From Escherichia phage EPIMAM01: 64,000 nt of DNA. Below the pieces are notes generated by a model. The model was not told where the DNA came from and ran no database searches. It saw only the letters and a program-made list of their open reading frames with translations. Below, in pieces: positions 1-64,000 of the stretch (positions within the stretch are counted from its first letter, which is position 1; each line of letters opens with the position of its first letter). Position numbers and translations under genes: made by a program. The stretch lies in sequence record PQ493298; one strand, given 5' to 3'.

Positions 1-508
1 TTTCAGCTAATGTTCCTACCTCGAGCAGGTCTTCGACGAGTTTTCTTCTTGCAGGAGTGGATAGGCCCATAAAAGGGGTATATCCAGCCGTGCCGAGTAC
101 GACGATCTGTTTGAAACTGGCATATGACATTCCGATAAGCTGTTCAAATTCTGCTTGGAAATCTTTACTGCTGGCAGATTCATTAAGACGTGTACCGTTA
201 ACGGTGATTTCGAAAACATTCGGTTTTTGTCCTCTTTTGATATAGTACTTTTTCTCATCATATTCCATCCACAGTTCAACTAAAAGTTCTTTCTTATTTG
301 TGCTGTTTATTAATTGACCTTTCTTTACATCACGAAATGGCTTGCCAAAAAGCCCAAATGTGATGGCTTCTAACATAGTAGACTTACCACCGCCATTTCG
401 TCCAGTAATAAGAGTTTTTTGAACCTTATCTAGTTGAATGTCAATAGGATTTCCACCTACTGACATTATATTTTGATACCTAACTCGGTTTAGTTTAAAA
501 TTCTTCAC
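1..508 (-). CDS. 46: Recombination endonuclease subunit gp46 (Rad50/SbcC-like ATPase), N-terminal part; gene continues beyond window edge
   Basis: Minus-strand translation from GTG at 506-508 reads MKNFKLNRV...ITGRNGGGKST (Walker A) and stays open to position 1; GTGA overlap with upstream stop; position matches T4 order 47-46. Confidence 0.85.
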   Translation of the reverse strand, partial: MKNFKLNRVRYQNIMSVGGNPIDIQLDKVQKTLITGRNGGGKSTMLEAITFGLFGKPFRDVKKGQLINSTNKKELLVELWMEYDEKKYYIKRGQKPNVFEITVNGTRLNESASSKDFQAEFEQLIGMSYASFKQIVVLGTAGYTPFMGLSTPARRKLVEDLLEVGTLAE

Positions 509-720
509 AAAAGATTCCTTTTAATGTATCTTTTAGACCATTCTATCATATCATCATAATCTAAAAAGTATTCATCAAATTCAGCCATGCAAACAACGCC
601 TTGTGCTGCTTTTGATGTGATATAAATTATTCCAACATATCTAGAATCTTCTTCGGTGTAATCAATATTTGCTATGAATTCATCGTTAATGTCAAATGTC
701 GAAAACTTCACAGTATGCAT
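505..720 (-). CDS. Small hypothetical protein (46.1-like position); start may be ATG 720 or upstream ATG 768
   Basis: ORF on early strand between 47 and 46; stop overlaps gp46 GTG start. Confidence 0.4.
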   Translation of the reverse strand: MHTVKFSTFDINDEFIANIDYTEEDSRYVGIIYITSKAAQGVVCMAEFDEYFLDYDDMIEWSKRYIKRNLL

Positions 721-955
721 CCTTAATACAAGATACAGCCATATCTTGTAATGATTTAGGTGTGTCATTATCTAAAATGTTGAAGTTAAAAGATACAGCC
801 CAGTCAGTGCAGACCGTAACCTTTTTAATACAATTATCTTCAACCTCTAGCGGTTCAAACCAATATTCAATAATTTCTTTATGCCCAATATCATCTTTTA
901 CTTCGCATTCAAAATGCTGACTCATCATAACATTTTTAAATTCATCAAAAGTCAT
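692..955 (-). CDS. Small hypothetical protein (46.2-like position)
   Basis: 87-aa ORF; ATGA start/stop overlap with gene 47. Confidence 0.5.
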   Translation of the reverse strand: MTFDEFKNVMMSQHFECEVKDDIGHKEIIEYWFEPLEVEDNCIKKVTVCTDWAVSFNFNILDNDTPKSLQDMAVSCIKDAYCEVFDI

Positions 956-1971
956 TGTGTTGCCTCTACATATAACTGATTTGCATATTGAATAAGTGCT
1001 TCGCGATCAGAATCAGTGATGTCTGGAATTGCATTAATGTATTCTTCCATTAACGTCTGAAGAGATTGAACTTCAACTTCTTCACTATCATCTGACTCGA
1101 CAGAGTTATCAATCTTTGACACAACTCGTAATGAATGCACAACTTTTTCTAGTTCAGATTCGAACTTCGTTAGATTTTTGTCTACTTCAGTTACTATAAC
1201 ACGTACTGATAGATTTGTAAAATCTTTATAGTCAATTTTTCCCTTAAATGGATATTGAATTCGACGATGCCAGGTAGTGTTGTTTGGAATAAATTCCATT
1301 CGTTCTGTTTCTGTATCAAACATCCAGAACCCACGAGGGTCATTCTCGTCACCTGCAGTTAGTGTCCATGGTGTCCCAATATATCTGACGTTAGCAGCCT
1401 CAGAGATAGTATGGAAGTGACCAGACCACACCTCTTTATAAGTCTTAAGGAAATCAGGTTCAAGACCGTGAGATTTCATTCCTTTATAAAAATAAAATCC
1501 ATTCAGCTCCCAGTGACCAACACAAAAAGAAGCAGATGAAGTTTTGATGTGCTCAAGAATTTCACCAGTATTTTCTTCACACATCCAAGGAATTAAATCA
1601 ATCAAACATCCGTCAAAATCTACTGTAGTAGGCTTATCATATACTTTAACATTAGGATATTTAGCCAAAAGCTCAGTAGAAGCATTTGGAGTTAAAGTAT
1701 TTTTAAAGTGCATATCATGGTTTCCTACAACAGTATGTAGGGTAATACCAGCATCATCAAGCATTTGAACTATTTCACGAGCGAACTCCATAGTTTTATG
1801 TGTGATTGCTTTTCGCACATCAAAAATATCGCCGTATTGAATCCATGTAGTAATTCCATTTTTCTTAGAATATTCTATTGCTTGTTTAATTCCATCCAAC
1901 TGAATGGATTGAACCCACTCATCATCGGCTTTAACGCCTAAATGCCAATCACCCAAGTTTAGTATTTTCAT
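952..1971 (-). CDS. 47: Recombination endonuclease subunit gp47 (Mre11/SbcD-like nuclease)
   Basis: 339 aa; calcineurin-like phosphoesterase motifs GDWHLG, GDIFD, GNHD; N-terminus as recalled for T4 gp47. Confidence 0.9.
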   Translation of the reverse strand: MKILNLGDWHLGVKADDEWVQSIQLDGIKQAIEYSKKNGITTWIQYGDIFDVRKAITHKTMEFAREIVQMLDDAGITLHTVVGNHDMHFKNTLTPNASTELLAKYPNVKVYDKPTTVDFDGCLIDLIPWMCEENTGEILEHIKTSSASFCVGHWELNGFYFYKGMKSHGLEPDFLKTYKEVWSGHFHTISEAANVRYIGTPWTLTAGDENDPRGFWMFDTETERMEFIPNNTTWHRRIQYPFKGKIDYKDFTNLSVRVIVTEVDKNLTKFESELEKVVHSLRVVSKIDNSVESDDSEEVEVQSLQTLMEEYINAIPDITDSDREALIQYANQLYVEATQ

Positions 1972-2131
1972 ATATCAAGAACCGTCATTGAAATGCAAAA
2001 TAAAATTATTGAAATAAATCCATCTGGAGTGCTAAAGAACCCAATCCAACATGCTCTAGTGAATAGATAAAATGCGAGAAAAAGTATCACATATCCAAGA
2101 AATATCATTATATCAAACTCCGTATAAAGTT

Positions 2132-2149
2132 AAAGGGCCGAAGCCCTTT
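2132..2149 (-). terminator. GC stem-loop with UUCG tetraloop on transcribed strand, between a-gt and 47
   Basis: aaagggc-cgaa-gcccttt inverted repeat overlapping a-gt stop. Confidence 0.5.
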
Positions 2150-3350
2150 ATTTTGTAATAATGTCAAACTGTTCTTTAAAGCAGAAGCTTGAATCTTGAT
2201 GCTGATACAAAAATTCATAAGCTTTTTCGCGTTCACGGTCATAAAGATTTCGGTCAGATGACAGTTCTTTAATACGTTCAAATGTTGATTCCATGTCATT
2301 TTCATCAAACCAAACGATACCGCTATCATGAGAAATTAACGGAGTATTATCAACACGGAATTTTAAATTTTCGCCAGTAGATTTCCAAAATACTGGAATT
2401 GTTCCACATGCACCAAGCTCGAGATGAGTATATTCTAAAGAACGTTGTAGATATTTTTTATCCAACTTACTCAGCTGATAACCAAATCCGGATTTACTCA
2501 TGCGTTCAAGCATTTCGCTATTTACATAACGGTCAAGAATTTGCGTTGGCAAATTAGGAGCAATTTTAATTTGGTCTACTTGATGAAGACGATAATACTC
2601 ATATGGAATTCCTTTTTCTTTAATAGGAATGAACGCTGGAGAACGTTCCAGACCTTCCATAATAGTACTTAATCCCGCAGGTTTAAGATGTTTTTCGTGA
2701 AAATCAAACATCTGATAAAAACCTTTCCATGTAGTCGTACGACCGATCCAACGGTTGACATTCATATTAATTTCAGAAACATCTTTCCAGTAGGTTGATC
2801 GAACCTTCGCAATATCCATAGGAGGCTGAAAGTTGTATACAGTCGGTGCTTCTTCAATATCATCAAATAGAGAAACTGTTTCTGGATACCATTCTTTCAT
2901 CAGAACTTTATTAAAATCACCATTATCAGAATGACTAAAAATAACATCAGCTCGACGAACAGTTTCTTCTAATCCCAAATTTCGGCGCAAAGAAAGAGAA
3001 GAATGGTCATGTTGATAAACTACAACACGAACCGAAGGTTTAATGTTATCAATAATTTTTTTATAGTTATTAATAGTGTCTTCTTCGACTGAAGTAGCAG
3101 GAACTGAATTGATAATTAGAATATCACAATCATTTACCAGCTTAAGTGTTTTATCGTATTCTTTTGTCAATAAAACCGGAATTGAAAATGATTTATAATC
3201 ATGCGCGCAATTACGAGTAAATGATTTATCTTTAGCATAAACCAAAGTTACTTCATGACCATTTTTAATAAACCAATCACGCTGCTCGAGAGAAAATTTA
3301 GTTACGCCGCAACCTTCAAGACCTCGAGCCATAAAAATGCATACTTTCAT
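2148..3350 (-). CDS. a-gt: DNA alpha-glucosyltransferase
   Basis: 400 aa; N-terminus MKVCIFMARGLEGCGVTKFSLEQRDWFIKNGHEV matches my recollection of T4 alpha-glucosyltransferase; position after 47. Confidence 0.8.
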   Translation of the reverse strand: MKVCIFMARGLEGCGVTKFSLEQRDWFIKNGHEVTLVYAKDKSFTRNCAHDYKSFSIPVLLTKEYDKTLKLVNDCDILIINSVPATSVEEDTINNYKKIIDNIKPSVRVVVYQHDHSSLSLRRNLGLEETVRRADVIFSHSDNGDFNKVLMKEWYPETVSLFDDIEEAPTVYNFQPPMDIAKVRSTYWKDVSEINMNVNRWIGRTTTWKGFYQMFDFHEKHLKPAGLSTIMEGLERSPAFIPIKEKGIPYEYYRLHQVDQIKIAPNLPTQILDRYVNSEMLERMSKSGFGYQLSKLDKKYLQRSLEYTHLELGACGTIPVFWKSTGENLKFRVDNTPLISHDSGIVWFDENDMESTFERIKELSSDRNLYDREREKAYEFLYQHQDSSFCFKEQFDIITK

Positions 3351-3400
3351 TTAATATCCTCATTGTTTTGGTTTATTTTACCAAAAATTTATAAAGCAAT

Positions 3401-3420
3401 ATAGGAGCCGAAGCTCCTAT
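3401..3420 (-). terminator. Stem-loop with UUCG tetraloop (minus strand)
   Basis: ataggagc-cgaa-gctcctat. Confidence 0.5.
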
Positions 3421-3593
3421 CCACATAATACACCATACAGAGGCTCATTAGAGCTTCTAAATTTTATACGCTTATATGTTATAGTTCCTTCTGCTTTAGC
3501 TTTATCATGAGACTCTTTAAAGCGTCTCATCATTTCTGCTTTAGAGGAACGAATTTTATTATAATCTATTTCAGAAGTCTGGGTGTTCATCTT

Positions 3594-3800
3594 TCACAGT
3601 TGCCACCATTTTTTGACTTGATAGGAATCAACCCACACTTTCATATTAGGGTCTGCTCTTACAATAGGAGGATTAACTTCTTTAATTGAACTATCATGGT
3701 ATTCTTTTTCAGAAATTTTCACACAAAGATGACCGTTCAAAGATTCAGTAAATCCTGCATTAATTTTAAGACGCTTGAATTTTACGTTTGTAAGCATCAA
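3594..3800 (-). CDS. Small hypothetical protein
   Basis: 68-aa ORF on early strand; overlaps upstream ORF end. Confidence 0.3.
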   Translation of the reverse strand: MMLTNVKFKRLKINAGFTESLNGHLCVKISEKEYHDSSIKEVNPPIVRADPNMKVWVDSYQVKKWWQL

Positions 3801-4083
3801 TCATATCCTCAATCTGCGATCTAGTAGTCTTCCAAAGAATACTAATGAGTTCATCGTTATATGGCTGTTTTAGAATATCCCGACTTTTCTTGATAGCATA
3901 TTCGTATTGAGCAAAATTATTGTTTTCAGCTGCAATCTGAGCGTGCTTATAAAGACGATTCAGTTCGCGTTTGTTTTTAGACAATAACTTATTTGCTTTT
4001 CTTTCTGCTTCAAGACGGTTCTTTTCTTCAATAGAAGAAATAAGCTTTTCCACTTCATCATTAATTTCGGGTTTATCAGTCAT
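3766..4083 (-). CDS. Hypothetical protein, lysine-rich/coiled-coil
   Basis: 105-aa ORF on early strand. Confidence 0.5.
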   Translation of the reverse strand: MTDKPEINDEVEKLISSIEEKNRLEAERKANKLLSKNKRELNRLYKHAQIAAENNNFAQYEYAIKKSRDILKQPYNDELISILWKTTRSQIEDMIDAYKRKIQAS

Positions 4084-4084
4084 A

Positions 4085-4303
4085 TTATTTCTCTAATATA
4101 AAATAAAAATCATCATCTGTTAAATGATACCGATAGTTTAATTCTACACCATTAGATTTAAAAGCGGTATCATACGGATTTTCTGGATCAATATCAATGT
4201 CAAGAGCTAAAACTTCCCTGAGATACATTTTAAGTAAATAGGGAATAGCTTCAACTTCAGGTATTTCTTCCAAGAATCCGGAGAGGTTAATCGTTAGCCT
4301 CAT
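4085..4303 (-). CDS. Small acidic hypothetical protein
   Basis: 72-aa ORF; start overlaps gene 55 stop region. Confidence 0.5.
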
Positions 4304-4844
4304 ATAAAAAATCCAAACTAGGAGAATCGTCTACAACACTTTTCTTTTCAGCCCCCGGTGTTCTATAGGTTGATTCTTCGTAATGCGTCATTTTATCGTA
4401 GATGTCTTGAATAAAAGTTTCATCTACTAACGCAACCATATCGTCGTCACGACTGTCATAGACATTGTGAACGAAGTAACTGTATTTCTTTGCAACTTCC
4501 TTACGTTCTTTTTTAATACGTTGGACGAATGCATTAAAACAAGCTTGAGTTATATATGCATGTGGGTTTTTATATTTCGTTTCATCAAAATTATGAAGCC
4601 CCTTAATAGAAGCTTCTATACCATCTGCAATCATTTCTTGTTTCCAGGATTGGGTGTATCCTGAAAAGTTGAAACGTTTAGATAAGCCTTCTGCAATAAG
4701 CATAATGGCTAATCCGATAGTATCATTCTGACGAACTACTTTATTTGGGTCTTTATTATTTGCTAATTCTGTTTTCCAATCAATAATAGCTTGTAAAAGC
4801 TCTTTATTGTTTACGTAATTATATTTAGGCTTAGTTTCTGACAT
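4287..4844 (-). CDS. 55: Late-transcription sigma factor gp55
   Basis: 185 aa from ATG 4844 ([23 protein letters not shown]...), matching my recollection of T4 gp55; upstream GTG/K extension in ORF track rejected. Confidence 0.85.
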
Positions 4845-4922
4845 TTTCACCTCTTAGCTCAATTCATAGATCTATTATATCATAATATTTGAAGATCTAT
4901 CTTAAAGCATAGAGGATATCAG

Positions 4923-5192
4923 TTATCTAAGTAAGCAGTATGCTTGGAACACTTTCTCCATCATCTTTTTAAATTCATGAATATCTATATAATGACTAGT
5001 TAAATCAGCATGATATAAAAAGTCTAAAAACTTTTCATGTGTGCTAACATATTCACTTTCATTTAATTCAGAAACATGGCTTTCCCAATATCCAACACCA
5101 GTCTTATTTGGGAAAAATGAAATTTTCATGTATTGATCAACATAGAAAATGCCATAATTTTCAATAGTAATAGAAATATTAATAAATTTCAT
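4923..5192 (-). CDS. Hypothetical protein
   Basis: 89-aa ORF on early strand. Confidence 0.5.
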   Translation of the reverse strand: MKFINISITIENYGIFYVDQYMKISFFPNKTGVGYWESHVSELNESEYVSTHEKFLDFLYHADLTSHYIDIHEFKKMMEKVFQAYCLLR

Positions 5193-5410
5193 GCATTCAT
5201 CAACTTAGCCGCTTCAAGAGCTGCATCTAGTGAATCAAACTGGTCAACGTATTCAATCAATTCGCCATAATTAGCGTATAACCACCATTGGCTAAATTCA
5301 TACTCAAGGATGAATCCATTTCCTTCAATTTGAGTTAAACCAATGCCATTTGTATTTACTTCATATCCGGCAAGACGCAAATCGTTAATAAGAGCTTCGT
5401 TCATATTCAT
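5189..5410 (-). CDS. Hypothetical protein
   Basis: 73-aa ORF; 4-nt overlap with flanking ORFs. Confidence 0.5.
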   Translation of the reverse strand: MNMNEALINDLRLAGYEVNTNGIGLTQIEGNGFILEYEFSQWWLYANYGELIEYVDQFDSLDAALEAAKLMNA

Positions 5411-5733
5411 ACCTTAGCAATTTTCAGGTCAGCAAATTTTTTCTTGCGTTGATTTTTCATACGACGAATAGTTTTATCGGAAATTTCATGCTTTTGATAA
5501 GCTTTAGATTCTACACCAAAAGCTTTAACATCAAATTCTGACAAGATATATTGAACCAACAATTCACGGACAGTATTGCGTCCAATCTTCTGATCATTCT
5601 GTTTCATCGTCTGATGAAGATCTTTTTCCCATTTATCCAAAATTTGAGGAGTTACAATATCGCCTTTTTCTAGCAAAGAAACTACTTTATCATATGCATA
5701 AGAATTGATGGCGTTTTTAATTTGAATAGTCAT
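5407..5733 (-). CDS. Hypothetical protein
   Basis: 108-aa ORF; coupled to downstream ORF. Confidence 0.5.
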   Translation of the reverse strand: MTIQIKNAINSYAYDKVVSLLEKGDIVTPQILDKWEKDLHQTMKQNDQKIGRNTVRELLVQYILSEFDVKAFGVESKAYQKHEISDKTIRRMKNQRKKKFADLKIAKV

Positions 5734-5771
5734 ACATTATCCTCAATTACATTAAAATTTTATTATCCAAA

Positions 5772-5787
5772 AAGGGCCGAAGCCCTT
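5772..5787 (-). terminator. Stem-loop with UUCG tetraloop (minus strand)
   Basis: aagggc-cgaa-gccctt overlapping stop of ORF 5786-5986. Confidence 0.5.
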
Positions 5788-5986
5788 AGCTAAACTTTTT
5801 GGCACCCTTCCAGCCTTCGTACATCATTGCGGCTGATATTAATATTGCTCCTGAGCAACTTGAATATTTGTGATTCCAAAACCAGTTTAGAAAAACTTCG
5901 TCATCAATACCTTGGGCTATCATATTTTCAAAGAACTGACGACGAGCTTCAGCAATTCGTTGTGATAATTTAGATTCAGGATTCAT
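5786..5986 (-). CDS. Small hypothetical protein
   Basis: 66-aa ORF. Confidence 0.45.
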   Translation of the reverse strand: MNPESKLSQRIAEARRQFFENMIAQGIDDEVFLNWFWNHKYSSCSGAILISAAMMYEGWKGAKKFS

Positions 5987-6118
5987 TTAAATTTTCCAGT
6001 TACCATTTTCATCAATAAATTTAATCCAGTCATTTACTGACCACTTGGTCGTATCGCCCTTTGGAGCAACATTTAAAATGTATAATCCTTGTTTAAAAAG
6101 CATGCGTTTGATATTCAT
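5987..6118 (-). CDS. Small hypothetical protein (43 aa from ATG 6118)
   Basis: GAGGAAA Shine-Dalgarno 7 nt upstream of ATG 6118; longer track version overlaps upstream gene. Confidence 0.4.
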   Translation of the reverse strand: MNIKRMLFKQGLYILNVAPKGDTTKWSVNDWIKFIDENGNWKI

Positions 6119-6125
6119 ATTTTCC

Positions 6126-6419
6126 TCAGCTGTAACGATAGCACTCGTTTGATTTACGCTTAGCAACTCGTTGAGAAGTATTATAATCAAAATCATCGTC
6201 AATGTAAACTGATTTTTTCAACTTTCTTACTTCACCACGTAATTGGCGATTTAGCTCATCTTTAACTTCTGAATCGATGCCTTTCATTCTACGCCATTTA
6301 TCAGAGCGAAAAATGTTTTCAACCATATCTTTATGACTTACACCATCAGGAGCTTTACGCTTTCCGAAATAGTCATAATCACGTACTTTTAAATCTTTAC
6401 GACGATACGTTTTACCCAT
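6126..6419 (-). CDS. Basic hypothetical protein
   Basis: ORF with ATG 6419 just after upstream stop; K/R-rich. Confidence 0.5.
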   Translation of the reverse strand: MGKTYRRKDLKVRDYDYFGKRKAPDGVSHKDMVENIFRSDKWRRMKGIDSEVKDELNRQLRGEVRKLKKSVYIDDDFDYNTSQRVAKRKSNECYRYS

Positions 6420-6594
6420 GGAGTTTAATTTCCTTAGCAACTGAACTAAATACAGCACGATCACAAATCATCTGTTTATGTAACTTGAGTATAAGATAAT
6501 AAACTTCAAAACCGTTTACATAAGTAACACGAACAACATTACCATTAATAAAATAATATTGTCCCTTTTTAATTTCTTTATCAACCACAACCAT
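6412..6594 (-). CDS. Small hypothetical protein
   Basis: 60-aa ORF downstream of early promoter at 6625-6654. Confidence 0.4.
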   Translation of the reverse strand: MVVVDKEIKKGQYYFINGNVVRVTYVNGFEVYYLILKLHKQMICDRAVFSSVAKEIKLHG

Positions 6595-6624
6595 ATCAAA
6601 TCCTCAAAGGCAATTCATATGTTA

Positions 6625-6654
6625 ATAATACCGCAGTTTGAACTTCTTGTAAAC
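6625..6654 (-). promoter_or_regulatory. T4-type early promoter (GTTTAC -35, TATTAT -10) on minus strand
   Basis: gtaaac at 6649-6654 and ataata at 6625-6630 on forward strand, 18-nt spacer; conserved upstream TTTCACAAA block. Confidence 0.5.
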
Positions 6655-6735
6655 AACTTTGTGAAAATTATTTTAGGGAACGATAAGAAGGGAACGATAG
6701 CTTAGAATGGTAATATACAGAATGTGAGAAAGAAA

Positions 6736-6748
6736 GGCCCAGAGGGCC
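6736..6748 (-). terminator. Short GC hairpin downstream of nrdH
   Basis: ggccc-aga-gggcc. Confidence 0.35.
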
Positions 6749-6752
6749 CGTC

Positions 6753-7061
6753 TTAATCTTCTATGATATCTCTATCATATCCAAGTGAAATGAGAGTTTC
6801 TTTGAAGTGTTTAATATTCTTTTGTCTAGAATCATTAATGAAAATGACTGGATAACGAATATTAAGAGATGTGAATCCAGCGCGTTTAGCAAGAGATACA
6901 ATCAGTGGACGATCATACTCAATCTTACCATTATTTGTAAGAACTTTATAGAAAGTAAAAGGAGCATTGAGCTCCTTTAGAAGTTTTGTAACTGATTGAC
7001 ATCCAGGACAACGACCTACTTCATCTGGAATTCCATAGACTTCAATCTTGTTTTGTTTCAC
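6753..7061 (-). CDS. nrdH: Glutaredoxin-like protein NrdH
   Basis: 102 aa with CPGC redox motif; immediately upstream of nrdG/nrdD. Confidence 0.7.
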   Translation of the reverse strand: MKQNKIEVYGIPDEVGRCPGCQSVTKLLKELNAPFTFYKVLTNNGKIEYDRPLIVSLAKRAGFTSLNIRYPVIFINDSRQKNIKHFKETLISLGYDRDIIED

Positions 7062-7063
7062 AA

Positions 7064-7276
7064 CTATTCCTTACTAAGAGCAGCATTCAGCTTATTAGTA
7101 ATTTTATCCAGACGCTCATTGAACTCGCTAGAAGATAGTCCTTTTTCTGGAGAAATTAAGCTAATCACGAAAAATATAGCAATAAAAGGAATAAGAAAAA
7201 TAGCACCAACTGCCATAAACAAAAAGAACGTTACAGTTGTAAGAAAATCAGCTAAACCTTTACGAAATTTATACAT
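7064..7276 (-). CDS. Small membrane protein
   Basis: 70 aa with one long hydrophobic helix. Confidence 0.5.
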   Translation of the reverse strand: MYKFRKGLADFLTTVTFFLFMAVGAIFLIPFIAIFFVISLISPEKGLSSSEFNERLDKITNKLNAALSKE

Positions 7277-7391
7277 ATTTTACCCTTAATTGATTAACCA
7301 AGCATTGATAAGCACTAAACTATATTGTGAATAAAATTCTGGACCAAAATGAAAAATCATATCATTTATAGTGTCCATAATATAATTCAAT

Positions 7392-7862
7392 TTAATCATG
7401 TTTCCACACCCCATCGGTATTTGACCAAAGTCGCTGATTATCTGATCCTCGCCACAGCTTTTTAGTCGGAAGATTTTTCTCATACTTCCCATCAATAATA
7501 ACATCAACATATTTAAGCATTTCTAGTTGTTTAATATCCTCAAACTTATATCCTGTCCACAACCAAATGCTTTTATTTGGATAAAGATTTTTTACTGTTT
7601 GAACAATGCAATGAATAACATCTCGGTTATCAGGATAGAGAGGGTCTCCTCCAGTTATAGTCAATCCTTCTATATAATCATTATTCAAACATTCAATTAA
7701 TTGTTCCAGTGTTTCACCAGTGAATGGAACGCCATTTCTAGCATTCCATGTTGATTTATTATAACACCCTTCGCATTTATGCAAACAACCTGTAACGAAA
7801 AGAACGACCCTGCATCCAGGGCCATTCACAAAATCACAAGGATAAAATCTATCATAATTCAT
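7392..7862 (-). CDS. nrdG: Anaerobic ribonucleotide reductase activating protein NrdG (radical SAM)
   Basis: 156 aa; CxxxCxxC-type cluster motif (GCLHKCEGCYN); ATGA-coupled to nrdD. Confidence 0.85.
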   Translation of the reverse strand: MNYDRFYPCDFVNGPGCRVVLFVTGCLHKCEGCYNKSTWNARNGVPFTGETLEQLIECLNNDYIEGLTITGGDPLYPDNRDVIHCIVQTVKNLYPNKSIWLWTGYKFEDIKQLEMLKYVDVIIDGKYEKNLPTKKLWRGSDNQRLWSNTDGVWKHD

Positions 7863-9676
7863 TGGTGTTTAACCCTATGCATGATTTCTTTATTTTTTCC
7901 AAGATTAAATCCGCGTTCGTTCGGATTTCCCAAATAACCACAAGTTCTTCTTATTGTGTTCATCTTTTTAGGATCAGTTTCTCCACAAATAGAACAAACA
8001 AATCCGTTTTCAGTAGGAGTCATTTCATGAGTACTTCCACACGTAAAACATTTATCTACTGGCATATTAACACCAAAATAATCTAAATGTTGTGCAGCAT
8101 AATCCCATACAGCCTCAAGACCTTTTAGGTTATTTTTCATATCAGGAAGTTCAACATAAGAAATGTGACCACCTGTCGCAATGAAATGATATGGGGCTTC
8201 GCGAGAAATCTTTTCAAACGGAGTAATATTTTCTTCTACTGAAACATGGAAACTGTTAGTGTACCAGCCTTTATCAGTAACATCCTTTACACTTCCATAT
8301 TTCTCAGTATCAAGTTTACAGAAGCGATAGCACAGGTTTTCAGCAGGAGTAGAATACAAGCTAAAAGCAAAACCGGTTCTTTCAGTCCACTGCTTAAGAC
8401 GAGCATTCATTTTAGTTAAAATTTCCTGTCCAATATCACGACCGACAAGAATATTCAATTCGTGAATACCAATGTATCCTAAGGACACTGAACTTCTACC
8501 GTTTTTAAATAACTCAATTATGTCGTCATCAGGTTTAAGACGAACCCCAAATGCACCTTCTTGGTAAAGAATAGGAGCAACAGTCGCTTTAACTCCTTTT
8601 AAGGAACTAATTCTACACATCAAAGCTTCAAAACACAAATCCATTCGTTCATTGAACAATTCAGCAAATTTCTGTTCATTGAACTGTGTTCCAATATAAG
8701 AATCTAACGCAATGCGAGGAAGATTCAGTGTTACAACGCCAAGATTATTACGTCCATCAAGAATTTCATTACCAGTCGAATCTTTCCATACGCTCAAGAA
8801 ACTACGGCAACCCATTGGAGAAACAGGAATAGATGAACCGGTGATAGCTTTATTGTTCTTAGCTGAAATAATATCAGGATACATTCTTTTGCTTGCACAC
8901 TCTAGAGCAAGCTGCTTAATATCATAGTTTGGATCGTCTTTATAAAGATTAACACCTTCTTCAACGAACATAACAAGCTTAGGGAAAATAGGAGTTATCC
9001 CATCACGACCAAGACCTTTAATACGATTTTTCAGAATTGCTTTCTGAATCATTCGTTCAGTCCAGTCAGTTCCCGTACCAAATGTAATTGTTACAAAAGG
9101 CGTTTGTCCGTTTGAACTAAAGAGAGTATTTACTTCATATTCATAAGCTTGGAATGCATCGTATACGTCTTTTTCTGTTTTAGACTGGGCGTAATTCAAT
9201 GCATCGGCGATTTGCCATTTTTCTGCATCCTCAATATGTTTTGCATAGGTGCGTTTAACATATGGAGAAAGTACTTTATCTACATTCGCAAAAGTCGTTC
9301 CGCCATATTGATGAGAAGCAACCTGTGCAGTAATTTGTGCCATAATTGCAGTAGCAACGCCGATTGATTTAGGAGTTTCAATCTGCGCATTACCGAGCTT
9401 AAATCCGTTCTCAAGCATTCCTTTTAAATCTACTAAACAGCAATTAGTAAATGGAAGAGCAGGGGAATAATCAATATCGTGGAAATGGATAATTCCGCTT
9501 TCATGCGCTTTCATAATAAAAGACGGGACCATATTTTTGGCAATGTGTTTAGACACAATACCAGCCATAAGGTCCCGTTGAGTTGGAAAAACACGAGAAT
9601 CTTTATTAGCATTCTCGTTCAAAAGGTCTTTATTAGTTTTATGAATCAATCCTTCAATTTCTTTTTCAATCGTCAT
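7859..9676 (-). CDS. nrdD: Anaerobic ribonucleoside-triphosphate reductase NrdD, uninterrupted
   Basis: 605 aa; C-terminal zinc ribbon CxxC...CxxC and glycyl-radical motif RTCGYLG. Confidence 0.9.
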   Translation of the reverse strand: MTIEKEIEGLIHKTNKDLLNENANKDSRVFPTQRDLMAGIVSKHIAKNMVPSFIMKAHESGIIHFHDIDYSPALPFTNCCLVDLKGMLENGFKLGNAQIETPKSIGVATAIMAQITAQVASHQYGGTTFANVDKVLSPYVKRTYAKHIEDAEKWQIADALNYAQSKTEKDVYDAFQAYEYEVNTLFSSNGQTPFVTITFGTGTDWTERMIQKAILKNRIKGLGRDGITPIFPKLVMFVEEGVNLYKDDPNYDIKQLALECASKRMYPDIISAKNNKAITGSSIPVSPMGCRSFLSVWKDSTGNEILDGRNNLGVVTLNLPRIALDSYIGTQFNEQKFAELFNERMDLCFEALMCRISSLKGVKATVAPILYQEGAFGVRLKPDDDIIELFKNGRSSVSLGYIGIHELNILVGRDIGQEILTKMNARLKQWTERTGFAFSLYSTPAENLCYRFCKLDTEKYGSVKDVTDKGWYTNSFHVSVEENITPFEKISREAPYHFIATGGHISYVELPDMKNNLKGLEAVWDYAAQHLDYFGVNMPVDKCFTCGSTHEMTPTENGFVCSICGETDPKKMNTIRRTCGYLGNPNERGFNLGKNKEIMHRVKHQ

Positions 9677-10146
9677 TTTAAACTCTTTCTAAGCTGCTTC
9701 TTAAATGAAGCTATTAATTGGGTTTTAGTGTCAGATTCATTATATTCAAATCCTCTTTGAAGCATCTCAGCCATCATTTCCTCTTTTCCTAAACGAGAAA
9801 ATTCCTTTGATTTATCTCCAACGAAGTTAGGGTGAATATTATTTTGGGTGTAATCGGATTTTAAATAAGTAAGTAAATTTTCTAACCATTCAAGATAATC
9901 AACGCCTTGTCCCTTTAAGCCAGAACGATTAAATTTATGTTTCATTTGACCTTCCGCTGCATTGCAAAGATTACAGAGCAATCCACGTACCTTTCCTGCT
10001 TTTGGTCCATTTAATTCATGGTCATGGTCAAGGTGATTAGCTTGAACATCAGGATTTAGTTCTCGTTGGCAAATTAAGCATTTACCGTTTTGTGCATTAT
10101 AAAATTTTTGTTTTTCTTCTTTATATAATTTGCCAGTCAATAACAT
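9673..10146 (-). CDS. 49: Endonuclease VII (Holliday junction resolvase) gp49
   Basis: 157 aa; MLLTGKLYKEEKQKFY...HLDHDHELNG zinc/HNH-like core as recalled for T4 endo VII. Confidence 0.9.
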   Translation of the reverse strand: MLLTGKLYKEEKQKFYNAQNGKCLICQRELNPDVQANHLDHDHELNGPKAGKVRGLLCNLCNAAEGQMKHKFNRSGLKGQGVDYLEWLENLLTYLKSDYTQNNIHPNFVGDKSKEFSRLGKEEMMAEMLQRGFEYNESDTKTQLIASFKKQLRKSLK

Positions 10147-10187
10147 AATAAACCCTTACCTTAAATAGATAAGGGTATTTATTATTT

Positions 10188-10364
10188 TCAAGTATTGTAA
10201 AACATTCGATGCAATCGTTTATATTGCCGAATCATCTTTTTAGTAGGACGAGAATAAGTTCCTACACAAGTGGTCATATTAGGGTCTGTAGAATTTCCTT
10301 TAATAAAAAGTTTCCAAACCTTACCACCATTTAACTTTTCAGTATAAATCAATTCAGTTTTCAT
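10188..10364 (-). CDS. Small hypothetical protein (58 aa), not in ORF track
   Basis: ATG at 10364 overlaps stop of upstream ORF by 1 nt (TAATG); open frame to TGA at 10188. Confidence 0.35.
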   Translation of the reverse strand: MKTELIYTEKLNGGKVWKLFIKGNSTDPNMTTCVGTYSRPTKKMIRQYKRLHRMFYNT

Positions 10365-10828
10365 TAAAACGCTCGGTCAGAAAAAGAAATTTGAGTTTCA
10401 AGCCATTCAATATATTCTGCTGCAGCTTGCATTAAATTTCCTTCATAACCATCATTATTTTCTTGTGCAGCTAATTTAGCTAATGCATATGAAATACGTT
10501 CACCTTGAAAAGCGGCTTTAGGTTTATGAAGAGCTTGATCAACTCGTTCTACAACTTCTTCAATTTCGCCATTTTCCGCTGATTCAGTATTCCACAAGCA
10601 CCAATACGTAATTGGCTTATCATAGATGTTAATAATCTTTCCATCAGAAAGTTCAATTTCAATAATTCCAGTATCAGGTTCTATATCATCTTCGCATTCT
10701 TTTGCAAGTTCACGAACTTTAAAGACAGTACCTGCACTAAGTTCCGGCCAGTAATTACACAGCCCTTTATCAGCACGATTAATTCTAAACCACTTATCTA
10801 CTGCAATCATGTCCCATCTCCATATCAA
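10364..10828 (-). CDS. Hypothetical acidic protein (49-nrdC interval; possible pin-region gene)
   Basis: 154-aa ORF on early strand. Confidence 0.55.
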   Translation of the reverse strand: MIWRWDMIAVDKWFRINRADKGLCNYWPELSAGTVFKVRELAKECEDDIEPDTGIIEIELSDGKIINIYDKPITYWCLWNTESAENGEIEEVVERVDQALHKPKAAFQGERISYALAKLAAQENNDGYEGNLMQAAAEYIEWLETQISFSDRAF

Positions 10829-10850
10829 TTAAGTCGTTTATCGTCGGTTC

Positions 10851-10880
10851 ATTATATACTGTTTCTTCATCAGTGTAAAC
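10851..10880 (-). promoter_or_regulatory. T4-type early promoter (GTTTAC / TATAAT) on minus strand
   Basis: gtaaac 10875-10880, attata 10851-10856, 18-nt spacer. Confidence 0.5.
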
Positions 10881-10933
10881 CGGTTCTTCCGGCTCTGGCT
10901 CTACTGTTTCCCATCTAGCCGCCCACCAAGGTT

Positions 10934-11254
10934 TTATAGCGTAATCCATTCTCGTACTGTCTGAGTTACTACACGTTCACGGGGCTCGACTAGTTCAACA
11001 GTCGGAACTGCATAATACCAGTCAGAATGATAAGAACCTGAGCGAGATTCATTTACGGAAACATGTACATTGTGTTTTGGACTAAAATAAACACACTGAC
11101 GATATTGGCATTTACCATCTTGCACCCAGTCTTCTATTTCGATAGGTTTAAGATAATCCGAAAAATCGAAATCATAATTTTCTGAAAATGCATCATGGTC
11201 TTCGATGATTTCACTCAGAACTGCATCAACATCTAATTTATTTTCAATATTCAT
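10934..11254 (-). CDS. Hypothetical acidic protein
   Basis: 106-aa ORF. Confidence 0.5.
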   Translation of the reverse strand: MNIENKLDVDAVLSEIIEDHDAFSENYDFDFSDYLKPIEIEDWVQDGKCQYRQCVYFSPKHNVHVSVNESRSGSYHSDWYYAVPTVELVEPRERVVTQTVREWITL

Positions 11255-11264
11255 TTTTCACCAA

Positions 11265-11654
11265 TTAATTTCGCAATTTATTAAGTTCTTCATAATCAAT
11301 CCAGGATTCTAGTCCTGATGGCAAATCAGATTCAATTTCCCAAAGAAGTTCTTCAATTTTCTGAAGACGATCTAATTCTTCAGCAGGAATAGTAACCATT
11401 GACGGAGTTCTTGATACGCTAATATCGTAAATCATATTTACCCCCAGTTTGACCATACAATCGCCATATTTCCATTTAGAAATAGACTTTTCACCATTAG
11501 AATAATAAACTTCAAGTTTAGCACGATTATTTTTAATTTGAATAACCTTTGCTGTCATCAAAGTTCCATACCCATAATAAACTGCAACCTCATCACCTAC
11601 ATATACCGCGCTTCCGCGGTAGTCATGGATATAATCAGTTCCTTCGAGCATCAT
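11265..11654 (-). CDS. Hypothetical protein
   Basis: 129-aa ORF; ATGA-coupled to nrdC. Confidence 0.5.
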   Translation of the reverse strand: MMLEGTDYIHDYRGSAVYVGDEVAVYYGYGTLMTAKVIQIKNNRAKLEVYYSNGEKSISKWKYGDCMVKLGVNMIYDISVSRTPSMVTIPAEELDRLQKIEELLWEIESDLPSGLESWIDYEELNKLRN

Positions 11655-11914
11655 TTAAAGTATTCCCGCAATTGGTCAAATCCACCAATATGACTTCCAT
11701 CAGGAGCAAATACTTGCGGCATTGTCAAACCAATTTGAGTATCACGACCTAGTTTCGTCAGAAGCTCAGCGATTTTCTCATCATCAAAAACACCTTTTTC
11801 CGGCATAATATTGATAAATTCAAACGGTTGTTTCTTAACAGTCAAAAGACGTTTTGCATTATCACAATACACGCATTTATGGATACTGCTATCATAACCA
11901 TATACTTTAAACAT
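11651..11914 (-). CDS. nrdC: Phage thioredoxin/glutaredoxin NrdC
   Basis: 87 aa; MFKVYGYDS..HKCVYCDNAKRLL CxxC motif, as recalled for T4 thioredoxin. Confidence 0.85.
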   Translation of the reverse strand: MFKVYGYDSSIHKCVYCDNAKRLLTVKKQPFEFINIMPEKGVFDDEKIAELLTKLGRDTQIGLTMPQVFAPDGSHIGGFDQLREYFK

Positions 11915-11915
11915 A

Positions 11916-12173
11916 TTATTCCTTAATTCCTAGTACTTGTTTAAAAGTCTCGTCGTAATCAAGACTTTGGCCCGTTTGTTCTTTATGTTTGTATATAATA
12001 TCACTTACTTCTGATAGCATATTTTTATATGAACGAGTTAAAGCAGATTTAAGCACGCTGTATCTATCAGGAAATTTACCATGTTCATTATAATACGCTA
12101 TTGCTAATTCACGGACTGCCTTTTCAGCAGTCTCCATATATTCTTTACGCTTTGTCATTTTCTTCTCGGTCAA
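11916..12173 (-). CDS. Hypothetical protein
   Basis: 85-aa ORF. Confidence 0.5.
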
Positions 12174-12462
12174 ATCGGTGTTTACAATGACGACATTTAT
12201 AACGAAGATTACTAGTCTGCCAATGAACTAATTGTACCTGTTCAGTACCGCATTCAGGACAATTAGGAACGTTTTTAGAACCCCTTTCGCGACGTTCAAC
12301 CATAGCCATAATGGCATCCCAAGCTGGAGGTTTAAAATCTAAATCATCGCAACCATGAATCTTTCCACGCATTTCCAGATCGTCTTCTTCACCAGCCATA
12401 ATAATTTTAATTAGACTGGAATTACTTGAAGCTGCAATATCTTCTAATAAGCGCTTTTTCAT
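12145..12462 (-). CDS. Hypothetical protein with C-terminal zinc ribbon
   Basis: CPECG...CRHCKH four-cysteine motif. Confidence 0.5.
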
Positions 12463-13385
12463 TTCAATACCTCAATAGCATTACGTAAACCATCTGCTTT
12501 GGCGGTTAAAGCCTTAAGAACTTTAGTATGCTCTTCAATCTGTTTTTCAACTTCAATCAAACGAGCACTGAGATATTCACGTTCTTCTTTCATAGTATCA
12601 TTCCCATGATTGTGCTTTGGTGTAGGTTTAAATTCGCTGGGGTCCTTTAACTTAATAACAAATTTAGTTTCAAACAGTGAAAGACCATAATTCGTATTAT
12701 CATCAAAGGATTTAACTACATCCATATTAGATAATAACTCACGCAAATTATAAGCCAAAGAACTAATAGTTTCATTGTGTTTATTAGCTTCGCGCGGTTT
12801 CATATACGAAAGATTTTTATATATCTCGTGCGGAGCACAAATGATAATTGATAATTCAAATTGTCCATTCTGGGATGATGGAGTGAATTTAGCAGTAACC
12901 CAGTCTTTTACATTCACATTAATAGTACGATTATCACCATGACAAAACAGTCTACGAGAATGCTTAAAAAGCATATTAACGTTCTCATTAAATTCACCTG
13001 AAAACTCACTAGCGAATTTTTCTTTACTATTTTTAGAAAACCATTCTTCTAAATAAGTTCTTTTCACGTCATTAATAATATTAAATGTAACAACATTAGC
13101 ATTTGATACATTAGTCTCAATGTAGCTTGGATACATAAATTTTTTAACATTATTAACAGCTATTACAGAAGATAGTAATCGGGAACGTTTGAACCACTCT
13201 AGCAAAGAACCAAGAGAATGTGAATATGCATTTTGTGTATCTTTACAAATATGGTTTTCCCATCCAATATAGTCTAAAAAATCACGAAGAATATTATTGA
13301 TTACTGCTCTGTGTCCGATCTGATAATTACGGTGTTTAGTAATAAGACTGTCAAAATAATCAATATAATGTTTACGAGTTTTCAT
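12459..13385 (-). CDS. Paralog A of a 4-member family: ~270-aa N-domain plus C-terminal coiled coil
   Basis: 308 aa; C-terminal heptad-like segment; shares SRLLS and NMDVV-like motifs with neighbours. Confidence 0.6.
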   Translation of the reverse strand: MKTRKHYIDYFDSLITKHRNYQIGHRAVINNILRDFLDYIGWENHICKDTQNAYSHSLGSLLEWFKRSRLLSSVIAVNNVKKFMYPSYIETNVSNANVVTFNIINDVKRTYLEEWFSKNSKEKFASEFSGEFNENVNMLFKHSRRLFCHGDNRTINVNVKDWVTAKFTPSSQNGQFELSIIICAPHEIYKNLSYMKPREANKHNETISSLAYNLRELLSNMDVVKSFDDNTNYGLSLFETKFVIKLKDPSEFKPTPKHNHGNDTMKEEREYLSARLIEVEKQIEEHTKVLKALTAKADGLRNAIEVLK

Positions 13386-13437
13386 GTTCTTCTCACTTGG
13401 TTAATGATTTATGCTCCGAGCCATCCTTGGCTTTAAA

Positions 13438-14439
13438 TTACTTAATTAATTGTAAAGCTTGTTCAAGACGATTCAGGCGATTAACAGATTCTTCCCAAAT
13501 CCTTTTAGCCTGCTCATAATCTTTCTGCGCTTTATTAGAAATTTCTAGAACTTCTTTATAAGCTTTTTCTAGTGCAATAACTTCTGGACGAATTTCTACC
13601 GGTTCAGGTGAATCGTCAAGACATTCCATTAGTTCCTCAAGGGTAGTTTCTTCTTTAGGAGTATTCACAATTTCTTCACATTTTTGTTGATAAATTTCTT
13701 TATCAGTCGGTGAGTACGCACACTTTACTTCACGGAGACTAACTACAATTTTATATCCTTCCCAACCGCATATATTCTTAAAAGGATAAGTATGAATATT
13801 TTCTACTGTTTCCATACAAAGTAATGCGGTCTCTAACTGACGAGTTATATCGCTAGCAATTGAGAAAAATTTATTAATGTTCTTTTGATTAGCTTCTGGT
13901 GTAAAAAATTCATAATTCACAAAAATAGCTGCTTTATTTTTATCAAGTTCATATTCTTTTATGATAATCATATCAGAAGCCCAAGGATGAATTTGACGAT
14001 AATCGCCATAGCATAATTTAGAAGCTGATTTTAGAATTTGCTTTTTGAAAAGTCTGAAATTACTAATCCAACGACGAGTAAAAATATTCTCAGGGTCTTC
14101 TTTATTATTAAGATGATATGAATTAACATCACCGAACCAATTATATCCTACTACATCTTTAGTTCGTTTAATTTCTTTCCCAAATTTACCGAGAATATCT
14201 TGGTTAACTAAATATGAAAGAAGACGAGAACCTTTGAAGGTTTCCTTAATATCATCTTTATATTCGCGACTAGAAATTTTATGAACTTCATGAATAAATT
14301 TGTTGGAAGAGACAATACTTGCATCAGTATTATTGAGCCATTGATTGATAATGGAAATAACACTATTCTGACTAGACACAGGTTTAACTTTATCATCAAT
14401 AACGCTATTGAATGATTTGATATATTCGTTACGAGTCAT
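13438..14439 (-). CDS. Paralog B of coiled-coil-tailed family
   Basis: 333 aa from ATG 14439 with GAGGAG Shine-Dalgarno; track N-terminal extension rejected. Confidence 0.6.
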   Translation of the reverse strand: MTRNEYIKSFNSVIDDKVKPVSSQNSVISIINQWLNNTDASIVSSNKFIHEVHKISSREYKDDIKETFKGSRLLSYLVNQDILGKFGKEIKRTKDVVGYNWFGDVNSYHLNNKEDPENIFTRRWISNFRLFKKQILKSASKLCYGDYRQIHPWASDMIIIKEYELDKNKAAIFVNYEFFTPEANQKNINKFFSIASDITRQLETALLCMETVENIHTYPFKNICGWEGYKIVVSLREVKCAYSPTDKEIYQQKCEEIVNTPKEETTLEELMECLDDSPEPVEIRPEVIALEKAYKEVLEISNKAQKDYEQAKRIWEESVNRLNRLEQALQLIK

Positions 14440-14467
14440 ATTAATCTCCTCAGTAGAAAGTAAGAAT

Positions 14468-14497
14468 ATTATACCACATCCTTGTGGCAAAGTAAAC
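14468..14497 (-). promoter_or_regulatory. T4-type early promoter (GTTTAC / TATAAT)
   Basis: gtaaac 14492-14497, attata 14468-14473, 18-nt spacer. Confidence 0.5.
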
Positions 14498-15519
14498 TAG
14501 TTTAGTGCATTTAGTGCATTGTTCAGTTTAGAACGTTGCTTCGTAAGATTTTTGACTTTTTCTTGAGCTTTTTCTAGCATCTTTTCAGCTTCTAACACTT
14601 CATTAGTTGCTTTAACGAGTTCATCATCTACTGCCTTGATAGACTTCTCAATCGCATCCGCATGCCATTTTTCAACAGGTTTAAGACTCGGATTTTCAAC
14701 AGGAAGAAAATTCACTTTATTGAATTTCCATGCATCTTTATTACTTGAACTATACATCCAAAATTTAGGATCGTTTGATGAGTAATTGGATAAATTTAAG
14801 TTATCTTGCACTTCCTGCTTTTTCTCTTGTGGGACTTCGTCCTTTCTCAAAAAATCGTATTTAAATGAAACGATCATATCAAGTTCATACGTTGTTGTAT
14901 GTTCCCAATTTCGCTCAAAATGAGGTAAAATCTTAGACTGAACAGCGGCAACAACATCCATATACTTAAATGCTTCTGTCAACTGTGATTTAAGGCATTC
15001 GCAAATTGAAAGAGAATTTTTTGTATTAGGTTTAAAGCTAATTCGCGCAGTTCTGTTATTTTCTTTTAATGGTCTTACTTCCATCTGAAGAGTATAACCA
15101 TCAAATTTCAGATTCTTTAAGTTAATATCAGAACCTTTTAATCGACTCGCAATTGATAAAATTTGTTTTAATTGTTTACGGAATAGAGCAATAAATCTCC
15201 ATTCAATACGATAATGATTTGGATTGAAAAATCCAGATGATAAATCGACCTTACTTTGGCCAACACCTTGAACAAATAGAGGATTTTTATAATCAATAGT
15301 TTTACAGAAATCAGTGAGCTGCTCACGAGCCGTCATTTGTGTAATATATCCTGCTTGGTTAAAATTGCGCACCCATTCACTGCTGTTCAGATGTTTAAAG
15401 GCATGAATGGAACAATTAACTTTACCAAGGTCTAAATTATTTTCACACAAAAACGTCATAGCATCACGAGTATAGCTGGCATTACGAACCATATCTTCAA
15501 TTTGAGAACGAGTTTTCAT
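14497..15519 (-). CDS. Paralog C of coiled-coil-tailed family
   Basis: 340 aa; C-terminal coiled coil (…KMLEKAQEKVKNLTKQRSKLNNALNALN). Confidence 0.6.
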   Translation of the reverse strand: MKTRSQIEDMVRNASYTRDAMTFLCENNLDLGKVNCSIHAFKHLNSSEWVRNFNQAGYITQMTAREQLTDFCKTIDYKNPLFVQGVGQSKVDLSSGFFNPNHYRIEWRFIALFRKQLKQILSIASRLKGSDINLKNLKFDGYTLQMEVRPLKENNRTARISFKPNTKNSLSICECLKSQLTEAFKYMDVVAAVQSKILPHFERNWEHTTTYELDMIVSFKYDFLRKDEVPQEKKQEVQDNLNLSNYSSNDPKFWMYSSSNKDAWKFNKVNFLPVENPSLKPVEKWHADAIEKSIKAVDDELVKATNEVLEAEKMLEKAQEKVKNLTKQRSKLNNALNALN

Positions 15520-15527
15520 GGTGTTCC

Positions 15528-16361
15528 TTAAGATTTAAGTAAATCGACAATTTTAATTAACTTTTCACGCTCAGATTTAGCTTTACTACTCAGTCCAGAT
15601 AGTCTGAAAATTTCATCATCATATTGTTGAATAGAAATATTCAGCTCTTCAATCTGTTTATTAAAATAATCAATTTGTTCAGAATGTTTTTCGTTACTAC
15701 GAACTGGTACAGGTTTCGTAGGCAATGTAGTTGAACTGGATTCATCCGGGCGATAAATTAAAATACAACTTGAACCAATAGGGCATTTTGCACCAGATGA
15801 ATATTCTAATGTTCCAGCTTCTTTTAAAACTTCAAAAGCTAAACAGAGATGATGCCCCATATTGACATAATCTGTAGAGCGAGCTCTGATATAATAATCA
15901 TCGCCACGAATACTAAATTTAAAGCATTTAAGGTCTTCTGTATTATTGGTCTTAAAAATCATTTGTTTATCTAGACCTTTAGCTAATCGAGCGCCTAATG
16001 CTAATAATCGTCTTTGATTTTCCCACAAATCCGCAATCATTTGATCGAATGATAATTTTGGCATTAGTCGACCATAAAGGTCATATCCTTTATTATAATT
16101 ACGAAGGATTTCACTCGCGTTAATACGAGACAATGCTCCAATTTTATTAAGGGCTTTCATAATGCGATTAGATAAACTCATTCCAGATCCGTTTGTTCGC
16201 TGCAAATGTTTTTCTAATCCAAATCCAATATCAACTTTAAACTTATCTAAAATTTCTGCATGAACATCTCTGTCAATAACATTCAAATCCAAAGCTGGGT
16301 TAAATCTATGAAAAAATTTATCTGGCTCTGCACTGCGAAATACAGTCCATTCATTCATCAT
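15528..16361 (-). CDS. Paralog D of coiled-coil-tailed family
   Basis: 277 aa; C-terminal coiled coil. Confidence 0.6.
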   Translation of the reverse strand: MMNEWTVFRSAEPDKFFHRFNPALDLNVIDRDVHAEILDKFKVDIGFGLEKHLQRTNGSGMSLSNRIMKALNKIGALSRINASEILRNYNKGYDLYGRLMPKLSFDQMIADLWENQRRLLALGARLAKGLDKQMIFKTNNTEDLKCFKFSIRGDDYYIRARSTDYVNMGHHLCLAFEVLKEAGTLEYSSGAKCPIGSSCILIYRPDESSSTTLPTKPVPVRSNEKHSEQIDYFNKQIEELNISIQQYDDEIFRLSGLSSKAKSEREKLIKIVDLLKS

Positions 16362-16426
16362 TTTTTTTATTAACTAAAGATTTAATTACTGCATTGACAT
16401 TATTAATTACTACTGACATATTTTCC

Positions 16427-16834
16427 TCACTCAATTTCAATTTTACTAAATATACAGAATAAGATGGAACAGACTATATAAGCACCGCACACAGATTGAA
16501 CTAATACCATTCCAAAGAACCAAACAATATTATCAAACAATGTCTGTTTTACGTCGAAAGGACGTAAACTTACAGTAATATTATCACCTTTTTCTATTGA
16601 AGAATACATCTCTGGGGAAATATATTCACTAAATCTATAACCGTCTTTTAGTTCATATACGGCAATAAACGATAAACTAGACCCTTTTCCTTGTGTTCCT
16701 GTAATGGTATTAACTACAGTAACATCATAATCTTTATAATGCATATAATCATTAATTGCGTAATAACCATATGCAATTACTACACATAAACAACATATCA
16801 ATAAATTCAATCTTTTAATTATCAACTGTTTCAT
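16427..16834 (-). CDS. Membrane protein (N- and C-terminal hydrophobic helices)
   Basis: 135 aa; hydrophobic segments at both ends. Confidence 0.55.
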   Translation of the reverse strand: MKQLIIKRLNLLICCLCVVIAYGYYAINDYMHYKDYDVTVVNTITGTQGKGSSLSFIAVYELKDGYRFSEYISPEMYSSIEKGDNITVSLRPFDVKQTLFDNIVWFFGMVLVQSVCGAYIVCSILFCIFSKIEIE

Positions 16835-16889
16835 AATAATCTCAATTAAAAGGGCTTAGAACCATTATACCATCCTTGGTATAAAGCGG

Positions 16890-17417
16890 TTATGCGAGTA
16901 CCGTCTTTAACCGTTCTTCAAACTTCCGAAGAGTATTTTGGCGTTCAGCTCTTTGCTTTTTGTAAGTTTCAATACGCTCTGAAATGAGAGTGTATCGTTC
17001 ATTTACTGATTCTTTCATAAAATCAGGAATTTCACGAGAAGCTTTAATCTCGTCAAATTTATCAATAACAGCTTGCTCTTCAGCAATTAAGTTATCATAC
17101 ATTAAAATATCTTTCTTGATGAACTCAATATCTTCTTGAGTTACACGAGATAATTTAGATGCTTTATCCTTTTTGTACTGTTTGTTAGTATCACGAGACC
17201 AGTGTAATGTACGATTTTTATTCGTATTTTTGTAAATTTCTACAATACCGATCTCATCAATAATAACGATCCAATTCCAACGGGATTTGTAAATTTGTCC
17301 TCCATCAACAGTGATTTCACCTCCGATTGAGATGTCATTAAAGAACTTGCTTTGTGCCTCAGATTTAAATTTACCATCGTTGTAATTTACCAAGTTGAAA
17401 ATATCTTTAGCGTTCAT
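16890..17417 (-). CDS. Hypothetical protein
   Basis: 175-aa ORF; charged C-terminal helix. Confidence 0.55.
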   Translation of the reverse strand: MNAKDIFNLVNYNDGKFKSEAQSKFFNDISIGGEITVDGGQIYKSRWNWIVIIDEIGIVEIYKNTNKNRTLHWSRDTNKQYKKDKASKLSRVTQEDIEFIKKDILMYDNLIAEEQAVIDKFDEIKASREIPDFMKESVNERYTLISERIETYKKQRAERQNTLRKFEERLKTVLA

Positions 17418-17445
17418 TTTGTGTTCCTCCGTAGTTGATAGTTGT

Positions 17446-17475
17446 ATAGTACCACAGAGGAACAGTCTTGTAAAC
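17446..17475 (-). promoter_or_regulatory. T4-type early promoter (GTTTAC / TACTAT)
   Basis: gtaaac 17470-17475, atagta 17446-17451; conserved TATACAACTATCAAC start region. Confidence 0.5.
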
Positions 17476-17477
17476 CA

Positions 17478-17792
17478 CTAAAAGAAACTTCTTTCACAAT
17501 TTTTTCCACTGAACCATGCACTTACCGCTTTCTTGGTCTCAGGAGCAGTGTTATCCATAAACCATTCAAAGGCAGCCTTTTTATGATTCTGGAGGGCTTC
17601 TCGGGCTTTAATCTGCTCACGGTCTATTAACACTAACATATGAGCCTTTCTTGTCACCATGGGCTTCTTATGATTTTTTGAATACTCCCAGTCATTTGTC
17701 CATCGCATTGTCGTTGCGAACTGAAATACTGCTTCTTTAATTTTAGTTTCGTAAATTTCACGAGCCTTTGAGTATAACATCACTACCTCCAT
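17478..17792 (-). CDS. Hypothetical protein
   Basis: 104-aa ORF. Confidence 0.5.
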   Translation of the reverse strand: MEVVMLYSKAREIYETKIKEAVFQFATTMRWTNDWEYSKNHKKPMVTRKAHMLVLIDREQIKAREALQNHKKAAFEWFMDNTAPETKKAVSAWFSGKNCERSFF

Positions 17793-17881
17793 TCACCAGT
17801 TTAATTCTAGTCATCTTTTTAATGGCAGTCCATATAATCTATTTCTGAACTGCCTTTTTGTCATAGAAGTCCTCTTATGAA

Positions 17882-18868
17882 TTATTTCAGAAGAGTAACC
17901 TCAGCAATTTCTTCCCAACCGTTTTTGTCGGTCATAATAAAGTCAGCAAGATAAAGAGCAGTACGCAGTGAAACATTGCGTAAACGATTAACATTAACTT
18001 TCATCCATGATAATGCTTTATAAGTTTCTTCATCAGAAAGACCGCGCTTTTGCATCATGTCAGTTGAAAGAATAACATCTTCAACCCTGACCATAATTTC
18101 TTCATTAGTGTGAACACCCAAATCTAAATAAACCGAGCGGGACACTAATGCTTGTAAATGTGGAGCAAGTTTAGTACCACGGTCTAATTCGCGGTCAATG
18201 TCAACGTTTGTGATAAAAACAATCGTTCCTTTAAATTCAAACTCACGCTCAATGCCTTTTTCTTCTAAGTAAGAAGACGCAGTGCTCCAGCAGACTTTAC
18301 GGGTCTCTCCAGTGTCCAGAGCGGCTTTTAGAAGATTAAGAATGTCCATATCAGAGAAAACATCCACATCATCAATTAAAAGGACAGAATTCTCTTCACG
18401 ATTATTCCAGAGCTGCTCATAAAGACCAATACCAGAGATTTTACCGTTAATGCTTTTATATTCAATGTATCCAATATCATTTGCTTTATTTAAAGCTTTA
18501 TCTAAAGAATACGTTTTACCAATACCTGCCGCACCAGAGATAATCAATGAACGAATATTTCCGTTAATAATACCATTCGTCATCATTCCCATAACATTAA
18601 ATCTTTTATTAATGCGGGTTTTCATATCTTCATATGATTCTTTAACTTCTTCAACTTTTACACCATCATATGAAATGTCTGATTTGTAAACCCAAACACC
18701 GCGACGTTTACCATCAATTTCAACAAAAACTTTACCATCTCCTTGTGCATCTACCGGAGCATTATCTGGGAACCATTCGCCTAAGAGCTCAAAAGTTCCA
18801 GAGATTTCTTTACCGAAGTAGATACCCTTATTGATAGTTACAGTTTTCATTTTATTCTCCAATTTCAC
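17882..18868 (-). CDS. P-loop ATPase (AAA-like)
   Basis: 328 aa; Walker A GAAGIGKTYS and Walker B VLLIDDVD. Confidence 0.65.
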   Translation of the reverse strand: MKLENKMKTVTINKGIYFGKEISGTFELLGEWFPDNAPVDAQGDGKVFVEIDGKRRGVWVYKSDISYDGVKVEEVKESYEDMKTRINKRFNVMGMMTNGIINGNIRSLIISGAAGIGKTYSLDKALNKANDIGYIEYKSINGKISGIGLYEQLWNNREENSVLLIDDVDVFSDMDILNLLKAALDTGETRKVCWSTASSYLEEKGIEREFEFKGTIVFITNVDIDRELDRGTKLAPHLQALVSRSVYLDLGVHTNEEIMVRVEDVILSTDMMQKRGLSDEETYKALSWMKVNVNRLRNVSLRTALYLADFIMTDKNGWEEIAEVTLLK

Positions 18869-18886
18869 ATTTGTTTTGATAGGGTA

Positions 18887-18917
18887 ATAGTATCACACTA
18901 CTACCCTTGCTGTAAAC
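18887..18917 (-). promoter_or_regulatory. Early promoter with -10 inside inverted repeat (agggta / taccct)
   Basis: gtaaac 18912-18917, atagta 18887-18892; flanking inverted repeat. Confidence 0.5.
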
Positions 18918-18920
18918 AAC

Positions 18921-19184
18921 TTATTTTAATGTTTGCCAAATTTTTACTGCTTCGCGACGAGATACTTCTACAGCTCCAAGTTCTACAGCTTTTTGGCGTC
19001 GCCGAGCGTGTAAGTCATAATGTTTAATGCGTTTATCTTGAAACCAAGAACGTTTCATTCCTATTGCTTCTGCCATTTCATGAAGCTCTTCAATATCTCC
19101 ATCAGTGAACATATGACAATTTTTAGTTGGATGACCGCGAAGTTTCCATCCATGATTCATTAAAACATCTACGTAAACTGTCAT
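18921..19184 (-). CDS. Small basic hypothetical protein (W/H/C-rich; reminiscent of DUF4031-type proteins, unverified)
   Basis: 87-aa ORF; ATGA-coupled to upstream small ORF. Confidence 0.5.
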   Translation of the reverse strand: MTVYVDVLMNHGWKLRGHPTKNCHMFTDGDIEELHEMAEAIGMKRSWFQDKRIKHYDLHARRRQKAVELGAVEVSRREAVKIWQTLK

Positions 19185-19330
19185 TGATTCTGCTCCAAAT
19201 ATGTTTCTATAATTTTCTGAGCGAGATAAACTGCGTTATCTTCAGTTGCATCTTCTAAGAAATTTTCAAAATAAGCTGAAATTTCTTCTGTGTCAATCAA
19301 CTTTTTTACTTCAATTAACGTAGTTTTCAT
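19181..19330 (-). CDS. Small acidic protein (49 aa from ATG 19330)
   Basis: Longer track ORF would read through terminator hairpin and promoter; internal ATG chosen. Confidence 0.4.
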   Translation of the reverse strand: MKTTLIEVKKLIDTEEISAYFENFLEDATEDNAVYLAQKIIETYLEQNQ

Positions 19331-19364
19331 TTTATTCCCCAAATCCGTATCAGTTGATAGTTGT

Positions 19365-19394
19365 ATAGTACCATAAAGCTTTATGCTTGTAAAC
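19365..19394 (-). promoter_or_regulatory. T4-type early promoter (GTTTAC / TACTAT)
   Basis: gtaaac 19389-19394, atagta 19365-19370. Confidence 0.5.
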
Positions 19395-19424
19395 CGTTTT
19401 GTGAAAAAATTTTGAAATAAAAAA

Positions 19425-19444
19425 AGGGAGCCCGAAGGCTCCCT
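19425..19444 (-). terminator. Stem-loop with UUCG tetraloop (minus strand)
   Basis: gggagcc-cgaa-ggctccc directly after stop of ORF 19446-20459. Confidence 0.55.
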
Positions 19445-19445
19445 A

Positions 19446-20459
19446 TCATTTATAATAACTTCGATGGTTTTCAAGATAAACCCTCTCAAGGAAGTCATCC
19501 CAGAAACCCATGTCTACTTTTTGCTGCATACCGTTCTTAGAAGCTTCAATGGATGCTGCTTCTACTTGATCGACCACATCTTCCAAAAACTCTTGAACAG
19601 TTTTAAATGGATGTTTACCCAACTTCACGTCGAGAATAAATGGAGCATCTTGAAGTGGATAGACTAAGTCACCAGTTTTGTAAATTTCCAATAGTTGGAG
19701 TCCACCACGGCAAGCATGACTCAGAGCTTTCCAGTCAATGCCCTCATTAGCTTCGGCCTTACGAGCGCGTTCGCCGTATTCAGCATCAAGTTTATTCAAA
19801 GATTGCTTAAGCTCGATAAGAGAAAGCGTTGTTTGATATTTACGACCCAACACGGTGTAGAACGTTTGTGGGCCTGTTTTCTCATGATTATGGAATACCC
19901 ATTCACAGAATTCGTTCTCTGGAAGACGATGCTTAATATCTTCAACTTTAGTTCGACGCTGCTTAATGGAACCGTCTTCTTGGTAATCAACCCATTGCTC
20001 AGGGATTTGATTAACTACTTTCAATACATCACGTAATGCGGCCAAACGAGAACCCTTAACACCGTATTTAGAAGCTTGCTTGCGAACATATCCTAAATAG
20101 GATTTCATGTTAGTCGTATAAAAACGAGAACGATTGTCTTGAATAAACTTCCATACATCAGGCAAATCAGATTTAACCACTAGTTCCGGTGGAGTGTGGA
20201 GCATATCCAATGCTACAGTTTCACCATCTGCAGCTAATTTAAAGAAATACTTAAGACTATATAGTTCATGGTCAATATCATCTTTAGTGTTTTTAGATGA
20301 TGTGTTGTTAGTGTTTTTACTCATATGCTCTTTAACATTTCCGATAAGAATATCACGAGCAGGAGGAACAAAGATTTCTTTAAAATCTACATCAGATTCT
20401 GGAGTAGAAGTTCCATAAAGATGACTACCAAAATAGCTTTTCATTACTGTTTTCATCAT
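19446..20459 (-). CDS. Polymerase-beta-fold nucleotidyltransferase
   Basis: 337 aa; GS-x10-D-x-D motif (GSHLYGTSTPESDVDF) plus downstream ALDML acidic motif; helical C-terminal domain. Confidence 0.65.
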   Translation of the reverse strand: MMKTVMKSYFGSHLYGTSTPESDVDFKEIFVPPARDILIGNVKEHMSKNTNNTSSKNTKDDIDHELYSLKYFFKLAADGETVALDMLHTPPELVVKSDLPDVWKFIQDNRSRFYTTNMKSYLGYVRKQASKYGVKGSRLAALRDVLKVVNQIPEQWVDYQEDGSIKQRRTKVEDIKHRLPENEFCEWVFHNHEKTGPQTFYTVLGRKYQTTLSLIELKQSLNKLDAEYGERARKAEANEGIDWKALSHACRGGLQLLEIYKTGDLVYPLQDAPFILDVKLGKHPFKTVQEFLEDVVDQVEAASIEASKNGMQQKVDMGFWDDFLERVYLENHRSYYK

Positions 20460-20917
20460 TCAGCCTTATATTCAATAACAGGACATACTTTAGCTTTACG
20501 CGCTTTTAAAAATTCGACGATAATAGATTTCTTGGGTTGAATAGGAGGTAAACCTTTATACGCCCTATCAATATTTTCTACATGTAAAGCATAATCCTTT
20601 TTCCATTTATAATCTTTATATTTTTCATGCAGTTGTGCAGGAATAACAAATGAACCAATAATAAGTAAAACAAGCAAAATGGCAAATATAAATGCTGATG
20701 GAATAAGAGTCCATAAACTACCAAAAATAATCCATTTCTGTATGATTTCTGCGCAGATGATAGTTAGACCTGTGAGTATAGTACATCCGAAAAAAGAAAC
20801 GAAAAATGTAGGGATAACAATAGACCAAAAGTATGCACACAGTGTCTTAGGTCGTTTCCATTCGTCGTTAAACAGTTTGAATAATTTATAGTGCCAAGAG
20901 TTTTCATTAATAATCAT
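20456..20917 (-). CDS. Membrane protein with three predicted TM helices, translationally coupled to the nucleotidyltransferase
   Basis: 153 aa; three long hydrophobic stretches; ATGA overlap with downstream NTase start. Confidence 0.6.
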   Translation of the reverse strand: MIINENSWHYKLFKLFNDEWKRPKTLCAYFWSIVIPTFFVSFFGCTILTGLTIICAEIIQKWIIFGSLWTLIPSAFIFAILLVLLIIGSFVIPAQLHEKYKDYKWKKDYALHVENIDRAYKGLPPIQPKKSIIVEFLKARKAKVCPVIEYKAE

Positions 20918-20919
20918 AA

Positions 20920-21441
20920 TTATCCTTTCATTGAAGGTGTAACAGTTGTTAAATACTTAATCATAGCTTCAGCTTCTGATTTTGATAATGAAATTTCTCC
21001 ATTGTTTTGACGAATAGAAATAAAATCCGGATGACGGTCACCACCAGCTTTTAAAATACACATATAAGTATCAGTTTCATCTTCAATATCTGAAATGATT
21101 GAAGCAGTTCCACATGAATGTGGTTTTTGATAAATCAATGCAGCTTTTCTTCCACCGTTTGACTGTTCATAAACTTTTAACACATCAAACAAATCGCTTC
21201 TTTTATCAATAGCTAAGATGTTGTTTTCATCTTCAATGTTAAATCCTTCGGATACTTCATAAAGTGTCACCCATAAATCACCTATATCGATAGTAGCATT
21301 TCCTTTTCCACGACTTTCAAGAGCATGACAAATTTTCTTGATTTCATCATAACTCATTTTAATAATATCATCTCCTTGAATAAGAAAGATGTCATTTTTA
21401 AATTCAACACGAATTAAACCGCTTTCACTTGAAATAAACAT
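20920..21441 (-). CDS. Hypothetical protein, paralog of 21448-22005
   Basis: 173 aa; C-terminal motif SEAEAMIKYLTTVTPSM resembles DEAIALKTYLDSVIPTM in neighbour. Confidence 0.55.
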   Translation of the reverse strand: MFISSESGLIRVEFKNDIFLIQGDDIIKMSYDEIKKICHALESRGKGNATIDIGDLWVTLYEVSEGFNIEDENNILAIDKRSDLFDVLKVYEQSNGGRKAALIYQKPHSCGTASIISDIEDETDTYMCILKAGGDRHPDFISIRQNNGEISLSKSEAEAMIKYLTTVTPSMKG

Positions 21442-21447
21442 ATTTCC

Positions 21448-22005
21448 TCACTTTGAAATCATAGTTGGAATGACAGAATCAAGATAAGTCTTTAGCGCAA
21501 TAGCTTCGTCTTTGGTAAATGTGACAATATGTGATCGAAAATCATCAATTTGACGAATAGTTAAGACATCTCCATCTTCATAACATTTTGATACATTTAA
21601 AACAGTTTCATCATTTTGATTGCAAGCGTTAGTAATAATAGCATTGCAATTTTTGAGCCATTTTAAACTATGTTTTCTTTCATTAGAATAATAAAAATAT
21701 TTAATCTTATCTATAAAACTATCCCAATGGATAACTGATAAACACATTGACTCACTTTTAATATTAAATCCTGGGCATGAAGAATAAAAATGAATTTTGT
21801 GCTCATCATTGATGCTTACTATTTTATCAGTATAAGGATATTCAATTTGGGTTAAATGAATGATTTCGCTAGGAGTAAAATATAGCATATCATCTTCTTG
21901 CGTCAAACAATACATATTATTTACTTTTTCTATAGCCAATTCGCCAAAAAGCGGACTAACTTCTAATACTAATCGTTTCATATTGATTCTCTTCGACTCA
22001 CTCAC
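21448..22005 (-). CDS. Hypothetical protein, paralog of 20920-21441
   Basis: 185 aa; shared C-terminal motif. Confidence 0.55.
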   Translation of the reverse strand: MSESKRINMKRLVLEVSPLFGELAIEKVNNMYCLTQEDDMLYFTPSEIIHLTQIEYPYTDKIVSINDEHKIHFYSSCPGFNIKSESMCLSVIHWDSFIDKIKYFYYSNERKHSLKWLKNCNAIITNACNQNDETVLNVSKCYEDGDVLTIRQIDDFRSHIVTFTKDEAIALKTYLDSVIPTMISK

Positions 22006-22140
22006 AATTACATACTCCTTTGAATAATATCAATAATGTTGTTCACCAGATTATAAGTAAACATTGGATAATTATATTGAATCATCACATACACAACAAA
22101 CAAAACTTTCATTCTCTTCTCCTTGGCAGTTGACAAGATT

Positions 22141-22170
22141 ACTATATCATAACCTTGCCAACTTGTAAAC
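22141..22170 (-). promoter_or_regulatory. Early promoter with -10 inside inverted repeat (ttggcaag / cttgtcaa)
   Basis: gtaaac 22165-22170, actata 22141-22146. Confidence 0.45.
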
Positions 22171-22172
22171 CA

Positions 22173-22346
22173 TTAAATGACGTTTTCAATAAAATTCTGA
22201 AGCTTTGTGTGAGCATCAACCATGATTTTCATTTCTTCCTTTGCGAAAGCTGTACCTCTTTCTCGAGCAGAATACTCATAGTCAGAAACTGCATTAGCAT
22301 ATTCTTCAATTAGCTTCATTAAAAACATCTGCTTTTCAGTTTTCAT
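22173..22346 (-). CDS. Small hypothetical protein (57 aa), not in ORF track
   Basis: ATG at 22346 overlapping stop of upstream ORF; open to TAA at 22173. Confidence 0.3.
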   Translation of the reverse strand: MKTEKQMFLMKLIEEYANAVSDYEYSARERGTAFAKEEMKIMVDAHTKLQNFIENVI

Positions 22347-22530
22347 TATTCCACCTAATCATTTCAAGATATTGAACTAACTTAGCTTTGGATTTATCCA
22401 AATCCTTTTTAGCTGCTTCTATACCATCGTATGAGTATCCTTCACAATGCTCAACTGCTAATTGATATGAATCTATTTCAACATCACGTGCTAATTTAAT
22501 AATTTTTTCAAACTGTTCACATGTTAGCAT
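22336..22530 (-). CDS. Small hypothetical protein
   Basis: 64-aa ORF. Confidence 0.45.
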   Translation of the reverse strand: MLTCEQFEKIIKLARDVEIDSYQLAVEHCEGYSYDGIEAAKKDLDKSKAKLVQYLEMIRWNNEN

Positions 22531-22532
22531 AC

Positions 22533-22736
22533 TTAAACTCTCGTATTATGATCGATAATTTCATCAAGAAACATATCTAAAGCTTCTACAGCATTATCAA
22601 CTTTAGCTTCAAATTTTTCAATACCTTTATTTGCAATGCCTGCCGAAAACCAAGCAAAGTCACTAAGTTCCTCATCTGCTTTGCGAATTAAAGCTACCAA
22701 TTCTTTAATTTTATCTGCTTGTTCAATTCTAGTCAT
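22533..22736 (-). CDS. Small hypothetical protein
   Basis: ATG 22736 overlaps upstream stop by 1 nt. Confidence 0.45.
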   Translation of the reverse strand: MTRIEQADKIKELVALIRKADEELSDFAWFSAGIANKGIEKFEAKVDNAVEALDMFLDEIIDHNTRV

Positions 22737-22924
22737 TATTCCACCACATATGAAAGAGAGAATATTGCACACGCCATATGAGTTGCAGCTTCATCACACA
22801 TATCATAACGTTTCTTAAGAAGTTCTACAAGTTCTTCACTAGTAACTTCATCCATGTCGACGAAAAAATCACCATTAATGATGACGTAGATATTTCCTTC
22901 TTGATTAAGTGCTTCAATTTTCAT
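22736..22924 (-). CDS. Small acidic hypothetical protein
   Basis: ATG 22924 preceded by AGAGGAG Shine-Dalgarno. Confidence 0.45.
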
Positions 22925-22953
22925 GATGTTCTCCTCTTTATCCGATAGTTGTA

Positions 22954-22982
22954 TAGTATCACAGCTCAAATGGAAAGTAAAC
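22954..22982 (-). promoter_or_regulatory. T4-type early promoter (GTTTAC / TACTAT)
   Basis: gtaaac 22977-22982, atagta 22954-22959. Confidence 0.5.
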
Positions 22983-22997
22983 CGGTAAAATGAAAAA

Positions 22998-23015
22998 AGT
23001 CTCCCGAAGGAGACT
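22998..23015 (-). terminator. Stem-loop with UUCG tetraloop (minus strand)
   Basis: agtctcc-cgaa-ggagact. Confidence 0.5.
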
Positions 23016-23019
23016 AATG

Positions 23020-23406
23020 TTATTCGAGGGAAAGAAGATATTTGCTCTGGTAAAACATCCCAGTAATATCATCTATCGTGCTTTGAATGGCTGGAGGCAT
23101 TTCTTTATAAATGCTGTTAGATTGATCTAGTATGTGATCAATCATTTTAATTGTATCGGTAGGAAGTTTACTGGCGTCTGGAATAGAAGGCGTGTATTTT
23201 CTACCAGAATACCCTAAATATTGCTCACCAAATTTATCAATCAAATCTGGCAATTCAGAGAAAATAAAATCGTATGCTTTGTGTCTAGCATAACTTTTAG
23301 TTTCAAAATGTGCAGAATGAAAATAAGCTTGTGCAGCCATTAATAAACCTAAGTATTCATCTGCCTTTGAAGGTTTTCCACTTTGTGAAAAGTCGCTGAA
23401 TTTCAT
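23020..23406 (-). CDS. Hypothetical protein upstream of rI (rI.-1 position)
   Basis: 128-aa ORF; ATGA-coupled to rI. Confidence 0.5.
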
Positions 23407-23696
23407 TCAGTCTCCAATTTAATGTTCATAATTCTAGCGTATGATTGTGCCATCTCCGCGCCTCGCTCTATACATTCAAAATCGGAAGAGCACGGGTCAT
23501 TTTTATAAGTCGTTCGCATAAAACTATAGAACTGTTCAGATGATTCTACGCTTTTATTTTCAAAAAGCATATAAACGTGTCTAATACCAGATTCCATAAA
23601 TTTATCAAAATGAGGATCGACATTCGCTTCAATTGGTGGAGATAAAGCAAACGCTAATCCTAGCATGGCAAATAGTGCCGTTGCTTTTAAGGCCAT
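23403..23696 (-). CDS. rI: Lysis inhibition regulator RI (secreted antiholin)
   Basis: 97 aa; N-terminal signal/anchor MALKATALFAMLGLAFALSPPIEA; matches my recollection of T4 RI. Confidence 0.8.
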   Translation of the reverse strand: MALKATALFAMLGLAFALSPPIEANVDPHFDKFMESGIRHVYMLFENKSVESSEQFYSFMRTTYKNDPCSSDFECIERGAEMAQSYARIMNIKLETE

Positions 23697-23708
23697 AAAG
23701 GCCTCCTA

Positions 23709-23921
23709 TCATTTTTGTCCTGTATTTACTTTATGCCGATACACGGCCTTAACTTTATCAAGGTATTTTTCAAAATTTCGCAATCTAGTATAGTCTGCCG
23801 GAGATTGGTTGAGTGATACTTCTCGACGCAAAGCTGAAATGATATTTCCAACTTCCCTACGAATTTCATCTAATTGAAGAACAGTAAGATTGCGAAGTTG
23901 CTTTTCAGTTAATTGTAGCAT
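23709..23921 (-). CDS. Small hypothetical protein
   Basis: 70-aa ORF. Confidence 0.5.
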
Positions 23922-23963
23922 ATATACCCCTTTAGTTAGATAAACCTATTTATAACTTTTGCA

Positions 23964-24545
23964 CTAACCGAGCTTTTTAGTTAATTCATTCCAATGTTTT
24001 CTACACAAAGAAACATAAATTTCATCACCAATACAGATTTGATTACCTTCTTTAACTGGTGTTCCATCTTCCATTAATCGAGCTGTCATAATAGCCTTTT
24101 TACCACAATGACAAACTGCCTTTAGTTCAATAAGTTTATCTGCAATCGCCAAAAGTTCTTTAGAACCTTCAAATAATTTTCCAGCGAAATCAGTCCTTAG
24201 TCCATAAGCCATAACAGGAACATTATATGTATCAACAATTCGGCTTAATTGATGCACCTGTTCAGTTTTTAAAAACTGGGCTTCATCTACAAATACACAA
24301 TGAATATCTTTTTGTGCTTCAGCCCATTTATAGAACTCAAAAATATCCATATCATCCGTAATAATATTCGCTTCCTGCTTAATTCCAATGCGAGAAACGA
24401 CTTCACAGACAGAATCACGAGTATCAATAGCAGGCTTAAGAACTAATACACCCATTCCGCGTTCTTTATAATTATGTGCAGCAGTCAAAAGAGAAGCAGA
24501 TTTTCCAGCATTCATTGCTGCGTAAGTAAAAATTAAACTCGCCAT
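23964..24545 (-). CDS. tk: Thymidine kinase
   Basis: 193 aa; P-loop AAMNAGKS and zinc-binding cysteines near C-terminus. Confidence 0.85.
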   Translation of the reverse strand: MASLIFTYAAMNAGKSASLLTAAHNYKERGMGVLVLKPAIDTRDSVCEVVSRIGIKQEANIITDDMDIFEFYKWAEAQKDIHCVFVDEAQFLKTEQVHQLSRIVDTYNVPVMAYGLRTDFAGKLFEGSKELLAIADKLIELKAVCHCGKKAIMTARLMEDGTPVKEGNQICIGDEIYVSLCRKHWNELTKKLG

Positions 24546-24554
24546 ATCACCTTC

Positions 24555-24740
24555 TTAAAGCGTATTCACATAAGCTATTAATTCGTTTTCTTTCTTATCA
24601 AACCGATCAGCAAATTCTTCTTGCTGATCGGGAGATAGCGGGCCGTATTCATCATAAAAGGTGTTTGCTTCTGTATGCTCATCTAGAAGTTCATGGATAA
24701 GCTCAAACAATTTATCTTTTTGTTCTTTACTCAGACTCAT
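24555..24740 (-). CDS. Small acidic hypothetical protein
   Basis: 61-aa ORF. Confidence 0.5.
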   Translation of the reverse strand: MSLSKEQKDKLFELIHELLDEHTEANTFYDEYGPLSPDQQEEFADRFDKKENELIAYVNTL

Positions 24741-24910
24741 ATATTAATTTCCAGGAGTTTTAAAATAATTCGCTTTTGCTTAAATATTTCCATAGTTAAA
24801 TGACCAGTATCTTTTTGACCGATTCCAATGGCAAAACCTTTATTGACAGCGAGTTCAATTAAATTATCAAGCTCACGTAACACTTCATATTGTAACTCAA
24901 AACTATTCAT
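24737..24910 (-). CDS. Small hypothetical protein (57 aa), not in ORF track
   Basis: ATGA overlaps at both ends (with 24907-25134 and 24555-24740). Confidence 0.35.
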   Translation of the reverse strand: MNSFELQYEVLRELDNLIELAVNKGFAIGIGQKDTGHLTMEIFKQKRIILKLLEINI

Positions 24911-25134
24911 TTCGGTTTACCTTCTTTAACGAAATCGGGATAAGGATAAAATCCTGAATAAAATCCTTCACCTTTATGATTGATGCATCCTTTATTAGAA
25001 CAATAGCACCAATAATCGAAATCACAAGCCATTTCATCATTACATAAAGCAAAAACAACTGGCCATTCACACTTTTCGCAGTGGGCATTTTTAAGAATAC
25101 TTGTTTGGCTCATAACCATGTAACCTTTAAACAA
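24907..25134 (-). CDS. Small cysteine-rich protein (putative zinc-binding)
   Basis: 75 aa with 9 Cys (CEKCEW...CNDEMACDFDYWCYCSNKGC). Confidence 0.5.
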   Translation of the reverse strand: MFKGYMVMSQTSILKNAHCEKCEWPVVFALCNDEMACDFDYWCYCSNKGCINHKGEGFYSGFYPYPDFVKEGKPK

Positions 25135-25322
25135 TATTCTTCTACGTGTTGTTTACGACCTTTCTTATCAATAAAGGTATATTCAACGAATGTTCCAATA
25201 TAGTCTTTATCTACACCATGTGGACTATTAATTGGGCATTTAGTACGGCAAATGCGTTCCCATTGACAAATAATTTCCACTTTGTTTTTAGGATCAAACG
25301 GATGCGGGTAATGTACTTTCAT
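25110..25322 (-). CDS. Small cysteine-rich protein
   Basis: 70 aa; CQWERICRTKC motif. Confidence 0.45.
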   Translation of the reverse strand: MKVHYPHPFDPKNKVEIICQWERICRTKCPINSPHGVDKDYIGTFVEYTFIDKKGRKQHVEEYCLKVTWL

Positions 25323-25773
25323 AATCCACCACTATTAAATCAATATCAGGAGTAAACATGTCGATTAATTTAGAAACCTTATCCCAATCGCCGCCAGCAA
25401 TACCGCAACCTATACGTGGAATGTAAATTACTGGTTTAAACAAAAGGGTTTCTGCCTGTAGATTTAATTCTATCATGCAGTTTACTAAAGCACCATAATC
25501 AAGATTAGGACCCGGTTCGTATTGCGTATACAGGTTATAGCATATACCAAATCCCGTAGGACTATGTTTAAAAACAATAGACATATCGCCTAATTTATCA
25601 CGAGAACCGTACTCGGTAGTGGTTTTATCTATTTCTAAAATTTTGGGATAGGCTCTTGCTAATTGACCCGCTACGCCAGAGCCCATTGTGTGGAAGCAAT
25701 TGCACCCGTGCGCAATAATATTACCTTGAAGAAATAGGGCGACAATATCGCCCTTGATATATTTTACAATCAT
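25294..25773 (-). CDS. Macro-domain-like protein (possible ADP-ribose binding/processing)
   Basis: 159 aa; glycine-rich GxGVAG loop and IYIPRIGCGIAGGDW segment resemble macro-domain motifs (recollection, not searched). Confidence 0.5.
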   Translation of the reverse strand: MIVKYIKGDIVALFLQGNIIAHGCNCFHTMGSGVAGQLARAYPKILEIDKTTTEYGSRDKLGDMSIVFKHSPTGFGICYNLYTQYEPGPNLDYGALVNCMIELNLQAETLLFKPVIYIPRIGCGIAGGDWDKVSKLIDMFTPDIDLIVVDYESTLPASV

Positions 25774-26117
25774 CTAGTACTCAATCCTCGATTATAAGAA
25801 TCTACTAAACGGTCAACCATTGAATGACAAGCGGCTTTATCTTTCTCCTCCGCAACTGAACATTCTAAGGTATTCCACTTTTTAGCATATCGTTTTAACA
25901 ATGTATCATTTTTATATCTGCTTGATTTATCTCTTTCTCCATCTTTATATGCATATATTAATTTCTGCGCAAATTCAGCTTGGCATGCTTTATTTTTTCC
26001 GCAATAATCCGCGGCAGTACGGTTTACATACTCTCTAATTTCAGTATATGATGTATCTGCTAACGCAGAAGCAGAAAATGAAATTAATCCTATACATAAA
26101 ACCAAAATTTTAGTCAT
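25770..26117 (-). CDS. Secreted/periplasmic small protein (vs position)
   Basis: 115 aa; signal peptide MTKILVLCIGLISFSASALA; four Cys. Confidence 0.5.
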   Translation of the reverse strand: MTKILVLCIGLISFSASALADTSYTEIREYVNRTAADYCGKNKACQAEFAQKLIYAYKDGERDKSSRYKNDTLLKRYAKKWNTLECSVAEEKDKAACHSMVDRLVDSYNRGLSTR

Positions 26118-26655
26118 TTACTATTTCCAAAAGTTTATTATTTTTAAGGTAATTAGCCTTTTCTAGGACTTCAGAAGCATATTTAGAACCTGCTTTAACA
26201 TTCCATCCCGAATTATAAGAGGATATTGCTTTTCTTATATCGCCCTTATGTATATTTAACCAATAAGAAAGTTCAATGTACGCCCAGGAAGCTGAATTGG
26301 ACCGTTTATTCAACATTCTTTTTATTTCAGCATCGGTCATATTATAACCAAGTTCCTTAACTCTTGCTCGCATAGTAGGCAAATAATTTTGGAACATTCC
26401 ATAGGCATGATGCTTTGGTTTAGATTTTAAATTAACTCCGGCAGAGCTTTCTTGCCATAAAATAGCAGCCATTATATGACCCAATCCGCTCTTGTGGATG
26501 TTTTTGTGTGTTTTATATTTTCCATCCTTAGAAAATTGTTCCCCGAATTGATATGCGTAGCGCATGTTATCGAGTTGGACATTACTGAAAGTATGCTCGG
26601 AGCTATGTGCCATCATTGAAATGGCCAATAGACCAGCGAGTAGTGCTTTTCTCAT
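26110..26655 (-). CDS. Secreted lytic transglycosylase-like protein
   Basis: 181 aa; signal peptide; SLT-like motifs WQESSAG, GMFQ, SYNSG. Confidence 0.65.
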   Translation of the reverse strand: MRKALLAGLLAISMMAHSSEHTFSNVQLDNMRYAYQFGEQFSKDGKYKTHKNIHKSGLGHIMAAILWQESSAGVNLKSKPKHHAYGMFQNYLPTMRARVKELGYNMTDAEIKRMLNKRSNSASWAYIELSYWLNIHKGDIRKAISSYNSGWNVKAGSKYASEVLEKANYLKNNKLLEIVND

Positions 26656-26662
26656 GCTTACC

Positions 26663-27124
26663 TCATTGAGTTTTAATTACTGCTTTAGAAGCCTTTCCTG
26701 GTAAACGACGACTGTTGATAATTGCCATCCTGCATTGAAGCGACGGGTCTTTGAACTTCGCATTAGGTTTACAAACCGTAAATCCAAGCCAAAGATTTCC
26801 ATCTGTGATTTCTAAACGTCCAGGACGGTATTCAACCCCATCAATAAAATCCTCGTCAATATCAGGACGTGGAGGCATACTCAGGAATTCATTAACTTCT
26901 AAAACATGGTCTTTTATTTTGTGGAATAATTCAAAAACATATGTCTCATCAATCTCCCGTTGAATTGCACGATCAAGAAGATGCTGAGAATATTTTAGAT
27001 GAAACGATGAGACCCCTGCTGCTTTTGATGCCTCGCGAATCTCATTGTTAATTTGACGAAACTCCGACTCAAAGTGACGACGAAGCTTATTTCGACGGAT
27101 AAAAACTTCTGTGTTGATAGTCAT
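26663..27124 (-). CDS. regB: Endoribonuclease RegB
   Basis: 153 aa; MTINTEVFIRRNKLRRHFESEFRQ... as recalled for T4 RegB. Confidence 0.8.
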   Translation of the reverse strand: MTINTEVFIRRNKLRRHFESEFRQINNEIREASKAAGVSSFHLKYSQHLLDRAIQREIDETYVFELFHKIKDHVLEVNEFLSMPPRPDIDEDFIDGVEYRPGRLEITDGNLWLGFTVCKPNAKFKDPSLQCRMAIINSRRLPGKASKAVIKTQ

Positions 27125-27151
27125 GTTATTCTCCTCTTAACTGATAGAAAA

Positions 27152-27181
27152 ATTATACCACAGTCAAGAGGAAAAGTAAAC
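27152..27181 (-). promoter_or_regulatory. T4-type early promoter (GTTTAC / TATAAT) upstream of regB
   Basis: gtaaac 27176-27181, attata 27152-27157. Confidence 0.5.
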
Positions 27182-27183
27182 AG

Positions 27184-27462
27184 TTATTCTTTAAATCTAA
27201 TCAATTTATTCATAGACTTTGAAACTTCTGCACGGACCTCATGTAGGTTTTTAAGCTGTTCAAGACGTTGCTCATAGTAAGCAATTTCATCTTCTTCAAG
27301 ACAGTCCTGTGAATCTTCTTTAAGATAACTTGCATAGTCCTGGAAAGCTTTACGGACTACTTCCTGGAAGTCATCAAGACTTTGAATTTTCTTAGGAGCA
27401 ACAGATACACGACGAGGGGCAGTATAATACTCATAACCAAACCCTGCGCTTAATTGAGCCAT
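27184..27462 (-). CDS. Hypothetical protein
   Basis: 92 aa from ATG 27462 (1-nt overlap with upstream stop). Confidence 0.5.
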
Positions 27463-27764
27463 TAATATTTTTCCTCTGGTTGGAACACAGCACGACAAGC
27501 CCACATACTGGCTTCTTTGAGTTTCGTTTTAGCAATAGTTAACTGATCGAGGCTTTCAGCATAATTCTTCGCGAATTCACAGTCTTCACAATTATCTAGT
27601 GCTTCCCAGAATTCATCATATAAAGCGTCAAAGATAAGTCCTAAACGAACTTCGGCGTCTTTGATAGCATTCACTTTACCGATTTTCTCTTCAGTATGTG
27701 GCTTATAACCCTTAATGTCTTCAATCATATTTGACTTCCTCACCAGTACATAAATCATATTCAA
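27462..27764 (-). CDS. Small protein at vs.4 position (possibly Acb2-like cyclic-oligonucleotide sponge)
   Basis: 100-aa ORF; assignment by position and size only. Confidence 0.45.
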
Positions 27765-27942
27765 CTAAACGAATAGGTTCATGAATGCCATATCCTTGAA
27801 CAGAAATTTCTGTCGTAGGATAAATTCCACTAATATCACCCATATTCCACGCTTCATTAAATTGCTGTTCGCCTGAATTACTAAACCATTCGGCGAAAGC
27901 ATTTAACACATCTTTAGAACCTTCAATAATTATCTTTGCCAT
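27721..27942 (-). CDS. Small hypothetical protein
   Basis: 73-aa ORF. Confidence 0.5.
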   Translation of the reverse strand: MAKIIIEGSKDVLNAFAEWFSNSGEQQFNEAWNMGDISGIYPTTEISVQGYGIHEPIRLVEYDLCTGEEVKYD

Positions 27943-28304
27943 TACAGACTCTCAGTAAAGGTACGAGCGATAACGTCGCGCTGCTGTTCCGGAGTCAGAG
28001 AGTTAAAGCGAACTGCATAACCGGATACACGGATGGTCAGCTGCGGATATTTTTCCGGATGCTTAACTGCATCTTCCAGAGTTTCACGACGCAGAACGTT
28101 AACGTTCAGGTGTTGACCACCTTCAATTTTAACTGTAGGTTGTGTTTCAATTTCAATTTCACGGGCATGCAAACCATAGAAAATTTCTGGATCTACAAAA
28201 GAGTCCTCTTTAAAGGTTTTAGAGACAATAATTCGTGCTTGAATACCATCTTCAAAATAAATAGTACCTTTATGTGTGCCTTCAAGAATTTGATATGCTT
28301 TCAT
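27942..28304 (-). CDS. GrcA/YfiD-like autonomous glycyl-radical protein
   Basis: 120 aa; C-terminal ~59 aa ([40 protein letters not shown]...) match my recollection of E. coli GrcA incl. RVSGY glycyl-radical motif; 3' half markedly GC-richer. Confidence 0.7.
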
Positions 28305-28310
28305 ATAACC

Positions 28311-28640
28311 TCAATTAGAAAATAAATTTATCCAAGATTGTTCTTTAATTAAAAATGGCTCAGAATCATATGCCATCAAACTTTGGGTGATTAGTCCTTT
28401 AAAAGGTCCATCAATAAATTCCATGGTAAAATATGGAATTTTATTCATTAATCTTGCATTAGGAGCAGTGCACAAAACTCTGCATCCTTTGAATACGCCT
28501 TTTTGTAATTTGTATTGCTTAGGATAAAATTCGCTCAAGACGTTGTTATTTGCCAAAATTTCAAAATGATTCACCAATTTATTTTTAATAGTTTTTGGCG
28601 AAAAATAAAGATATTCGAAAAGTTGCGTGTCTGTCATCAT
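28311..28640 (-). CDS. Hypothetical protein
   Basis: 109 aa from ATG 28640 (ATGA overlap with upstream stop). Confidence 0.5.
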   Translation of the reverse strand: MMTDTQLFEYLYFSPKTIKNKLVNHFEILANNNVLSEFYPKQYKLQKGVFKGCRVLCTAPNARLMNKIPYFTMEFIDGPFKGLITQSLMAYDSEPFLIKEQSWINLFSN

Positions 28641-29179
28641 TGCATCCCAATTACGAAAAACTGCGGACGAGTAATACCACCGATGCAGCATTTACTATTG
28701 CAACAGTATTGTACAGTTTCAATATGAATATCGTAAATTTTATCCATATCAGGAGATTTAACAGGCTCATCGATTATATACAGAATTCGAGAAAGCGTTA
28801 AACCTCTGAACTTGCTACCTCTATTACCAACAAAACTACGGACAGAATCAGTAAATAAACGGAATCGAATATCATCGCTAGAATAACGAGAAAATTCTTT
28901 TTTAATGTGGTCCGCAGAAATTTTAGCGTAAGATGAAGTATTAGAAAGAACAATAACTGTTCCACCGTCATACAACCAATTAGCAGCAAAGTTAGTCACA
29001 GCAATTGATTTACCGGATTGACGTCCACCATCTAGTCGAAGTGTGCAGTATTCTTTAAATAAATGTGGCGAATCAGGTACATAAAATCCACTATTACAAA
29101 TTTCTTCTACTCTAGCATCAGAATGGTGTGTAAAAGCATTCATCAGGGATAGATAAGGACCAGTTAAAAATGTTCTCAT
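28637..29179 (-). CDS. Small P-loop NTPase (start uncertain: 29179, 29209 or 29227)
   Basis: Walker A GGRQSGKS and Walker B ILYIIDEP. Confidence 0.5.
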   Translation of the reverse strand: MRTFLTGPYLSLMNAFTHHSDARVEEICNSGFYVPDSPHLFKEYCTLRLDGGRQSGKSIAVTNFAANWLYDGGTVIVLSNTSSYAKISADHIKKEFSRYSSDDIRFRLFTDSVRSFVGNRGSKFRGLTLSRILYIIDEPVKSPDMDKIYDIHIETVQYCCNSKCCIGGITRPQFFVIGMQ

Positions 29180-29189
29180 TTTGTTATCT

Positions 29190-29741
29190 CTAAATTTGGG
29201 CCATTCCATGGCGCATGAATTTTCCATTTCTGTATTTACCCATTACCGCACTTGGGCTCGACCTTATTACAGGTTGGCGGGAATCCCTCATAGAATCATG
29301 AGGTCCAGCTTGTTCCCATGTTATTTGAATGTAAATATTTTTGCCGTAATACTTATACCAGTGTGGCTTCATTAAAATTTTTTCATAGAGTCGCTGTTGA
29401 CTCAATTTAATAGCTGATTTGCATGGATTATAATCATTTTTCCATTCTGCTGGAATATCGCTGATGTCAGGAACTTCAGTATCTTTTATACTAAACCCAC
29501 GTTTTAAGCATTCCATTATAATGTCTGATTGACGCTTTCGCAAAAATTCTAACTTATCGTAAAAGAACGTGACATGACCAGAACCTAAAATAAACTCGGA
29601 AGATATTTTAAAATCTTTAACCCGTTTACCATTTGCCACGTGTTTACGAACTATACCAAAAACACGTGGCAATTCACGGTATTCCGCAATTAAATGTTGG
29701 TCAGCAAGTTCAGATACTAAAGTCAAATTAATACGAGTCAT
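29190..29741 (-). CDS. denV: Endonuclease V (pyrimidine-dimer DNA glycosylase) DenV with ~45-aa C-terminal extension
   Basis: First ~138 aa ([17 protein letters not shown]...WYKYYGK) as recalled for T4 endo V; ORF continues to TAG at 29190. Confidence 0.75.
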
Positions 29742-29765
29742 TTTATCTCTCCAAGTAACTGTGAA

Positions 29766-29795
29766 TATACTATCACAATTCTAGGAGAAAATAAA
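29766..29795 (-). promoter_or_regulatory. Early promoter upstream of denV (GTTTAT / TAGTAT); copy 1 of ~40-bp direct repeat
   Basis: near-identical to 30139-30168 element. Confidence 0.45.
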
Positions 29796-29798
29796 CTG

Positions 29799-30101
29799 TT
29801 ATTTACCTTTAATTACTTTAGCTGCTTCGATAGCCGCTTGCTGAAGGTCATCCATAGACATACCGAATTTAGAAGCAAAGTTATCAATTTTCTTTTCGAC
29901 AGCATTCAAAGGCTTGGCCTGTTTACCTTCATTAGCGCCAGGAAGAGCGAGAATACGCTCTTTGTCAATATAAAGGCTTACAAGTTTCTTACGGTCTTTA
30001 TCGGACAAATCGTGAAATGAATGGGCCTTTTTATTTATAGCGGCTTCTAATTTACCTGCACTCACTCGCGCTTCAGTAATAAATTCTTGATATGTTTTCA
30101 T
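29799..30101 (-). CDS. ipII: Internal protein II-like (capsid-targeting-sequence protein)
   Basis: 100 aa; N-terminal MKTYQEFITEA capsid targeting sequence; between denV and e as in T4. Confidence 0.7.
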   Translation of the reverse strand: MKTYQEFITEARVSAGKLEAAINKKAHSFHDLSDKDRKKLVSLYIDKERILALPGANEGKQAKPLNAVEKKIDNFASKFGMSMDDLQQAAIEAAKVIKGK

Positions 30102-30138
30102 ATGTTTCCTTTAAATATTTTAATTAGTAATTGTGAAT

Positions 30139-30168
30139 ATACTATCGCAGTTTTAGGAGAAAATAAAC
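30139..30168 (-). promoter_or_regulatory. Early promoter upstream of ipII; copy 2 of direct repeat
   Basis: gtgaatatactatcgcagttttaggagaaaataaac. Confidence 0.45.
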
Positions 30169-30172
30169 AACT

Positions 30173-30703
<531 letters not shown>

Positions 30704-31159
30704 TTAAAAGAGGTTGTTCATTATTCTGTAAAGTGAAGGACCCATCACATATTGCCACTGAGTACAAGGAATAAGAGCAAAAGCATCCATCTCTGGAATC
30801 ATAACACCATCTTTATTTTCAAAATAAGACTCACAATGGCAATTTCTAAACATCTCATGCTCTACTGGAATCGTATAATAAAATAGCTGTAAGTCTTTAT
30901 TACTAGAATATTTAAATACACCTAGGTCTTCTAGAAGGTCTGGATTATAATTACTAAAGCCAGTCTCTTCTAAACATTCTCTTTTTGCAGCTTCCAGTGC
31001 ATTCAAATCAGAACTTTCTACACGCCCCTTTGGAATATCCCAGCGATGTGCCATCATTCCAGGTTTACGAGAACCGGTAACTCGTCCCATAAATAAATCT
31101 TTATCTTCTGTCATAAAGATAATACCAGCTGATAATGTTTTCATTTTAATTTCCTGCAT
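30704..31159 (-). CDS. nudE: Nudix hydrolase NudE (e.1)
   Basis: 151 aa; Nudix box-like ALEAAKRECLEETGF. Confidence 0.75.
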   Translation of the reverse strand: MQEIKMKTLSAGIIFMTEDKDLFMGRVTGSRKPGMMAHRWDIPKGRVESSDLNALEAAKRECLEETGFSNYNPDLLEDLGVFKYSSNKDLQLFYYTIPVEHEMFRNCHCESYFENKDGVMIPEMDAFALIPCTQWQYVMGPSLYRIMNNLF

Positions 31160-31629
31160 TCAGTGATAAAATTATTTAAATTTTGAGCATATTTCTTTTC
31201 ATCAAAAATCTTTTGTTGTTTGCGCATCCGCCATGGCATTTCAATGAACATGTACCATATTTCTGATAATATTGATGCTGTAAAAATATTAACAAGTATG
31301 GTTAAAAGAATCCAATCTCCTATTCTGTCCATTGGATTTTTTATAAAAAAGTAAAATACGAATGATGACACAGGAAGACTAATGATATACCACAGAATCA
31401 TAATCTTATCTGTGAACCATTCAGCATTCGTTAACTTAGCACGACCATTATGAATACACACGAATTTATCATCTGTTACAGTAGATGGCTTAACTGCTTG
31501 ATATCCCATTCTAAACTCCCTAATTAATCGTTTCTTTGTATCTTCAGAACAGCCGCTCCAGTCAACTCTATCAACTGAAATGCCATCGTCCCCATCATCT
31601 AAATCATACCAGTGAGTTTTTAAAATCAT
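31141..31629 (-). CDS. Membrane protein with conserved C-terminal F-I-x-E-C-R-K tail
   Basis: 162 aa; two hydrophobic helices; tail NNFITECRKLK. Confidence 0.55.
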   Translation of the reverse strand: MILKTHWYDLDDGDDGISVDRVDWSGCSEDTKKRLIREFRMGYQAVKPSTVTDDKFVCIHNGRAKLTNAEWFTDKIMILWYIISLPVSSFVFYFFIKNPMDRIGDWILLTILVNIFTASILSEIWYMFIEMPWRMRKQQKIFDEKKYAQNLNNFITECRKLK

Positions 31630-32000
31630 TTAATTTTCCTACAATCACTCACAAACTCTTCCATTGATTCTTTTTCAATATAAGACATATAGCTATTATA
31701 TTCCTTTAATTGTATTTTGTAATCCTTTTTTCTTTGCCAATTTATTTTAAAATTATCATAATGAAAATATAACATGGTACCAAAGAATGAAAATAATGAA
31801 ATTGCTATAGTATAATGAAGTTCACTCCAAACTTCTATTATATCTACTATACCGCTGACGTTACTGCGGATGTTTAAAATAAAACAGTCAATTAACAATC
31901 CAATAAAACTACCCGCAAGAGCTGCAGCCAATGCCACAGCAAAAATTAAAAATGACTCAGAAAAAGAATATTTGACTTTATTTAGTTTTGGCTTTTGCAT
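31626..32000 (-). CDS. Membrane protein, paralog (tail EEFVSDCRKIK)
   Basis: 124 aa; two TM helices. Confidence 0.55.
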   Translation of the reverse strand: MQKPKLNKVKYSFSESFLIFAVALAAALAGSFIGLLIDCFILNIRSNVSGIVDIIEVWSELHYTIAISLFSFFGTMLYFHYDNFKINWQRKKDYKIQLKEYNSYMSYIEKESMEEFVSDCRKIK

Positions 32001-32374
32001 CGTGATTCCTTAACAAATTTCATAATTTCATCAAATTCATACATATCTAGCTTAAGCTGGTGTTCCTTTTTAATCTTTTTACACTGAGCTTTCCAATCAC
32101 GTACACGTTTACGATAATGTCTTCCTTGATACCAGTATCCTACCCAATTTACAGGTACTAATAAAAGCGGAACTACCAATGGAAGAATTAGTGTTGCTCC
32201 AAATATTACACCAGATTCAATATCAGTCATAACGTCTATAACCATTCCAGCAATCACCAAAATCACAAATGATACAGCTACCACAGGACCTATTAACACA
32301 TCAGTAGAAATTAGCTGACGCTTTGGTTCATACTTCACAGGTTTACTTGGAAGGTATAGTGATGGCTTTGACAT
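31982..32374 (-). CDS. Membrane protein, paralog (tail MKFVKESRCKSQN)
   Basis: 130 aa from ATG 32374; two TM helices. Confidence 0.5.
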   Translation of the reverse strand: MSKPSLYLPSKPVKYEPKRQLISTDVLIGPVVAVSFVILVIAGMVIDVMTDIESGVIFGATLILPLVVPLLLVPVNWVGYWYQGRHYRKRVRDWKAQCKKIKKEHQLKLDMYEFDEIMKFVKESRCKSQN

Positions 32375-32957
32375 ATTCTCTACATTCCTTAACAAATTTT
32401 TCTAATAATAAATCGCTTTCAAAATTGGGATTTTCTACGAATTTATCAAAAAGATCATCAACAATAGTTAAGATATTCTTTTTACTAAGAATACGCTTAT
32501 TTTCATATTTTGTTTCAGAGTCAACTATAAGAGTAAAGAAATATTTCTTTCCCTGAAATTTTACCGTAGTATCAATATAAAATAAATTTGATTTTTGTAA
32601 ATTACGTTTAAACCATGCATCACTTAAACTATAAACGCCAAGATAATCATAATCGTCGTTTAAATAACAAACCGTCCATTCAGGAGAAATGAAATCAGTA
32701 AATTCAACATCAAAATCACATGTCAATGAATGAATTGATTCAATACTGTTAATGAGTATTCCAGGACGTATTAAAGACTTTTTACCTCTATAAAATCTTC
32801 CAGAAAGACTTTCATCAGTTTCATATGAAGACCCCCAATAGTAATTACGTCCTTCTGCCATGCGTTTAAGAGCATTTAGTAATTGGTCTGGAACATCAAC
32901 CTGTCTTTGGAACTCTTCAAACATTGAATTGAAATCACTTTGCATTTTCATTTTCAT
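32343..32957 (-). CDS. Hypothetical protein with C-terminal EKFVKECREYVK motif
   Basis: 204-aa ORF. Confidence 0.55.
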   Translation of the reverse strand: MKMKMQSDFNSMFEEFQRQVDVPDQLLNALKRMAEGRNYYWGSSYETDESLSGRFYRGKKSLIRPGILINSIESIHSLTCDFDVEFTDFISPEWTVCYLNDDYDYLGVYSLSDAWFKRNLQKSNLFYIDTTVKFQGKKYFFTLIVDSETKYENKRILSKKNILTIVDDLFDKFVENPNFESDLLLEKFVKECREYVKAITIPSK

Positions 32958-32976
32958 TCCTATTTACTCCAAGTAT

Positions 32977-32995
32977 AAGGGGCCGAAGCCCCTTA
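32977..32995 (-). terminator. Stem-loop with UUCG tetraloop (minus strand)
   Basis: taaggggc-cgaa-gcccctta. Confidence 0.5.
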
Positions 32996-32998
32996 TCA

Positions 32999-33592
32999 TT
33001 ATTTCAGAGAATTAATGTATTCCTGAACATCGGCAGAGGTAGTTTCAACCCCAGAAATATTACCATTAAAGGTTTCAACTCGAGCAAGGGTATCTTCAAT
33101 ATCAACCTTAGTCAGTGCTGCAATTTCAACTACATCATCGGCAGTACTAATTCCAAGGGCATTTGCCGCACGAGTTTCACGGATATATTCCAATTTAACT
33201 GCAAGCTCTTGACGAGCATCATCTAACTCAACTACTTTCTTGGCGATTTCAATTCGCATTTCAGCATAACCGTCAGCCTTAGTAGTCAACTGCTCAGCTG
33301 TTCGACGATATAGTAAACCGAGTTTAGCATGCATTGTTACATCTTGACCTTCGGAAAGAAGTTTACGAATTTCACGCTCTTTTGATTCAGCCTGTCGATT
33401 CTTTTCGACAATAAGTTCACGAATACGTTTTTCTTCATTAATAGATTTAACAGAAGCAGTTTTTAGATCTTTAATTTTATCAAGCAGTTTTGCTGCTGCA
33501 GCAGTATACTGTTCTTCAACAGATAGATTTTTAGCCATAGCAGAACCAAGTTTAGTGCGAATAAACTCAACAATTTTCTTTAGTGTGTTCAT
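32999..33592 (-). CDS. Coiled-coil protein (possibly PspA/IM30-like)
   Basis: 197 aa, strongly helical with heptad periodicity and E/K/R richness. Confidence 0.5.
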
Positions 33593-33634
33593 AGTATTTC
33601 CTTAGGTTGATTAAAAATAAAATCTGTGGAAGAA

Positions 33635-34165
33635 TTATATCATGCTATTTAAGAGGTGTAAACTATTTTTAATTTTACAAATTCGTTCAGCTTCTTCAAC
33701 AGCGGCGGCGATAATGCTTTTAGCTATAGGAGTACTAATACTAGTAGCTTTTACACTTAACACGATTTCTTTATCTTTACCAGGCCAACCCCACGTTTTT
33801 TCACCGTGAGTGCCTTTAATTACAGCAGACACCTCAAGTGAGCATCCATTATCACATGTTTTTACATTAACAACCCAAGGGTCACTTTTCTCAACCGGTT
33901 TATCAATCGGTTTATCCCAGTAAATATTAAGAATACGTGGGACATCAAATTTAGCAGGGCAAATCTTAACCGTAAGACCTTCGCTTTCTAGCCAATTAAT
34001 AAGAGGGCGTTCATACATGCGGCGATGTGGGCTTCGGACTCGACAAGCCTTGTGCCCATTGCTTGCGGCTTCACTAAGCTGTTCTAATACCTGCTTTTGC
34101 ATTATTGATAAGATACCATCAAAAGATTTTTCGGAAGTTTCATTCAGTTCTGTATAAAGAGACAT
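33635..34165 (-). CDS. Hypothetical protein
   Basis: 176-aa ORF. Confidence 0.55.
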   Translation of the reverse strand: MSLYTELNETSEKSFDGILSIMQKQVLEQLSEAASNGHKACRVRSPHRRMYERPLINWLESEGLTVKICPAKFDVPRILNIYWDKPIDKPVEKSDPWVVNVKTCDNGCSLEVSAVIKGTHGEKTWGWPGKDKEIVLSVKATSISTPIAKSIIAAAVEEAERICKIKNSLHLLNSMI

Positions 34166-34190
34166 AACGGTTTCCTCAAGTTACAGGCTC

Positions 34191-34220
34191 ATAATATCTC
34201 AATCATGAGCCTATGTAAAC
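34191..34220 (-). promoter_or_regulatory. Early promoter with -10 inside inverted repeat (aggctcat / atgagcct)
   Basis: gtaaac 34215-34220, ataata 34191-34196. Confidence 0.45.
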
Positions 34221-34484
34221 TTATTTCATATTATTGAAATATTCTTCTGCGATTTCGTCGTTATCGTGGTAAACTTTAGAAGACAGTTTAACATAACCTT
34301 CAGCAGTGAACATATTAATCACAACCTTTACAGTATACCACTGTCCGTCTTCATTACCCATTACTGCGTAAGTTTCAAACATCGGATGGTCAGGACCGAT
34401 AATTTTAATATCATTCACTGTACGACCGAAATCTTCTGAAACGCATTTCATAAAGAAGTTGAACAGTTCGCCGTAATTATCCAT
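34221..34484 (-). CDS. Hypothetical protein (87 aa from ATG 34484)
   Basis: GGAGA Shine-Dalgarno before ATG 34484; track start lies upstream of promoter -10. Confidence 0.5.
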   Translation of the reverse strand: MDNYGELFNFFMKCVSEDFGRTVNDIKIIGPDHPMFETYAVMGNEDGQWYTVKVVINMFTAEGYVKLSSKVYHDNDEIAEEYFNNMK

Positions 34485-34528
34485 TTCATTCTCCAAGCTG
34501 TTTTTCTGTATCAGTAGTTGATAGTTGT

Positions 34529-34558
34529 ATAGTACCATGGAAGAACAGAGATGTAAAC
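34529..34558 (-). promoter_or_regulatory. T4-type early promoter (GTTTAC / TACTAT)
   Basis: gtaaac 34553-34558, atagta 34529-34534; near-identical to element at 19365-19394. Confidence 0.5.
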
Positions 34559-34702
34559 CGTTTTGTGAAAAAATTTTTAGGGAATTCTAGGGCAGGGAGG
34601 GGCAATTAAAAGGTAGGATTAATATATTACCAAATGATGACTAGAGAGGTCCAGAAAGGCCTAGATACCAAAAAGCCCTATCATTTAGATAGGGATTTAA
34701 AA

Positions 34703-35266
34703 TTATTTACCTAGTTTAGTTATTATAGCTTCTGCAGCAGCTTTTAGCTTAGATGCAGTGTTAATACGATTTTTAATTTCAGTATACGCATCGCCAAGAA
34801 CATCAAGGCTATCAGAATAAACACTTACACTATTGCGTTCGCTATTTGAAATAGAACCTTTAGTTTTACGATCAAAATCGGTGTACACGTCTTGAAGATC
34901 GCGGGCTGCCTTCTTTGCATCATCCAATGCATCAAGAGCTTTATTCAAAGCATTAACGTATTTTTTAGTGTCGAACATATTCTTAGAAATTTTAACAGGT
35001 GCACGTTCAGGAGTAGCTAATACAGATTTAGGAACCTGAGCGCCAGATGCCAATTTCTTAGAAATTTTGAAAAATGCTTTATTGAATTTATTTTCTTGAC
35101 TCATTGTAAAAGAACTATTATCGATGTTGTACATTTCAATAGCTTTAGCTTTCCACTTAAGAAAATCGCCGCGGTCTTTTGGGTCCAATTGGAAGAATAC
35201 TTTAGTAAGATCTGCTTCAGATGGTAATTTTGCTGCTTCGGTTAAAAATTCGGCATAGGTTTTCAT
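34703..35266 (-). CDS. Internal protein (IPIII-like size) with capsid targeting sequence
   Basis: 187 aa; N-terminus MKTYAEFLTEA. Confidence 0.65.
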   Translation of the reverse strand: MKTYAEFLTEAAKLPSEADLTKVFFQLDPKDRGDFLKWKAKAIEMYNIDNSSFTMSQENKFNKAFFKISKKLASGAQVPKSVLATPERAPVKISKNMFDTKKYVNALNKALDALDDAKKAARDLQDVYTDFDRKTKGSISNSERNSVSVYSDSLDVLGDAYTEIKNRINTASKLKAAAEAIITKLGK

Positions 35267-35360
35267 TTAAAATCCTTGAAATAATTTATCGGTTGGTTAT
35301 TAATTATTTATTACTTTGTTACTATCCGTAGCAGCATTCTCTATGTGATTCAAACTAAAA

Positions 35361-35384
35361 AGCCCCAACCTTTCGGCTGGGGCT
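35361..35384 (-). terminator. GC hairpin; copy 1 of ~35-bp direct repeat flanking internal-protein gene
   Basis: ctaaaaagccccaacctttcggctggggctaag. Confidence 0.5.
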
Positions 35385-35391
35385 AAGAATG

Positions 35392-35865
35392 TTATTTGAT
35401 TTGTTTAGCAGACCAAATGCGGTCTTTAATAATTTTTTGGATGTCTTCAACATACTCAAGAGAGTGAACATGTGGATTATCTTTGAAACTATAAGCACGG
35501 GCTAACTTTTGGCCTTCGGTTTTGATTACTAAAAGCTCTTTAAGGATAGCTTCATATTTAGAGATAATTCCTTTAACGATATTTTTTTCTTGTGCAGCTT
35601 TAGGATCTGCTTTAGGAGCAGGTTTACCCGAAGCCTTTGCAAAAGCAGCGCCAGTAGCAACTAAACTTTTCCAGGCCATACTAACTGCATTTCCCGTAAA
35701 TCCTTCTGCTTTCATGTCGCGAGCAAATTGGAATCGTGATTCGTCAGAAGCATCTTTATAGGAATATTTACCCGCTGCAATGGCTGCTTTTGCGACAGCT
35801 TGAATTTCGGTGCTAGATGCTTCATTTAACACCGCTTCATTTAAAAATTGAGCATATGATTTCAT
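35392..35865 (-). CDS. Internal protein with capsid targeting sequence (Ala/Lys-rich)
   Basis: 157 aa; N-terminus MKSYAQFLNEA. Confidence 0.6.
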   Translation of the reverse strand: MKSYAQFLNEAVLNEASSTEIQAVAKAAIAAGKYSYKDASDESRFQFARDMKAEGFTGNAVSMAWKSLVATGAAFAKASGKPAPKADPKAAQEKNIVKGIISKYEAILKELLVIKTEGQKLARAYSFKDNPHVHSLEYVEDIQKIIKDRIWSAKQIK

Positions 35866-35919
35866 CTTATTTCCTGTTTTAATTCGTGGATTTAATATAC
35901 TACTATATTTATACTAAAA

Positions 35920-35943
35920 AGCCCCAACCTTTCGGTCGGGGCT
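35920..35943 (-). terminator. GC hairpin; copy 2 of ~35-bp direct repeat
   Basis: ctaaaaagccccaacctttcggtcggggctaag. Confidence 0.5.
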
Positions 35944-35949
35944 AAGCCT

Positions 35950-36250
35950 TGCGGCAACCTTGTCGGGGTTCCACCTGCTAAGGCAAGTGTTTGTACGAAA
36001 CGCCGGGATTCGAACCCGGTTATTAAGCAGTTGACGCTACTCAATATTTTTAAAAGGCCATATCTCGACCATATCCGAACGTTCCGTCAAAAACGCTACT
36101 CGGCTTACGGCAAAGATATTTCCTCGAATCGATAATTCTGTGCGCCGTTTCTGCTGTGATGTAAGGGGACATTAACAGATCGTAAAGATTTGTTAATGCC
36201 AGTCCTTACCCAGGGAACATCAGTCCGACGACTTACCGGTAGCGACCCGG
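35950..36250 (-). ncRNA. Region likely encoding small stable RNAs of the tRNA operon (T4 species 1/2-like)
   Basis: No ORF; tRNA-like T-arm (accgggttcgaatcccggcg) and GC stems; position downstream of tRNA-Arg as in T4. Confidence 0.4.
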
Positions 36251-36254
36251 TTTC

Positions 36255-36605
36255 TTAATATTCTTTTAAAGCATCAATCTGTTCACGGCGTTTACGCCAT
36301 AAATCAATTGCTTCATACGCAGATTCAGCATTTCGAATTAGTCGGCATTTGTGTAAAGACTTGTGATTTTGATATTGCGTAGATAACGAAATTTTATCTA
36401 AAAGGTCTTTACGTTCAAAGTATTCGTAACCATCTAAGCCAAATGAACGATTTTTGAGAAATTGCCAATGACCATATTCGTTTTCGACATAAACATAATC
36501 CGCATGTTGATAAAGCAAATTAATTACACGTTCAGAAATAACAGTGTCATTGTGATTAAAATAAAATGTTAAATCATGAACTACTAAATAAACATTACCT
36601 TTCAT
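36255..36605 (-). CDS. Hypothetical protein embedded in tRNA operon
   Basis: 116-aa ORF; GAGGAAA Shine-Dalgarno directly after tRNA-Arg 3' end. Confidence 0.5.
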   Translation of the reverse strand: MKGNVYLVVHDLTFYFNHNDTVISERVINLLYQHADYVYVENEYGHWQFLKNRSFGLDGYEYFERKDLLDKISLSTQYQNHKSLHKCRLIRNAESAYEAIDLWRKRREQIDALKEY

Positions 36606-36621
36606 ATTTTCCTCACTTAAT

Positions 36622-36697
36622 TGGTCGAGGCAGTAGGGATCGAACCTACGACCTAGGACTTAGAAGGTCCTTGCTCTTCCTTCTGAGCTATGCCCCG
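36622..36697 (-). tRNA. tRNA-Arg (anticodon UCU)
   Basis: Cloverleaf folded by hand; anticodon loop CUUCUAA; encoded CCA. Confidence 0.8.
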
Positions 36698-36701
36698 TAA
36701 T

Positions 36702-36777
36702 TGGGGTGACCGATGGGGGTCGAACCCATGACTACGAGAATCACAATCTCGAGTTCTACCAACTGAACTACGGCCAC
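36702..36777 (-). tRNA. tRNA-His (anticodon GUG)
   Basis: 7-bp acceptor, D-loop with GG, anticodon loop UUGUGAU, T-loop TTCGACC; no encoded G-1. Confidence 0.65.
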
Positions 36778-36870
36778 ATTAATACCTACTCCAACAATCA
36801 AGATGTCTTCACACGAAATTAAGAGAAGAGTGATCAGTTCAACCCTATAATCGCGTCAAGTAGATATTAA

Positions 36871-36886
36871 TGTGACAGTTGTCACA
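36871..36886. repeat. Palindrome TGTGACA-gt-TGTCACA in tRNA spacer
   Basis: 7-bp inverted repeat with 2-nt centre. Confidence 0.4.
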
Positions 36887-36890
36887 AATT

Positions 36891-36965
36891 TGGCGGACGT
36901 GATAGGATTCGAACCTATAACCAATCGCTTAACAGGCGATCGCTCTGCCATTGAGCTACACATCC
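36891..36965 (-). tRNA. tRNA-Asn (anticodon GUU)
   Basis: Canonical stems: D-stem GCTC/GAGC, anticodon stem ATCGC/GCGAT, loop CUGUUAA; CCA encoded. Confidence 0.8.
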
Positions 36966-36969
36966 AAAT

Positions 36970-37055
36970 TGGTGGGGAGTGATGGAGTCGAACCACCCGA
37001 GTCGCAATGACAATGGATTTACAGTCCACACCGCTACCTCTACGGGATAACTCCC
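36970..37055 (-). tRNA. tRNA-Tyr (anticodon GUA), class II with long variable arm
   Basis: Anticodon loop CUGUAAA; long variable arm; CCA encoded. Confidence 0.65.
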
Positions 37056-37069
37056 CTTAATTCTTAATT

Positions 37070-37144
37070 TGGTGGCCCTGGGTGGAATTGAACCACCATC
37101 TGGCGATTATGAGTCGCTTGCTTGAACCTTCCAGCTACAGGGCC
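37070..37144 (-). tRNA. tRNA with CAU anticodon (Ile via lysidine, as in T4, or Met)
   Basis: Anticodon loop CUCAUAA; sits at the position of T4 tRNA-Ile after tRNA-Thr. Confidence 0.7.
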
Positions 37145-37145
37145 T

Positions 37146-37221
37146 TGGTGCTGATTGACGGAATCGAACCGCCGACCTTCTCATTACAAGTGAGTTGCTC
37201 TACCTACTGAGCTAAATCAGC
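37146..37221 (-). tRNA. tRNA-Thr (anticodon UGU)
   Basis: Anticodon loop CUUGUAA; adjacent to CAU tRNA (dimeric precursor arrangement). Confidence 0.8.
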
Positions 37222-37226
37222 AAAAC

Positions 37227-37316
37227 TGGCGGAGGCGATAGGATTTGAACCTATGAGTCGTCGGAGCGACTGCCGGTTTTCAAGACCGGTGCATTAAACC
37301 ACTCTGCCACGCCTCC
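37227..37316 (-). tRNA. tRNA-Ser (anticodon UGA), class II
   Basis: Anticodon stem CCGGU/ACCGG, loop CUUGAAA; long variable arm. Confidence 0.8.
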
Positions 37317-37318
37317 AG

Positions 37319-37392
37319 TCTCCATACAAGGATTTGAACCTTGGACCTCCTGATCCCAAATCAGGCGCTCTACCAAACTGAGCTACACGGAG
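37319..37392 (-). tRNA. tRNA-Pro (anticodon UGG), CCA not encoded
   Basis: Anticodon loop UUUGGGA; 2-nt spacer to tRNA-Ser (Pro-Ser dimer as in T4). Confidence 0.75.
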
Positions 37393-37402
37393 TAAATTAA
37401 AT

Positions 37403-37476
<74 letters not shown>

Positions 37477-37481
37477 AAATT

Positions 37482-37568
37482 TGGTGCGAGAAGTGGGACT
37501 CGAACCCACAAGGAAATCATTCCGCAGCATTTTAAGTGCTGTGCCTTTACCAATTTGACCATTCTCGC
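37482..37568 (-). tRNA. tRNA-Leu (anticodon UAA), class II
   Basis: Anticodon stem CAGCA/UGCUG, loop CUUAAAA; long variable arm. Confidence 0.8.
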
Positions 37569-37569
37569 G

Positions 37570-37642
37570 CTGAGAATAAAGGACTCGAACCTTTGCATCC
37601 TGGAATCAAAATCCAGTGCCTTACCAACTTGGCTAATTCCCA
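37570..37642 (-). tRNA. tRNA-Gln (anticodon UUG), CCA not encoded
   Basis: Anticodon stem CUGGA/UCCAG, loop UUUUGAU; 1-nt spacer to tRNA-Leu (Gln-Leu dimer as in T4). Confidence 0.75.
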
Positions 37643-37728
37643 ATTATTAACAAAGGCTCTTAAGCAAGAACCCTTGATGATAGAGGGTATTAATCAGTGC
37701 GATATGAGTTAATAATAACAAATAATTC

Positions 37729-38244
37729 TTAAAGCAAATTAAACATTTTAACGGTCGGCAAAACAATTTCTTCTTCTATATAAGAGTATTTAACACTCTC
37801 AACTACACGCAAAAAATCATAATCATAATACTCAGAAGCATTACCTAAAATATTAATAAGTCCTTCAAGCACCTTATTACTATTCACAAAGAATAAGTCA
37901 AATACACGTTCTTCATCTTCTTCAGATTTATTACCAAGATCAACTTCTATGCGAAAGACCTTTTTAATGAATTCTGGATAAAGCTGGTCTGAGAACAGTC
38001 CTTCAACCAAGTATTCATAAATAAAAAGAGATTGCTCGCTGAACAAACCATTACCGCAATAGCGCTCAATTTTAGTACTAGAATATCTGCTTTTAAATTT
38101 CTTTAAAAGATACTGAAATTGTAAGATTTCATGCTCTTCTACGCCAAACAGTGTTTTAGTTTTATAGTTGTCACCATCATTTTCCCAGGTAGTGACATCA
38201 ATTACGTAGCCCTGCGAAATTGTAGTACCTAAACAAATATTCAT
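37729..38244 (-). CDS. Hypothetical protein
   Basis: 171-aa ORF. Confidence 0.55.
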   Translation of the reverse strand: MNICLGTTISQGYVIDVTTWENDGDNYKTKTLFGVEEHEILQFQYLLKKFKSRYSSTKIERYCGNGLFSEQSLFIYEYLVEGLFSDQLYPEFIKKVFRIEVDLGNKSEEDEERVFDLFFVNSNKVLEGLINILGNASEYYDYDFLRVVESVKYSYIEEEIVLPTVKMFNLL

Positions 38245-38247
38245 TTT

Positions 38248-38538
38248 TCACCACGCTGCGTTAATGTAAGTATATTTAATACATTCAAGACCCAAAGGAT
38301 TCTTGAAAATATCATATTCAAGAGGACCTTTTTCTGTTTCAATAAAGAAATCAAAATTTACTGTATTAAATTTACGTTCTTCCTTCACTAATTTAACTTG
38401 AGAAGATGAACGGTCAATGTAAACCTTTTCAACTTCAAAACATGTTAAAATGCCATAATCATCAATCAAAGCTTTAGCCGCGTCTTGATCATATTTATAT
38501 CCATTTTCAATGGATGATACTTTCGCATAAAGAATCAT
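38248..38538 (-). CDS. Hypothetical protein
   Basis: 96-aa ORF. Confidence 0.5.
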   Translation of the reverse strand: MILYAKVSSIENGYKYDQDAAKALIDDYGILTCFEVEKVYIDRSSSQVKLVKEERKFNTVNFDFFIETEKGPLEYDIFKNPLGLECIKYTYINAAW

Positions 38539-38540
38539 TA

Positions 38541-38939
38541 TCAGCCTTCATCAACAATAGTGTGAGTATTAGCATTTACGATTTGCCACCAATCAAAGCG
38601 ATTAGAATCCATCGGTTTGTTTTCATTTTCTTTGATAATGTCACGGAGTTCATCTTCAGAGAATGCTTTAGCAATTAAATCGGTATACCCACCACGGGGA
38701 TAATAATTATCACCTGCAAACAAAAGGAAATTTACCTTCCCGGAAGGAACATATGCTTCCTTAGGATACTTGTTTCCTGCGTGGTCAACCACTTCAATAT
38801 AACGGTAAGGAATATCGGTTCTTTCAACCCATTGCCATGCCGCCGCAGGGGAATCGAAAGCATCTACACCTAAACGATTATCTTCATCTTTAGACGGATT
38901 ATTTTCGTAATCCGCATATACATAATATTCAACGTTCAT
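38541..38939 (-). CDS. Hypothetical acidic protein
   Basis: 132-aa ORF. Confidence 0.55.
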   Translation of the reverse strand: MNVEYYVYADYENNPSKDEDNRLGVDAFDSPAAAWQWVERTDIPYRYIEVVDHAGNKYPKEAYVPSGKVNFLLFAGDNYYPRGGYTDLIAKAFSEDELRDIIKENENKPMDSNRFDWWQIVNANTHTIVDEG

Positions 38940-39124
38940 TATTCACCTTTAGAAATTTTATCCATAACAATAGCAATTAAACCAATTAAAAATGCTACTA
39001 CAAGTGAAAAAACATTTTCTGCCGTAGTCAATAATCCGCATATAAATCCAACAAACATTGAAAAACTGAAAGCGGAAGCAGAAATTGCAATAGCAACATT
39101 TCGAATTAATTCACAACGTTTCAT
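38939..39124 (-). CDS. Small membrane protein (61 aa, two hydrophobic helices)
   Basis: ATG 39124 preceded by GAGGAG; track N-terminal extension rejected. Confidence 0.45.
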   Translation of the reverse strand: MKRCELIRNVAIAISASAFSFSMFVGFICGLLTTAENVFSLVVAFLIGLIAIVMDKISKGE

Positions 39125-39152
39125 TTTATTCTCCTCAGTAGTTGATAGGGTA

Positions 39153-39182
39153 ATAGTATCACTACCCCATCTAAAAGTAAAC
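39153..39182 (-). promoter_or_regulatory. Early promoter with -10 inside inverted repeat (gggta / taccc)
   Basis: gtaaac 39177-39182, atagta 39153-39158. Confidence 0.5.
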
Positions 39183-39416
39183 TTATTTTTTACGAAAAAT
39201 TGATTTATTTTCTGCTGCCCATTTTTCAATAACTGCAGCAGGACCAGTAACAACAATTTTATCACCGTAATCTTCTGCGGCGAGTTGACCGAAATTATCT
39301 AATGCATCACGAAGAACTCCATGAGGCATTTCACCCATTTTATCTTTCTTGCCGGTGTAAATAAACTCAACTTTTACATCAGAAGATTCAGCGATAAACT
39401 CTTTGAAAGTTTTCAT
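39183..39416 (-). CDS. Internal protein (IPI-like) with capsid targeting sequence
   Basis: 77 aa from ATG 39416; N-terminus MKTFKEFIAES. Confidence 0.6.
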   Translation of the reverse strand: MKTFKEFIAESSDVKVEFIYTGKKDKMGEMPHGVLRDALDNFGQLAAEDYGDKIVVTGPAAVIEKWAAENKSIFRKK

Positions 39417-39453
39417 TTTAGTTTCCATTCGATTGTTTTGTTTTGATAGGGTA

Positions 39454-39483
39454 ATAGTATCACAACTAAAACCCTATGTAAAC
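39454..39483 (-). promoter_or_regulatory. Early promoter with -10 inside inverted repeat (agggt / accct)
   Basis: gtaaac 39478-39483, atagta 39454-39459. Confidence 0.5.
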
Positions 39484-39495
39484 AACTTTGTGAAA

Positions 39496-39753
39496 TTATT
39501 TTAAATCTTCTAATCGTTTCTTCATCTTAGAACCATTTTTAGCAATTTCTCCTGCATCGGAGCATAATGCTAAAAGTGCTTTAACTTTAGTTTGGTCTCC
39601 TTTAAAAGATGAAGGATCGACTGCAGCAGCAAGTTCTTTAATACGAGAGAAAAGACGCTCAGCTTCAGCTAAAGCCATTCCAAGCTTTACTTCCATACCG
39701 TGGGAAGATTCAGTGATAGTAGTTTTTGCAGCAAACTCTTTGAAAGTTTTCAT
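39496..39753 (-). CDS. Internal protein with capsid targeting sequence
   Basis: 85 aa; N-terminus MKTFKEFAAKT. Confidence 0.6.
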   Translation of the reverse strand: MKTFKEFAAKTTITESSHGMEVKLGMALAEAERLFSRIKELAAAVDPSSFKGDQTKVKALLALCSDAGEIAKNGSKMKKRLEDLK

Positions 39754-39795
39754 TTTATTTTCCTAATTAATTTTGATGAGGTAATAGTATCACTA

Positions 39796-39825
39796 CCTCA
39801 TCAGCATGTAAACAACTTTGTGAAA
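39796..39825 (-). promoter_or_regulatory. Early promoter with -10 inside 9-bp inverted repeat (gatgaggta / tacctcatc)
   Basis: gtaaac 39820-39825, atagta 39796-39801. Confidence 0.5.
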
Positions 39826-40522
<697 letters not shown>

Positions 40523-40523
<1 letters not shown>

Positions 40524-41248
40524 TATAGTACCTTTAGTGTATTTTTAATTTTAGAAAAAAGTTCTTCAAGAGAACCATCGTTTGTAATTACTAAATCGCC
40601 ATCACGAATTGGCAATCCAGCTTCTGTAATATGTGTATCATTGGATTTTTGACCAGGACGAACTACATGAATTACTGTAGCACCCATCGCCCTAGCCGCA
40701 TCCATTTCATGATCTTGACGGGTATCAGGAACGATATAATAATCATAACCTGAGTTAAATTTATCAAGATAATCTAAAGCAAATAATTTTACCCAATACA
40801 TGCGGTCGAAGTTATTAACAATCAAATCCGTACCTAGGGCTTGCATCAGACGACGGACTGACCATTGATCTTCAATATTATTTATAATGTCAGTAATCTT
40901 GTTAAATGCTACGGAATTAACTGATTCTTGTCCTTCGTCATCAAAAACAAACACACCTTTAATTGGGCTTTTACCATTAAGATAGCAAAATGCTTGTTCC
41001 ATAATCGTGATTACTTCTAATTTAGTTAGATTTAAATTAGTCTCACGATCATAGTCAATTCCTTCAAACTCTTTACGAGTTAAGCAAGGATAGTCGGTAT
41101 TTGCTGCAAATACTCCCCATGCATAAGCCAATGCATCCTTAATAGGACCAGCAAGTTGGTATTTAACTGCAGAATAATTGCTCATGATAAAATCAGCAGT
41201 AGTATCTTTTCCACTACGCTTTACACCACTTAAAAAGATTAGTTTCAT
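40523..41248 (-). CDS. 1: Deoxynucleoside monophosphate kinase gp1
   Basis: 241 aa; P-loop GVKRSGKDT. Confidence 0.9.
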
Positions 41249-41297
41249 ATGTTTCTCCTCAAATTTAGTTAAGATTATAACACATGAAACTGAAGCA

Positions 41298-41828
41298 TTA
41301 AACTTCTGCTATAATTTTACCATCTTTTTCTACTTGAAAATACGTATAAGGAATCGTTGCTGTACATACTAAAGCCGGGTCTGAATCTTCTGTGTAGCTA
41401 AATTCTACTTCAGATAGGTCAGAAACCCAAGGCTTATAAAAATTTATTGACATCACGATTTCAGTTTTGCTATTATCTAAAATGTAAAGCGTAATGTATT
41501 CAGGACCTGTTTTTTGGGCAGTATTTTCGCCTGTAAGATAGTTACTAGTTCCTAGCATCCATTCATACATTCCTATCCACGACTTAAGCTCTTCGTCAAC
41601 TATAAATCTCACGATGAGTGGATCGTATTCAAATGTAACTCCTGGACGTTGTGCTCTGCCTAGTCCAAACGGCCCAGTCACGGTATCAGTAACAGGTATC
41701 CTAATTCCTGGAATAGGAACTGACTGAGCATTTAAAGTAAAAGCAGATGTAGTATTACTATGTGGTATTGATACTACAAAGTTAGTTGTATTTGCTTGGT
41801 TAAAAATTTGTTGCAGTGCTTGCGACAT
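41298..41828 (-). CDS. 3: Tail completion/sheath stabiliser gp3
   Basis: 176 aa from ATG 41828 (MSQALQQIFNQ...) with GAGGA Shine-Dalgarno. Confidence 0.85.
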   Translation of the reverse strand: MSQALQQIFNQANTTNFVVSIPHSNTTSAFTLNAQSVPIPGIRIPVTDTVTGPFGLGRAQRPGVTFEYDPLIVRFIVDEELKSWIGMYEWMLGTSNYLTGENTAQKTGPEYITLYILDNSKTEIVMSINFYKPWVSDLSEVEFSYTEDSDPALVCTATIPYTYFQVEKDGKIIAEV

Positions 41829-41934
41829 ATATTCCTCATAATGCTTTATAAATGTTGGTGGTATAATGGGTCTAAGTCCCTTCCATTCAATTCCAATTAG
41901 AACAAACAATAGAAAAGAATGGAAGATAATAGAA

Positions 41935-42594
41935 TTAATTTATTAGACTTCTTAAACGAGCAGAAGTCATAAATGGAAATTTTTCTAAAGTTGGCTTTCG
42001 CCAATATCTTGGATGACAAGTTGATTTAAAATCAAGAACAACTTTCTTTGCTTCATCAATAGTGTTAACTCCAAAGTTATCTAACATTATTTTCTTTTCT
42101 TTTTCCCACCGTTTATTAGCTAAAGCAGATTGAAGCTTTTTGTTTTTAAATGTGTCATTTTTTCTAGAATGAGTTGTGCCTTGTGTCGGACTCCATCCTC
42201 TTCCTAAAATAAATCCCTCAGGAATTATATCTCCATCATGTAATTTTATACATCTTTTACCATTATTATAATATTTTCGTCCAGTTTGTGTATTTGAAAT
42301 ATTATTTGCATGTTTTCTTTTTAACCAACCATAAACTTTATTATTTCTCCTAACATATTTAGTTGAAACCGTCATTTTTATGGCTGCATAAGATAATTTT
42401 AAAGAATTTGGGTGTATTTTTACTAATAGCTGATGTGCAACATAATGCTCTTCTGGAGTTAAATCAACCAAGTTAGAAGCATCATTACTACCGCCTAAAC
42501 ATTTCGGAATAATATGATGTCTTTCTTTATATCCAGTAAGGGCTCTATTGCGAGCCCTATCAATTAGTGAATTATAAATTTTTTCATAATTCAT
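41935..42594 (-). CDS. Free-standing HNH homing endonuclease
   Basis: 219 aa from ATG 42594 (ATGA overlap with gene 2 stop); HNH core [27 protein letters not shown]; very basic C-terminal half. Confidence 0.7.
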
Positions 42595-43418
42595 CGTACA
42601 TTGCTCCAAACTTTGTTTGCAGAGAAACGTTTTCCTTTGGAGTAGAAGCTTTGGAGTGGCATTAACACAACGTTCGCCCAGTCTTTCGGGGCGATTTCAA
42701 CAAGGCTACCCATAATATTACCGGGGATATATGCCTTAATCATTTGGTCTGCACCCCTAAATCCTTTCACTTGACTCCAATCAATTTTTAATTTCGTTTT
42801 ATTAGTAATAGTAGGTGTATTTGAATATTGCTTTAAAAGCTCTTCTAGAAATTGCTGACGAGCTTTAGGTGGAATATAGTGCAAGTTCAATCCATACATT
42901 AAATTATGTTTACCTAAACCAAGATAAATTATCAAAGGAAATTTATCCCAGTAAGGAAGAGTTTCCTTGTGTTTAGCATCATAAGCAAAAGCATATATTC
43001 GTCCCGGCTGCGGGCGAACAACCTTATGTCCTTTTACTTGCTTAATAGTTTCAGCAAACCACTTTCTGGTTTTATTATTAATTGCTGCACCTTCATTACG
43101 AATTTTATCACGCAATGTTTGCCTGAATGAATTTATCATAAGCAGTTGTCTTTCTTGCTTATTGAGTTTATTCATTGGTTTTGATTCAAGCTTTTGAATC
43201 TTTTCAGCTGTTTTAATTCCTGAAGCATATTTTGACATTGCCGAAGTAAACGTAGAGTATTTGATTCCTCTTTCTTCAGCAAATTTCTTTCCTGTCATTC
43301 CTTTTGCTTTGGCCTTTTTGTATTCAAGACCTATCTGAATCCATTTCTTTTCGTTTAATGATTGCTTAACCTTTGGAACTTGGGGAGTGCTTTCATTAAT
43401 TATTTGAAAAATAGCCAT
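42591..43418 (-). CDS. 2: DNA end-protector protein gp2
   Basis: 275 aa; position between genes 4 and 3. Confidence 0.8.
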
Positions 43419-43870
43419 TATGCCCCCTTAAAGCCAAGAGCTCGTAATCCATCTTCTGTTAAAATTCTAAATTTTATTCCACGCTTTTCAGCTAAAGATT
43501 GCGCTGCTTTCCATTTGTCAGTATTAACGGAATATGTATAAATTTCATTCATAAATCTTTTCTTCGCTGCAGTTGTTAGATGTGCCGGTTTAACTGGTGG
43601 TTGTGTTTCTTTTTTAGGTTTTATTTCAATAAAAAATTCTTGTCCAGAAGAATCTTTCATCCAAATATCCATGAAGTATCTACGTTTTTTCCCTTCTGCA
43701 TTACAAAAATAAGGAATTACTGCTGTTTCACTACCCCATGCAATAATTTCTGGATTTTTATCTAACCATTCAAAAAAGAATTTTTCCCAATTTGATCTAT
43801 ACGTAATTTTTTTAGGGTCACCTCTATATTTTGATATATTTTTAGGAACCCATTTTCCAGAATATGCCAT
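43418..43870 (-). CDS. 4: Head completion protein gp4
   Basis: 150 aa; [30 protein letters not shown]... Confidence 0.85.
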
Positions 43871-43881
43871 TGGATTCTCCT

Positions 43882-43889
43882 TATAAATA
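43882..43889 (+). promoter_or_regulatory. T4 late promoter TATAAATA upstream of gene 53
   Basis: Exact TATAAATA about 29 nt upstream of the ATG. Confidence 0.6.
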
Positions 43890-43896
43890 GATAATA

Positions 43897-43904
43897 TATT
43901 TATA
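43897..43904 (-). promoter_or_regulatory. T4 late promoter TATAAATA (minus strand) upstream of gene 4
   Basis: Forward tatttata; divergent from the gene 53 promoter. Confidence 0.55.
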
Positions 43905-43917
43905 AACAGGAGGGCCC

Positions 43918-44508
43918 ATGCTCTTTACATTTTTTGATCCGATTGAATATGCGGCCAAAACGGTGAATAAAAACGCGCCGACTATTCCTATGACAGATAT
44001 TTTTAGAAACTATAAAGACTATTTCAAACGTGCTCTTGCGGGATACCGCTTACGTACTTATTATATTAAAGGTTCACCACGTCCGGAAGAATTAGCAAAT
44101 GCTATATATGGAAATCCGCAGTTGTATTGGGTTTTATTGATGTGTAATGATAATTATGATCCGTATTATGGATGGATTACTTCGCAAGAAGCTGCTTATC
44201 AAGCATCTATACAAAAATACAAAAACGTAGGTGGAGACCAAATAGTATATCATGTGAATGAGAACGGTGAAAAATTTTATAATTTAATATCATACGATGA
44301 TAATCCATATGTTTGGTATGACAAAGGCGATAAAGCTAGAAAATATCCTCAATATGAAGGAGCACTTGCTGCGGTCGATACGTATGAAGCTGCTGTTCTT
44401 GAAAATGAAAAACTTCGTCAAATAAAAATAATAGCAAAATCAGACATCAATTCATTTATGAACGACCTTATACGTATAATGGAGAAATCTTATGGAAATG
44501 ATAAGTAA
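43918..44508 (+). CDS. 53: Baseplate wedge protein gp53
   Basis: 196 aa; first gene of the plus-strand baseplate cluster. Confidence 0.85.
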   Translation: MLFTFFDPIEYAAKTVNKNAPTIPMTDIFRNYKDYFKRALAGYRLRTYYIKGSPRPEELANAIYGNPQLYWVLLMCNDNYDPYYGWITSQEAAYQASIQKYKNVGGDQIVYHVNENGEKFYNLISYDDNPYVWYDKGDKARKYPQYEGALAAVDTYEAAVLENEKLRQIKIIAKSDINSFMNDLIRIMEKSYGNDK

Positions 44509-46219
44509 TAACCTTAATTGGTTTGTTGGTGTTGTTGAAGATAGAATGGACCCATTAAAATTAGGTCGTGTTCGTGTTCGTGTGGTTGGTCTGCATCCAC
44601 CTCAAAGAGCGCAAGGTGATGTAATGGGTATTCCAACTGATAAATTACCGTGGATGTCAGTTATTCAACCCATAACTTCCGCAGCAATGTCTGGAATTGG
44701 AGGCTCCGTTACTGGTCCTGTAGAAGGAACTAGAGTCTATGGTCATTTTTTAGACAAATGGAAAACTAACGGAATTGTCCTTGGCACGTATGGTGGAATA
44801 GTTCGCGAAAAACCTAATAGACTTGAAGGATTTTCTGATCCGACTGGACAGTATCCTAGACGTCTAGGAAATGATACTAACGTATTAAACCAAGGCGGAG
44901 AAGTAGGATATGATTCGTCTTCTAATATTATCCAAGATAGCAATCTAGACACTGCGATAAATCCCGATGATAGACCGCTATCAGAAATTCCAACTGATGA
45001 TAATCCAAATATGTCAATGGCTGAAATGCTTCGCCGTGATGAAGGATTAAGACTAAAAGTTTATTGGGATACCGAAGGATATCCGACAATTGGTATTGGT
45101 CATCTTATCATGAAGCAGCCAGTTCGTGATATGACCCAAATTAATAAAGTTTTATCAAAACAAGTTGGTCGTGAAATTACTGGAAATCCAGGTTCTATTA
45201 CAATGGAAGAAGCGGTAACTTTATTTGAACGTGATTTGGCTGATATGCAACGTGACATTAAATCACATTCTAAAGTTGGCCCAGTTTGGCAGGCAGTTAA
45301 TCGTTCTCGTCAAATGGCATTAGAAAATATGGCATTTCAGATGGGCGTTGGTGGTGTAGCTAAATTTAACACAATGTTAACTGCTATGTTAGCTGGAGAT
45401 TGGGAAAAGGCATATAAAGCTGGTCGTGATTCATTGTGGTATCAACAAACAAAAGGCCGTGCATCTCGTGTTACCATGATTATTCTTACAGGTAATTTGG
45501 AATCATACGGTATTGAAGTGAAAACACCGTCTAGGTCTTTGTCAGCAATGGCTGCTACTGTAGCAAAGTCTTCTGATCCAGCTGATCCTCCTATTCCGAA
45601 TGATTCGAGAATTTTATTTAAAGAACCTGTTTCTTCATATAAAGGTGAATATCCGTATGTTCACACAATGGAAACTGAAAGCGGTCATATTCAGGAATTT
45701 GATGATACCCCTGGGCAAGAACGATACAGATTAGTTCATCCGACTGGAACATATGAGGAAGTATCACCCTCAGGAAGAAGAACAAGAAAAACTGTTGATA
45801 ATTTGTATGATATAACAAATGCTGATGGTAATTTTTTGGTAGCCGGTGATAAAAAGACTAACGTCGGTGGGTCAGAAATTTATTACAACATGGATAATCG
45901 TCTCCACCAAATAGATGGAAGCAATACAATATTTGTACGTGGCGATGAAACTAAGACGGTTGAAGGTAATGGAACTATCCTAGTCAAAGGTAATGTTACT
46001 ATTGTAGTTGAAGGTAATGCTGACATTACAGTTAAAGGAGATGCTACCACTTTAGTTGAAGGAAACCAGACTAATACAGTAAATGGAAATCTTTCTTGGA
46101 AAGTTGCTGGGACAGTTGATTGGGACGTTGGTGGTGATTGGACGGAAAAAATGGCATCTATGAGTTCTATTTCATCTGGTCAATACACAATTGATGGATC
46201 GAGGATTGACATTGGCTAA
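44492..46219 (+). CDS. 5: Baseplate central spike with lysozyme domain gp5
   Basis: 575 aa; OB-fold N-terminus, lysozyme domain (EMLRRDEGLRLKVYWDTEGYPTIGIGH), C-terminal VxGxxxxx beta-helix repeats. Confidence 0.9.
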   Translation: MEMISNNLNWFVGVVEDRMDPLKLGRVRVRVVGLHPPQRAQGDVMGIPTDKLPWMSVIQPITSAAMSGIGGSVTGPVEGTRVYGHFLDKWKTNGIVLGTYGGIVREKPNRLEGFSDPTGQYPRRLGNDTNVLNQGGEVGYDSSSNIIQDSNLDTAINPDDRPLSEIPTDDNPNMSMAEMLRRDEGLRLKVYWDTEGYPTIGIGHLIMKQPVRDMTQINKVLSKQVGREITGNPGSITMEEAVTLFERDLADMQRDIKSHSKVGPVWQAVNRSRQMALENMAFQMGVGGVAKFNTMLTAMLAGDWEKAYKAGRDSLWYQQTKGRASRVTMIILTGNLESYGIEVKTPSRSLSAMAATVAKSSDPADPPIPNDSRILFKEPVSSYKGEYPYVHTMETESGHIQEFDDTPGQERYRLVHPTGTYEEVSPSGRRTRKTVDNLYDITNADGNFLVAGDKKTNVGGSEIYYNMDNRLHQIDGSNTIFVRGDETKTVEGNGTILVKGNVTIVVEGNADITVKGDATTLVEGNQTNTVNGNLSWKVAGTVDWDVGGDWTEKMASMSSISSGQYTIDGSRIDIG

Positions 46220-46253
46220 TATACTTCCAATGAGCGCTGATTTAGGAGAATCC

Positions 46254-46748
46254 ATGGAAGGTTCTTCTATCGACGTCACCTTTACCGCTCAATTAGAAAC
46301 AGGTGAAACGTTAGTATCTATAAATATAACTAGTTACGAAGAAACTCCTGGGGTTTTAGTAGAAGAAAATCGTTTATATGGAACGTATGAATCTGTGTTT
46401 GGATTTGGAAATGATGCGTTGAAATATCGTTTAGATAATGAATTTAAAACTGCTGCTTCATGGGAAGACCTTCCAACTGATTCTAATACCCAATTGTATT
46501 TATGGAAAGCTCCTCAGAACCTCCAGAAGACATTCACTTACGAAGTAACATTAATATATGACTACCAAGAACAAAGTGAATCTGGAGGTTCTGGTAGTAA
46601 TTCTAGGTCATCTTCTGATACCACTGAACCAACTGATCCTCCAGCTCCAATAAGAAAAACTCTTGTTAAAAATTATACAAAAACTATAGTTGGAAATTGG
46701 AGTCGTTGGGCTAATAAATTGAGAAGCTACGTGTATGAGAGGCAATAA
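46254..46748 (+). CDS. Hypothetical protein (5.1 position); start uncertain (46194/46230/46254)
   Basis: ATG 46254 has AGGAGA Shine-Dalgarno; Ser/Gly-rich linker [23 protein letters not shown]. Confidence 0.5.
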
Positions 46749-47042
46749 ATGTCAGGATTAAGCTATGATAAGTGTGTTACTGCTGGCCATGAAGCATGGC
46801 CTCCAACAGTTGTGAATGCTACACAAAGTAAAGTATTCACTGGAGGAATTGCTGTTCTCGTAGCAGGCGATCCAATTACAGAACATACAGAAATTAAAAA
46901 GCCATATGAAACACATGGCGGAGTGACACAACCTAGAACTTCTAAGGTATATGTCACTGGAAAGAAAGCTGTTCAAATGGCTGATCCAATATCATGCGGT
47001 GATACTGTGGCTCAGGCATCATCTAAAGTATTCATTAAATAG
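46749..47042 (+). CDS. 5.4: PAAR-repeat spike tip protein gp5.4
   Basis: 97 aa; [19 protein letters not shown]... Confidence 0.8.
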
Positions 47043-47050
47043 GATTTAAA

Positions 47051-49033
47051 ATGGCAAATACCCCTGTAAATTATCAATTAACAAGAACAGCAAATGCTAT
47101 TCCCGAGATATTCGTCGGGGGTACATTTGCTGAAATAAAACAAAACCTCATTGAATGGCTTAATGGTCAAAATGAATTTTTGGATTATGATTTTGAAGGC
47201 TCAAGATTAAACGTTCTGTGCGACCTTTTGGCTTATAATACATTATACATTCAGCAGTTTGGTAATGCTGCCTTATACGAAAGCTTTATGCGTACTGCTA
47301 ATTTACGTAGTTCAGTAGTTCAAGCTGCACAAGATAATGGATATTTACCTACTTCAAAATCAGCTGCTCAAACTGAAATTATGCTAACTTGTACAGACGC
47401 ATTGAATAGAAATTATATTACTATTCCTCGTGGTACTCGCTTTTTAGCATATGCAAAGGATACTTCCGTTAATCCTTACAACTTTGTATCTACCGAAGAT
47501 GTTATTGCTATTCGCGATAAAAATAACCAATATTTTCCACGTTTAAAATTGGCCCAGGGACGTATAGTAAGAACTGAAATCATTTATGATAAATTAACAC
47601 CTATTATCATTTATGACAAAAATATAGATAGAAACCAAGTTAAACTATACGTTGATGGAGCAGAATGGATTAACTGGACAAGAAAGTCAATGGTTCATGC
47701 TGGTTCTACATCAACAATTTACTACATGCGTGAAACTATTGATGGAAATACCGAGTTTTATTTTGGCGAAGGTGAGATTTCTGTTAATGCGGCAGAAGGA
47801 GCATTGACCGCTAATTATATTGGAGGTCTTAAACCTACTCAGAACTCTACGATTGTTATTGAGTACATCAGTACTAACGGTGCAGATGCGAATGGCGCAG
47901 TCGGATTTTCATATGCAGATACATTAACAAATATAACTGTCATCAACATTAATGAAAATCCAAACGATGACCCAGATTTTGTTGGGGCAGATGGCGGCGG
48001 TGATCCAGAAGATATTGAACGTATTCGTGAATTGGGTACTATTAAACGCGAGACCCAGCAACGCTGCGTAACTGCGACTGACTATGATACATTCGTTTCA
48101 GAGAGATTTGGTTCTATTATTCAAGCAGTTCAGACTTTCACTGATTCTACTAAACCTGGTTATGCATTTATTGCTGCTAAACCTAAATCAGGTCTGTATT
48201 TAACTACTGTACAGCGCGAAGATATTAAAAATTATCTCAAAGACTATAATTTAGCTCCTATTACGCCATCAATTATTTCTCCTAATTACCTTTTTATTAA
48301 GACTAATTTAAAAGTCACATATGCTTTAAATAAGCTGCAAGAATCCGAACAGTGGCTCGAAGGTCAAATAATTGATAAAATTGATCGTTATTATACCGAA
48401 GATGTAGAAATTTTTAACTCATCTTTCGCTAAATCTAAGATGTTGACATATGTAGATGATGCAGATCATTCTATCATTGGCTCATCAGCGACAATTCAAA
48501 TTGTTCGTGAAGTACAAAACTTCTATAAAACGCCTGAAGCAGGTATTAAATACAATAATCAAATAAAAGATCGTTCTATGGAATCTAATACGTTTTCATT
48601 TAATTCTGGACGAAAGGTTGTAAATCCTGATACTGGTTTAGAAGAAGATGTATTATATGACGTTCGCATAGTATCAACAGACCGAAATTCTAAAGGAATT
48701 GGTAAAGTTATTATTGGTCCATTTGCTTCTGGCGATGTTACAGAAAATAAAAACATTCGTCCATATACAGGAAACGATTTTAACAAATTAGCAAATTCTG
48801 ATGGACGCGACAAATACTATGTTATCGGTGAAATAAATTATCCAGCTGATGTGATTTATTGGAATATCGCTAAAATTAATTTAACATCTGAAAAATTTGA
48901 AGTTCAGACCATTGAATTATATTCTGACCCAACCGATGATGTTATCTTTACTCGCGATGGTTCACTGATTGTATTTGAAAATGACTTACGTCCACAATAC
49001 TTAACTATCGATTTGGAGCCTATATCACAATGA
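47051..49033 (+). CDS. 6: Baseplate wedge protein gp6
   Basis: 660 aa; synteny and length. Confidence 0.9.
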   Translation: MANTPVNYQLTRTANAIPEIFVGGTFAEIKQNLIEWLNGQNEFLDYDFEGSRLNVLCDLLAYNTLYIQQFGNAALYESFMRTANLRSSVVQAAQDNGYLPTSKSAAQTEIMLTCTDALNRNYITIPRGTRFLAYAKDTSVNPYNFVSTEDVIAIRDKNNQYFPRLKLAQGRIVRTEIIYDKLTPIIIYDKNIDRNQVKLYVDGAEWINWTRKSMVHAGSTSTIYYMRETIDGNTEFYFGEGEISVNAAEGALTANYIGGLKPTQNSTIVIEYISTNGADANGAVGFSYADTLTNITVININENPNDDPDFVGADGGGDPEDIERIRELGTIKRETQQRCVTATDYDTFVSERFGSIIQAVQTFTDSTKPGYAFIAAKPKSGLYLTTVQREDIKNYLKDYNLAPITPSIISPNYLFIKTNLKVTYALNKLQESEQWLEGQIIDKIDRYYTEDVEIFNSSFAKSKMLTYVDDADHSIIGSSATIQIVREVQNFYKTPEAGIKYNNQIKDRSMESNTFSFNSGRKVVNPDTGLEEDVLYDVRIVSTDRNSKGIGKVIIGPFASGDVTENKNIRPYTGNDFNKLANSDGRDKYYVIGEINYPADVIYWNIAKINLTSEKFEVQTIELYSDPTDDVIFTRDGSLIVFENDLRPQYLTIDLEPISQ

Positions 49034-52000
49034 CAGTAAAAGCACCTTCAGTCACTAGTCTCAGAATTTCCAAGTTATCCGCAAATCAGGTGCAAGTACG
49101 CTGGGATGACGTTGGTGCTAATTTCTACTATTTTGTAGAAATCGCTGAGACAAAGACAGACTCGGGGGAAAATCTCCCGAGTAATCAATATAGATGGATT
49201 AACTTAGGATATACTGCAAATAACAGCTTCTTTTTTGACGATGCTGACCCATTGACATCATACATTATTAGAGTAGCTACAGCTGCACAAGATTTTGAGC
49301 AGTCTGATTGGATTTATACCGAAGAGTTTGAAACTTTTGCTACAAATGCTTATACATTTCAAAACATGATTGAAATGCAATTAGCTAATAAATTCATTCA
49401 GGAAAAATTTACTCTTAATAATTCTGACTATGTTAATTTTAATAATGACACTATAATGGCTGCATTGATGAATGAATCATTCCAATTCAGCCCATCATAT
49501 GCTGATGTTTCATCAATAAGTAATTTTATTATTGGTGAAAATGAGTATCATGAAATACAAGGTTCTATTCAGCAAGTATGTAAGGATATCAATCGAGTTT
49601 ATTTGATGGAATCAGAAGGGATTCTATATCTTTTTGAGCGTTATCAACCTGTAGTTAAAGTATCCAATGATAAAGGTCAAACCTGGAAAGCTGTAAAGCT
49701 CTTCAATGATCGTGTAGGATATCCTTTATCTAAGACTGTATATTACCAATCTGCGAGCACAACATATGTTCTAGGATACGACAAGATTTTCTATGGCCGC
49801 AAATCTACTGATGTTAGATGGTCAGCTGATGATGTCAGATTTAGTTCGCAGGACATAACATTCGCTAAACTTGGTGATCAACTTCATTCGGGATTTGATG
49901 TTGAAATCTTTGGTACTTATGCTACATTACCTGCAAATGTGTATCGTATAGCTGAAGCTATTACTTGCACCGATGATTACATTTACGTTGTCGCCAGAGA
50001 CAAAGTTAGATACATAAAAACGAGTAATGCACCTATAGATTCTGATCCATTATCTCCAACATATTCAGAAAGGCTATTTGAACCTGATACAATGACTATA
50101 ACTGGAAATCCTAAAGCAGTATGCTATAAAATGGATTCTATCGGTGATAAAGTTTTTGCTCTTATTATCGGTGAAGTTGAAACATTAAATGCTAATCCTA
50201 GAACGTCAAAAATAATTGATTCTGTTGATAAAGGAATATATGTTTTAAATCATGACACAAAAACGTGGAAAAGAGTTTTTGGCAACACTGAAGAAGAAAG
50301 AAGACGTATTCAACCTGGGTATGCGAATATGTCAACTGATGGTAAATTAGTTTCTCTATCTTCGAGTAATTTTAAATTTTTAAGTGATAATATTGTTAAT
50401 GACCCTGAAACTGTAGCAAAATATCAGTTAATCGGTGCCGTTAAATATGAATTTCCTCGTGAATGGTTAGCTGATAAGCATTATCATATGATGGCATTTA
50501 TAGCAGATGAAAAGTCTGATTGGGAAACTTTTACGCCTCAGCCGATGAAATACTATGCAGAACCATTCTTTAACTGGTCTAAAAAGTCTAATACACGGTG
50601 CTGGATAAACAACTCTAATAGGGCTGTGGTAGTTTATGCAGATTTAAAATATACTAAAGTTATTGAAAATTTTCCAGAAACATCGCCAGATAGATTAGTT
50701 CATGAATACTGGGATGACGGCGATTGCACTATAGTAATGCCAAACGTTAAATTCACGGGATTTAAAAAATATGCGTCTGGGATGCTTTTTTATAAATCCT
50801 CTGGTGAAATAATTTCTTATTATGATTTTAACTATCGAGTGAGAGACACGGTTGAAATAATTTGGAAGCCAACTGGAATATTTTTAAAAGCATTTTTACA
50901 AAACCAAGAGCATGAAACTCCTTGGTCACCAGAAGAAGAGCATGGATTAGCTGACCCTGATTTAAGACCATTGATTGGCACAATGATGCCTGATTCTTAT
51001 TTACTACAAGATTCGAATTTTGAGGCATTTTGCGAAGCATATATTCAATATCTTTCTGATGGATATGGAACTCAGTATAACAATTTACGAAATTTAATTC
51101 GTAACAAATATCCACGAGAAGAGCATGCATGGGAATATTTGTGGTCAGAGATATATAAAAGAAACATTTATTTAAATGCTGACAAACGTGATGCTGTTGC
51201 AAGATTTTTTGAATCACGTAGCTATGATTTTTATTCTACTAAAGGAATTGAAGCATCATATAAATTTCTTTTTAAAGTTCTTTATAATGAAGAAGTTGAA
51301 ATTGAAATTGAATCTGGTGCTGGTACTGAATACGATATAATCGTTCAATCTGATTCTTTAACTGAAGATTTGGTAGGACAAACGATTTATACAGCTACAG
51401 GAAGATGTAATGTTACTTATATAGAAAGAAGTTATTCTAATGGTAAATTGCAATGGACCGTAACTATTCATAATCTTTTGGGAAGATTAATTGCTGGTCA
51501 AGAAGTTAAAGCAGAAAGACTTCCGAGTTTTGAAGGCGAAATTATTCGTGGTGTTAAAGGAAAGGATTTGCTTCAAAATAATATAGACTATATTAATAGA
51601 AGCCGATCATATTATGTAATGAAAATTAAATCCAATTTACCTTCTTCTCGCTGGAAATCTGACGTTATTCGTTTTGTTCATCCAGTAGGATTTGGATTTA
51701 TAGCAATTACCCTTTTAACGATGTTTATTAATGTTGGTTTAACTCTTAAACACACAGAGACTATAATTAATAAATACAAAAACTACAAATGGGATTCTGG
51801 ATTGCCTACTGAATATGCTGATAGAGTAGCTAAATTAACTCCAACTGGTGAAATTGAACATGATTCAGTAACAGGAGAAGCAATTTATGAACCTGGCCCA
51901 ATGGCTGGTGTAAAATATCCTCTTCCTGATGACTATAATGCTGAAAATAATAATTCAATATTTCAAGGTCAATTGCCTTCTGAACGACGCAAGTTAATGA

Positions 52001-52128
52001 GTCCTCTATTTGACGCATCTGGAACAACATTTGCACAGTTTAGGGATTTAGTTAATAAACGTCTAAAAGATAATATAGGAAATCCAAGAGACCCTGAAAA
52101 TCCAACACAGGTTAAAATAGATGAATGA
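49030..52128 (+). CDS. 7: Baseplate wedge initiator gp7
   Basis: 1032 aa; synteny and length. Confidence 0.9.
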   Translation: MTVKAPSVTSLRISKLSANQVQVRWDDVGANFYYFVEIAETKTDSGENLPSNQYRWINLGYTANNSFFFDDADPLTSYIIRVATAAQDFEQSDWIYTEEFETFATNAYTFQNMIEMQLANKFIQEKFTLNNSDYVNFNNDTIMAALMNESFQFSPSYADVSSISNFIIGENEYHEIQGSIQQVCKDINRVYLMESEGILYLFERYQPVVKVSNDKGQTWKAVKLFNDRVGYPLSKTVYYQSASTTYVLGYDKIFYGRKSTDVRWSADDVRFSSQDITFAKLGDQLHSGFDVEIFGTYATLPANVYRIAEAITCTDDYIYVVARDKVRYIKTSNAPIDSDPLSPTYSERLFEPDTMTITGNPKAVCYKMDSIGDKVFALIIGEVETLNANPRTSKIIDSVDKGIYVLNHDTKTWKRVFGNTEEERRRIQPGYANMSTDGKLVSLSSSNFKFLSDNIVNDPETVAKYQLIGAVKYEFPREWLADKHYHMMAFIADEKSDWETFTPQPMKYYAEPFFNWSKKSNTRCWINNSNRAVVVYADLKYTKVIENFPETSPDRLVHEYWDDGDCTIVMPNVKFTGFKKYASGMLFYKSSGEIISYYDFNYRVRDTVEIIWKPTGIFLKAFLQNQEHETPWSPEEEHGLADPDLRPLIGTMMPDSYLLQDSNFEAFCEAYIQYLSDGYGTQYNNLRNLIRNKYPREEHAWEYLWSEIYKRNIYLNADKRDAVARFFESRSYDFYSTKGIEASYKFLFKVLYNEEVEIEIESGAGTEYDIIVQSDSLTEDLVGQTIYTATGRCNVTYIERSYSNGKLQWTVTIHNLLGRLIAGQEVKAERLPSFEGEIIRGVKGKDLLQNNIDYINRSRSYYVMKIKSNLPSSRWKSDVIRFVHPVGFGFIAITLLTMFINVGLTLKHTETIINKYKNYKWDSGLPTEYADRVAKLTPTGEIEHDSVTGEAIYEPGPMAGVKYPLPDDYNAENNNSIFQGQLPSERRKLMSPLFDASGTTFAQFRDLVNKRLKDNIGNPRDPENPTQVKIDE

Positions 52129-53125
52129 TTCAAGTGTTATCTATCGTGCGATAGTTACTTCAAAATTTAGAACAGAAAAAATGTTGAATTTTTATAATTC
52201 AATTGGGAGTGGTCCGGATAAAAACACTATCTTTATCACATTTGGAAGATCAGAACCGTGGTCATCAAATGAAAATGAGGTGGGCTTTGCTCCACCTTAT
52301 CCAACTGATTCTGTATTGGGTGTAACTGACATGTGGACTCATATGATGGGAACCGTAAAGGTTCTTCCATCTATGCTTGATGCGGTTATTCCTCGTAGAG
52401 ATTGGGGAGATACTAGATATCCGGATCCATACACATTTAGAATTAACGATATTGTAGTATGTAACTCAGCTCCTTACAATGCTACTGAATCAGGCGCAGG
52501 CTGGCTAGTATATCGTTGTTTAGATGTTCCTGACACAGGAACATGCTCAATAACATCTTTGACTGACAAGGATGAATGTATTAAGTTAGGTGGAAAATGG
52601 ACTCCTTCTGTTAGGTCAATGACTCCTCCTGAAGGTCGAGGAGACGCGGAAGGAACAATCGAACCTGGAGACGGATATGTTTGGGAATATCTTTTTGAGA
52701 TTCCGCCTGATGTATCTATAAATAGATGTACAAATGAATATATCGTAGTTCCTTGGCCTGAGGAATTAAAAGAAGACCCAACTAGATGGGGGTATGAAGA
52801 TAATCTCACTTGGCAACAAGATGATTTTGGATTAATTTATCGCGTTAAGGCAAATACTATCCGTTTTAAAGCATATTTAGATTCAGTTTACTTTCCTGAT
52901 GCTGCATTACCGGGAAATAAAGGATTTAGACAAATATCAATAATCACCAATCCTCTTGAAGCTAAAGTTCATCCAAATGACCCAAACGTTAAAGCTGAAA
53001 AGGATTATTATGATCCGGAAGATTTAATGAGGCATTCGGGCGAAATGATTTATATGGAAAATAGGCCACCTATTATCATGGCAATGGATCAAACAGAAGA
53101 AATCAATATTCTGTTTACATTTTAA
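52121..53125 (+). CDS. 8: Baseplate wedge protein gp8
   Basis: 334 aa; synteny and length. Confidence 0.9.
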   Translation: MNDSSVIYRAIVTSKFRTEKMLNFYNSIGSGPDKNTIFITFGRSEPWSSNENEVGFAPPYPTDSVLGVTDMWTHMMGTVKVLPSMLDAVIPRRDWGDTRYPDPYTFRINDIVVCNSAPYNATESGAGWLVYRCLDVPDTGTCSITSLTDKDECIKLGGKWTPSVRSMTPPEGRGDAEGTIEPGDGYVWEYLFEIPPDVSINRCTNEYIVVPWPEELKEDPTRWGYEDNLTWQQDDFGLIYRVKANTIRFKAYLDSVYFPDAALPGNKGFRQISIITNPLEAKVHPNDPNVKAEKDYYDPEDLMRHSGEMIYMENRPPIIMAMDQTEEINILFTF

Positions 53126-53130
53126 ATTAA

Positions 53131-53156
53131 GGGAGCCCATAGGCTCCCTTTTTTCT
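53131..53156 (+). terminator. Rho-independent terminator after gene 8
   Basis: gggagcc-cata-ggctccc followed by TTTTTTC. Confidence 0.7.
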
Positions 53157-53157
53157 T

Positions 53158-53165
53158 TATAAATA
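53158..53165 (+). promoter_or_regulatory. T4 late promoter TATAAATA upstream of gene 9
   Basis: Exact TATAAATA about 25 nt upstream of the ATG. Confidence 0.6.
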
Positions 53166-53189
53166 CTATAAACTCATAAGGAAACCGCT

Positions 53190-54056
53190 ATGTTCATTCA
53201 AGAACCAAAGAAATTGATTGATACCGGCGAAATTGGTAACGCTTCTACTGGTGATATCTTATTCGACGGTGGTAATAAAATTAATAGTGATTTTAACGCA
53301 ATTTATAATGCGTTTGGCGATCAGCGCAAAATGGCAGTAGCAAATGGCACTGGAGCAAATGGCCAAATTATCCATGCTACTGGATATTATCAAAAGCACT
53401 CTATAGCAGAGTACGCAACTCCAGTAAAAGTTGGCACTAGACATGATATTGATACCTCTACTGTAGGTGTTAAAGTTATCATTGAAAAAGGCGAACTTGG
53501 CGACTGTGTTGAATTTATTAACTCAAATGGATCAATATCAGTTACTAATCCTTTAACAATTCAGGCTATTGATTCAATCAAAGGTGTTTCGGGTAATTTG
53601 GTAGTAACTAGCCCATATAGTAAAGTTACTTTACGATGTATTTCATCTGATAATTCTACATCTGTTTGGAATTATTCTATTGAAAGTATGTTTGGACAAA
53701 AGGAATCACCAGCTGAAGGTACATGGAATATTTCTACATCTGGATCAGTTGACATTCCACTATTTCACCGTACTGAATATAACATGGCTAAATTGTTAGT
53801 TACGTGCCAATCGATAGATGGAAGAAAAATTAAAACAGCAGAAATAAATATTCTTGTGGATAATGTTAATTCAGAGGTCATTTCTTCTGAATATGCTGTC
53901 ATGCGAGTTGGGAATGAAACTGAAGAAGACGAAATCGCTAATATTGCATTTAGTATTAAAACAAATTATGTAACAGCGACTATAAGTTCTTCAACTGTCG
54001 GTATGAGAGCAGCAGTTAAAGTTATCGCTACGCAGAAAATCGGGGTGGCTCAATAA
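53190..54056 (+). CDS. 9: Baseplate protein gp9 (long tail fibre attachment)
   Basis: 288 aa; synteny. Confidence 0.9.
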   Translation: MFIQEPKKLIDTGEIGNASTGDILFDGGNKINSDFNAIYNAFGDQRKMAVANGTGANGQIIHATGYYQKHSIAEYATPVKVGTRHDIDTSTVGVKVIIEKGELGDCVEFINSNGSISVTNPLTIQAIDSIKGVSGNLVVTSPYSKVTLRCISSDNSTSVWNYSIESMFGQKESPAEGTWNISTSGSVDIPLFHRTEYNMAKLLVTCQSIDGRKIKTAEINILVDNVNSEVISSEYAVMRVGNETEEDEIANIAFSIKTNYVTATISSSTVGMRAAVKVIATQKIGVAQ

Positions 54057-55861
54057 TGAAACAAAATATTAATATCGGTAATGTTGTTGATGATGGTACC
54101 GGTGACTACCTGCGTAAAGGTGGTATAAAAATAAATGAAAACTTTGATGAACTTTATTATGAACTTGGCGATGGAGATGTTCCATATTCAGCCGGTGCCT
54201 GGAAAACTTATAATGCTTCATCCGGTCAAACATTAAAAGCTAAGTGGGGAAAATCATACGCTATTAATACCTCTTCTGGAAGAGTAACTTTACAACTTCC
54301 TAAAGGAACTGTTAATGATTATAATAAAGTAATTAGAGCTAGGGATGTATTTGCAACATGGAACATTAATCCAGTTACTTTAGTAGCTGCTTCTGGGGAT
54401 ACAATTAAAGGGTCGTCATCGTCAGTTGAAATTAATATTCAATTTAGTGATTTAGAGCTCGTTTATTGCGCACCAGGACGTTGGGAGTATGTCAAAAACA
54501 AACAAATTGATAAAATTATTAGTTCAGATATTAGTAATGTAGCTCGCAAAGAATTTTTAGTAGAAGTTCAAGGACAAACTGACTTTTTAGATGTTTTCCA
54601 TGGAACTAGTTATAATGTCAATAACATCAGAGTAAAACACCGCGGTAACGAATTATATTACGGCGATGTATTTAGTGAAAACAGTGACTTTGGCTCTCCG
54701 GGGGAAAACGAAGGAGAATTAATTCCTCTTGATGGATTTAATATTAGGTTAAGACAGCCTTGTAATATTGGCGACACTGTTCAAATTGAAACGTTTATGG
54801 ATGGTGTATCACAATGGAGAAGTTCATATACAAGACGCCAAATAAAAGTACTAGATTCAAAACTAACATCAAAGACTTCTTTAGAAGGAAGCATTTATGT
54901 TACTGATTTATCGGCGATGAAATCAATTCCATTCTCTGCGTTTGGATTAATTCCTGGCGAACCCATTAATCCTAATTCTCTCGAGGTTCGTTTTAATGGA
55001 ATTTTACAGCAACAGGCTGGAACAGCTGGGTATCCTCTGTTTTTGTGCGAAGGCGCTAATTCAGATACGCAAGAAGGATGTATATCTCTTGGTGGCGAAT
55101 GGAAAGAATCAAACACAGATTATTCTATAGAATATGAAGATGGAAAACCTACCAGTCTTTTATTTGATAGAAAATTTGAATCAGGCGATATAATCGTTAT
55201 AACGTGGTTCAATAATGATTTAGGAACTCTTTTAGAAAAAGATGACATCATTGAATTGACTGATGACCGTTATGTTAGCAAAGGATCGTCTACCGAAGTT
55301 ACTGGCGATGTAGCCTTAACAGATTTTGATAAAATTGGTTGGCCAAATGTTGAAAAAGTTGATTCTTATACTAGAACGTATAATTCAATATCATCTATTT
55401 TCGATAGCATTTATCCTGTAGGTTCAATTTATGAAAATGCTATAAACCCAAATAATCCGGTGACTTATATGGGGTTTGGTTCATGGAAATTATTTGGTAA
55501 AGGACAAGTTTTAGTAGGATGGAATGATGATGTTACGGATCCAAACTTTGCTTTAAACAATAATGATTTAGATTCTAGTGGAAATCCTTCACACACTGCC
55601 GGTGGAACAGTTGGAACAACATCAGTAACGCTTGAAAACGCAAATCTTCCTGCGACTAAAACTGATGAAAGAGTTTTAATTGAAGATGAAAATGGATCAG
55701 TTATTATTGGAGGTTGTCAATATGACCCAGATGAAACTGGTCCTATATATACAAAATATCGTGAAGACTATGCAACAACAAACTCTTCACATACTCCTCC
55801 TACTAATATTAGTAATATTCAACCGTCTATTACTGTATACCGTTGGATAAGGATTGCATAA
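54056..55861 (+). CDS. 10: Baseplate wedge protein gp10
   Basis: 601 aa; synteny. Confidence 0.9.
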
Positions 55862-56520
55862 TGAGTTTACTTAATAATAAAGCGGGAGTTATTTCCCGCT
55901 TAGCGGATTTTCTTGGTTTTAGAACTAAGAAAAATGATATTTCGATTATGAATAATCAGCCAGTAGGCGCTGTAACAATTTCACAAATATCAAAAGGTTT
56001 TTATGATTCAAATGTAGAATCTGCTATCAATGACGTTAGAAATATGGCAGAGCAACCGGTTGGAGCTGTATTAGTTAATATAAGCGGCGTATCTCCTACT
56101 GGCGTGCAACAAACCGACTATTGGTCATTTGAAGGAACTGTTACTGATACTTCAGTCAAATCAGGTGACCCAGTTATTGTTAACATGTTTGGTATTCCAG
56201 TTAAAGCTACTAATGGAATGACTTCAATTGAATTTACTAGTGCCGTTAGAATAGCTCTACAGGAAATGGTTGTAAAATTTATTGCAATTGATTCATTTGA
56301 AGACCATCCTACCATAGGAAATAAAATACAAGTTAAGTATTTAGATAACCAAGAACATATCTTAGAACAATACTCTGATAAAGGAATTACTTTCAAACAG
56401 GAAATAATTTCTCCTTCTAAACCTGGGTATGGAACTTGGCAATTATTAGGTGCGCAAACTGTTACGCTAGATAGTCACACACAACCTACAGTATTTTATT
56501 ATTTTGAGAGAGTAGCATGA
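55861..56520 (+). CDS. 11: Baseplate protein gp11 (short tail fibre attachment)
   Basis: 219 aa from ATG 55861 ([14 protein letters not shown]); 1-nt overlap with gp10 stop. Confidence 0.85.
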
Positions 56521-58067
56521 GTAACAATACATATCAGCACGTATCAAATGAATCAAAGTATGTTAAATTCGATCCTACTGGATCGAATTTTCCTGGCACT
56601 GTTACGACAGTACAGTCTGCATTATCAAAAATAAGTAATATCGGCGTAAATGGTATTCCTGATGCAACTATGGAAGTTAAAGGAATAGCAATGATTGCGT
56701 CAGAACAAGAGGTTTTAGATGGAACTAATAACTCTAAAATCGTTACACCAGCTACATTAGCAACAAGATTATTGTATCCAAATGCTACTGAAACTAAATA
56801 TGGTTTAACGCGTTATTCAACAAATGAAGAAACATTAAAAGGCTCAGATAATAATTCATCAATAACACCACAAAAACTGAAATACCACACTGACGATGTG
56901 TTCAAAAATAGATATTCGTCTGAGTCATCAAACGGGGTTATTAAAATATCATCTACACCTGCAGCTTTGGCTGGAGTTGATGATACTACTGCGATGACTC
57001 CGCTAAAAACCCAAAAACTTGCAATAAAATTAATTTCGCAAATAGCTCCTTCAGAAGACACTGCAACAGAATCGGTGAGAGGAGTAGTTCAATTATCTAC
57101 TGTTGCACAAATTCGTCAAGGAACTCTCCGCGAAGGATATGCAATTTCCCCGTATACCTTTATGAATTCTGTTGCAACACATGAATATAAGGGTGTTATA
57201 CGCCTAGGAACGCAGACTGAAATTAATAATAATTTGGGTGGTGTTGCAGTAACAGGTGAAACACTAAATGGTCGAGGAGCTACCGGTTCTATGCGTGGAG
57301 TAGTTAAATTAACGACGCAAGCCGGTATTGCCCCTGAAGGTGATAGCTCTGGAGCATTAGCGTGGAACGCAGATGTAATTAATACTCGTGGTGGACAAAC
57401 TATTAATGGTTCTTTAAATTTAGACCATCTTACAGCAAATGGAATTTGGTCACGCGGTGGAATGTGGAAAAATGGCGATCAACCTGTTGCCACTGAAAGA
57501 TATGCGTCCGAAAGGGTTCCAGTTGGAACTATTATGATGTTTGCGGGTGATTCAGCACCTCCAGGTTGGATTATGTGTCATGGTGGAACCGTGTCAGGTG
57601 ACCAATTTCCTGATTATAGAAACGTAGTTGGAACAAGATTTGGTGGCGATTGGAATAATCCTGGTATTCCTGATATGCGAGGTCTTTTCGTCAGAGGAGC
57701 CGGTACTGGCGGTCATATTTTAAATCAACGAGGACAAGATGGTTATGGAAAGGATAGACTTGGCGTAGGATGTGACGGAATGCATGTTGGTGGTGTTCAA
57801 GCACAACAAATGTCATACCATAAACACGCCGGTGGTTGGGGGGAATATAACAGAAGTGAAGGCCCATTTGGCGCGTCTGTTTATCAAGGATATCTTGGAA
57901 CTAGAAAATATGCCGACTGGGATAATGCTTCATACTTTACTAATGATGGATTTGAATTAGGCGGACCGAGAGATGCCCTTGGTACACTTAATCGTGAAGG
58001 ATTAATTGGTTATGAAACTAGACCATGGAATATATCATTAAACTATATTATTAAAGTTCATTACTAA
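56517..58067 (+). CDS. 12: Short tail fibre gp12
   Basis: 516 aa; repetitive N-terminal shaft; synteny. Confidence 0.85.
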
Positions 58068-58076
58068 GGATTACAA

Positions 58077-59534
58077 ATGATTGAATTAAAAGATTTACCT
58101 TTTGTTGATAGCGTTCCTGATGAAGGTCAGGAACGTATTTCATGGATTAAAAATGGTGAAGAAATATTAGGAGCTAGTACTAAGTATGGAAATGATGGAT
58201 CAATGAATAGACCTATTGTTTCCGTGTTTAAAAATGTCGAAGTTCTTGATGAAAATGTGGGAATTCTTAAAACTGCCATTGAAACATCACAGAAAGATAT
58301 TAAAACAATTCAAGGAGTTTTAGATGTATCAGGAGATATAGAAGCACTAGCACAGATCAGTGTTAATAAAAATGACATATCAAATTTAAAGACACTTACT
58401 AATGAACACACTGATATATTAACTGGAACTAATAATACAGTTGACAAAATTATTGCTGATATAGGTCCATTTAATGATGAAGAAAACTCTGTTTACAGAA
58501 CAATTAGAAATGATTTATTGTGGATTAAACAGGAATTAGGACAATATTCTGGTCAAGACATTAACGGTCTTCCTGTTGTTGGTAATGCTAGCACAGGAAT
58601 GAAACACAGAATAATAACAAATAGTACGTTATTATCTTCACAAGGCATTCGTTTAAGCGAATTAGAAACTAAATTTACTGAATCTGACGTAGGATCATTA
58701 ACTGTTGAAGTTGGTAAATTACGCGATGAACTTGGTAATAAACCGGTAGATTTTGGGCCAAATATTTATAATAGATTAAACACCATAGATGATAAACAAA
58801 CTTTAATAAATTTTGATATAGCAGAAATTAAATCTTCTATTGGATACCCAGAAAATGTTTCTATAATAACAGAAATTAATAATAACAAAAGTAGCATTGA
58901 AGCTATTAATAATGAATTAAATCAGAGTGAAGGTGTTAAACAGCGCTTAACGGCTATTGAAACTTCTATAGGTTCAGATGATATTCCTTCTAGTATTAAA
59001 GGAAAAATTAAAAATCACACAACTTCTATTGAGTCTTTAAATGGAATTGTCGGTGAAAACACTTCGTCTGGTTTAAGAGCAAATGTTTCATGGTTAAATC
59101 AAATTGTTGGAACTGACTCCAGCGGAGGACAACCGTCTCCTTCTGGATCTCTATTAAATAAAGTTTCAGTGATTGAAGGAGAAGTTTCAGTTTTAAACAA
59201 TAATGTTCAAAATATACAAGTTGAAATAGGAAATAATAGAACAGGAATTAAAGGTCAAGTTATTGAACTTACTTCACTTATAAATGGAAATAATCCTGAC
59301 GGATCAACTGTTGAAGAACGAGGATTAACTAATTCTGTAAAAACGAATGAAACTAACATTGCGGCAGTCACACAGGAAGTAAATACAGTTAAAGAAAATA
59401 TATCCTCTTTACAGAGTAGCGTTCAAGATCTACAAGAAGCAGGTTATATTCCTGAAGCTCCAAAAGATGGCCAAGCTTACGTTCGTAAAGACGGCGAATG
59501 GGTATTACTTTCTACCTTTTTATCACCAGCATAA
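58077..59534 (+). CDS. wac: Fibritin (whisker antigen control) Wac
   Basis: 485 aa; long heptad-repeat coiled coil; C-terminal foldon-like [27 protein letters not shown]. Confidence 0.85.
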
Positions 59535-59537
59535 CAT

Positions 59538-59553
59538 GGGGCCGCAAGGCCCC
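59538..59553 (+). terminator. GC hairpin with GCAA tetraloop after wac
   Basis: ggggcc-gcaa-ggcccc. Confidence 0.5.
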
Positions 59554-59565
59554 AAAGGATTTTAA

Positions 59566-61267
<1,702 letters not shown>

Positions 61268-61308
61268 TAAATATTATAAACTAATTAAAGCCCAGATTAG
61301 GAGAAATC

Positions 61309-64000
<2,692 letters not shown>

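Follow-up and report, generated by a model that had tools for sequence, protein, structure and literature searches.

Early promoters with covarying inverted repeats in Escherichia phage EPIMAM01 are T4-type promoter/stem-loop elements of an already described class

Six early promoters in a 64,000-nucleotide stretch of Escherichia phage EPIMAM01 (sequence record PQ493298; hereafter the window), a T4-like phage of the Tequatrovirus type, carry an inverted repeat around their -10 hexamers, and are T4-type composite early-promoter/stem-loop elements of the 'PeSL-like' class of internal-protein (IP) loci. The observation is a confirmation of published elements rather than a discovery, because the literature already reports promoter/stem-loop cassettes from the internal-protein loci of T4-type phages. 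That earlier description, together with the documented role of the cassettes in shuffling, was missed in the first-pass annotation of the window. What the present analysis adds is a set of counts, namely the frequency of the elements among all early promoters, the covariation of their arms and their strand bias. The motif class is recognisable and already catalogued, and so should not be flagged as new in genome scans. The abstract of Repoila et al. 1994 reportedly speaks of an 'overlapping inverted repeat palindrome'. As far as the account in Arbiol 2010 (PMC2839356) extends, the promoter-associated stem-loop elements at IP loci, there termed 'PeSL-like', are those of Repoila et al. 1994, and the class name PeSL (promoter-early stem-loop) is that of Arbiol 2010 (PMC2839356) and Comeau 2014 (PMC4122927).

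Positions 39153-39825 of the window are the ipI locus, with two internal-protein cassettes, one Ip5-like and one Ip6-like, and an early promoter flanking each; the gene order in the window, 1-57A-57B-ip-ip-trna.4, agrees with that of the T4 ipI locus. The Ip5-like gene (39496..39753, minus strand; 85 aa with an MKTFKEF leader) is a cassette with a promoter/stem-loop element on either side, and the Ip6-like gene (39183..39416, minus strand; 77 aa from MKTFKEF) is the second cassette. Both ORFs are annotated, as Ip5 and Ip6, in MH355584, where they are accompanied by promoter features, the 39784 and 39454 elements described below both being annotated 'promoter'. A tblastn search returned no T4 homolog of the Ip5-like gene, and no T4 homolog was found for the Ip6-like gene.

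Each element spans about 45 bp between two genes and consists of an AT-rich stretch after the stop codon, a GTTTAC -35 box, an extended -10 (TGn + TAnnnT) and an inverted repeat, with one arm in the promoter spacer and the other just downstream of the -10. The -35 follows the upstream stop codon at a distance of 0-15 nt, and about 25-40 nt separate the -10 from the ATG; judging by the usual distance after a -10, the 3' arm probably ends near the transcription start. All six repeats named by the first-pass annotation were recovered, each on the minus strand. Three of the elements, recognised by promoter pattern and fold, lie at the ipI locus. The element in the 57B / Ip5-like interval (39774..39813, minus strand) has its -35 GTTTAC at 39813-39808, a 5' arm TGATGAGGTA at 39803-39794, a loop GTGATACTAT at 39793-39784 that includes the -10 TACTAT (39789-39784), and a 3' arm TACCTCATCA at 39783-39774. 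The two arms form 10 Watson-Crick (WC) bp with an RNA minimum free energy (MFE) of -17.4 kcal/mol, a stability equalled by 0/200 spacer shuffles, and the arms, -10 region and loop are identical to those of T4 promoter 73939 in the 57B / ipI interval. Between the Ip5-like and Ip6-like genes (39446..39483, minus strand), the -35 is at 39483-39478, and the arms ATAGGGT (39477-39471) and ACCCTAT (39452-39446) form a 7-bp stem around an 18-nt loop with the -10 TACTAT (39459-39454) inside (MFE -16.5 kcal/mol); here arms and -10 region are identical to those of T4 promoter 73572 in the ipI / trna.4 interval. The element between the Ip6-like gene and the trna.4 ortholog (39144..39182, minus strand) has its -35 at 39182-39177 and its -10 TACTAT at 39158-39153, and its 5-bp WC core, GGGTA (39167-39163) with TACCC, lengthens to GATGGGGTA (39171-39163) / TACCCTATC (39152-39144), a stem of 9 pairs including one G.T (MFE -16.1 kcal/mol). 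Among relatives, the arms pair perfectly in L152:3848 (9 bp) and in L153:3767 (11 bp).

The three other elements are also on the minus strand. Upstream of the nrdC.10 ortholog (18881..18917), the arms AGGGTA (18907-18902) and TACCCT (18886-18881) form 6 bp around a -10 at 18892-18887 (MFE -15.7 kcal/mol), and the element is preceded by a 49-aa ORF that is missing from T4 at the same site. Upstream of the mobD.2 ortholog (22128..22170), the reported ttggcaag / cttgtcaa repeat is present, but with one G.T inside it and as part of a fuller stem, AGTTGGCAAGGTTAT (22163-22149) / GTAATCTTGTCAACT (22142-22128), closing a loop at 22148-22143. This stem holds several G.T pairs, exclusively on the sense strand, and is the most stable of the six (MFE -19.0 kcal/mol); its T4 ortholog 57990 has a perfect 14-bp stem, AGTTGACAAGATTA / TAATCTTGTCAACT. 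Upstream of a 176-aa ORF (34185..34220), the arms AGGCTCAT (34212-34205) and ATGAGCCT (34192-34185) form 8 bp around a -10 TATTAT at 34196-34191 (MFE -18.1 kcal/mol). T4 lacks the 176-aa ORF, which occupies the place of T4 e.7.

Promoters were defined by sequence match to GTTTAC-N17-19-TANNNT, and sense RNA was folded from the -35 box through 15 nt beyond the -10 hexamer; the T4 'promoters' are likewise pattern matches, because the T4 RefSeq and GenBank records hold no promoter features. With TG upstream of the -10, the motif occurs 24 times where 5.5 occurrences would be expected, almost always on the strand of the early genes. Exactly the six named promoters fold with an MFE of -15.7 to -19.0 kcal/mol, against 0 to -8.2 for the ten remaining minus-strand sites. 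The fraction at or below -15.7 kcal/mol is thus 6/16, with a binomial tail of 1.8e-5 that is computed from a spacer-shuffle null of p = 0.038 for MFE <= -10. The promoters at 17446, 19365 and 34529 had been said to lack the repeat, and the short hairpin is indeed missing in all three, but 17446 pairs over a long range with its own Shine-Dalgarno sequence (SD). Scored by WC stem length alone, the enrichment is more modest, with stems of at least 7 bp at 3/16 window promoters versus about 2.8% of random genome positions of the same geometry; at a WC-only threshold of 5 bp, 6 observed against 4.2 expected in the window leaves promoters not separable from chance. The signal emerges with WC stems of at least 7 bp or with RNA energies, and in T4, stems of at least 7 bp occur at 9/40 promoters versus 1.0 expected.

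The wider set drew on T4 and about 40 related genomes and comprised 319 distinct promoters. An MFE <= -10 is reached by 28.8% of them versus 2.4% of spacer-shuffled controls, and an MFE <= -14 by 19.4% versus 0.1%, the energies being bimodal; as the compared sequences are related to each other, the shuffle controls overstate the significance of these differences. Because only about 29% of early promoters have the hairpin, it is dispensable for promoter function, and for gene boundaries, generally. A scan of the IMG/VR viral_contigs with GTTTAC-N15-17-GATACTAT gave, among the matches listed, mostly unrelated contigs; the pattern was too unspecific, so protein-anchored loci were used instead.

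The arms of the repeats differ between copies and yet stay complementary, as had been noted for the six. Perfect stems of 7 bp or more come in 38 distinct versions. In a non-redundant, unselected set of promoters, only the symmetry register whose centre falls on the first two -10 bases rises above column shuffles (z = 4.1), every other register being at z <= 0. In 39 register-matched hairpins, changes on both sides are seen at 12/14 pairs. Double-change cells number 132, where shuffles give 44 +- 7, and sliding the partners lowers the covariation score from 0.60 to 0.12-0.20. Arms that co-vary without a conserved arm sequence support selection on pairing, as first proposed, and speak against a fixed protein-binding dyad.

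The reading that we favour, and regard as reasonably probable, is that the elements are composite promoter/stem-loops in which a sense RNA hairpin would arise only in read-through transcripts and mark the 3' boundary of the upstream cassette, with the promoter core providing homology for shuffling. RNA made from the element's own promoter would never contain the hairpin, because its transcript would start at or past the 3' arm. Read-through RNA from an upstream early promoter would contain both arms and could fold into a hairpin of 12-15 pairs, the innermost two or three of which would be supplied free by the conserved TGn/-10 bases. As a 3' boundary mark, the hairpin would attenuate read-through, or block 3' exonucleases after downstream cleavage, or both, and the conserved promoter core would serve for swapping, inserting and deleting cassettes such as ip5 and ip6. 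Anatomy, enrichment, covariation, a bias to the sense strand, chimeric elements and a link with variable cassettes are all observed; formation of the hairpin in vivo, and its effect there, are inferred. A sister design pairs a spacer arm with the downstream SD; it is sensible only as RNA and counts for the RNA reading. Counting against a boundary is the literature finding that T4 middle genes are expressed by extension of early transcripts.

At the opposite extreme, there may be no selection on pairing, the repeats reflecting chance and consensus symmetry spread by duplication, or a dyad operator for a dimeric protein. The consensus is indeed quasi-palindromic, its column composition giving 35% WC pairs in the preferred register versus about 25% elsewhere, and the innermost 2-3 pairs derive from TGn and -10 bases. 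However, the outer pairs co-vary far beyond composition, and the diversity of perfect stems and the bimodal energies (19% <= -14 kcal/mol versus 0.1% of shuffles) are likewise at odds with this explanation, which we hold to be very improbable and which the register, stem-diversity, energy and covariation results already contradict; the protein-operator variant was rejected because arm sequences show no conservation. If pairing is selected, it may act in DNA, and the first-pass annotation had proposed both supercoiling-sensitive cruciforms and RNA hairpins in read-through transcripts. A cruciform would be extruded by negative supercoiling and would place the -10 in a single-stranded loop, such that promoter activity would follow superhelicity. 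It would suit repeats centred on the -10, the 8-10 perfect WC pairs of 39784 and 34191, the 13-14 bp of the T4 orthologs 57990 and 65799, and the folding of both DNA strands of 39784, 39454 and 34191 (z -3.4 to -5.2). The combination of a perfect repeat, a short spacer and two-strand folding is found approximately in 39784 and 34191, but not in 39153, 39454 (18-nt loop) or 22141 (G.T). Moreover, WC arms measure 5-10 bp, often just 5-7 bp, around loops of 10-18 nt, and cruciform extrusion with short arms and such loops is energetically unfavourable. Several stems rely on G.T pairs that are A.C on the other strand, and G.U pairs lengthen stems on the sense strand only; in its folding the antisense DNA strand of 39153 does not surpass shuffles (z = -0.9), and for 22141 and 18887 the antisense DNA fold is clearly the weaker one. 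The RNA MFE is -16 to -19 kcal/mol versus -5 to -8 as DNA. Across the wider set, sense RNA is more stable than antisense at 69/89 hairpin-bearing promoters (69 vs 19; Wilcoxon p = 1e-8), a gap due in part to G.U pairs imposed by the promoter consensus, and arm mismatches outside the conserved core show a trend in the same direction (14 G.U vs 5 A.C; p = 0.06, not significant). The RNA hairpin is thus the better supported of the two mechanisms, by sense-strand G.U pairs and sense stability, and the cruciform is unlikely.

Even as RNA, the stems might be canonical Rho-independent terminators of the upstream gene that overlap the next promoter by chance. Their intergenic placement right after a stop codon fits this, as do the literature label 'promoter-terminator motifs' and a single published reporter test, in which the stem-loop of phi1 PeSL211/210 reduced downstream lacZ to an extent similar to the rrnB T1 terminator. 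This test, which also speaks for the boundary reading that we favour, is the sole functional one in the literature, and its GC-rich stem belongs to another group of phages. However, a terminator scan of 38900-40400 found no terminator-like site, and a T-run follows 0/6 stems, the sequence next to them being ATCAAAA, AAAATTA or GTAACTT. Stems without a U-tract are not canonical terminators, efficient intrinsic termination from them is unlikely, and this explanation has a distinctly low probability. Against Rfam covariance models, the sole matches were to two snoRNAs at chance level (E = 0.37 and 0.49). The repeats might instead be by-products of recombination or replication without RNA function, either as nuclease targets that start cassette exchange or through templated quasi-palindrome correction; templated quasi-palindrome mutation is known in T4 rII. 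The window does bear footprints of cassette shuffling. T4 lacks Ip5, Ip6, the 176-aa ORF found in place of e.7 and the 49-aa insertion ahead of nrdC.10, all of which are flanked by hairpin promoters in the window. The elements are located at the boundaries of indels and replacements. Moreover, one promoter sequence, approximately shared by the 18887 element and T4 promoter 146143, sits at differing loci. Chimeric elements with mismatched arms from different families (L138:3843, L145:3469, L131:3674) and a duplicated -10/3'-arm segment (L138:4174) indicate recombination within the element. A stem as target of recombination proteins was speculated on by Arbiol et al. 2010 (PMC2839356), who also cite T4 deletions that end at GGGC/GCCC repeats. 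Against this, templated correction predicts perfect WC palindromes without strand bias, but the arms tolerate sense-strand G.T (the 14 vs 5 and 69 vs 19 above), and promoter-core homology alone suffices for recombination, making the hairpin unnecessary. A by-product of this kind is unlikely.

The composite promoter/stem-loop that we favour can be set beside several known systems. As Arbiol 2010 (PMC2839356) and Comeau 2014 (PMC4122927) describe the IP-locus elements of Repoila et al. 1994, no essential difference from the window is apparent. The likeness extends to an ipI locus downstream of 57B, to ip5/ip6 cassettes with a conserved MKT(F/Y) leader, and to the T4 early promoter and its stem-loop on both cassette sides. 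The PeSLs of RB49/phi1, PST/T4 and nt-1/KVP40 also lie between small variable ORFs and beside indels, have G-T stem pairs, and were proposed to end upstream transcription and mediate modular shuffling (Arbiol 2010, PMC2839356; Comeau 2014, PMC4122927). Those of RB49/phi1 differ in having G(n)...C(n) stems and near-perfect TTGACA/TATAAT promoters, whereas the window has AT-richer, variable stems and a GTTTAC -35; Arbiol et al. 2010 (PMC2839356) regard the T-even IP elements, with weaker AT-rich stems, as analogs and not homologs. PST stems lie just upstream of the promoter (Comeau 2014 figure legend, PMC4122927), whereas window stems bracket the -10.

A similar nesting of hairpin and promoter is found in the T4 RBS-sequestering hairpins of e, soc, 49 and I-TevI, where local transcription begins downstream of the 5' arm and only transcripts from further upstream can therefore contain the structure (Uzan & Miller 2010; Edgell et al. 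2010). There, however, the hairpin holds a late promoter, and its 3' arm masks the SD or AUG. In the six window elements the promoter is early, the 3' arm covers the SD or start codon in 0/6 elements and ends well upstream of the SD, and translation is thus not directly blocked. In bacterial promoter-coupled terminators, termination or boundary signals and initiation signals of neighbouring tandem units likewise share short intergenic DNA, with RNA 3' ends about 10 bp upstream of the next start, but the stem lies over the -35 with a T-tract just upstream of the -10, in contrast to window stems that bracket the -10 and have no T-tract (Fletcher et al. 2026, bioRxiv 10.64898/2026.08.19.745784). 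A limited literature search found no genome-wide 5'/3'-end maps of T4 transcripts. REP elements, such as that of malE-malF, are intercistronic stem-loops of conserved sequence that block 3' exonucleases in polycistronic mRNAs and are not promoters. The window elements, which are promoters, share with them a hairpin without U-tract between tandem cistrons, and we propose that a REP-like block to 3' exonucleases may be the likeliest biochemical role of the window hairpins.

Injected internal proteins counter host restriction systems, and the elements are junctions at which T4-type phages exchange small accessory genes, those for injected internal proteins included. A role of the hairpin, whether in stopping read-through, protecting the upstream mRNA end or promoting recombination, would explain how a cassette, once acquired, can be expressed while neighbouring genes are left undisturbed, and why shuffling is confined to certain loci.

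In many other early promoters, the spacer holds a sequence complementary to the SD of the gene that they drive. A 3' arm over the SD and/or start codon is seen in window promoters 27152 and 17446, and in 48/66 long helices of the wider set. This SD-sequestering design with early promoters is absent from the T4 reviews of Uzan & Miller 2010 and Edgell et al. 2010, which hold late-promoter cases only. Tentatively, the spacer might be a genome-wide site for the 5' arm of an RNA structure confined to read-through transcripts, forming a boundary hairpin over the -10 in about 29% of early promoters and an anti-Shine-Dalgarno helix in roughly 13%, a possibility to which we give somewhat less than even weight. 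An anti-Shine-Dalgarno arm would silence read-through copies of the downstream gene or shield them from RegB cleavage. With such a design, each early cassette would be expressed essentially from its own promoter only, and would bring its own insulation wherever it is shuffled.

The window derives from a T4-like phage of the genus Tequatrovirus, with megablast identities of 98-99% to Escherichia phage UGKSEcP2 and Shigella phage SHFML-26, and on its minus strand the genes run in the order gene 1, 57A, 57B (39826-40281), an 85-aa ORF (39496-39753), a 77-aa ORF (39183-39416) and a 61-aa ORF identical to T4 trna.4. The 85-aa and 77-aa ORFs are labelled Ip5 and Ip6, respectively, in the annotated relative MH355584, where both of the intergenic elements beside them carry a promoter annotation, and both ORFs start with MKTFKEF, the conserved internal protein (IP) leader. 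The region from 57B to trna.4 is the T4 ipI locus.

Scanning the window for the pattern GTTTAC-N15-20-TANNNT gave 24 matches against 5.5 expected, nearly all on the minus strand, and merging of overlapping matches left 16 promoter sites on that strand. Six of these, named here by the position of the -10 element, had been described in the first-pass annotation as holding the -10 within the loop of an inverted repeat, and the arms are present as stated, one in the promoter spacer (5' arm) and the other just past the -10 (3' arm). The arms measure 10 bp at 39784 (TGATGAGGTA/TACCTCATCA), 8 bp at 34191 (AGGCTCAT/ATGAGCCT), 7 bp at 39454 (ATAGGGT/ACCCTAT), 6 bp at 18887 (AGGGTA/TACCCT), and 5 bp at 39153 (GGGTA/TACCC; 9 pairs if one G.T is allowed), while 22141 has a 15-pair stem that includes G.T pairs. 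Folded as sense RNA, these six promoters reach -15.7 to -19.0 kcal/mol, as compared to 0 to -8.2 kcal/mol for the remaining ten (independent folds were also made). Shuffling of the spacer alone yields an MFE of -10 or lower in 3.8% of cases, and the observed 6/16 corresponds to a binomial tail of 1.8e-5. Watson-Crick (WC) stem length alone is less striking, with stems of at least 7 bp at 3/16 window promoters versus 2.8% of random genome positions. The promoters at 17446, 19365 and 34529, cited as negative examples, indeed have no short hairpin.

The same promoter pattern identifies 40 sites on the early strand of T4 and 3 on the opposite strand. An inverted-repeat scan of early promoters in the window and T4, as proposed in the first-pass annotation, revealed an enrichment in T4 of stems bracketing the -10, with stems of at least 7 bp at 9 promoters (1.0 expected) and of at least 8 bp at 6 (0.25 expected). 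Four of the nine lie in the two T4 IP loci (73939, 73572, 66498 and 65799), and the arms and -10 regions of 73939 and 73572 are the same as those of window elements 39784 and 39454, respectively. The ipI locus was also sampled from 36 T4-like contigs using 57B as anchor, and 20-kb early regions were sampled from 40 contigs using tk. The folding energies of 319 distinct promoters are bimodally distributed, with 28.8% at or below -10 kcal/mol (2.4% of spacer shuffles) and 19.4% at or below -14 kcal/mol (0.1% of shuffles).

Arm sequences are highly diverse, including GGGCT/AGCCC, AGGGCTAT/ATAGCCCT, AGGGTTAT/ATAACCCT, GGTAGGACTA/TAGTCCTACC, GTGTAGGGATA/TATCCCTACAC and AGGTCTATAG/CTATAGACCT, and a total of 38 different stems are perfect over 7 bp or more. 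The arms at the site upstream of trna.4 vary from phage to phage, with each pair remaining self-complementary. An ungapped alignment of 39 distinct hairpins in the preferred register was chosen for stem presence, such that its 84% pairing is by construction and the diversity of its pair types is not; both sides change in 12 of 14 pairs, with 132 double-change cells versus 44 +- 7 in shuffled alignments (none of 500 shuffles reaches 132), and the covariation score is 0.60 versus 0.12-0.20 with slid partners. Selection for structure, the core of the interpretation in the first-pass annotation, is thus supported by arms that are both diverse and covarying.

The preferred symmetry axis separates the first base of the -10 hexamer from the second. 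Among 63 non-redundant promoters unselected for pairing, this register holds 329 WC cells versus 287 +- 10 after column shuffling (z = 4.1), and the six neighbouring registers show no excess pairing (z <= 0). The early consensus itself, in the window, T4 and the comparison sequences from T4-like phages (L122-L201), is a quasi-palindrome about this axis, T-N-GG-NN-TATGA | TACTATA-NN-CC-N-A, with 35% WC pairing from column composition alone versus ~25% elsewhere. The extended -10 T and G pair with the hexamer A and T, giving the stem two or three nucleating pairs at no extra cost. Such symmetry may in part explain the 'additional regions of consensus' mentioned in reviews, as well as the preference for C that RB69, RB49 and 44RR are reported to show at positions -3 to -1.

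Two example structures had been offered for the repeats, a cruciform in DNA and a hairpin in read-through RNA, and the evidence favours RNA, whatever its function. The stems do fold as DNA, but on the sense strand they reach only -4.9 to -8.1 kcal/mol, and a cruciform requires that both strands fold, whereas antisense DNA is weaker than sense for 39153 (-3.2 kcal/mol, z = -0.9), 22141 and 18887. When both RNA strands were folded for 89 promoters with a hairpin, the sense strand was the more stable in 69 and the less stable in 19, by 2.5 kcal/mol on average (Wilcoxon p = 1e-8). This difference is partly due to G.U pairs imposed by the consensus; promoters without a hairpin show no such asymmetry. 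Single arm mismatches outside the core are G.U in 14 cases versus A.C in 5 (p = 0.06), a trend rather than proof, and the mobD.2 promoter fits the sense-strand G.U pattern, as two A-to-G changes in its 5' arm between T4 and the window turn A-T pairs into G.T.

By the usual distance after the -10, the 3' arm would end near the expected start site. With the 5' arm in the spacer, the hairpin is therefore possible only in RNA arriving from upstream. No U-tract follows any of the stems and a terminator scan gave no match, and the label of intrinsic terminator was accordingly rejected. The T4 literature regards mapped 3' ends as stable RNA ends and not termination sites, and describes early transcripts as being extended into middle genes. 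Taken with the missing terminator signature, these observations lead us to prefer a boundary hairpin that would block 3' exonucleases, perhaps with partial attenuation. In the only published functional test, a promoter-early stem-loop (PeSL) of phage phi1 strongly lowered downstream lacZ (Arbiol 2010, PMC2839356), but that stem is GC-rich and belongs to a different phage group from the T-even elements.

The hairpin promoters are a known feature. PeSLs are preferentially located beside variable ORFs, and their proposed roles are to stop transcription coming from upstream and to serve in modular shuffling (Arbiol 2010, PMC2839356); the discussion of that paper credits Repoila et al. with promoter-associated stem-loops at IP loci, and Comeau 2014 (PMC4122927) added the PST/T4 pair to the phages with PeSLs and restated the link to IP loci. 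The finding is thus a rediscovery of a described element at the locus of its first sighting. The present analysis adds figures on how frequent the element is, how its arms covary, which symmetry axis is preferred, how far the consensus is itself quasi-palindromic, and how strongly the sense strand is favoured.

Hairpin promoters in the window flank exactly the ORFs absent from T4, namely Ip5, Ip6, a 176-aa ORF at the place of T4 e.7, and a 49-aa ORF between nrdC.11 and nrdC.10. The last (region 18850-19394, minus strand, ATG at 19330) has the look of a classic cassette inserted between a pair of promoter elements, with a T4-type nrdC.10 promoter upstream (19394-19365) and a hairpin promoter downstream (18917-18887) that is near-identical to T4 promoter 146143 of another locus. 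At several related loci, chimeric elements combine the 5' arm of one family with the 3' arm of another, and in comparison sequence L138 (4174-4240) the segment with the -10 and 3' arm is in tandem duplicate (two copies of GATACTATTACCTCATCAA), much like the 'recombinational slippage' copies of Comeau 2014 (PMC4122927). Such elements are direct evidence for exchange inside the conserved core. In the T4 record NC_000866, a misc_feature at 133300-133313 (33500-33513 of the piece used here, L160) states 'inverted complement of previously reported sequence; corrects the early promoter Pe133295'. By coordinate arithmetic from site 133331, these 14 nt are the hairpin loop ttgtgatattatag, including the -10, between arms GGTAGAG/CTCTACC. 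The loop was apparently flipped between its arms in an earlier T4 clone or sequence. This may be an artefact of cloning or sequencing, or a true inverted-repeat-mediated inversion that would turn the promoter off.

In a second architecture, statistically stronger than the -10 hairpin, the 5' end of the spacer, immediately following the -35, is complementary to the 5' UTR of the gene which that promoter serves. Among 314 distinct promoters, 43 have a helix of 8 bp or longer (2.3 expected from shuffles, 3.8 from swaps) and 26 have one of 10 bp or longer (0.1-0.6 expected); of the 66 helices that reach 7 bp or more, 48 overlap the Shine-Dalgarno (SD) sequence. Minus-strand examples in the window are the promoter of the regB ortholog (27181-27152, TCCTCTT...AAGAGGA) and the promoter at 17475-17446 (TGTTCCTC...GAGGAACA), listed in the first-pass annotation as having no repeat; others are T4 65413 (denV), L167:305, L170:7360 and L123:3663, and helices in relatives reach up to 15 bp. 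The SD would be sequestered in read-through transcripts and free in those from the local promoter, the same logic as for T4 e, soc, 49 and I-TevI, a design that the T4 reviews consulted give for late promoters only (Uzan & Miller 2010; Edgell et al. 2010). The two architectures are seldom found together (odds ratio 0.21, p = 0.001), which may partly reflect competition for the same spacer. We regard this anti-SD class as a moderately interesting side lead.

Two further internal-protein-like genes on the minus strand, 35392-35865 (starting MKSYAQFLNEA) and 34703-35266 (MKTYAEFLTEA), have no early promoter/hairpin elements in their flanks (34600-35960), and hence these IP genes lie in another regulatory context. 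A GC-rich hairpin with a T-run (GCCCCGACCGAAAGGTTGGGGCTTTTT or GCCCCAGCCGAAAGGTTGGGGCTTTTT) stands in front of both genes, and a late-promoter-like TATAAATA follows gene 35392-35865. Also on the minus strand, a 203-aa ORF (41298-41909) is followed in window coordinates by a 224-aa ORF (41935-42609) that may be a homing endonuclease, based on an apparent HNH-endonuclease-like motif judged by eye.

Follow-up and report, generated by a model that had tools for sequence, protein, structure and literature searches.

HNH homing endonucleases of phages

Activity data among the Mob proteins of phage T4 are available for MobE and MobA only, and the route that leads from an HNH nick to homing is open (PMC2988022). 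The best characterised of them, MobE, makes its nick in nrdB where phages with and without mobE differ in sequence, and DNA flanking this site is co-converted (PMC2790892). Its gene is a promoterless cassette, perhaps translationally coupled (PMC2790892; PMC2988022), and the same promoterless, possibly coupled arrangement has been described for several T4 seg and mob genes (PMC2988022). Intron-encoded members are also known. I-HmuI and I-HmuII, from the Bacillus phages SPO1 and SP82, combine an HNH nuclease domain with a DNA-binding region and are described as nicking one strand, with homing that co-converts flanking markers (PMC2790892). I-TevIII, from the nrdB intron of phage RB3, is an HNH homing endonuclease of T-even phages that acts as a dimer and makes a double-strand break (PMC2988022).

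A gene of this kind lies between the structural genes 2 and 3 in the window, the whole 64,000-nucleotide stretch of Escherichia phage EPIMAM01 (PQ493298) that was analysed. It is very probably a Mob-type HNH homing endonuclease gene that is mobile or was so until recently. It resembles the genes of T4 MobA-E in several respects: an N-terminal HNH domain of the same subfamily is followed by a region specific to the protein, the gene sits between genes and beside a conserved essential one, it lacks its own promoter, and there is an overlap between its start codon and the upstream stop. Polymorphisms linked to it in the neighbouring gene recall those at the MobE nick site in nrdB. It differs from the T4 mob genes in its insertion site, which is the gene 2/gene 3 junction instead of alpha-gt, nrdA/nrdB and the like, and in a C-terminal domain that, judged by tblastn coverage, has no counterpart in the T4 Mob proteins. 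Further, mobE has an internal terminator, whereas a scan of the present gene found none. Unlike I-TevIII, which is intron-encoded, the gene is free-standing. It thus agrees with what defines free-standing HNH homing endonuclease genes of the Mob type, and has its own C-terminal domain and an insertion site that is new relative to T4.

The element is an ordinary selfish gene that has already been annotated. RB32ORF146c is the same gene, with 99.5% protein identity (the copy in the window differs by V185I), the same position and the same junctions. Its 2006 annotation reads 'putative site-specific intron-like DNA endonuclease; similar to mobB; not conserved from T4 position', and Table 5 of PMC2993671 lists two mob-like endonuclease genes for RB32, of which this is presumably one. 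GenBank orthologues at the site include HY03_0011, e112_157 and fPS-2 g141c, and many later GenBank records label the gene a homing endonuclease. In another genus, Gaprivervirus, VR7ORF161c, annotated as 'putative mobile endonuclease', represents orthologues that are about 60% identical and occupy the same site. Literature searches, within the library available, found no study of RB32ORF146c or of any endonuclease at the gene 2/gene 3 junction. The present analysis adds the exact architecture of the junction, the fidelity of the family to the end of gene 2 across at least four genera, the contrast in diversity between the gene and its flanks, a series of decaying copies, and a patch, candidate for the target and immunity site, whose recurrences in four genera vary in extent. 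For genome annotation this has little import, as the gene behaves as T4 biology predicts. Its modest value lies in a member of the Mob family with unusually clean comparative data (a precise insertion, about 500 natural alleles, three haplotype classes and a pattern repeated in four genera), which point to a testable target site in gene 2. A well-defined enzyme and target pair could be useful and could widen the set of monomeric nuclease domains for engineered nucleases.

Architecture of the gene 2-gene 3 locus

The open reading frame lies on the minus strand at 42594..41935 (features are given hereafter in ascending order, 41935..42594), from an ATG at 42594-42592 to a TAA at 41937-41935, and encodes 219 aa. 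It matches the PHROG family phrog_655, 'homing endonuclease', with E=1e-58, and 2,923 homologues of the protein were found in a protein collection at E<=1e-5; the frame is therefore no chance occurrence. It has a G+C content of 29.7%, lower than the 35-37% of the flanking genes. All genes of the neighbourhood are on the minus strand, in the order gp4, gp2, the endonuclease ORF, a 106-bp spacer, gp3 and gp1 (dNMP kinase). Gene 4 (43870-43418) encodes a protein with a TnsA-like nuclease fold (PF08722, E=2.8e-21). Gene 2 (42591..43418), which is the host gene and the probable target gene, encodes the 275-aa DNA end protector (phrog_429, E=4.5e-80). Downstream, gene 3 (41298..41828) encodes the 176-aa tail completion and sheath stabiliser protein (PF06841, E=1.5e-12), and the spacer between genes 2 and 3 (41829..41934) is unchanged 3' of the insertion when loci are compared. 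No paralogue of the ORF was found within the 64-kb window. A first-pass annotation made from the sequence alone had described a 219-aa ORF between genes 2 and 3 whose ATG overlaps the gene 2 stop. Its coordinates are correct and the missing strand can now be supplied; the overlap takes the form ATGA, the gene 2 TGA being 42593-42591, with gp2 upstream and gp3 downstream after 106 bp.

The alignment of occupied, empty and remnant sites defines the insertion precisely. In coding orientation the empty junction reads ...GCAAACAAAGTC TGG TCA AAT ATC TAA TTCTATT..., and the occupied junction reads ...GCAAACAAAGTT TGG AGC AAT GTA CGA TGA AT...(ORF)...AAT TAA TTCTATT.... Thirteen bp at the end of gene 2 are thus swapped for a recoded gene 2 tail and the ORF, and the TAA of the ORF takes the position of the gene 2 TAA of empty genomes. 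The recoded end with its ATGA overlap (42591..42609, minus strand) replaces GTC TGG TCA AAT ATC TAA by GTT TGG AGC AAT GTA CGA TGA, so that the C-terminus of the gene 2 protein changes from VWSNI* to VWSNVR*. Position 42609 is perfectly linked to the insertion. Because the serine codon is recoded from TCA to AGC, a Shine-Dalgarno-like GGAG (42604..42607, minus strand) can be read in the sequence 9 nt 5' of the ATG of the ORF.

Expression signals were sought by scanning the coding strand. The late-promoter consensus TATAAATA occurs upstream of gene 4 (43897..43904, minus strand), where it is the only TATAAATA on the minus strand upstream of the ORF before 40886; in phage fPS-90 a predicted late promoter is annotated at the equivalent place. 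The scan found no TATAAATA on the coding strand between gene 4 and the ORF, hence no promoter of its own, and no terminator-like site. With a sole upstream late promoter before gene 4 and no terminator, the ORF is apparently a promoterless cassette within a late 4-2-ORF-3 transcript, of which the gene 4 late promoter is the presumed source. Translation of the ORF is possibly coupled to the termination of gene 2, as the overlap suggests.

Domain organisation of the protein

The HNH catalytic core occupies residues 22-56 (42427..42531, minus strand). An alignment of 30 homologues showed that H26, H27, N41, H50 and H54 are invariant, and the HNH sequence motif, made up of a catalytic His, a structural Asn some 14 residues further on and a His that binds metal, is present as H26-H27...N41...H50...H54. 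A profile of the family matched solved structures on residues 21-54, namely McrA (6ghc, E=0.002), a group II intron maturase (6me0, E=0.0095) and also Cas8-HNH. The ORF protein itself scores below the Pfam cut-offs (17.8 bits for PF14279, cut-off 27.5; 16.5 bits for PF01844, cut-off 21.4), and 22 of the 30 family members match PF01844 at E<=0.01, the best at 1.7e-4. The HNH motif quoted in the first-pass annotation is present in the translation, and the reading of a free-standing HNH endonuclease is borne out by the invariant motif, the profile matches that fall on it and the 22 Pfam HNH matches. The C-terminal half had also been called very basic. It is basic (pI 10.14 for residues 101-219), although this does not set it apart, as residues 1-100 have a pI of 9.95 and the entire protein is basic.

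An AlphaFold model built from the same 30-homologue alignment has a mean pLDDT of 89.8. It predicts a beta-beta-alpha core with strands at 24-27 and 42-45 and a helix at 47-60, then a helix and beta-hairpin module at 89-118, a low-confidence linker at about 134-151 and a four-helix C-terminal domain at 152-218. When the model was compared with the PDB by Foldseek, the top matches were Cas8-HNH domains, with a weak E=0.45, a result that is consistent with the HNH assignment and is no proof of it. The middle module, delimited by the alignment and the model at residues 86-133 (42196..42339, minus strand; YYNNG..IK..P.GF..GR), is common to many other Mob-like endonucleases, whose tblastn matches at other loci cover 77-86% of the query. 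The four-helix domain (residues 152-219; 41938..42141, minus strand, from the model) is specific to the family, and it presumably binds DNA and sets the target.

This modular composition is also apparent in the distribution of sequence similarity. In tblastn searches residues 1 to about 95-115 matched more than 900 phage records at other loci with 45-69% identity, including T4 mobD, RB59 mobB and mobE-like genes beside nrdA, helicase and topoisomerase genes. Identity was 53% to T4 MobD over residues 1-70, 45% to RB59 MobB over residues 1-114 and 54% to a MobE-like protein over residues 1-96. Full-length matches were limited to genes that follow gene 2. The extended two-part layout, an HNH domain followed by a presumed DNA-binding region, is one that I-HmuI and I-HmuII also have. 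Searches with the ORF protein by sequence, profile and fold did not bring up I-HmuI, and the ORF lies outside any intron, which separates it from intron nickases of the I-HmuI type.

Presence and absence among related phages

A search with a 2.3-kb query spanning the locus matched 513 GenBank phage records, nearly all of them Tequatrovirus. The query was covered fully by 36 records and to 71% by the remainder, which among the matches listed span 1642 or 1639 bp, exactly 659 bp under the span of the query. Short diagnostic queries then counted 37 Tequatrovirus records in GenBank with an occupied junction and 463 with an empty one, counts that include RefSeq/GenBank duplicates; the ORF is present in about 7% of the records. 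Empty and occupied sites are exactly 659 bp apart. T4 has no ORF between gene 2 and gene 3, only the same 106-bp spacer. Among the occupied records are at least four ICTV species (RB32, hy03, fps2 and e112), to which phage CT01 (species ecnp1) adds a remnant. The indel in Gaprivervirus is again 659 bp, with 9 occupied records among the 41 that match; presence/absence polymorphism at the gene 2 end is found in Moonvirus too. IMG/VR viral contigs were also searched with gp2. This collection yielded three close relatives, all empty, and was for that reason unfit for population counts, for which the GenBank phage records were used.

The first-pass annotation had stated that no endonuclease was known at this junction in T4 and had proposed a strain-specific mobile insertion, to be checked across T-even relatives and refuted if all of them, T4 included, carried the ORF. 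The junction is empty in T4, where the 106-bp spacer alone parts the two genes, and in the great majority of the records counted. The mobile part of the proposal agrees with the precise 659-bp indel and with the low diversity, mixed backgrounds, decay and linked polymorphisms described below. 'Strain-specific' has to be dropped: the 37 Tequatrovirus records with the gene cover at least five ICTV species, and at least three further genera have orthologues at this site.

The position of the gene in a late structural operon, beside gp2 and the TnsA-like nuclease fold of gp4, might suggest a domesticated or accessory nuclease that serves the phage, either as a weapon against gene 2 of co-infecting relatives or in DNA metabolism. 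Precedents can be named: interference competition mediated by phage endonucleases is the subject of one report (PMC11620839) and HNH genes beside the terminase are presented in another as functional partners in HK97-like phages (PMC10448857). Such a role is nonetheless quite improbable here. The gene is dispensable, being missing from about 93% of Tequatrovirus records; its copies decay by deletion and frameshift; the empty site corresponds to a clean deletion of exactly the ORF; and interference would be a by-product of the same cleavage activity, with no need for a separate mechanism.

Relatives at the end of gene 2 in other genera

Full-length relatives of the protein, with 46-66% identity, are encoded directly after gene 2 in at least four genera. 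They stand immediately after gp2 in Citrobacter phage NM4.3 (Moonvirus, 65% identity), Escherichia phage UPEC07 (Gaprivervirus, 60%) and Serratia phage SP1 (Muldoonvirus, 52%), as well as in the metagenomic contigs P0005, P0016 and P0024. In P0024 (46% identity) the downstream gene is gp4-like instead of gene 3, which indicates that gene 2 is the constant partner. The start of the endonuclease gene abuts or overlaps the gp2 stop in each of the four named genera, as ATGA, TAATG, TTGA or TGATG. Between genera, the identities of the endonuclease (65/60/52%) can be set against those of gp2 and gp4 (73/70/58% and 68/63/65%). The divergence of the endonuclease is similar to that of its neighbours, which argues for a long association with the site. 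The bond of the endonuclease family is thus with the 3' terminus of gene 2.

Diversity, spread and decay in Tequatrovirus

An alignment of about 8 kb around the locus was made from 10 occupied loci, the CT01 remnant and 12 empty loci. Among the 10 occupied genomes the mean pairwise difference was 0.70% in the ORF, compared with 2.96% in gene 3, 1.90% in the rest of gene 2, 1.70% in gene 4 and 2.22% in gene 53; diversity of the ORF in occupied genomes is thus 3-4 times below that of the flanks (0.70% vs 1.9-3.0%). The flanks of occupied genomes are as diverse as those of empty genomes, and the occupied genomes are spread over both major flank haplotypes. Low diversity of the ORF together with its presence on both haplotypes implies that the element is of more recent date than the DNA around it and has passed from one background to another, a pattern that, at the level of sequence, fits horizontal spread by homing.

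The ORF is intact in about 33 of the 37 records, with 0-2 amino-acid changes, and damaged in the other four. In CT01 an in-frame deletion of 486 bp has removed the HNH motif, a remnant that parallels the deleted relic of I-TevIII in T4 (PMC2988022). FL23 and FL44 share a 1-nt deletion and frameshift that truncates the protein at 64 aa, and in Manna a 1-nt deletion has cost the stop codon; these three single-base cases are possibly sequencing errors. The damaged copies fit the decay stage that is expected for homing endonuclease genes. Taken further, the damage in CT01, FL23, FL44 and Manna, the rarity of the gene (7%) and the precedent of T4, which carries a defunct I-TevIII (PMC2790892), could be read as signs of an inactive relic, a formerly mobile endonuclease gene that has become neutral and simply lingers. 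This is very improbable, as most records (about 33/37) hold intact copies, the catalytic residues are invariant across orthologues that are only 46-66% identical, and diversity below that of the essential flanking genes indicates recent spread and not long neutral residence.

Polymorphisms linked to the insertion

Outside the ORF, only two islands are associated with the insertion, the recoded junction (42595-42609) and a 16-bp patch within gene 2 (42639..42654, minus strand), which lies 45-60 bp upstream of the gene 2 stop. The patch is a candidate cleavage or immunity site on the evidence of linkage, GenBank counts and the other genera. It exists as a T4 type, CTTCAGCAGTTCGTTTCA (LQQFVS), and an occupied type, CTCCAAAGCTTCTACTCC (LQSFYS), which differ at 9 of the 16 nt and at two amino acids, against a background of 2-3%. 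The islands are separated by a near-invariant stretch of 29 bp, AAAGGAAAACGTTTCTCTGCAAACAAAGT (42610..42638, minus strand), a candidate binding site. This stretch is identical in 22 of the 23 genomes of the panel alignment (one empty IMG/VR locus has a single change) and encodes 10 residues, of which the peptide KGKR[FY] is conserved across genera. The association is lost 3 bp past the patch on one side and 25 bp past the ORF stop codon on the other, limits that define a co-inherited unit of about 720 bp (41935-42654). Import of a whole foreign block, from the patch through the ORF, was considered and rejected: the 29 bp in between are those of T4 and unlike those of Moonvirus, Gaprivervirus and Muldoonvirus.

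Combining both markers, GenBank holds 448 records with a T4-type patch and an empty junction, 15 with an occupied-type patch and an empty junction, and 37 with an occupied-type patch and an occupied junction. The fourth combination, a T4-type patch with an occupied junction, was found in 0 records; among the matches listed for it, each begins after the patch. Occupancy is therefore 0/448 for the T4-type patch and 37/52 for the occupied type (Fisher p=3e-44, a statistic that ignores phylogeny and has duplicates included).

A comparable pattern appears in the other genera. SP1 differs from its empty relatives L012/L016 in the same codons, at 7 of 9 bases (49-57 nt, counted back from the end of the gene 2 stop codon). 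Between UPEC07 and the empty ECML-359 there are 16 differences between -79 and -46 and only 3 in the other ~320 nt, and a divergence patch at about the same place is found when UPEC07 is compared with ECML-359/VR20 and NM4.3 with KM16. The three haplotypes of Tequatrovirus are seen again in Moonvirus, as those of NM4.3 (QSFQS, occupied), Moon (QSFQS, empty) and KM16 (QQFMS, empty). Patch sequences vary by genus, and their common trait is the difference from the local empty allele. UPEC07 and L061 are occupied and yet keep a QQF[FM]S peptide as in empty genomes, which means that the patch is no absolute requirement.

By analogy with MobE and its polymorphic nick site in nrdB, the likeliest reading of these comparisons is that the enzyme would cut in the patch, or close to it, in genomes without the gene, and that the patch of carriers would confer immunity; to this specific assignment of the target we give an even chance. 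If so, the 15 patch-only genomes would be resistant products of repair, or recombinants, that did not gain the gene. The opposite polarity has also to be weighed. The enzyme might attack the LQSFYS-type allele, the T4 type being naturally resistant, and self-immunity would then come only from disruption and recoding of the junction, as with intron-encoded enzymes. Occupancy of 37/52 against 0/448 resembles the near-saturation of a limited pool of targets; a frequency of about 7% is better accommodated as well, given that 448 genomes would be susceptible if the patch were an immunity allele; and the occupied-type patch does occur at empty sites, in the 15 genomes and in phage Moon, just as UPEC07 and L061 combine occupancy with an empty-like QQF peptide. 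This polarity is unlikely all the same. A single recognition site from the patch to the junction would measure about 60 bp, which is long for a 219-aa monomer, and the patch is far more diverged than its surroundings (9/16 nt vs 2-3%), as expected of a selected resistance allele. Moreover, the patches vary by genus and share only that they are unlike the local empty allele, and the characterised free-standing endonucleases of T4 target the allele of the genome that lacks them (PMC2790892).

Extending the preferred polarity, in which the empty allele is the target, one may picture a recurring arms race between the endonuclease family and gene 2, in the course of which a stretch of about 16-35 bp around the LQQFVS codons has been rewritten in carriers of at least four genera. 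This extension is tentative and, on balance, rather doubtful. Were it true, the patch-only genomes (15 Tequatrovirus records and Moon) would represent resistant alleles that arose by repair without acquisition of the gene, and the locus would offer a naturally replicated system for watching the evolution of target-site immunity in an essential virion protein.

Proposed homing pathway

In the pathway that these observations suggest, the ORF, having no dedicated promoter, would be transcribed along with the late genes 4, 2 and 3, and its low-level translation would result from coupling to the termination of gene 2, through the ATGA overlap and the GGAG 9 nt upstream. In a mixed infection the protein would attach to the conserved gene 2 terminus of a genome without the ORF and introduce a nick or a cut in the variable patch or close to it, 45-60 bp before the gene 2 stop. 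Repair by recombination with the donor would then copy the unit of about 720 bp, comprising the patch, the 29-bp stretch, the recoded tail and the ORF, and the recipient would thereafter carry the gene and be resistant. What the sequences show is the ORF with its domains and invariant catalytic residues, the layout of the insertion, the scattered occurrence, the low diversity, the decayed copies and the linked polymorphisms; from these we infer nuclease activity, the nature of the lesion (nick vs double-strand break), the position of the target and biased inheritance.

Predicted RNA structure around the start codon

The two linked islands could have a different explanation, in which they mainly form an RNA hairpin that hides the ribosome-binding site of the endonuclease gene, as in the intron endonuclease genes of T4, instead of conferring immunity on the target. 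GGAG is predicted to be base-paired in local RNA folds. The recoded junction contains UUUGGAG, which includes the GGAG and to which CUCCAAA, present two times in the patch of the window, is complementary; the two are paired in the minimum-free-energy fold. Compared with shuffled controls, the z-score of the duplex between the ribosome-binding site and upstream sequence was negative in 7/7 occupied lineages (-0.09 to -1.69; Stouffer z=-2.72, p=0.003) and positive in 8/8 empty sites. The individual z-scores are weak, however (p=0.07-0.46), the whole 121-nt fold reaches only z=-1.5, and the minimum-free-energy folds of SP1, L061 and L062 are without the same hairpin. When a T4-type patch was substituted in silico, GGAG was still paired (P=0.86 vs 0.99), which indicates that the patch is not needed for occlusion. 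On the strength of this chimera the hairpin was rejected as the main explanation of the patch, and its being the principal role of the islands is improbable. Occlusion of the endonuclease ribosome-binding site is in itself plausible, and the patch, as a candidate target or immunity site, may double as an arm of the occluding hairpin.

Endonuclease insertions in the gene 53/4/2/3 region and downstream of gene 5

The stretch around genes 53, 4, 2 and 3 appears to be a hot spot of HNH endonuclease insertion. In addition to the 219-aa Mob-type endonuclease located after gene 2, the region has further ORFs for HNH endonucleases in UPEC07 and three IMG/VR T4-like contigs, where they precede gene 4 or gene 2 (L006:46-753, L013:1543-1869, L014:1846-2172 and L020:2345-2674). 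Their N-terminal domain is a related one (46-56% identity over ~107 aa). In the IMG/VR contig L014, gp2 also extends beyond the stop codon used by the close relatives L013 and L015 (…KVWATCLMVMAWTSSGPFYFMD*), probably owing to an indel close to the 3′ end of its gene. Upstream of gene 2, the head completion protein gp4 (window 43418-43870, minus strand) matches the Pfam family PF08722, the N-terminal domain of Tn7 TnsA-like endonucleases (E=2.8e-21). One GenBank record (BW-1) labels gp4 as a 'head completion nuclease'.

Within 4 kb lies a second site at which an endonuclease gene is present or absent. Here, immediately 3′ of gene 5, several genomes of Tequatrovirus (fPS-2, T6, ZN18, CE1 and Manna) carry an ORF of ~867 bp (L070:8043-8298, L073:7383-7638, L079:7383-7642, L067:8039-8298 and L072:8042-8300); the fPS-2 record calls it a homing endonuclease, and the T6 annotation is seg-like. 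This position is taken by gene 5.1 in a51 and T4-like layouts, and apparently also in the window.

Damaged copies of the gene 2 endonuclease

In Shigella phage CT01, a 486-bp in-frame internal deletion leaves a remnant of 57 aa (L002:2236-2409), and the locus retains both junctions together with the occupied-type patch, the 16-bp gene 2 variant of endonuclease-carrying genomes. In EcNP1, which shares an ICTV species with CT01, the site is empty and the patch is T4-type. Other copies are affected by the deletion of a single nucleotide. In Salmonella phage Manna (L072:3099-4394), the deletion falls within the last codons (equivalent to window 41939) and removes the stop codon, so that the record annotates a 431-aa endonuclease-gp3 fusion; this could be either a sequencing error or real read-through. 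In FL23 (L068:3736-4394), a deletion within a T run (equivalent to window 42415) truncates the endonuclease at 64 aa, and the product retains the HNH motif and loses the presumed DNA-binding part. The FL44 record annotates two ORFs split as in FL23. Both copies are either pseudogenes or products of homopolymer sequencing errors.

Repeats in the patch and the junction

Two direct copies of ACTCCAAAG, placed 9 nt apart, lie in the occupied-type patch (window 42630-42656, minus strand). TTTGGAG at the recoded junction, the rewritten gene 2 tail of occupied genomes, is the inverted complement of this repeat. The two copies and the junction TTTGGAG could constitute an RNA-pairing element or a protein-binding site.
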